Shown here: piece by piece, positions 1 through 26,454 of the stretch
Layout of the letters: every line of letters begins with the position of its first letter
How positions within the stretch are numbered: the stretch's first letter is position 1
Origin: Acidobacteriota bacterium
Lineage (GTDB): Bacteria; Acidobacteriota; UBA6911; RPQK01; JADFOI01
Direction: 5' to 3'
DNA: 26,454 nt
Assembly: GCA_036446935.1 (NCBI GenBank)
Contig: JAZFTY010000446.1
Coordinates: forward strand, 1 to 26,454
Translations under genes and position numbers: made by a program
Notes under the pieces: generated by a model
What the model was told of the DNA's origin: nothing
The model's input: only the letters and a program-made list of their open reading frames with translations
The model's database searches: none

Positions 1-405
1 CACTCCGGTGTCGAATTCCACCAGCAGAGCCTTGTCGATGGGCCGCATGACGGCGTAGAGAAAGTCGATGGCTGTCTCTTTTTCGAAGGCCAGTTTGAGT
101 CTGACGCTGGAACTGGTATCCATGCAAAGGGCGATGGTCAAGGGGAGGTTAATCTGCTGGGCGAAGTTGGTGATGTCCTGCCGGACGCCATCCTCATAGA
201 TTTCGAAGTCCTCCTTTGTCAGATCGGTGACAAACTTGCGTGTGTCCTTGTAGTGGATCGTTGCCAGGATGTTTACCGCGTCTACTTCAACTCTAAAGGG
301 AACTTGCCCCTCTTCATCGCTCTCATCCCGCTGTGCTTGAGTTTCTGCAAGAAAAAGAGAGAGCGGCAAGACGATGACCAGTCGCTTCCAGGTGCGAATT
401 CTCAT
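1..405 (-). CDS. Secreted VWA (von Willebrand A) domain protein of the Acidobacterial VWFA type; 3' part runs off the window
   Basis: Not in the ORF track. Manual translation from ATG at 405 gives MRIRTWKRLVIVLPLSLFLAETQAQRDES...FRVEVDAVNILATI...KFVTDLTKEDFEIYEDGVRQDITNF...PLTIALCMDTSSSV. This has a signal peptide, the typical Acidobacterial pre-VWA segment and a MIDAS DxSxS motif. The frame is open to position 1, and an AGAGG SD follows the rluD stop. Confidence 0.85.
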   Translation of the reverse strand, partial: MRIRTWKRLVIVLPLSLFLAETQAQRDESDEEGQVPFRVEVDAVNILATIHYKDTRKFVTDLTKEDFEIYEDGVRQDITNFAQQINLPLTIALCMDTSSSVRLKLAFEKETAIDFLYAVMRPIDKALLVEFDTGV

Positions 406-415
406 GGCGCCTCTA

Positions 416-1357
416 TTATCCCAGAGCGGATAGGAACTGGGCAAGCTCTTCAGGCAGAGGTCTCTCAAAGGAAACCCTTTCTTTACTGTCCGGATGAAGG
501 AAAGCCAGAAAGGCGGCATGCAGGAAGTATCTTCCCAGATTGCGTACAGCCTGCGCCTGGCTCGGATCTTTCAAATTGCTGGATGCCTTCCTGCCATAAG
601 TCTCATCTCCTACAACGGGGTGCTCGAGATGCTGAAAGTGGACCCGTATTTGATGGGTCCTCCCGGTGAGAGGAGAGACCCGAACGTAGGTAAAATTCGT
701 GTAATAGCGGATCACCTGATAGCGGGTGAGGGCGCTGCGGCTGCGCCGGCCGCGGGTCGACATTCGGGTACGCGCTCGAGGATCGCGGCCCAGGGGAACG
801 TCCACAGTTCCCTCCTTCTGCTTGAGGTGCCCATGAACCAAAGCCAGATAACGCTTTTCCACCTCCCGTGCCTTGAATTGGTCTGCCAGAAATTCGTGGG
901 CCTGATCATTCTTAGCCACCACCATCAAACCTGAAGTGAACTTATCCAACCGATGAACGATTCCGGGACGGATCGTGCCTATCCGGCTGATGGCGTGAAA
1001 ATGATGAAGCAGCGCGTTGGCCAGAGTACCCTGCCGATTTCCCGCTCCAGGATGAACCACCATTCCCGCGGCCTTGTCCACCACCACCAGGACATCGTCC
1101 TCGTAAACGATCTGCAGAGGAATGGACTCGGGAACCAGCTCGAGAGGCTTCTGAGGGGGAGGAGCGATCTGAATTTCCTCGCCCGCCTTGACCTGATAAT
1201 TGGCCTTGCACCTTTCCCCTTGAACGGTCACATGACCCGACTCGATCCACCGCTGCAGGGCGCTACGACTGAATTGCTCAAGTTTTCGGGACAGGAAAAG
1301 GTCAAGCCTTTGATGGGCTTCCTCGGCGCTGACGGTAACGACTCTGCTCTCAGACAC
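416..1357 (-). CDS. rluD: RluA-family 23S rRNA pseudouridine synthase (RluD type)
   Basis: N-terminal S4 domain (RLDLFL...SRSALQRWIESGHVTV), motifs VDKAAGMVVHP, catalytic HRLDKFTSG, TGRTHQIRVH. Confidence 0.95.
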   Translation of the reverse strand: MSESRVVTVSAEEAHQRLDLFLSRKLEQFSRSALQRWIESGHVTVQGERCKANYQVKAGEEIQIAPPPQKPLELVPESIPLQIVYEDDVLVVVDKAAGMVVHPGAGNRQGTLANALLHHFHAISRIGTIRPGIVHRLDKFTSGLMVVAKNDQAHEFLADQFKAREVEKRYLALVHGHLKQKEGTVDVPLGRDPRARTRMSTRGRRSRSALTRYQVIRYYTNFTYVRVSPLTGRTHQIRVHFQHLEHPVVGDETYGRKASSNLKDPSQAQAVRNLGRYFLHAAFLAFLHPDSKERVSFERPLPEELAQFLSALG

Positions 1358-2159
1358 GGCTAGAGCTGAAGTTTTGAAGGGACTGTTTGCGGAAATAAAG
1401 ATAGCCCAGGATGCCGGCCGGCACGATCAACAGGCTGATGAACTGCGATGTGGAGAGCAAGCCCCCGAAAACGAAACCCCTCCCCAGGTCTCCTCGGAAG
1501 AATTCCAGTAAAAACCGAGCGACTCCGTACAACACCAGGTAGGAGCAAAAGACCTGGCCGTTGAAACTCTTCTTCCTGTAGATCCAGAACAGTAGCAAGA
1601 AAATCAGGAATGAGGTGCCGGATTCGTACAGCTGGCTTGGATGCAGGGCAACGTGGAGCGGAACTCCGATGTACTTGTGGGCATATTCACTGGTAAAGGT
1701 TACGGCCCAGGGCAGATCGGCCGGCTTGCCATAGTCACAGCCTGCTGCAAAGCAGCCCACTCGTCCTATCGATTGTCCCAGGGCGATGGCCGGAGCCGCC
1801 ACATCGGCAATGCTCCAAAACTTCAGTTCGGGGGCTTTCCGCATGTATAGGGCACAGCCGATGACGGCTCCAATGAATCCACCGTAAAAGACTCCGCCAG
1901 CCTGCCAGAACTCCAGGGAAATCAAACGTGAGGGTCTTGCCAGGTACCCTCCAGGATCAGTCAAGATCAGCAACACCTTGGCACCGATCAAGGCCGAGAG
2001 AATGCTGATAAACCCGATATCCCAGATCCGATTGGAGGGCACGTTATCGCTGGCCGCCAAACGTGCTGCTACGGTGATAGCCACCAGATAGGCCGTGGCC
2101 AACAACAAGCCGTAGCTATGAAGGGTAACGGGACCCAGCTCAAGGAGACGTGGAAACAT
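1350..2159 (-). CDS. lgt: Prolipoprotein diacylglyceryl transferase
   Basis: Multi-TM protein with HSYG, GGVFYGG, GRVGCF, HPSQLYE and RFLLEFFRGD motifs. Overlaps the rluD start by 8 bp. Confidence 0.95.
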   Translation of the reverse strand: MFPRLLELGPVTLHSYGLLLATAYLVAITVAARLAASDNVPSNRIWDIGFISILSALIGAKVLLILTDPGGYLARPSRLISLEFWQAGGVFYGGFIGAVIGCALYMRKAPELKFWSIADVAAPAIALGQSIGRVGCFAAGCDYGKPADLPWAVTFTSEYAHKYIGVPLHVALHPSQLYESGTSFLIFLLLFWIYRKKSFNGQVFCSYLVLYGVARFLLEFFRGDLGRGFVFGGLLSTSQFISLLIVPAGILGYLYFRKQSLQNFSSSRV

Positions 2160-2197
2160 GGGCTATAGTATATAGTCCTGCACTCCCACTTTCACAA
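2160..2197 (-). promoter_or_regulatory. Putative sigma70-type promoter of lgt, possibly leaderless
   Basis: Minus strand reads TTGTGA...CTA-TATACT-ATAGCCC-ATG. The -10 TATACT (2172-2167) is 7 nt before the ATG and there is no SD. Confidence 0.45.
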
Positions 2198-2218
2198 ATT
2201 CGCTGGTCTGCAGTCGGT

Positions 2219-4309
2219 TTAGTGCTTCTCTTCCTTTTCCCGTTGAACCTCGGCGACGATACGGTCCGTCAGCTGAGCAGGCACGACATCGTAGTGGGAC
2301 TGCTCCATGTGGAAACTTCCTCGTCCCCCCGTCATCGAGATGAGCGTGGGGGCATAGTTGAGCATCTCAGCCATGGGAACCTGTGCCCGAATCACCTGGG
2401 TCGTCCCCTTGACATCCATTCCCTGGATGCGACCGCGTCGGCCGTTGAGGTCACCCATCAGATCGCCCGCGTTCTCCTCAGGGGAGTAGATCTCAACGTC
2501 CATGATGGGCTCCAGCAGCACCGGCTTAGCCTTTTCCATGGCCTTTTTAAAGGCCAGCGATCCGGCAACCTTGAAGGCCATGTCGGAAGAGTCGACATTG
2601 TGGTAGCTTCCGTCATAAAGAGTCACTTTGAAATCCACCACCGGATAGCCCGCTATATAGCCCCTTTCAGCGGATTCCACGATTCCCTTTTCAACGGCCG
2701 GGATGTAATTGCGAGGAATTGCACCACCAAAAATCTCATTGACGAACTCGAATCCCTCATCCCTCCCCTGAGGCTCAAGCTTGATCCTGCAATCTCCATA
2801 CTGACCGTGGCCTCCCGTTTGTTTCTTGTGCTTTCCCTGCACATCCGCCCTGCCGGTGATGGTCTCTCGATAGGGGACCTTGGGCGTTTTCAGAACCACT
2901 TCAACCCCGAATTTTTTCTTCAACTTGCCCACCGCGATCTCGACATGAAGCTGACCGCTTCCTGAGAGCAGGAACTCCCGGGTTCGGTACGCTCTCCGGA
3001 AACGAAGTGCAGGATCCTCTTCCAGCAGCCGCGCGATGGCTGGACCCACCTTGTCCTCGTCGCCTCGCGACTTCGGTTCGATGGCATAGCTGATGGCAGG
3101 CTCGGGGATCTCCACTTTCTTGAAAGTGCCTTCAAAGCTGCTCTCAGCCAAAGTATCTCCTGTGTTGGTTCCCTTGAGTTTGATGACCGCGTAGATGTCT
3201 CCGGCATGGACCTCCGGGATCCCCTCGTGAGCCTTACCCTGCATGAGCTGGAGAGTACCCAGGCGCTCATCCTGGTTAGTGGAAAGATTCTTCAAGGTTG
3301 AATCCGACTTCACGCTTCCGGAAAGAACCTTCATCAGATTGATTCGACCGGTAAAAGGATCGGCCAGGGTCTTGAGCACAAAGGACGCCGTCGGTCCATC
3401 CCTGCTGATCCGGAATTCCGTTTCTTCTTTGCTCTTGGAATCAATGAGAGGAATGGGCCCGCACTCCAGTGGATTGGGGAAGAGGTCCACGATCCAATCC
3501 AGCAGTTGCTTCACCCCCACATTACCCGTGGCTGAAGTACAAAATACAGGGAAAATACTCTGGGCCTGGATTCCTTTTCGCAGTCCCGCCAGCAGTTCGG
3601 CATCCGACAGCGTTCCGTTTTCGAAGAACTTTTCCATGAGCTCATCATCGGTTTCCGCAATTACTTCGATGAGCTGCTCACGACGTTGCTCGGCATCGGA
3701 CTGAAGGTCCTCCGGAACCGCCTCTTCTTTGAAATTGCCGTTGCCGCCCGCGCCATAGAGGTAGGCCTTGTTCCGAATCAGATCAACAATCCCCTTGAAG
3801 TTTTGCTCCTCTCCTATGGGGATCTGTACGGGAACCACAGGGCGTCCGAAAGCAGTCTGAAGAGCCTCCAGGCTTCGATTAAAACTGGCCCGGTCTCGAT
3901 CCAACTTATTCAACACCACAATCCTGGGGAGTTTGAATGCTTCGGCATAGGACCAGACGAGCTCCGTTTGAACCTCCACCCCGGAGACAGCATCCACCAC
4001 CAGCACAATCGTTTCGGCACCCACCATCGAAGCTTTGGTGTCCAAAATGAAAGTCCGATAGCCGGGGGTATCCAGAATATTGACCTTGGTTCCCTTCCAT
4101 TCCAGACGAGCCAAGGCGGTGCTGATGGTAATCTTGCGCTCAATCTCATCTTCATCGAAGTCGGTGACGGTGTTTCCCTCTTCGACACGGCCCAGGCGAT
4201 TCACCGATCCGGCCGAATAGAGCAGAGCACTGGCTAACGAAGTTTTCCCGGAATCACCATGACCCACAAGAGCGATATTGCGAATGTTCTCGCTGTCAAA
4301 TACCTTCAT
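2219..4309 (-). CDS. fusA: Elongation factor G paralogue (EF-G2-like)
   Basis: Full five-domain EF-G layout (GHGDSGKT, RKITI, DTPGY, NKLD, PKVPYRETI, KKQTGGHGQYG, DGSYHNVDSS, LLEPIM). Non-canonical G1/G2/switch II and absence of an rpsL-rpsG-tuf context indicate a second copy. AGGAGG SD present. Confidence 0.9.
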   Translation of the reverse strand: MKVFDSENIRNIALVGHGDSGKTSLASALLYSAGSVNRLGRVEEGNTVTDFDEDEIERKITISTALARLEWKGTKVNILDTPGYRTFILDTKASMVGAETIVLVVDAVSGVEVQTELVWSYAEAFKLPRIVVLNKLDRDRASFNRSLEALQTAFGRPVVPVQIPIGEEQNFKGIVDLIRNKAYLYGAGGNGNFKEEAVPEDLQSDAEQRREQLIEVIAETDDELMEKFFENGTLSDAELLAGLRKGIQAQSIFPVFCTSATGNVGVKQLLDWIVDLFPNPLECGPIPLIDSKSKEETEFRISRDGPTASFVLKTLADPFTGRINLMKVLSGSVKSDSTLKNLSTNQDERLGTLQLMQGKAHEGIPEVHAGDIYAVIKLKGTNTGDTLAESSFEGTFKKVEIPEPAISYAIEPKSRGDEDKVGPAIARLLEEDPALRFRRAYRTREFLLSGSGQLHVEIAVGKLKKKFGVEVVLKTPKVPYRETITGRADVQGKHKKQTGGHGQYGDCRIKLEPQGRDEGFEFVNEIFGGAIPRNYIPAVEKGIVESAERGYIAGYPVVDFKVTLYDGSYHNVDSSDMAFKVAGSLAFKKAMEKAKPVLLEPIMDVEIYSPEENAGDLMGDLNGRRGRIQGMDVKGTTQVIRAQVPMAEMLNYAPTLISMTGGRGSFHMEQSHYDVVPAQLTDRIVAEVQREKEEKH

Positions 4310-4361
4310 AAACGCCCCTTCCTAGGATATAGTTCGGTTTGCAAGAATGTAACACAGCAAA

Positions 4362-5285
4362 ATGGACTTATCAATGTCGATCAAGGTACGCATCGCCCTC
4401 TTTGCCGCTGTCCTACTTTCACTCAGCCTTTCCTGTTTGGACACCGCCGCACAAACGGGTCGTGTGGACGCTGAGCAGGTGATGCGCCATGTGGAACAGA
4501 TCGTCAGCTACGGTCCCCACCCTCCCGGCAGCGAAGCCCAAAAGGAAGTCGGCGGCTACATCGCGGGGCAACTCCAGTCTCACGGGCTGGAGGTTCAAAC
4601 TCATACTTTTTATCCCGTGACCCCTTTGGGGCGGCGCGAGATGACCAACATCTGGGGAGTGGTGGAGGGAAAAGAGGACTCCATCATCATTCTGGCCAGC
4701 CATTACGACAGCAAGTACTTTGAGGACTTTTCCTTCCTCGGTGCCAACGACGGCGGATCAAGCAGCGGGTTGCTGCTGGAGTTGGCCCGGATACTGAAGC
4801 AGGACAATCCAACCGACTACTCTCTGTGGTTCGTCTTTTTTGATGGAGAAGAGGCCTTTGTCGACTGGACCAGTGCCGACAGCATCTACGGCAGCCGTGA
4901 ATTTGTCCGCATGCTCAAGGGCCGGAATCAGTTGGGCAAGATCTCCGCCCTCATCCTGCTCGACATGGTGGGAGAAAAGGACCTGGTCCTTCGAAAAGAC
5001 ATCAATTCCATGCCCTGGATGAACCAGATCATCTGGGACCAAGGAGGGGAAATGGGTTATGGAGACATCTTCCAGTCAAGAGGCAACACGGGTGCCCAGG
5101 ATGACCATCTTCCCTTTGCCCGGGAAGGGATACCGGTGGTCGACATTATCGACCTCGATTATGCCTACTGGCATAAAAAAGAGGATACCCTCGACAAGCT
5201 GTCCCCCGATAATCTTCGAATTGTGGGAGATGTCGTGCTGGCCAGCCTCCCTGAAATCGCCAAGCGACTGAAAGAGAGCCCTTGA
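4362..5285 (+). CDS. Secreted M28-family zinc enzyme, most similar in motifs to animal-type (type II) glutaminyl cyclase
   Basis: Signal peptide; [8 protein letters not shown], GANDG, [11 protein letters not shown]...Sx[17 protein letters not shown], YWH. True start may be the ATG at 4374. Confidence 0.85.
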   Translation: [307 protein letters not shown]

Positions 5286-6226
5286 AAAGCAAGGCCCTCG
5301 TGATTGTCATTCTGGTGGTGGCGATTGTCATTCACCTTTCTGCCTTTCTCTTGATGGCGAAAGGAGTCGAACCCATCTCGACTTATTTCTACCTCTTCGC
5401 CTGGTGGACCTACATTGTATTTTTGTCCTGCCTGAACCATCTGCGCGGGCAGAACTCCCTCCTACTGGACGATCCGCGGGAATTCCTATGGGTCTTTTTT
5501 TATTCGACCCCGGTATGGCTCTTCTTCGAAATCCACAACTTCTGGCTCAACAACTGGCACTATATGGGTGTCCCTGTCGAAACCTATCTGCGCTGGCCGG
5601 GATATGTCCTCGCCTTTGGAACGGTGCTTCCCGGTATTTTTGAAACAGAAACCTTCTTGAGAAACTTCGGAGTGTTCACACAGATTCGAGGCCGGCCCGT
5701 TGCAGTGACTCAAAGTTTGCTAATCCGCTTTGTGATCCTCGGCTCTCTGATGATGCTTCTTGTTTCCTGGAGACCCGACCGCTTCTTTCCACTGGTATGG
5801 CTGGGATGGATTTTCCTCCTCGATCCCCTGATCTACGGCAAAGATCGGCAACGGGCCTCTTTGCTGGGCCAGGCCCAACGTGGCGAGTACTCTCTACTGG
5901 TCCGGTTTCTGGTCGCGGGAATGATGTGCGGATTGCTGTGGGAGTTCTGGAACTTCTGGGCCTCGGCAAAGTGGGTGTATACCGTCCCCTACCTTGGATT
6001 TGTTAAGATATTTGAGATGCCTATGCTTGGGTTTTTTGGCTTTCCTCCCTTTGCCCTAGAATGCTATTTACTGTACCGGGTCTTTCTCCTGTTCCGTGAA
6101 CGCTTTCTTCACGGTCAGAAGCTGATCCCTGCTGTCACTGCGGTTTTGGTGGTCCTGTACTGCCTCCTGGCCTTCACGGGAATAGACCGGTGGACGGTCG
6201 AGGGCTATAAAGTGATCTTTTCCTGA
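5282..6226 (+). CDS. Conserved hypothetical integral membrane protein (two related halves)
   Basis: About 9 hydrophobic segments, with a repeated motif FE-x-x-NFW...W-x-Y-x-(x)-VP. TTG start overlaps the upstream TGA (TTGA coupling). Confidence 0.75.
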   Translation: MKSKALVIVILVVAIVIHLSAFLLMAKGVEPISTYFYLFAWWTYIVFLSCLNHLRGQNSLLLDDPREFLWVFFYSTPVWLFFEIHNFWLNNWHYMGVPVETYLRWPGYVLAFGTVLPGIFETETFLRNFGVFTQIRGRPVAVTQSLLIRFVILGSLMMLLVSWRPDRFFPLVWLGWIFLLDPLIYGKDRQRASLLGQAQRGEYSLLVRFLVAGMMCGLLWEFWNFWASAKWVYTVPYLGFVKIFEMPMLGFFGFPPFALECYLLYRVFLLFRERFLHGQKLIPAVTAVLVVLYCLLAFTGIDRWTVEGYKVIFS

Positions 6227-6246
6227 ATTTAAGGGTTGGATTCCGG

Positions 6247-7110
6247 ATGGACAAAGATTTTCGCCTCCGCATGACTTTCTGGGGAGTGAGAGGCTCAACT
6301 CCCACACCTCAAATTGAACACCTCAATTATGGGGGAAATACCTGCTGCATCGAGGTGCGTCTTCCCAACAACGAAGTGTTTATCTTCGATGCCGGCTCCG
6401 GGGTTCGCGCTCTTGGCGACTCCCTCTTGGAGGAATCTTCCAACCAAAAGCTGGACCTGAAAGTGTTTCTGACCCATTTTCACTGGGACCATATTCAGGG
6501 CATCCCCTTTTTCCAACCGCTGTATCATCCGGAAAACAGGGTGGTCTTTCATTCTGTGTCCTTTCCGGAAGGTCAACACCGACGCTCTGGTTCAAAAAGC
6601 GGACTGGAAGAAACACTCAGGATCCAGATGGCCCACCCTTATTTCCCCATCAGCCTTGAATCGCTGGCTGCCAAGAAAGAGTTCAAAGAAATCGACCCAG
6701 ATCCCATTAAATTCGGCAAACTCACCATTACTCCTTTCCGCCTGAACCATCCGGGACAAACCTATGGATATCGGATCGAGTCGGAGGGGGCGGTTATCGT
6801 TTACGCCACCGATCTGGAACATGGAGATGCAAAACTGGACAAGTTGCTGCGAGAGGTCTCTCAAAATGCCGACCTCTTGATCTACGACTCGCAATTCACG
6901 CCTGAGGATTACAAGAAGCACAAAGGATGGGGACACAGCACTTGGTTAGAAGCGTGCCGCGCTGCTAGTGACGCCCAGGTCAAACAGCTCGCTCTCTTTC
7001 ACCATTTCCCCTCTTATGACGATGGCAGGTTTTACGAGATCGTGCGGCAGGCTCGCGGCGAATTTGAAAACACCCTAGGGGCCCAGGAAGGCTGGTCGCT
7101 GACCCTGTAG
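6247..7110 (+). CDS. Metallo-beta-lactamase-fold hydrolase (phosphodiesterase/RNase Z-like subgroup)
   Basis: TFWGVRGS, YGGNTCC, DAGSG, HxHxDH (THFHWDH), later LNHPG, TDLE, YDSQ, GHS and FHH metal-ligand motifs. Confidence 0.9.
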   Translation: MDKDFRLRMTFWGVRGSTPTPQIEHLNYGGNTCCIEVRLPNNEVFIFDAGSGVRALGDSLLEESSNQKLDLKVFLTHFHWDHIQGIPFFQPLYHPENRVVFHSVSFPEGQHRRSGSKSGLEETLRIQMAHPYFPISLESLAAKKEFKEIDPDPIKFGKLTITPFRLNHPGQTYGYRIESEGAVIVYATDLEHGDAKLDKLLREVSQNADLLIYDSQFTPEDYKKHKGWGHSTWLEACRAASDAQVKQLALFHHFPSYDDGRFYEIVRQARGEFENTLGAQEGWSLTL

Positions 7111-7160
7111 CGCGCTACGCGCGGGTTCGTCACTTCGTGCTGTCGTGCCCGCTTCGCGCG
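7107..7160. repeat. REP-like cluster of short GC palindromes/mini-hairpins
   Basis: GTAGCGCGCTAC perfect palindrome (7107-7118) includes the MBL stop. Also CGCGC-TAC-GCGCG (7111-7123), CAC-TTC-GTG (7131-7139) and CGC-TTC-GCG (7150-7158). Confidence 0.6.
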
Positions 7161-7181
7161 CAGAAAAACATTCATGTCGAA

Positions 7182-7220
7182 TTGGAATTCGTTTGGAATT
7201 TGAGATTTGAGATTTTGAAT
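7182..7220. repeat. Degenerate heptamer tandem repeat (TTGGAAT/TTGAGAT/TTTGAAT)
   Basis: TTGGAAT at 7182 and 7193, TTGAGAT at 7200 and 7207, TTTGAAT at 7214. Confidence 0.75.
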
Positions 7221-7222
7221 TT

Positions 7223-7276
7223 CCGCTTGACCGCAGACCAAAGCCGGCAGTCCGGCTGTGGTCTGCGGTCAAGCGG
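7223..7276. terminator. Long stem-loop between convergent genes, overlapping the topA stop; possible bidirectional terminator/RNA stabiliser
   Basis: CCGCTTGACCGCAGACCA (7223-7240) is the exact reverse complement of 7259-7276. An inner AGCCGG/CCGGCT stem closes a 4-nt loop. No clear U-tract. Confidence 0.55.
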
Positions 7277-9704
7277 TCATCTGGTCAGCACCTTCAGGCT
7301 GGAGAGCCTCCTCAACCAGTTCCTTATAATCGCATTCGGGATTATTGCAGAAGTGAGTCAAACCCTCTTTCTTGGTAGTGCGCTCCAGAAGATAGGGTGC
7401 AGCACAGGAGGGACACTGAACGTCGATCGGCTTTTGCCATAGAGCAAACTTGCATTCGGGAAAGGTACTGCATCCATAAAAGTACCTCCCACGACGCGAT
7501 CGGCGCCGTGTGAGCGGCCCTTTTTTGCACTCCGGACAATCGACGCCAATCGTTTCCTGCTTGATGTATTTACAATCCGGATAGTCGCCGCAGGCAACAA
7601 ACGCCCCATAGGGTCCGTGTTTCTGTACCAGCTGGGAACCGCACTGTGGACACTTCTCGTCCTTGGTTTCCTGAGTTTCCTCAACCTTCACTTCCCCATT
7701 GTCCTGGATCACCTTTTTGGTGTTCTTGCACTCCGGATATCCAGAGCAGGCCAGAAACTCTCCATAACGTCCTTTCTTGAGAACCATCGGCTTTCCGCAC
7801 TTCTCACACGGTTTCTGCTCTATCCCACCCTGATTCTCCTTATCGGAGGAACCTTCCTGCGTCACTTCGCGAGTGTTCTTGCATTCCGGATACTTGCTGC
7901 AGGCCACGAATCTGCCAAAACGGCCCCAGCGAATGACCATCTCCGCCCCGCACTTATCGCACTTCACGCCTGCCGGGGTTTCCTCCTTCTTCAGATTCTT
8001 CATGTTTTTACGAGCTTGCTGCAGCTCTTTGGAGAAACCCTTGTAGAATTCCTTGAGCGTGTGGACCCAGTCCTGCTTGCCGCTCTCAATTTCATCCAGA
8101 CCCTGCTCCAGCTTGGCCGTGTAGTCGTAAGCGAAAATCCCCCCGAAGTGCAGGACCAGCAGTTCGGTCACCACCTCGCCCGTCTCGGTAGGCACAAAAC
8201 GCTTATCCTCCTTATTGACGTAGTCGCGAGAAGTGATGACGGAAAGAATCTGGGCATAGGTGGAAGGACGTCCGATGCCCTTTTCCTCCAAAGCCTTGAC
8301 CAGGGTGGCCTCGGAATAGCGTGGAGGGGGTTGAGTGAACTTCTGCTCCGGAACGATCTCCTCCACCTGCAGCTTTTCCCCTTTTTCCACCTCGGGCAGT
8401 GGCTTTTTGTCGTCCTCGGGGGGCGCATCATCGCGCCCTTCCCGGTAAAGCTTCAAGAAACCGTCAAACTTCAGCACCGTTCCCACGGCCTTAAAGAGAG
8501 TTTCCTTGGCCTCAATCTCAATTTCCGTCTGGTCGAACTGAGCCGGAGTCATCTGGGAAGCCACAAACCGCCTCCAGATCAACTCATAGAGCCTATACTC
8601 ATCACGGCCCAGAAAGGTCTTGATCTTTTCCGGAGCACGAAGTACCGAAGTGGGCCGAATCGCCTCATGGGCGTCCTGGGCTCCCTTCTTGCTCTTATAG
8701 ACGACCGGTTTAGGAGGCAAGTAGTCCTTTCCATAGGTGGTCTGCACATACTCACGGAGTTCGGCCAAAGCTGAATCAGCAACGCGTGTGGAGTCGCTGC
8801 GCATGTAAGTAATCAAACCCTCAGTTTCCCCATTCCCGAGTTCCACTCCCTCATAGAGGCGCTGGGCCACTACCATGCACTTTTTTACGGAAAAGCTCAG
8901 TTTTCGAGAGGCCTCCTGCTGAAGCTTACTGGTAATGAAGGGAGGAACCGGATTGCGCTTCCTTTTCTTTTTCTTCACCTCGGAAACCACGAAATCCGCT
9001 GAACCCAGCTCCTTCATGAGCTGATCCGCTTCCTCCTGATTGGAAATCTTGAACTTCTTCCCCTTGTGCTTGACCGCGCCCGCTTCAAAAGCAGGCGGAT
9101 TCTTGGCCTTGAGGTTGGCCGTAAATCTCCAGTATTCCTCCGATACAAAGGCTCGAATTTCCTGTTCCCGCTCCACAATCATGCGCAGGGCTACCGTCTG
9201 GACCCGGCCTGCAGACAACCCTCTGCGAACCTTTTGCCACAACAGGGGGCTCACCTTGTAACCGACGAGTCGATCGAGAATGCGGCGGGTTTGCTGGGCG
9301 CTTACTTTATTCTGATCGATGGTGGAGGGGTTCTCGAAGGCACGCAAAATCGCGCTTTTCGTGATTTCGTTGAACTGAACGCGGAAGATCTTGTGGTCGG
9401 CACCGCCATTTAATTCCTCAGCCAGGTGTTGGCAAATGGCTTCCCCTTCGCGATCGGGATCCGTTGCCAGGTAGATTTCTGTTGCCTTTTCGGCCTGTTT
9501 TTTCAAGTCATGAACAATCTTGGCCTTACCGGCAATGATCTCATAGGTAGGACGAAAATCATCTTTGATATCCACACCCAGGTTTTTTTTGGGCAGATCC
9601 TTGATGTGACCCACTGAGGCACACACCTTATAGTTTTTCCCCAGGTACTTCTCAATCGTTCTCGCCTTAGCGGGCGACTCAACGATAACCATCGCTTTGG
9701 GCAT
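7269..9704 (-). CDS. topA: DNA topoisomerase I (type IA)
   Basis: TOPRIM (IVESPAKA, ATDPDREGE), SAGRVQ, active-site GLITYMRSD, AHEAIRP, GIGRPSTY; five C-terminal zinc-ribbon repeats. GAGGAG SD present. Confidence 0.98.
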   Translation of the reverse strand: MPKAMVIVESPAKARTIEKYLGKNYKVCASVGHIKDLPKKNLGVDIKDDFRPTYEIIAGKAKIVHDLKKQAEKATEIYLATDPDREGEAICQHLAEELNGGADHKIFRVQFNEITKSAILRAFENPSTIDQNKVSAQQTRRILDRLVGYKVSPLLWQKVRRGLSAGRVQTVALRMIVEREQEIRAFVSEEYWRFTANLKAKNPPAFEAGAVKHKGKKFKISNQEEADQLMKELGSADFVVSEVKKKKRKRNPVPPFITSKLQQEASRKLSFSVKKCMVVAQRLYEGVELGNGETEGLITYMRSDSTRVADSALAELREYVQTTYGKDYLPPKPVVYKSKKGAQDAHEAIRPTSVLRAPEKIKTFLGRDEYRLYELIWRRFVASQMTPAQFDQTEIEIEAKETLFKAVGTVLKFDGFLKLYREGRDDAPPEDDKKPLPEVEKGEKLQVEEIVPEQKFTQPPPRYSEATLVKALEEKGIGRPSTYAQILSVITSRDYVNKEDKRFVPTETGEVVTELLVLHFGGIFAYDYTAKLEQGLDEIESGKQDWVHTLKEFYKGFSKELQQARKNMKNLKKEETPAGVKCDKCGAEMVIRWGRFGRFVACSKYPECKNTREVTQEGSSDKENQGGIEQKPCEKCGKPMVLKKGRYGEFLACSGYPECKNTKKVIQDNGEVKVEETQETKDEKCPQCGSQLVQKHGPYGAFVACGDYPDCKYIKQETIGVDCPECKKGPLTRRRSRRGRYFYGCSTFPECKFALWQKPIDVQCPSCAAPYLLERTTKKEGLTHFCNNPECDYKELVEEALQPEGADQMTA

Positions 9705-9820
9705 AGACGTTCTATTTCTCCTCTATCTCAAATTCACTTTACCAAAATAGCATACCCCTTTGTCATTTCGAACAAAGGTGATCAGTACCACAAACAACTG
9801 ACAGGGTGCTAGCCTTTCCC

Positions 9821-9844
9821 CCTGACCTCCTGACTACCTGACCT
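9821..9844. repeat. Three-copy 8-bp tandem repeat in the dprA-topA spacer
   Basis: CCTGACCT CCTGACTA CCTGACCT. Confidence 0.55.
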
Positions 9845-9865
9845 TTTGAACATAATCTTCTCCAT

Positions 9866-10972
9866 TTAAAGGACTTTTCGGCTGAACTTGCGTCCCGGTA
9901 GTTGACGGATGAGTTCTTTCATTTCCAGCTGCAACAAGACCTCGTTCAACTGAGGGAGACTGAGTTCCGATCTGTTCAGAAGCTGATCAATATGCAAAGA
10001 CGCATCTGAAGCCAAAAGGGTTACAATCTTTTTTTCATCCTGTGTCAGAGATTCTACGCAACCTGGCAGAACAGCTGGCGGCTCACTCAGCAAGTCTAGA
10101 ACATAGGGTGGCAGTTCTTCCAGAACATCCTGGATGTCGCGAAGAATCTTTGCACCCTGTTTGATCAAGGCATTTGGACCATAGCTTCCCTTACTGGTGA
10201 TGTTTCCGGGGACCGCCCACAGCTCCCGATCTTGCTCCAGCGTGAGCCGCGCCGTGATCAATGAGCCAGAGAGCTCCGCTGCTTCGACAATGACCGTTCC
10301 ATGGCACAATCCACTGATTACCCGGTTACGGAGGGGAAAGTTTTGGGGTGCCGGAAAGCTGCCGCACATAAACTCACTGATGACGCATCCCTGCTCGCAG
10401 ATCTGATGGTAGAGCCGGCGGTTCTCCCGAGGGTAGATGACATCAACCCCACTTCCCAAAACGGCGACGCTCGTTCCTCCACTCTCCAGGGCTCCCCTGT
10501 GGGCCTGCGCATCAATTCCCCGAGCCAAACCACTGACAATACATATTCCCAGCGAAGACATCTCGCGGGTGATCTTTTCGGCTATTTCTCTTCCATACAG
10601 GGAACAGCGACGCGAGCCCACCACGGCAATAGAAGGACGCCGCAGTACGGAAGGATTGCCAAGACAATAGAGCACCAGGGGTGGGTCGAAAATCTCCTTC
10701 AACTGGTGTGGATACTCGTCATCGAGAACGGACAGGATCCGGATCCCCTGCTTCTCAGCCTGCCCAACGGCCTCCTCTCCTGCTCGAAGGGCACATCCGC
10801 TGGCGATGAAGGCTCTGGCCTCCTCAGAGAGATGAAACCGGGCCAGCTGAGCAGGCGAAAGCCGGAACACATTGGCCGGTGATCCACAGGCCTTCACGAG
10901 CGAATGGATCCTCCGGGTACCCAGACCGGGAACCAGACTCAGCGCCAGGCAATGATAGGCTTTTTCGTCCAT
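9866..10972 (-). CDS. dprA: DNA-processing protein DprA (Smf)
   Basis: N-terminal SAM/HhH (VPGLG), AVVGSR, VSGLARGID, FPLRNRVISGL, SGSLITA, AVPG, N-x-LIKQGA, C-terminal winged helix. Canonical dprA-topA synteny. Confidence 0.96.
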   Translation of the reverse strand: MDEKAYHCLALSLVPGLGTRRIHSLVKACGSPANVFRLSPAQLARFHLSEEARAFIASGCALRAGEEAVGQAEKQGIRILSVLDDEYPHQLKEIFDPPLVLYCLGNPSVLRRPSIAVVGSRRCSLYGREIAEKITREMSSLGICIVSGLARGIDAQAHRGALESGGTSVAVLGSGVDVIYPRENRRLYHQICEQGCVISEFMCGSFPAPQNFPLRNRVISGLCHGTVIVEAAELSGSLITARLTLEQDRELWAVPGNITSKGSYGPNALIKQGAKILRDIQDVLEELPPYVLDLLSEPPAVLPGCVESLTQDEKKIVTLLASDASLHIDQLLNRSELSLPQLNEVLLQLEMKELIRQLPGRKFSRKVL

Positions 10973-11018
10973 CTCACTTTCTATTACGTTTGAGTTGAAA
11001 AAACTACGAGATTTTCCA

Positions 11019-11145
11019 GCGCGCTTCGCGCGCGTTCCAGGTTCCAGGTTTCAGGTTCCAGGTCAGGTTTGGAATTTGGAATTTCTGCGGGTCTGCGGTC
11101 TGCGGTCTGTTGTCTGTTGTTCGTTGTCTGTTGTCTGTTGTCTGC
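11019..11145. repeat. Composite repeat: GC mini-hairpin followed by three heptamer arrays
   Basis: GCGCGC-TTC-GCGCGC (11019-11033); GTTCCAG x4 (11034-11061, one variant); TTTGGAA x2 (11068-11081); GGTCTGC/TGTCTGT x8 with variants (11090-11145). Confidence 0.85.
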
Positions 11146-11151
11146 TATCAT
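11124..11151 (+). promoter_or_regulatory. Putative extended -10 promoter of mqnA
   Basis: TG-C-TATCAT (11143-11151) lies 9 nt before ATG 11161. TTGTCT (11124-11129) from the heptamer array is 16 nt upstream. No SD. Confidence 0.4.
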
Positions 11152-11160
11152 CACATCGCT

Positions 11161-11964
11161 ATGTCGAAACTCAGGGTTTCCTTTATCGAGTATCTCAATT
11201 CCGTACCCCTGGGATGGGGCTTTCTCCACGGCCCCTATCAGGACGCTTTTGACATCCTCTTTGACGTCCCTTCTCAATGTGCCAGACACCTGTCCACGGG
11301 GGAAGCTGACGTCGGGTTGATTCCGGTGATCGAATATCAAAGGATCCCGGGATTAACGGTGCTTCCCGACATCGCCATCGCCTCCAAGCGGGAGGCGAAA
11401 AGTGTCTTATTTGTCAGCAAAAAACCCCTTACGGAGATCTCCAGCGTCGCCGTGGACAGCTCGAGCCGCACCTCGGTGGCCCTTCTCAAGATCCTTCTGG
11501 GCAAATTCCACGGTCGGGAATCGGTGACTTATCATGAGACATCCCCTGATCCTGAACGGATGCTCGAGTTCCACGATGCGGCCTTAATCATTGGAAATCC
11601 AGCACTTAAGGTGCGCCGAGATTCCCTGAATGTTTACGATCTGGCAGCCGAGTGGAATCGCTTCACCGGCCTGCCCTTTGTGTTTGCCGTCTGGGCTGTC
11701 CGATCGGCTGCCGATCTGGGAGAACAAGCCCAAATCTTCTATCAATCCAGGAAACAGGGGCTGCAGGAAATCGATTCGATTGCCTCGGTCTATTCGAAGA
11801 AGCTTGGGGTTGCAGCTGGGGAAATACGCGAATACATCCTGGAAAATCTGAATTACTCCCTCGATCAAGACAATCTGCGGGGCTTACAGACTTTTTTCGA
11901 TACCGCCGCAGAAATGGGGCTGACGGACTCTTCCAGATCCTTGCAGTTCTACCCGGTCGGGTAG
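11161..11964 (+). CDS. mqnA: Chorismate dehydratase (futalosine menaquinone pathway)
   Basis: RVSFIEYLNSVPL, VGLIPVIEY, SVLFVS, SSRTSVALLKIL, AALIIGNPAL, YDLAAEW...TGLPFVFAVW. Start moved to 11161 because the ORF-track extension from 11110 is translated heptamer repeat. Confidence 0.9.
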   Translation: MSKLRVSFIEYLNSVPLGWGFLHGPYQDAFDILFDVPSQCARHLSTGEADVGLIPVIEYQRIPGLTVLPDIAIASKREAKSVLFVSKKPLTEISSVAVDSSSRTSVALLKILLGKFHGRESVTYHETSPDPERMLEFHDAALIIGNPALKVRRDSLNVYDLAAEWNRFTGLPFVFAVWAVRSAADLGEQAQIFYQSRKQGLQEIDSIASVYSKKLGVAAGEIREYILENLNYSLDQDNLRGLQTFFDTAAEMGLTDSSRSLQFYPVG

Positions 11965-11971
11965 AACTGCA
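11942..11971. other. Perfect 14-bp-arm palindrome overlapping the mqnA stop codon
   Basis: TGCAGTTCTACCCG-GT-CGGGTAGAACTGCA; the stop TAG (11962-11964) is in the right arm. Confidence 0.8.
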
Positions 11972-11990
11972 GCTGGAGTAGTCCACGCAG

Positions 11991-12212
11991 TTAACCCGCA
12001 TTTCTCACACCTGCTCGTCACGAAGCCGGCGGAAGGGCCGGCCTGAGTGCGTTGCGCCACGCGCGACCGAGGCCCCGCAAACGTACTGTAGGGTACGTTG
12101 AGGAGGCCGGGGGCACCCGCTTGCGGGTCGGGGGCACCCGCTTTGCGGGTCGCACAGTCAGGCCGGATCATTACGCCGATGCAGTAGAGGGGGTGTGAGA
12201 AGTGCGGGTTAA
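11991..12212 (+). mobile_element. MITE-like non-autonomous element (element A)
   Basis: Terminal inverted repeats TTAACCCGCATTTCTCACACC (11991-12011) and GGTGTGAGAAGTGCGGGTTAA (12192-12212), 20/21 match, with TTAA on both sides as a possible target duplication. No coding capacity; several internal hairpins. Confidence 0.75.
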
Positions 12213-12308
12213 GGCCTACCTTCTCTCGAATCAACTCAGCGGGTTCTTTGCGGAGGAAGTCGGGGGGCCAAGCGCATGCCTGTGCCAACGCCACGCACGC
12301 ATTAGCCC

Positions 12309-12605
12309 TTACCCGTCATCATCAGACCCACTACCTGGGTCCAGGCCAAGCCCCAACAGGACTTTCTTGCCATCGGACAGATCGCCGATGATCCGTCTGA
12401 TGGGTATGGGCGATGCCTTAATCAGAGTCGGCGTGGCCAGGATTGCATCATCCTCAGCCATTTGTGGGTTCTCCAGAACGTCGATGATTTTCAGGTCGGC
12501 TTCCAATCCCTTGACGATCTGGCGTAAATGGACGATCGCCCGCTGGGTCCTTGACGTCTGCCCTGTGACATAAAGCTTAAGAGAGAGTTTACCCACGCAT
12601 GTCAT
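12309..12605 (-). CDS. kaiB: Circadian clock KaiB-family protein
   Basis: [15 protein letters not shown]...[24 protein letters not shown]...[17 protein letters not shown] closely follows the cyanobacterial KaiB consensus. Confidence 0.93.
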
Positions 12606-12685
12606 TAGCTCATGAATTCAGGACCCAGTCAGTGACAGCTATCACCCAAAACTGATACCACTCATTCGTTCAAGCTCTCCCCTCT

Positions 12686-12869
12686 CTAGCCCGGATGATG
12701 AATAAATTCTTTACTCCAGCGACACCACCTTCATCTGAGCGCAGTGAAGAAATCATCCGGCGTGCTGCACCGCCCGACCCGCAAGCGGGGGGCCCGGCGC
12801 GTCGCAGAACGCCGTCAGGTCGGTGCTTTCGTCGCTTCGTGACCAGTACCTATGCATAGTCCGAGCTAG
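12686..12869 (-). mobile_element. MITE-like non-autonomous element (element B), related to element A and inverted relative to it
   Basis: Flanked by CTAG (12686-12689 and 12866-12869). Imperfect 14-bp TIRs CCCGGATGATGAAT / reverse complement CTCGGACTATGCAT (10/14). Shares internal blocks with element A. Confidence 0.6.
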
Positions 12870-12933
12870 TGATGACCGTCACTGAGTAATCAAGAGAACC
12901 ATGCGAAAGTATCTGGCAAGCCCCCAATAGCGG

Positions 12934-14412
12934 GTGAGCCTTGAGCAGGTGGGGCTAAATCCATCTTTAAAGCTTCTGCAGATGAGAAAGAAAAAACAAC
13001 TCAGTGAGCCTACCTTCCGAAGCATCGCCCCGAGGACTACCGATGGCATCGTGATCGTTGACAAGGACGGGAATGTTCGCTTTGCCAACCCGGCTGCTGA
13101 AGAGCTGTTTGGCCGCCAAGCGGGGCAGCTTTTGGGTGCGCCTTTTGGCCTTCCTCTGGTGAGCGGCGAATCGACGGACATAGACATTCCCCGCGGTGAT
13201 GGGAAACCGGGGATAGCGGAGTTACGCCTGAGTGAAGTCGAGTGGGAAGGCGAAATGGGCTACCTGGCTATGCTGCGCGACCTGACTGAACTGCATGGCC
13301 TTCTGGCTGGTAAGAGGCGGAGAACCGAGGATCTCCGTAGGGCAGATCAAACAAAAGATGACTTCATCGCCAACGTTTCCCATGAACTCCGCACCCCATT
13401 GGCCACGATCTCCAACGTCCTTTCCAATGCCCTGGCCGGTGTTTGGGGTAATCTCAGTCCTGAGGCGAGAGACGGGCTTCTTATCGGTCAGACCAATGCC
13501 AAGCGACTGGGTAACATCGTTAGCAACATGCTGGATGTTTCGACGATTAGAGCCGGGAGGGTTGTTCTGGACAAATCTCTTGTTGACGTCTCTGTGCTCA
13601 TTCGCTCGGTCATCGAATCTTGCCACTCCAAGGCAACTCAGAAGGGGCTCTCCCTCATTTTTGATCAAAAGATCAGGCAAGAAAAACAGGAAGTATTGTG
13701 TGATCCGAACAAAGTGGTTCAAATCCTCACCAATCTCGTAGGGAATGCTCTCAAGTTCACGGACCCCGGAGGCACGATTTTGATAGGGGTCAAAAACGGC
13801 CAAGATGCTCTTCGGATTAGTGTTGCTGACACAGGGGTGGGTATTGCTGAGGAAGAGCTACAGGTTATTTTTGATCGATTCCAACAACTTGACCGCTCCT
13901 ATGGCGGTGGAGAAAAGGGAACCGGCTTAGGTCTGGCGATTACAAAAGAGTTGGTGGAACTTCATAGGGGAAGGATAAGTGTGGAAAGCGAATTGGGCAA
14001 AGGCACCACCTTCACCTTCACACTTCCAAAAGAATGCCGACAACCCGATAACTCCCCTTCTTTTCTTGTTTTCATCCTCAGGATCGCTGATTTTGAGAAG
14101 ATAAAAGAGAGGCTCGGTCCCGACAAGGCTAAGCGGATCGTCACAAAAGTGGCAGAAAGGATAGGCACGGGACTCCGAAGCCAGGATACTGTTTTGACGA
14201 ACGATGACCATGGCAAGATGGCCGTTTTACTTCCTGGCACCCAAGAGAAAGATGCCCCTATCCTCAACAAGAGAATTCTGGAAAAAATCAAGATATTTGA
14301 GAATCATAATCTTTGGTCGATTAGCGTGACTTCGTATCCAGAGCACACTATGGACGCCGAGGGCTTAATGGAGATAGCAGAAAACGCGTTAGCAGAGGAG
14401 GATCATGGCTAA
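12934..14412 (+). CDS. Cytoplasmic PAS sensor histidine kinase with a C-terminal degenerate GGDEF domain
   Basis: PAS (DGIVIVDKDGNVRFANPAAEELFG...LRDLT), H-box SHELRTPL, N-box NLVGNALKFT, DTGVGI, GTGLGLAI, then a GGDEF-fold tail (LRIADFEKIKERLG...LRSQD...AVLLPGT...SVTSYP). No TM segment. Start uncertain (GTG 12934 or ATG 12982). Confidence 0.9.
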   Translation: MSLEQVGLNPSLKLLQMRKKKQLSEPTFRSIAPRTTDGIVIVDKDGNVRFANPAAEELFGRQAGQLLGAPFGLPLVSGESTDIDIPRGDGKPGIAELRLSEVEWEGEMGYLAMLRDLTELHGLLAGKRRRTEDLRRADQTKDDFIANVSHELRTPLATISNVLSNALAGVWGNLSPEARDGLLIGQTNAKRLGNIVSNMLDVSTIRAGRVVLDKSLVDVSVLIRSVIESCHSKATQKGLSLIFDQKIRQEKQEVLCDPNKVVQILTNLVGNALKFTDPGGTILIGVKNGQDALRISVADTGVGIAEEELQVIFDRFQQLDRSYGGGEKGTGLGLAITKELVELHRGRISVESELGKGTTFTFTLPKECRQPDNSPSFLVFILRIADFEKIKERLGPDKAKRIVTKVAERIGTGLRSQDTVLTNDDHGKMAVLLPGTQEKDAPILNKRILEKIKIFENHNLWSISVTSYPEHTMDAEGLMEIAENALAEEDHG

Positions 14413-14788
14413 AAAAATATTTATCGTTGAAGATGAGTTGGATTTTCTTTCTACTCTCAGAGAACGCCTGGAATTTGAGGGTTTTGTGGTAGCCACTGCA
14501 GTCGATGGCGAAGAGGCCTTAAGAAAGATTCCAGAAGAGAAGCCGGACCTTATCTTACTGGATATCATGCTGCCTGAGATGAACGGCTATCAGGTCTGCC
14601 GTGAATTGAAGTCCAACCCCGAGACCAAAACTATACCCGTGGTGGTGGTGACCGCGAAATCTCAGGAGAGTGATAAATTTTGGGCAAAAGAAACCGGAGC
14701 GGATGATTACCTGACCAAGCCCTTCGAGATGGAGGAGCTGCTGCAGAAAATTCAAGACAATCTTCAAGAGGATGAGAAAACCGCCTAA
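14405..14788 (+). CDS. Single-domain response regulator (receiver only)
   Basis: IVEDE, DLILLDIMLPEMNGY, VTAK, DYLTKPF. Overlaps the kinase stop by 8 bp. Confidence 0.95.
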   Translation: MAKKIFIVEDELDFLSTLRERLEFEGFVVATAVDGEEALRKIPEEKPDLILLDIMLPEMNGYQVCRELKSNPETKTIPVVVVTAKSQESDKFWAKETGADDYLTKPFEMEELLQKIQDNLQEDEKTA

Positions 14789-14813
14789 CCCGGATTATGC
14801 ATACTCCGGGTAG
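14785..14813. repeat. Near-perfect palindrome made of two fused element-B-type ends
   Basis: CTAA-CCCGGATTATGCATACTCCGGG-TAG, directly after the receiver stop; a 24-bp palindrome (14788-14811) with one mismatch. Confidence 0.6.
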
Positions 14814-14834
14814 CGCTCAGACAAAAACAGGATA

Positions 14835-17800
14835 GTGACAGAATTCCTTGGTCAGATCATTCCCTTTTTGGGTGGGGCGATCGGTGCCTTAATCCTTCTC
14901 GTCCTGAGTCGTGAAACGGTTCGGTCCCTCAAAAGGCTCCATTGGCGTATAAAGCGGGGGCAATGCCTATCCCTGATTGGGCAGCTGAACGATCTCACGG
15001 TGGACCAATTGTTGCCCCTTGCCGTGGAACTCAAAAAATCCTTTTCACTTCCCCTCGTTGAAAGCGTGTTGGATCAATTCAGATCCCAAGAGCTGAACAC
15101 TCCCGTGCGGCAAAAACTTGCTGCAGTCTACGATCATGTGGGTCTCGTTGAGCATCACCTCAAGACCCTTCACAAAGCCAAGACCTGGCTTGATCGTGCT
15201 AATGCTGCAGAAAAACTGGGCCAAATAGGCCACGTCAAGGCGGTAGTGCCACTCATCCACCTGTTAGAAGATGACAGTGAGGAACGCGAGGTAAAGAGTG
15301 TCGCAACCCAGGCCTTGGGCAAAATCCGCGACGAACGGGCTATTGATCCTCTTATTGAAGTCTTGGGTCTCCCCGGTTCTGCTACGGGCCAACCTGTGGC
15401 CGATGTGCTGGCCCAGTTTGGAGACGCCGTCTTGGAACCTCTGATGAAGGTTCTCTCCACCTCCACCCAGGAGGCCCGACGCTTCTGGGCGGCCCGAATT
15501 TTAGGGGAGTTGCAGACGCACCGGGCCACCCCAACATTACTGAACGCGTTGAGTGATCACTCAACCAAGGTACGCGCGGAAGCGGCCCTGGCTCTGGGGC
15601 GCCTGGGTACGCGCGAGGGAGTATCCCCACTGAGTAGGATGTTGCTAGAAGACCCGGTTCCGCTGGCCAGGGACGCAGCCGCTCAGGCCCTGGGGAAGAT
15701 TGCTGATGATCGGGCTTTGACGGCTCTAAGAGAGGCACTGGCCGATCTCGATCACGATGCCCGGCGGAGTGCAATGCTGGCCTTGGAAAAGATGGGCGAA
15801 ACGGCGACCCCTTTTTTTATTGAGGCACTCCGAGGAGAATCGAAGGAAGCGGCAATCCAGGCGGCGAGCGCCCTGGAGCGTATAGGGATGGTGACGGTCT
15901 GGATAGAGGACCTGGCGGGAGAAAACTCTGAGACTGCCTTTGAGCTGCTCACCTGCATCGCCAAAAATGGTGTTGTGGAGACCTTGGCCCGTTCTCTTAC
16001 CCACCCCCAATTACAGGTACGACTCAGCCTCTGCAACATCTTGTCAGAAGGGAAAAGTTCACGCAGTTTTGAGGCCCTAGCGGAACTCGCCCAAAAGGAT
16101 ACCGAATGGGCGGAGCGCGTGGAGGCCCTTCTGGCCCTCATAAAATTGGCGGATGCTCGATCAGTACCGCTGCTGAGAGATGCCCTCGATGAAAAACAAG
16201 AGACCGTCTCGGAACTCCTGTTACTGGCCTTGCAAGAGTCACCCCGTTCGCTGTTGGAACCGCTAGCAGATACGGTGAGTGTTCTCCTCCAGGACGCGAA
16301 TCTCAACATCCGCGTCCAGGCGATCAGGGTGCTGGCGAAAATACACAGCGAAAGCCTGTTTTCGGTCCTGCTCTCTGCCTTTTCCGATGCCTCTCCGGAA
16401 GTTCGCCAGGAGGCGGCTCTAGCGCTAAAACATTATGCCAACAAGGAAGGGGTTCGGGCACTAACAGGGGCGCTTCAAGACCCCGACCGGGGGGTGCGGG
16501 CCGCTGCCGTGGAGAGTCTCACTCAACTGAAGGATCCAAAGTCCATCCGTCCTCTGGTCCATGCCTTTGAAGGGGCCGATGACGGTTATCGAGACCAGAT
16601 CGCCTCTGCCCTAGCCGCCATGCCCAAACAAGAGTTTCAACAATTGACCGATCTTCTCATGGGGCTCTCACACCCGAAGGCACGGGCTGGGATCACCTTG
16701 ACGTTGGGTTTGATCGGGGATCAGGCGGCGATGCAACTCTTGACCACTTTTTTGAAGGATCCCGAACCGATTGTCCGTGCTTCGGCTGCCAGTGCCCTGG
16801 GACGTTTCGGGAAGGAGGGGATGACTTCGGCCCTGGCGGACTGCCTCTCCGATCCGAAGCGAAGGGTTCGAGCGGCGGTGGTTGATGCACTGGGCAAGAG
16901 TGGGGACGCTGCAATCATCGAGGATCTGTTGCCTCTCCTGGAAAGCGAACCGGACGCTCTTGTCTGTCAACGTGTGGCACTGGCAGTGGGGGCTTTGGTT
17001 GCAGATCAGGGACCAGAAGCGAGAGAGCAGGACCTGGAAAGTAGAAACCTAACGCCCAAGGCCACCGCCGCGGTAACAAAATGGTTCAAGAAGAAAAGAG
17101 GTGTAAAGAATCAAGCGGCGGGATGGGTTGCGCTTGCCCTCTTGGAAGAGGAATCTTACTTTCCGGAGATTTTGAAGGCGAGCCAGGATGCCCCGCTGCG
17201 TGCTGCCATGCAGGAATGTTTGAAGCAGCTCTCCAGCGCCGTGCAGGATCATTTCTTTACCTTTCTCTCTCTGGATTCACGTCTCTTTTGGCGTGATGAC
17301 GTTGAAAAGAGCGTTGAGCATTACACTCGCCTTTTGCAAGCAAGCCGTGAGACACGCGACCGTGTGCATGCCGTAGAGGCTTTAAGCACGTTGGCGGGAA
17401 AAACGGCTATTCCTGTAATCGAGTCCGCCTGTGCCACCGATCCCAGCCCCCGGGTCCGGGCTGCTGCCTTATCTACCCTGGGCCGGCTTCTGGAGGGGGA
17501 ACCGTTAGTTGCCAGAATTACTCAGGCCGCACAGGATCCATCCGATAGGGTTCGCTCTCAGGTTATACCCACGCTAGACCGTTTGAGCCCCAAAGAACTG
17601 GAAGGGGCGCGGAAGCAGTTGATCCCATTGCTGGATAGCTCCCAAGAGGAGATTCGCAGGCCAGTTGCCGATCTGCTTGCCCGTCTTTACTATCATGATT
17701 GGCAGCTCCTGGCGGATCAATTATTGGGGGCGGAGAAAGAACCCCGCATCCTCGGCCTGATTGAAACGTTGGGAAAGATCAGTCATTCCCAGATATCACC

Positions 17801-18533
17801 TCTCCTCGTTCAATTCATGAAACATAGTGATGCCGAGGTGCGAGGGGCCAGTGCCCAGGCCGCGGCCCAATCGGGAGCGTTGGCAAAACAGGAATGGATT
17901 CCCTGTCTGGATGACTCCCAGGAGGCCGTCCGCCTGGCAGCCATTCAGGGCTTGGGAAAACAGTTGGACGGTGAGGTGTTGGAGATCTTCTCCCAGCACC
18001 TGCAAGACCCTTCCCCCCAAGTCCGTGGCCAGATAGCTACTCTCCTGGGAAAAAAGAAGCTTACCGGCAACGAGCAGCCAACAAAACTCCTGGAGCGTTT
18101 AAGCCACGATGTGAATCTTGGAGTCGGCATAATCAGTCTGGTATCCCTCCATCGCCTGGGGGTAAGGGGCCTCGCCCAGGAGATAGCGGCAAGTATGCTG
18201 AACCTTGAAGGGCAGGAGCGCTCAGCCCTTTTGGAGCACTTGCAAAAAGAAGGGGTATTTGTGGAATTGCTGGGCTCGGTCCAACGCGACCGTGATCCCG
18301 AAGCTCGCAAAGAGGCCCTTCAGTTTTTATCCGTGCTGGATCTTTCTCAATTTACGGGAGAAATTGCCAAAGCCTTGTCCGACCCTTCCAGCCAAGTGAG
18401 GGTTGCTGCCATCGAAGCCCTTGGTCAGGTCAGTGATCCTCTTCTTGAAAAGCAAATAGAGGCCCTGAGTCAAGATCCTGTTAAGGAAGTGAGATCTGCC
18501 GTCAAACACCGGAAGCTCCGTAGGGTGCAATAG
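14835..18533 (+). CDS. Large HEAT-repeat (PBS-lyase-like) protein with an N-terminal membrane anchor
   Basis: Hydrophobic [17 protein letters not shown] followed by basic residues, then more than 20 repeats of the L-x-D-x-x-x-x-VR-x-x-A-x-x-ALG type along 1232 aa. Confidence 0.9.
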
Positions 18534-18568
18534 ATCCTCGAATTTGCCGGCGTGTAGGACACCGAATC

Positions 18569-20053
18569 ATGATATTCATCCATATCTGGGAAACCACAGC
18601 GATTCTCTTTTTCGTCACCTATAACTCGATCAATTTCTTCCTCATCACGGTGGCATGGATCAAGATACGCTTTTTTCTGCAGCTCAAATCCATCTTAAGT
18701 TTTAACGATGTTTACCGGTCACTCTCGACACCGAAAATTTCTCTTTTAGTCCCTGCCTTCAATGAACAATATACGATCGTGGAGAGTATCCGCGCTCTGG
18801 TTGCACTTCGGTATCCCTCTTTTGAGATCGTGATCGTCAATGATGGCTCAACCGACAAGACGGTAGAAGTGTTGACGGATGCCTTCGGTTTCGTGCGCCG
18901 AGACATCGGCTATCATGAAACCCTCGCCACAGCTCGCATCCGGGGTTTTTATGAAGCGAAGAGCCCGGAAGGGACCCCCATCCAACGACTCATTCTCATA
19001 GATAAGGAAAACGGAGGGAAGGCGGACTCCCTGAATGCTGCCCTGAATGCGGCCCTCTCCCGCTATGTCTGTTGTATGGATGCCGACTCGATTATCGATC
19101 CGGAGGCTCTTCTGCAAGTCATGCAGCCGATCGTAGAAGACCCTGAGGGCATCGTCGCCTGCGGAGGACAAATCGGGATCGCCAATGGCTGCAAGATTCA
19201 GAATGGACAAGTGGTCAAGGCCGCGCTCCCTCGGAACTGGCTGGCGATGTTTCAGGTAGTGGAATATATGCGATCCTTTACCGCCAGTCGGACAGGATTG
19301 GCTGCGCTGAACTCGCTGGTGATCCTCTCCGGTGTGTTTGCCGTCTTTCGGCGGGATCTGGTGTTAGATGTCGGGGGGTTCTTAAGCGGTCGGTCCAACC
19401 GTAAGATTGCCCTCGAATACTGTGGCAACAGAGAGACCGTCTGTGAGGATATGGAGATCATTGTCCGTCTCCAGCGTTATTTGATTGAAAAGAAGATCCC
19501 GGGCCGCATCATCTTTCTCCCCTATCCAACAGCCTGGTCGCAAGCCCCGGAAAAGATTAGTCATTTCGGCAAACAGCGCAGTCGTTGGTATCGGGGACTA
19601 GCCCAGGTGCTCTTTTATCACAGGAAGATGCTCTTCAATCCGCGCTATAAGCAGATTGGTCTCTTTGCCCTTCCCTACCAGTTCGTCTACGAGTTCTTAG
19701 GCCCGCTTGTGGAAATGGCTGGATATATCAGCTTGCCAGTTCTCTATTTTCTGGGTTTGCTCGGAACCGATGTCCTGCTTCTCTTTCTTACAGTCTCGAT
19801 CCTCTATGGGATGTTCCTCTCCGTTTATGCTGTCTTGCTGGGGTTTTGGACCGAAGGACGCCTGGCAGAAGAAAAGAAGGTTACGATGTTGTATCAATAT
19901 CGCGGGGTGTGGACTGTTGCAAAACTCATCGTTTTTGCGATGCTCTCTATGTTGGGCTACCGACAGCTCCAACTCGCCTATCAGATCAAAGGATTTGTTG
20001 ACTTCCTCAGAGGGAGTCAAGCATGGGGGGAGTTTCAACGTGAACGATTCTAG
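18569..20053 (+). CDS. Processive family-2 glycosyltransferase (PgaC/IcaA-like polysaccharide synthase)
   Basis: N-terminal TM; [28 protein letters not shown] (DxD), CEDME (catalytic base), KQRSRW (QxxRW); C-terminal TM helices. Confidence 0.92.
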
Positions 20054-20067
20054 CCCGGATGATGCAT
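20050..20067 (+). repeat. Isolated element-B-type end at the GT2 stop codon
   Basis: CTAGCCCGGATGATGCAT; the 16-mer TCTAGCCCGGATGATG (20049-20064) is identical to 12685-12700. Confidence 0.6.
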
Positions 20068-20069
20068 CG

Positions 20070-20213
20070 ATGATCGGCAAAGGGCTGTTGGGATTATGGA
20101 ATCATGCAATCATGGCGGCGATCATAGCAGTGGTCGGTCTGCTCAGTGTGCTGACCGCCCTCAGAAAGATGAGGCGGCATATAGGACAGAATGCCGGAGG
20201 GTGCGACACTTGA
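20070..20213 (+). CDS. Putative small single-pass membrane protein (47 aa), not called in the ORF track
   Basis: MIGKGLLGLWNHAIMAAIIAVVGLLSVLTALRKMRRHIGQNAGGCDT*. One clear TM helix followed by RKMRR. Fills the GT2-to-hydrolase gap, and its TGA overlaps the next TTG start. Alternative start at ATG 20112. Confidence 0.5.
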   Translation: MIGKGLLGLWNHAIMAAIIAVVGLLSVLTALRKMRRHIGQNAGGCDT

Positions 20214-22105
20214 AGTGGATTATCTGGCTTCTGACAAATGTTTTCTGTTTACTGAGTTCATCCCTCTACTCACAATCGTTATCCAACATCTTCCCTTCCC
20301 AGGAGATTTCACTAGCCGACTGGGGACTCACTGATCCCTCAGAAATCGAGTATATCTCGGTGGGAATTCTGCATAAAAGGGAGGGAGATGACCTGCGTCT
20401 CTACGACATTCGCAAACGAAGACCCGTGGTGAAGGAGCCCACTGGACCGCGAGGGCGGACCCCTTTATTTGAAGGAAACCTTTTTCTGGTCAGTCACTTT
20501 TCGGAGGGAAACACCAACCGGTTGGGCGGTTATTTCAACGGTTTTGCCAAATCTCCATCCCAGTCGGAAGTGACTATCGGCAAGGCCCCAGAGGGTAAGC
20601 CGTCCCTGATTTTTTCCTATAGGAAAGTGCTTCCCAGCTTCGCTGGTTTCTGGATCCATCTGTTTGACTTCAAAAAACACCCTGCCACCCGGGTTTTCTT
20701 CGATGCCAGCCCCTTTACCTACCTGACTTTTTCCATTCGTGGGGAACGAGGAGGTGAAGAGTTACAGCTGCAAATAGCCGATCGAGCATGGGAAACACAA
20801 GAAGATTCCCTTGTTGTAGGAGATGTGGCTTCTTTTCTTCCTGATGGGAAGGTGAAAAAGAAGTGGCAGCAAGGATGGATTGCTCTCAAAGAATTGCCAG
20901 CCGGTCTGAACAAGAAGGAATTGGCAAGCCTCGTCTTCCTGGTCAAAAGAAACGGTCAAGGGCGGGTTTTTGTCAGAGACCTTGCCTTCACAACGAAAAG
21001 GGATGTCCAGATTCCCCAACCCAAAGAGGAAAGAATTCCCGCGCGTCCCTTAAACAAAGCGATGTGGCTCTGGGAGACGGACAAGATTGTGACCAACCCG
21101 GACGAGCAGCAGCGACTCCTCACTTTCTGCAAAGAAGAAGGGATCACGGATCTCTTTTTGCAAATACCGTACAAGGCGAAGGAAGAGAAGGGACGGTGGG
21201 AAATCCTTTGGAACCCATTACTCATTCGCCCCCTCATTTCCCAGTTGCATCAGGTAGGCGTCAAGATTCACGCCCTCGATGGCGACCCACGATTTGCCCT
21301 GCGAGAGTGGCATGGACGGGTCATCGCAACCCTTGCAAGCATCATCCAATATAATCGAGAAAGCCCCCCTCAAGAACGCTTCGACGGGATTCGCTTCGAC
21401 ATTGAGCCCTACCTTTTGCCAAGTTTTGGTGGTGTCCAAAAGGAAGCTATCTTGAAGCAGTATCTTTCCCTATTGGTGGCTTCGCAGACCCTAGCCAGGC
21501 AAGCTAATCTGGCCTTTGGTGTCGACATCCCTTTTTGGTTTGATGCACGGAATGAGTTTTTTGAACCGACAGCGGAGGTGGGGGGGCGCCCCGTGAGCGA
21601 ATTAATTATCGATATCGTAGACAATGTGGGGATCATGGACTACCGGACGCAGGCCTACGGTGCCGATGGGGTGATCGCCCAGGGCACCCAAGAGCTCCTC
21701 TATGCAGCACAGCAAGGGAAAGAGGTTTTCCTGGGATTAGAAACGGTGGAACTGCCGGATGAGACGATCTTGGCTTTCGGCCCCGCATCCCAACGTGGTT
21801 CGCGGATTCTGATAGAGAGAATTGAGGGTAAAAAAGTTCGCCTCTATTGGATTCCAGACGGTCAATGGGAAAAGGTCCAAAGAGACCACCCGTTTTCTTC
21901 TCCGGTTGTGGTCCTGGGGCAAACCCAGGCCACTTTCGTACCCTCTGGCAAGTTGACTTTCTTCAATAAGGACTTGCAAGACCTGGAAAACGTGATCCAG
22001 CAGGCGGGATCGGCATTACGGCGATTTTCCAGTTTCTCTGGATTCACGATCCATTCCTATGAAAGCTATCGACCTTGGCTCGAGAGACACAGGGGGAAAG
22101 ATTGA
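20210..22105 (+). CDS. Secreted protein with a CBM-like beta-sandwich and a glycoside-hydrolase-like TIM barrel
   Basis: TTG 20210 is preceded by GGAGG (20196-20200) and gives a signal peptide (MKWIIWLLTNVFCLLSSSLYS-Q). CBM11/CIA30-like segment (AGFWIHL...LTFSIRG...LQIAD...VFVRDLAF); barrel motifs AMWLW, LFLQIP, HALDGDP, FDGIRFDIEPY, VDIPFWFD, IMDYR, LGLET, IHSY. Confidence 0.75.
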   Translation: MKWIIWLLTNVFCLLSSSLYSQSLSNIFPSQEISLADWGLTDPSEIEYISVGILHKREGDDLRLYDIRKRRPVVKEPTGPRGRTPLFEGNLFLVSHFSEGNTNRLGGYFNGFAKSPSQSEVTIGKAPEGKPSLIFSYRKVLPSFAGFWIHLFDFKKHPATRVFFDASPFTYLTFSIRGERGGEELQLQIADRAWETQEDSLVVGDVASFLPDGKVKKKWQQGWIALKELPAGLNKKELASLVFLVKRNGQGRVFVRDLAFTTKRDVQIPQPKEERIPARPLNKAMWLWETDKIVTNPDEQQRLLTFCKEEGITDLFLQIPYKAKEEKGRWEILWNPLLIRPLISQLHQVGVKIHALDGDPRFALREWHGRVIATLASIIQYNRESPPQERFDGIRFDIEPYLLPSFGGVQKEAILKQYLSLLVASQTLARQANLAFGVDIPFWFDARNEFFEPTAEVGGRPVSELIIDIVDNVGIMDYRTQAYGADGVIAQGTQELLYAAQQGKEVFLGLETVELPDETILAFGPASQRGSRILIERIEGKKVRLYWIPDGQWEKVQRDHPFSSPVVVLGQTQATFVPSGKLTFFNKDLQDLENVIQQAGSALRRFSSFSGFTIHSYESYRPWLERHRGKD

Positions 22106-22114
22106 AGAGGAGAT

Positions 22115-23869
22115 TTACTCTCGTATCGTCAGGCCGATACCGAAAGTGTTCTGACTGTTACCGTCGGAGCGCCCCTGGTAGCTGTAATGAAGGCCGACTG
22201 AGTAGGCCGGCGTCAGCTTGAAATCCACACCACCAAAATAGGTGTTGGCCACAAACTGCCCGATCCGATCGACCGACAGAGGGGAAAAACTCTCGCTGCC
22301 GTGTGCAAAGCCGACATTCACAAGCATCGGTTGGGTGATTTGCTGATAGTAATGAAGCATGAACGCTTCGTTACTGTCCACGACTCCAGAGGGTTGGAAC
22401 TTCGTCCAACTTTTGTAGAACACGGCTCGAACCCAAGCCGGCCTCTCGAAGTAGTACTCGAACAATGGGGCAAGGACATGAGCCTGATCCGCTTCAAAGC
22501 GCAGGTAACGGTAATCGGCTCCCACCGCCATGCCTCGCGGAAGGGCTCTGGAAAAACCCGCCGTGTAGTCTTGTGCTGCGAGCACCGTCGCTCCCGGGGC
22601 CAACATTGCATAGCCGCGCAGCCAGAAACGGTCCGCAAGTTGCCGACTGAAGCTCAACCCACCACGATTGATCTTCTCGTCAAACCCGTTCCATCGCTCG
22701 TAGTGTCCAGAGACCCGGCCGCGGTCGCCGACATACCCCACGCTCACGTACCCCTTGCTGGCAGGAGATGCGATTGAGGATCCTTCCTGTCCCCAGCCGA
22801 GCCGGACCTCCAGCGATCGAGGCAGGATGATTTGCGACTTCAGTTCTCTGGCTTCGCTGCTTTCCGGGGCAACCGTAAACACCCTCTCGATCTGCTCCAG
22901 GGCTTCTCTGTTGCGTCCCTGATACTGGTAGTATCTGGCCAGTGCCAGTAACACATCCGTGCGTTCAGGTGTCATTAGCTGGGCCTGTGAGAGAAACTCA
23001 TGAGCCGCCTGAAATTCCTGCTGCCACATCAGCACGTAGGCTTTTCCGACCAGAGCGTCAACGTTTCGCGGTTCACGGGCCAGGGCACGGTCGTAGAACC
23101 GCGTGGCCGTAGCATAGTCGTTCAGCCATGACGAGAGTCTGCCTATCCACAGCAGATAGTTGAGGCTCGCCGGATTCTGCTCCGAAAGTTGTATGTAGAG
23201 TTGGCGGGCCTCCCCAAAGTTCTTGGTGTCCACCGCCTCTCCCGCAGCCTTCTCTAGTTTCGCGGCCAAGGGCGATAGGGTGATTTGCGACTTCAGTTCT
23301 CTGCCATCGCTGTTTTCCGGATCAACGGTAAACAGCCTCTCGATCTGCTCCAGAGCTTCTGTGGTGCGTCCCTGATAATAGTAGTATCTGGCCAGTGCCA
23401 GCAGCAGATCCGTGCGTTCGGGTATCCTTAGCTGGGCCTGTGAGAGGAGCTCATGGGCCCCCTGAAACTCCTGCTGCCACATCAGCACATAAGCTTTTCC
23501 GACCAGAGCGTCAGCGTTTTGCGGTTCCCGGGCCAGGGCGCGGTCGTAGAACCGCGTGGCCGTGGGGTAATCGTTCAGCCAGGCCGAGAGTCTGCCTATC
23601 CACAGTAGATAGTTGAGGCTGGCCGGATTCTGCTCCGAAAGGTGTATGTAGAGTTCGCGGGCCTCCCAGAAGTTCTGGGTGTCCACGGCCTCTCGAGCAG
23701 CGCTCTCTAAATCCGCGGCCAGGAGCAATCCACCCAAAAACACGGCCAGAATACCACCAGACAACCATACTCTCGCCACCGCAGTCTTTCGAAAGCCTCC
23801 ATGACCTCGATGCAAACTTTCTCTCGTATCCTGCATTTCTGGGTGTGTGGAATGCACGGGATGTGCCAT
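22115..23869 (-). CDS. TPR-repeat protein with a C-terminal YaiO-like outer-membrane beta-barrel (PgaA/NfrA-like export protein)
   Basis: Signal-like VWLSGGILAVFLGGLLLAA, a duplicated TPR block, and alternating amphipathic strands ending NTFGIGLTIRE. Start reassigned to ATG 23869 (or 23836) because the extension to 24052 reads through an AT-rich promoter region. Confidence 0.8.
   Translation of the reverse strand: MAHPVHSTHPEMQDTRESLHRGHGGFRKTAVARVWLSGGILAVFLGGLLLAADLESAAREAVDTQNFWEARELYIHLSEQNPASLNYLLWIGRLSAWLNDYPTATRFYDRALAREPQNADALVGKAYVLMWQQEFQGAHELLSQAQLRIPERTDLLLALARYYYYQGRTTEALEQIERLFTVDPENSDGRELKSQITLSPLAAKLEKAAGEAVDTKNFGEARQLYIQLSEQNPASLNYLLWIGRLSSWLNDYATATRFYDRALAREPRNVDALVGKAYVLMWQQEFQAAHEFLSQAQLMTPERTDVLLALARYYQYQGRNREALEQIERVFTVAPESSEARELKSQIILPRSLEVRLGWGQEGSSIASPASKGYVSVGYVGDRGRVSGHYERWNGFDEKINRGGLSFSRQLADRFWLRGYAMLAPGATVLAAQDYTAGFSRALPRGMAVGADYRYLRFEADQAHVLAPLFEYYFERPAWVRAVFYKSWTKFQPSGVVDSNEAFMLHYYQQITQPMLVNVGFAHGSESFSPLSVDRIGQFVANTYFGGVDFKLTPAYSVGLHYSYQGRSDGNSQNTFGIGLTIRE
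22829..23720 (-). repeat. Intragenic tandem duplication, period 453 bp (151 codons)
   Basis: 22829-23267 aligns with 23282-23720 (for example GATTTGCGACTTCAGTTCTCTG at 22829 and 23282). About 24 amino-acid differences over about 145 residues by manual count. Confidence 0.9.
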
Positions 23870-23920
23870 TTTTAAGCCAGGCTGAACAGACCTGGAACTT
23901 ACACAGCATAAGTATCTATT

Positions 23921-23933
23921 AATCAATAGTTTA
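23921..23933 (+). promoter_or_regulatory. IHF-consensus site in an AT-rich patch upstream of the TPR-barrel gene
   Basis: AATCAA-TAGT-TTA matches WATCAA-N4-TTR. Confidence 0.3.
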
Positions 23934-24094
23934 TGTGATTTATTGAGGATGGATTTACGCACTAGAAACGACTCGAATGTTCTTCTCGATCCACCAAAGG
24001 TGTGAACTAAGGTTGACAAAGAGCTCTTGGGAAGCGCCAACGGCAAAGTCACGGGCAGGGTTACATATCAATATAGGAGTTTGCCTTCATGAGG

Positions 24095-24130
24095 CTAGCG
24101 GATGATGCCTAAATTCTCTACTGCAGCGAC
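24095..24130 (+). repeat. Truncated, diverged copy of the element B left end
   Basis: CTAG--CGGATGATGCCTAAATTCTCTACTGCAGCGAC versus 12686-12723 CTAGCCCGGATGATGAATAAATTCTTTACTCCAGCGAC; 32 of 38 positions identical by manual alignment. Confidence 0.7.
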
Positions 24131-24208
24131 CCAATCACCCACCCTGCCACTGCACGCTGGGTCGGCGCCCCCCCCCCGAGCACCGCCTCAATCCGATAAA
24201 CTTAATGT

Positions 24209-26221
24209 ATGCATCTGGATACGCAGCTTGTAGCTGCCCTTCTAGTCTTCGGCCTGATCGCCCTTGCTTCCCGCCAGATCGGAACCTTCTTTACCCGCAT
24301 TCACTTTCCACTGGTGACGGGATTCCTGCTCACCGGCATCCTAGCGGGCCCCCAGTTCTTGCAAGTCGTCAGCACCGGATCTCTGGCAAGAGTGCACTTT
24401 CTTGACCAGATTGCTTTGGGATTCATTGGGTTTGCCGCGGGAGCCCATCTCTACTTGCCTGAATTCAAGAGCCGTTTTCGCACCATCCGCTGGGTGACGC
24501 TGGGGCTGGTGGTGTCCACCTACACACTGTCGACCCTGGCTGTCTATCTGCTGGCCGGTGCGATTCCTTTCATGGCAACGCTGCCGGCACCGGCACGTCT
24601 CGGCATAGCTCTGATGGCAGCCGCGATTATGGTGGCCCGTTCACCTTCGTCGGCCATAGCCGTCATCAATGAACTGCGAGCGAGCGGGCCCTTCACGCGC
24701 ATGGTGCTGGGAGTGACGGTCACCATGGACGTGGTCGTCATCATCCTCTTTACCATCAGTTCCTCGATCGCTGATGCACTCCTGGGCCAGTTGGGCCTCC
24801 AGTTTAGCCTGGTCCTTTTGGTTGTGGCAGAGATTGTCATGGCTGCAGGTCTGGGAGTGATTTTGGGAAAAATCATCGCCCTCCTTTCACCCATCCCGCT
24901 AAACGGTGTCCTAAAGGGCATTCTGCTGCTGGCCTGCAACTACCTGGTCTTTCCTTTTTCTTCCTTCCTGCATCACTTGTCCCGCGACTCGTGGGAAGTG
25001 GAAATATTCTTAGAGCCCCTCCTGGTGTGCATGGTGGCGGGATTCGTGGTGACCAATTTCAGCGCGAGCCGCACCGAGTTTCAGCGGCTCGTCGATCTCG
25101 TTGGTCCGACCGTCTACATCACCTTCTTTACTTTGGTCGGTGCATCGCTAGCCTTTGACACGCTCTTACAGACCTGGCACATCGCCCTGCTCCTTTTCTC
25201 CGTCCGCCTGCTCGGCATCTTTATGGGTTCGGTGGTCGGCGGCATGGCGGCTGGAGACCCTTGGAGGCTTAACCGCATCAGCTGGATGACCTTCGTGACC
25301 CAGGCTGGAATCGGGCTGGGACTGGCACGTGAGGTGGCCGTGGAGTTCCCCGAGTGGGGAGAGGCCTTTGCAGCCATGATGATCGCAGTGATCATCCTCA
25401 ACCAACTGGTGGGACCACCGCTCTTCAAGTGGGCCCTTCACATGGCCGGTGAATCACACGTGAGGGCCGGCCGTCGCGATCTTCGCGGCCTACCCGTCGC
25501 CTTCATTTTTGGTTTGGAGGGCCAGTCTTTGGCACTGGCCCGGCAGCTCAATGCCCACGGCTGGGTGGTCCATGTGCTCACCCTGAAATCAGAGCCGATC
25601 GAGGAGGTTCCAGAGCGGGGGATCGAGATCGTCCCCATGCTGGATCTGAGCCCCGCTTCTCTGGAGAAAATAGGAGCAGGAAAGGCTCAGGCTAGTGTGG
25701 CCTTGATGCGGGACGAGGAAAAGCTTGAGATCTGTCAGGCCGCCTACGAGCGATTCGGGACACAGTGCGTGATCGTGCGATCCCATGACCGCTCTTATTG
25801 GGAGCGCTACAGGGCTCTGGGAGCGACCATTCTTGACCCCGGTCTGGCCATGGTGAACCTACTCGACCATTTCGTCCGCTCGCCGGCGGCGGCGGCACTA
25901 CTCCTGGGCATGGAAACAGGACAAGACGTCGTCGAGTTGGTCGTCTCCAATCCCAACCTGCAAGGCACAGCCCTCAGGGACCTGCAACTTCCGGGGGATA
26001 CGCTGGTCCTCAGCGTGTTTAGAAACCGCGCCTCACTCATCTGCCACGGCTACACACGCCTGCATGTGGGAGACCACATCACCATCGTCGGTTCCGAATC
26101 CTCCCTGGAAGAAATCCAACTCAGATTTTCTGACTACGTGGGTCTTGAGCCCGAGCAAAACATACAGAGAGACTCCCGCGATACGTCACCCTCGAAAGCA
26201 CCCAAGTACTCCCTCTCATAA
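24209..26221 (+). CDS. Cation:proton antiporter (CPA2/Kef-like) with C-terminal RCK_N and RCK_C (TrkA-type) domains
   Basis: About 12 TM helices, GFLLTGILAGP, ARSPSSAIAVINE, TMD, QAGIGLGLA; the soluble tail resembles TrkA-N/TrkA-C (LRDLQLPGDTLVLSVFR...LHVGDHITIVG). Confidence 0.88.
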   Translation: MHLDTQLVAALLVFGLIALASRQIGTFFTRIHFPLVTGFLLTGILAGPQFLQVVSTGSLARVHFLDQIALGFIGFAAGAHLYLPEFKSRFRTIRWVTLGLVVSTYTLSTLAVYLLAGAIPFMATLPAPARLGIALMAAAIMVARSPSSAIAVINELRASGPFTRMVLGVTVTMDVVVIILFTISSSIADALLGQLGLQFSLVLLVVAEIVMAAGLGVILGKIIALLSPIPLNGVLKGILLLACNYLVFPFSSFLHHLSRDSWEVEIFLEPLLVCMVAGFVVTNFSASRTEFQRLVDLVGPTVYITFFTLVGASLAFDTLLQTWHIALLLFSVRLLGIFMGSVVGGMAAGDPWRLNRISWMTFVTQAGIGLGLAREVAVEFPEWGEAFAAMMIAVIILNQLVGPPLFKWALHMAGESHVRAGRRDLRGLPVAFIFGLEGQSLALARQLNAHGWVVHVLTLKSEPIEEVPERGIEIVPMLDLSPASLEKIGAGKAQASVALMRDEEKLEICQAAYERFGTQCVIVRSHDRSYWERYRALGATILDPGLAMVNLLDHFVRSPAAAALLLGMETGQDVVELVVSNPNLQGTALRDLQLPGDTLVLSVFRNRASLICHGYTRLHVGDHITIVGSESSLEEIQLRFSDYVGLEPEQNIQRDSRDTSPSKAPKYSLS

Positions 26222-26386
26222 TAGAAGCGGTGCAACCGGAGACAGGTGATACTGGGGACGTCTTTTCCTGAGAAGATCAAGTTAGCAGATTCAAACTGTT
26301 GTCGACAGCGAGAACACCTCTCCCCTTTATTTCCCCTCTTGCCTCAAAAAGTGAACTCCTCTCTTTCCCACTCTATTCCCCTCAGT

Positions 26387-26452
26387 TCACCATTCCTCTG
26401 GTACCTGTCCTGTTCTGTCCTTGATCAGTTTTAAAACTATGGGCAGATCCCT
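26387..26452 (-). CDS. Possible 3' end of a gene entering from the right edge
   Basis: One minus-strand frame reads RDLPIVLKLIKDRTGQVPEEW* and looks protein-like, but it is too short to identify. Confidence 0.25.
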   Translation of the reverse strand, partial: RDLPIVLKLIKDRTGQVPEEW

Positions 26453-26454
26453 TC

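Follow-up and report, generated by a model that had tools for sequence, protein, structure and literature searches.

A reduced acidobacterial copy of a widespread, probable sugar-polymer export system that seems not to have been studied

The window analysed here, a stretch of 26,454 nucleotides from an Acidobacteriota bacterium, carries a cut-down version of what is probably a machine for exporting a sugar polymer, one that is widespread and seems not to have been studied. Our preferred reading, a synthase-dependent system of undescribed type for making and exporting a polysaccharide, has a probability of about 0.7. We found no published description of such a system in the literature, and a sequence-only reading of the same DNA had likewise recognised no characterised system with this combination. 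Profile searches and sequence inspection recovered every open reading frame (ORF) that this reading had described, each where it had been placed, and the gene run is real. It encodes, in order, a PAS kinase whose GGDEF tail is dead, a lone receiver, a HEAT-repeat protein, a family 2 glycosyltransferase (GT2) and a secreted protein with a carbohydrate-binding module (CBM) and a TIM barrel. A convergent gene for a TPR protein with a YaiO-type barrel has its stop codon 9 bp from that of the secreted protein gene (Table 1). Below we set out which genes this locus contains, how they are conserved, what they are homologous to, how their products fold and how the locus was rearranged; the copy is reduced but maintained.

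Table 1. Features of the locus and of its flanks in the window
Feature	Position	Strand	Basis
MITE-like element between mqnA-like gene and kaiB, 26-nt inverted ends	11991..12212		inverted repeat I1
Orphan kaiB, inverted relative to ancestral kaiBC-kinase operon	12309..12605	-	Pfam KaiB, E 3.6e-22
Dispersed MITE-like repeat end (CTAGCCCGGATGATG)	12686..12700	+	exact 15-mer
Cytoplasmic PAS-HisKA-HATPase kinase, degenerate GGDEF-like tail (~14035-14400)	12934..14412	+	Pfam
Single-domain response regulator	14405..14788	+	Response_reg, E 7.4e-33
HEAT-repeat protein, 1232 aa, N-terminal TM anchor	14835..18533	+	HEAT_2, E 7.5e-110
PgaC-like processive GT2 synthase, 494 aa	18569..20053	+	invariant motifs, hhalign, TIGR03937
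Second copy of repeat end	20050..20064	+	junction of 3.6-kb deletion
Relic of 3' end of sodium:solute symporter gene (47-codon ORF)	20070..20213	+	C-terminal match
Secreted protein: signal peptide, CBM11/30-like sandwich, GH-like (beta/alpha)8 barrel	20210..22105	+	structure model
TPR + YaiO-type outer-membrane barrel	22115..23869 (longest ORF to 24052)	-	TPR families, TIGR04390
453-bp tandem duplication within TPR region	22824..23721		TRF: period 453, 2.0 copies, 88% match

Relatives of the synthase are encoded in 196 species genomes, and nearly all relatives are metagenome-assembled genomes. Neighbourhoods were counted at 80 representative loci, 40 of which have at least 5 kb on both flanks. 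A HEAT gene (~1210-1230 aa) lies within 8 kb of the GT2 gene at 62 of the 80 loci, always on the same strand and in one of two gene orders (upstream in 25, downstream in 37). Among the full-flank loci it stands beside the GT2 gene in 35 of 40; in the other five, no adjoining HEAT gene was found at the threshold used. The receiver gene is directly upstream of the HEAT gene in all 45 loci that have both, ending 3-168 nt before it. These loci are spread over Acidobacteriota, Desulfobacterota, Gemmatimonadota, Myxococcota, Nitrospirota, Elusimicrobiota and other phyla, and because of this recurrence the arrangement is far beyond chance. A homologous barrel or TPR gene was found beside the cassette at 24 of the 40 full-flank loci and a gene for a GH-like protein at only 8; where present, the two overlap or abut the operon in several phyla. 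Gemmatimonadota share the short form of the window, in which the GH-like and barrel genes come straight after GT2. The sequence-only reading had named failure of these genes to co-localise in other genomes as evidence against itself; instead, kinase, receiver, HEAT, GT2, GH-like and TPR/YaiO barrel genes co-localise in many genomes from several phyla.

The GT2 protein has N- and C-terminal transmembrane (TM) segments, and 14 homologues from several phyla keep its motifs D92, D171xD173, E293-D294 and Q336RxRW340 without exception. Comparison with Escherichia coli PgaC by hhalign gave a probability of 99.7% (E 1e-25, 34% identity over 238 columns), which places the enzyme with processive PgaC rather than with non-processive transferases, as the sequence-only reading had proposed. 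It falls below every curated family cut-off (for the PgaC/IcaA equivalog TIGR03937, 111.7 bits against 422.3) and has two family-specific inserts relative to PgaC; residues 109-127 lie in an insert that PgaC lacks.

The HEAT protein has one TM helix, at its N-terminus (residues 3-29), and is most conserved at residues 120-360. Structure prediction of the GT2 with HEAT residues 1-500 gave a score of 0.61, against 0.00 for the best of three controls; the score is the model's own confidence, built on alignments that we made; of 80 solved complexes used for calibration, 58 reached its pass mark, as did 2 of 110 mismatched pairs. The complex model, of a kind that the sequence-only reading had called for, supports binding of the synthase by the HEAT protein, with contacts that we infer from it. 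HEAT residues 1-38 are modelled against GT2 residues 401-458, and HEAT residues 119-413 against GT2 residues 38-54, 109-127 and 189-192. The receiver, whose gene overlaps that of the kinase by 8 nt, has all the canonical residues (D10, D53, T83 and K105) and may contact the HEAT protein.

The secreted protein starts at a TTG codon, with GGAGG 10 nt upstream. Its model (pLDDT 84.5) folds as a CBM followed by a GH-like TIM barrel, in keeping with the hydrolase-like character first ascribed to it. The closest structural match was Cwp19 (Z 20.6); others were the GH153 domain of PgaB/BpsB (Z 17.8), GH18 (Z ~17) and CBM11 (Z 16.4). No sequence similarity to PgaB was found. An invariant DxE motif (D397xE399) lies at the end of strand 393-396. 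The barrel protein matched the YaiO domain model TIGR04390 with 46.1 bits (cut-off 32), and its C-terminus reads IRE, whereas homologues end in an aromatic residue.

Comparison with the sister genome L098 revealed how the copy in the window was reduced. There, kaiB, kaiC, a REC-bearing kinase, the receiver, HEAT and GT2 genes all lie on one strand. In the window, kaiB has been inverted and kaiC is gone; the kinase aligns to residues 145-647 of the 647-aa L098 kinase and has lost its N-terminal REC domain. A 3.6-kb deletion relative to the sister genome removed the genes of what was probably a recycling branch: a small TPR protein, a GH3 of the NagZ type and a symporter. Besides this GH3 (254.6 bits against a cut-off of 207, without a signal peptide) and the symporter, sister operons include a CE4-like lipoprotein; none of these genes of the relatives, nor that of the small TPR protein, is present in the window's copy. 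The ends of MITE-like repeats are located at the breakpoints of these rearrangements. The 15-mer CTAGCCCGGATGATG has 3 exact matches in the window (0.04 expected) and 64 in the whole genome (control 0). One copy falls in the stretch from kaiB to the kinase gene that has no match in the congener G006, ~180 bp upstream of position 12867, where the match resumes. The arms of inverted repeat I1 (26 nt) are 88% complementary and 170 nt apart.

The small TM ORF that the sequence-only reading had counted as part of the run does exist as an open frame; it is not a gene. Its 47 codons match the symporter C-terminus of L098, L013 and L099, and the equivalent in G006 has ATT in place of ATG and an 11-bp deletion. 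We rejected it as a PgaD analogue, since it is the decaying 3' end of the deleted symporter gene.

Taken together, we propose that the GT2 protein would act in the inner membrane as a PgaC-like processive synthase-translocase, with the HEAT protein as its obligate cytoplasmic co-subunit. The N-terminal TM helix of the HEAT protein would pack on the C-terminal TM bundle of the synthase, at the position of PgaD/IcaD, and its first HEAT array would clasp the cytoplasmic GT domain at the family-specific insert. The cytoplasmic PAS kinase would phosphorylate the lone receiver, which would most likely dock on the HEAT protein and switch the synthase post-translationally, so that phosphorylation would take the role that c-di-GMP has in Pga, Bcs, Pel and Alg. 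The CBM and TIM-barrel protein may trim or clear the polymer in the periplasm, and the TPR and YaiO barrel protein would carry it across the outer membrane. We infer both export and polymer chemistry. The polymer is probably a beta-linked N-acetylhexosamine, PNAG-like or chitin-like; the hint comes from the NagZ-type GH3, symporter and CE4-like lipoprotein of the sister operons. The earlier suggestion of a synthase-dependent type of system in which a HEAT protein and a phosphorelay stand in for PilZ- or PelD-type control is supported; they also take the place of PgaD-type control.

Several other readings were weighed. After its losses, the cassette could be a remnant that no longer makes or exports a polymer and is heading to pseudogenisation, as two MITE-associated rearrangements, a gene relic, the unusual barrel C-terminus and a patchy distribution (2 of 7 genus genomes searched carry the cassette) might suggest. 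We consider this very unlikely: two congeners, ~11% apart in nucleotide sequence, both keep all seven ORFs intact, and dN/dS against G006 is 0.10-0.28 across all system genes (synthase and receiver 0.10, secreted protein 0.23, kinase 0.28). Moreover, Gemmatimonadota carry GT2, GH-like protein and barrel, and the short form is therefore a normal functional layout. It is about equally improbable that the GT2-HEAT product is not exported, being for example a glycolipid, a protein glycan or a glycan that is periplasmic or linked to the cell wall, with the barrel and GH-like genes unrelated. This would fit the limited share of full-flank loci with a TPR/YaiO or GH-like gene, but QRxRW and PgaC homology are marks of processive synthase-translocases, those genes adjoin the operon where they are found, and Pga, Bcs and Nfr have the same parts list (PMC8461298, PMC8669469).

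Two regulatory inputs fared less well than the export system itself. KaiB had been put forward as a possible modulator, and it might work without KaiC by binding the kinase or receiver and so time polymer synthesis. The window kaiB is orthologous to that of L098, where kaiB-kaiC lies directly upstream of the REC-bearing kinase orthologue on the same strand; it is intact (dN/dS 0.33 against G006), and the two cassette-bearing genomes are the only ones of the genus with kaiB. However, KaiB acts via KaiC, and kaiC was not found in this genome (89% complete) or in any of six congeners searched. The kinase REC domain, the likely docking site, is deleted. KaiB is 60% identical to the sister protein, compared with 81-87% for HEAT and GT2, and scores 91 bits against the equivalog cut-off of 110, which L098 KaiB passes with 112 (L098 KaiC is full-length, 726 bits against 408). 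As kaiB is also absent from all 80 representative loci, a working modulator is distinctly unlikely; kaiB is what remains of a KaiBC input, and the clock-gene link is lineage-specific and has decayed here. Control by c-di-GMP is somewhat less doubtful, yet still unlikely, and the wiring first proposed is unproven. Its basis is the GGDEF-like tail of the kinase (Pfam 37.8 bits, cut-off 23.8), which is catalytically dead (the motif reads DDHGK) and might bind c-di-GMP at an RxxD and gate kinase output. The window's GT2 clade and Gemmatimonadota both conserve the GGDEF-like fold. RxxD is kept in the GT2 clade (this genus, the sister AH-259-L09, a 76% metagenome relative and Desulfobacterales) and is present in the kinases of the window, G006, L098, L099 and L035. 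On the other hand, all five Gemmatimonadota kinases have RxxxD-type strings instead, Myxococcota kinases match only the kinase core (~query residues 120-380), and profile searches found no PilZ, MshEN, GIL or PelD-type receptor at the locus.

The synthesis and export system preferred here matches the Pga/Bcs/Nfr parts list originally invoked, and its closest relative is Pga rather than Nfr. As in PgaABCD/IcaADBC, which make poly-beta-1,6-GlcNAc in E. coli and staphylococci, the synthase is a clear PgaC homologue across the GT domain, the outer-membrane partner joins TPR and barrel like PgaA, the periplasmic TIM barrel structurally resembles the PgaB GH153 domain, and relatives add a CE4-like lipoprotein. 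Pga is controlled post-translationally, through the synthase membrane partner PgaD with c-di-GMP (PMC8461298), and control through a membrane partner is what we propose for this locus. Unlike in Pga, the synthase lies far below the equivalog cut-off and has its own inserts, the 1232-aa HEAT protein stands in the place of PgaD, and c-di-GMP would give way to a kinase-receiver pair. The barrel is YaiO-type and not PgaA (62.7 against 366.65 bits), and the GH-like protein lacks PgaB sequence similarity and bears a CBM11/30-like module. BcsA-BcsB-BcsZ-BcsC also combines a processive GT2 synthase-translocase, a periplasmic glycoside hydrolase and a TPR and barrel porin, but the synthase here scores 44 bits on TIGR03030 (cut-off 699), PilZ and BcsB are lacking, and the partner protein is cytoplasmic rather than periplasmic. 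E. coli NfrB-NfrA-YbcH (PMC8669469) similarly unites in one operon an inner-membrane GT2 with DxD, TED and QxxRW, a TPR and barrel protein and a periplasmic auxiliary protein. However, our synthase matches NfrB over 64 N-terminal columns only (probability 56%), the locus has no MshEN c-di-GMP domain, and its barrel protein matches NfrA at the TPR level only (E 0.02).

For the regulatory genes, KaiBC timers have kinase outputs (SasA and CikA in cyanobacteria), and kaiBC operons are also found outside cyanobacteria (PMC5520375). L098 resembles them in having full-length KaiC with KaiB directly upstream of a REC-PAS-kinase. It differs in that its timer presumably acts on a polysaccharide synthase cassette and not on a transcription factor, and the window further differs in its inverted kaiB and in lacking kaiC and the REC domain. 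In Myxococcus xanthus, the phosphorylated single-domain receiver EpsW activates the polysaccharide-synthesis enzyme EpsZ post-translationally by protein contact (PMC12802240), a mode of control akin to the one we propose. The receiver described here scores 81.6 bits against the EpsW cut-off of 200. In M. xanthus the receiver acts on a phosphoglycosyl transferase of a Wzx/Wzy-dependent pathway, whereas the pathway here would be synthase-dependent and the presumed target is the HEAT-synthase complex.

ORF listing combined with Pfam and NCBIfam scans recovered every gene of the run singled out in the sequence-only reading, and the run is real. The source genome (2.76 Mb in 567 contigs, 89% complete), of which the window forms contig C446, has 'Acidobacteria bacterium AH-259-L09' and 'AH-259-A15' as its closest named kin. 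Housekeeping genes lie upstream of the locus (pseudouridine synthase, Lgt, EF-G, an M28 peptidase, an MBL-fold protein, topoisomerase I, DprA and an MqnA-like protein). Directly past it, at 24209-26221, is the gene of a 670-aa protein that joins a CPA2-type cation/proton antiporter to TrkA-N and TrkA-C domains and appears unrelated to the cassette.

Features of the locus, with the evidence or remarks for each
Feature	Coordinates	Strand or orientation	Evidence or remarks
kaiB	12309-12605	-	ORF and Pfam/NCBIfam
Cytoplasmic PAS-HisKA-HATPase kinase with GGDEF-like tail	12934-14412		ORF and Pfam/NCBIfam
Receiver-only protein	14405-14788		8-nt overlap with kinase; canonical D10, D53, T83, K105
HEAT protein, 1232 aa	14835-18533		one N-terminal TM helix, followed by basic residues
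GT2, 494 aa	18569-20053		ORF and Pfam/NCBIfam
Small TM ORF (relic of a symporter gene)	20070-20213		alignment to symporter C-terminus
Secreted protein, 631 aa	20210-22105		ORF and Pfam/NCBIfam
TPR and YaiO barrel	22115-23869 (longest ORF to 24052)	convergent	stop 9 bp from secreted-protein stop

The GT2 carries the hallmarks of processive synthases, for which BcsA, PgaC, NodC and the hyaluronan and chitin synthases served as the reference group. Aligning 14 homologues showed no variation at D92, D171xD173, E293-D294 (within CEDME) or Q336RxRW340, and TM segments (10-31 and 380-428) flank the catalytic region. Profile comparison with E. coli PgaC (hhalign) gave 99.7% probability, an E value of 1e-25 and 34% identity over 238 GT-domain columns. 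The motifs and this match bear out the earlier assignment to the processive type. The protein scores 111.7 bits against the PgaC/IcaA equivalog TIGR03937 (cut-off 422.3) and stays under the cut-off of every other curated synthase family as well; it also matches Chitin_synth_2. Searching the PDB by sequence with the synthase profile returned only N-terminal GT-A matches and weak matches to BcsA and hyaluronan synthase. As judged from these profiles, the GT2 is a PgaC homologue outside the PgaC/IcaA family proper, with two family-specific inserts (about residues 106-132 and 271-290) and a C-terminus that stops after the TM bundle. A congener with the same cassette (G006) encodes a second synthase paralogue, 42% identical, on a separate contig (C242, 4627-5793).

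The bulk of the HEAT protein is predicted to be cytoplasmic because basic residues come after its lone N-terminal TM helix. Complex prediction for the GT2 with HEAT residues 1-500 gave a score of 0.61 (median of three runs), and the best of three controls gave 0.00. This score is a model confidence; in calibration, its pass mark was reached by 58 of 80 solved complexes and by 2 of 110 mismatched pairs. In the predicted complex the HEAT TM helix (1-38) packs against GT2 helices 401-458, and HEAT repeats 119-413 touch GT2 residues 38-54, 109-127 and 189-192. Two independent observations fit this interface: GT2 109-127 falls within an insert absent from PgaC, and HEAT 120-360 is the best-conserved stretch of the HEAT protein among 21 homologues. 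The model supports, without proving, binding of the GT2 to the HEAT protein. A phycobilisome-lyase or NblB-type role for the latter was rejected, as the NCBIfam matches are far under their cut-offs and due to HEAT repeats alone; it is also disfavoured by the host being a non-phototroph, going by its nearest named relatives. In a Desulfobacterales relative (loci L022/L105, 6240-9907) the HEAT gene is split into ORFs of 432 and 762 aa. Either a frameshift or a genuine division of the gene could explain the break, which falls on the N-terminal side of the linker that is least conserved (residues about 721-750, window numbering).

The secreted protein was modelled from a 16-sequence alignment (pLDDT 84.5). 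Besides a signal peptide and a small N-terminal unit, the model shows a sandwich resembling CBM11/CBM30 (Z 16.4 to 1v0a) and a (beta/alpha)8 barrel. In fold, the barrel comes closest to C. difficile Cwp19 (Z 20.6), GH5 mannanases, GH153 domains from BpsB (17.8) and PgaB (16.7), and GH18 chitinases; matches to Cwp19, the PgaB C-terminal domain and GH18 span Z 16-20.6. An invariant D397-x-E399 follows just after the modelled barrel strand 393-396, at what we take to be the place where GH18 enzymes have their catalytic pair. Neither Pfam nor CAZy-type sequence families give a match over the barrel, and the Atlas family is labelled 'hypothetical'. Sequence kinship with PgaB was looked for and none was found, the likeness being one of fold. 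We read the protein as a putative member of an unclassified GH-like family.

The convergent gene matches the YaiO barrel domain TIGR04390 (46.1 bits, cut-off 32); the YaiO family PF19413 scores 19.9 bits, under its cut-off of 23.9. It matches the PgaA porin model TIGR03939 in the TPR part only (62.7 bits, cut-off 366.65). Its TPR region contains a 453-bp tandem duplication (22824-23721; 2.0 copies, 88% identical) that yields two near-identical blocks of ~150 aa and suggests that the periplasmic TPR arm was recently extended in frame. The barrel C-terminus (22115-22135) reads ...GLTIRE, and homologues finish with an aromatic residue (...YRW, ...YLF). A C-terminal aromatic residue is the usual BAM recognition signal.

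A relative of the synthase is present in 196 species-representative genomes. We called ORFs in the best 80 loci and searched them with the window proteins; nearly all relatives with the cassette are metagenome bins. A HEAT gene of ~1210-1230 aa lies within 8 kb of the synthase in 62 of the 80 loci, always on the same strand. Among the 40 loci with at least 5 kb on both sides, HEAT is found in 35, the receiver in 34, the kinase and the TPR/YaiO gene in 24 each, and the GH-like gene in eight. Homologues of these genes do lie together in other genomes, and the sequence-only proposal passes this check. Two gene orders occur: kinase-receiver-HEAT-GT2 in the window's clade, Gemmatimonadota, Nitrospirota and Elusimicrobiota, and GT2-kinase-receiver-HEAT in Myxococcota and some Acidobacteriota. 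The receiver directly precedes HEAT in both, its match ending 3-168 nt ahead of the HEAT match in 45 of 45 loci. Relatives also keep with the cassette a gene pair (L099, 16645-19742; L105, 2524-5618) for a protein of about 441 aa that belongs to no family and a lipoprotein of about 590 aa that weakly resembles CE4 deacetylases and carries the motifs THDND ... GSHTVIH. No gene for this CE4-like lipoprotein was found in the window's genome (89% complete).

Synthase identity between phyla is 60-75%. The GT2 tree places the window in a group with Desulfobacterales and Aminicenantes, to which Gemmatimonadota are sister, and the remaining Acidobacteriota fall inside the Myxococcota clade. Within the window's genus, G006 is the sole other genome with the cassette. 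The tree placement and this patchy occurrence indicate that the cassette spread horizontally.

The history of the locus can be read from the sister genome AH-259-L09, whose GT2 is 87% identical to that of the window. Its contig L098 carries, on one strand, kaiB, full-length kaiC, a 647-aa REC-PAS-kinase-GGDEF protein, the receiver, HEAT, GT2, a 315-aa TPR protein, a NagZ-type GH3, a sodium:solute symporter and the GH-like gene. By BLASTN, the window keeps the gene order of L098 from the kinase through to GT2 and again at the GH-like gene, at ~84% identity. The window lacks a 3.6-kb block (TPR, GH3, symporter), the break lying exactly past the GT2 stop; it also lacks kaiC and kinase codons 1-144 (the REC domain), and its orthologous kaiB is inverted.

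The small TM ORF, which the sequence-only reading counted as a part of the system, turned out to be a remnant of the deleted symporter gene. It aligns to the symporter C-terminus and last TM helix in three genomes, and in G006 its ATG has become ATT and 11 bp are deleted; its dN/dS is 0.59 (partial match). We therefore rejected it as a PgaD/IcaD analogue. It is the sole small TM ORF downstream, where no PgaD/IcaD-type partner is encoded.

Repeats mark the rearranged places. The 15-mer CTAGCCCGGATGATG has 3 hits in the window, against 0.04 expected. Copies lie at 12686-12700, in the unmatched interval upstream of the kinase, and at 20050-20064, at the junction of the 3.6-kb deletion, and a variant is found at the receiver stop (14785-14799). 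This 15-mer forms the terminus of a MITE-like family that is scattered through the 2.76-Mb genome, with 64 hits (at most one mismatch) and 0 in a reversed control, often as inverted pairs 150-800 bp apart. A second MITE-like element of 222 bp (11991-12212), bounded by 26-nt inverted ends and enclosing a tandem GC-rich hairpin motif, sits between the mqnA-like gene and kaiB, and a related core lies inverted on the opposite side of kaiB (12773-12795). G006 has the same rearranged layout, so the events are older than the split of the two genomes. Comparison of these genomes gave dN/dS values of 0.10 for GT2 and receiver, 0.20 for HEAT, 0.23 for the GH-like gene, 0.27 for the barrel and 0.28 for the kinase. 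By this measure, all system genes are under purifying selection. The value for kaiB is 0.33, from 25 substitutions only.

Control by KaiB and by c-di-GMP had both been proposed. The case for a Kai link comes from the sister genome, where a kaiB-kaiC operon is directly upstream of the REC-PAS-HisKA-HATPase-GGDEF kinase and the HEAT-GT2 cassette (L098, 200-4072). Both proteins pass their cut-offs there, KaiC with 726 bits (against 408) and KaiB with 112 bits (against 110), and the arrangement may represent an output pathway of KaiBC outside the cyanobacteria. Within the window's genus, kaiB is limited to the two genomes with the cassette, and so arrived or persisted with it. None of the 80 surveyed loci has kaiB, and we rejected it as a conserved component of the system. 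A metagenome scan with the L098 kinase for more kaiBC-kinase-HEAT loci gave generic kinases only, at no more than 38% identity. A KaiBC timer needs both proteins in one genome, and here KaiB stands alone: neither a KaiC protein query nor PF06745 found KaiC in the source genome (best hit 30 bits, a generic P-loop protein; 89% complete), and none was found in the six congeners searched. The window KaiB scores under the KaiB equivalog cut-off and is 60% identical to that of the sister, compared with 81-87% for HEAT and GT2. We conclude that the Kai link was real in the ancestor of this small clade, that the system as a whole does not share it and that it has since decayed in the window. We think it improbable that in this acidobacterial lineage a KaiBC timer was wired to exopolysaccharide output, running from REC-PAS kinase to lone receiver to HEAT-synthase complex, with an orphan KaiB in the window's genus that might still act on this pathway without KaiC. 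If true, a non-phototroph would time its matrix synthesis by day and night or by metabolic state, with the control exerted post-translationally on the synthase.

The c-di-GMP wiring had its basis in the GGDEF-like tail of the kinase. This tail lacks the GG(D/E)EF active site of diguanylate cyclases, with DDHGK in the window and GDGRM, NHGKM or TPGRI in relatives; Myxococcota kinases match the kinase core only and have no tail match. RxxD is kept in the clade of the window's GT2 and not in Gemmatimonadota. No PilZ, PelD-type or MshEN domain and no PgaCD-type interface was detected by Pfam or NCBIfam in any gene of the locus. Regulation of the locus by c-di-GMP is possible but not supported, and we prefer a phosphorelay through kinase and lone receiver.

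The product has roughly even odds of being a beta-linked HexNAc polymer. This reading draws on the PgaC homology and Chitin_synth_2 match of the synthase, the GH18/GH153-like hydrolase barrel, the NagZ-type GH3 (254.6 bits, cut-off 207; no signal peptide, cytoplasmic) together with the symporter in sister operons, and the recurrent CE4-like lipoprotein in relatives. We infer polymer export itself from the genes.

No biofilm-matrix machines are better understood than the synthase-dependent exopolysaccharide systems (cellulose, PNAG, Pel, alginate, Nfr), all of which, to our knowledge, are switched by c-di-GMP. The cassette would add a family with two new principles: a 1,200-residue cytoplasmic HEAT solenoid as the membrane-anchored partner of the synthase, and direct phosphorelay control via a lone receiver. 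It is widespread (196 species-level genomes, about nine phyla), and its hosts are almost all uncultured soil, sediment and marine bacteria. Matrix polymers in such habitats shape aggregation and carbon turnover. With three to five genes and a predicted interface open to mutation, the cassette should be tractable. We know little of the outputs of KaiBC timers beyond cyanobacteria, and the L098 link gives a concrete one to probe. The literature searched described neither a GT2 synthase partnered by a HEAT protein nor exopolysaccharide control linked to KaiBC, an absence that is no proof of novelty.

Pga, Bcs and Nfr exemplify the parts and logic of synthase-dependent secretion (PMC8461298, PMC8669469). 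Their parts list, as the sequence-only reading had noted, is complete in the locus, where an inner-membrane synthase, a TPR protein with an outer-membrane barrel and a putative periplasmic polymer-active enzyme occur together; synthase, barrel and GH-like enzyme are co-localised again in other phyla. Judged by its genes, the locus follows this logic, with Pga nearest. Nfr was set aside as closest kin: NfrB matches the GT2 with 56% probability over 64 columns of an N-terminal stretch only, and the GT2 has neither full-length similarity to it nor its C-terminal MshEN domain. The locus differs from Pga in having a giant cytoplasmic HEAT partner where Pga has PgaD, and from c-di-GMP-controlled systems in having a kinase and lone receiver instead, a pair functionally reminiscent of EpsW-EpsZ (PMC12802240). 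A YaiO-type barrel and an unclassified CBM-GH-like periplasmic enzyme further set it apart from Pga, Bcs and Nfr.
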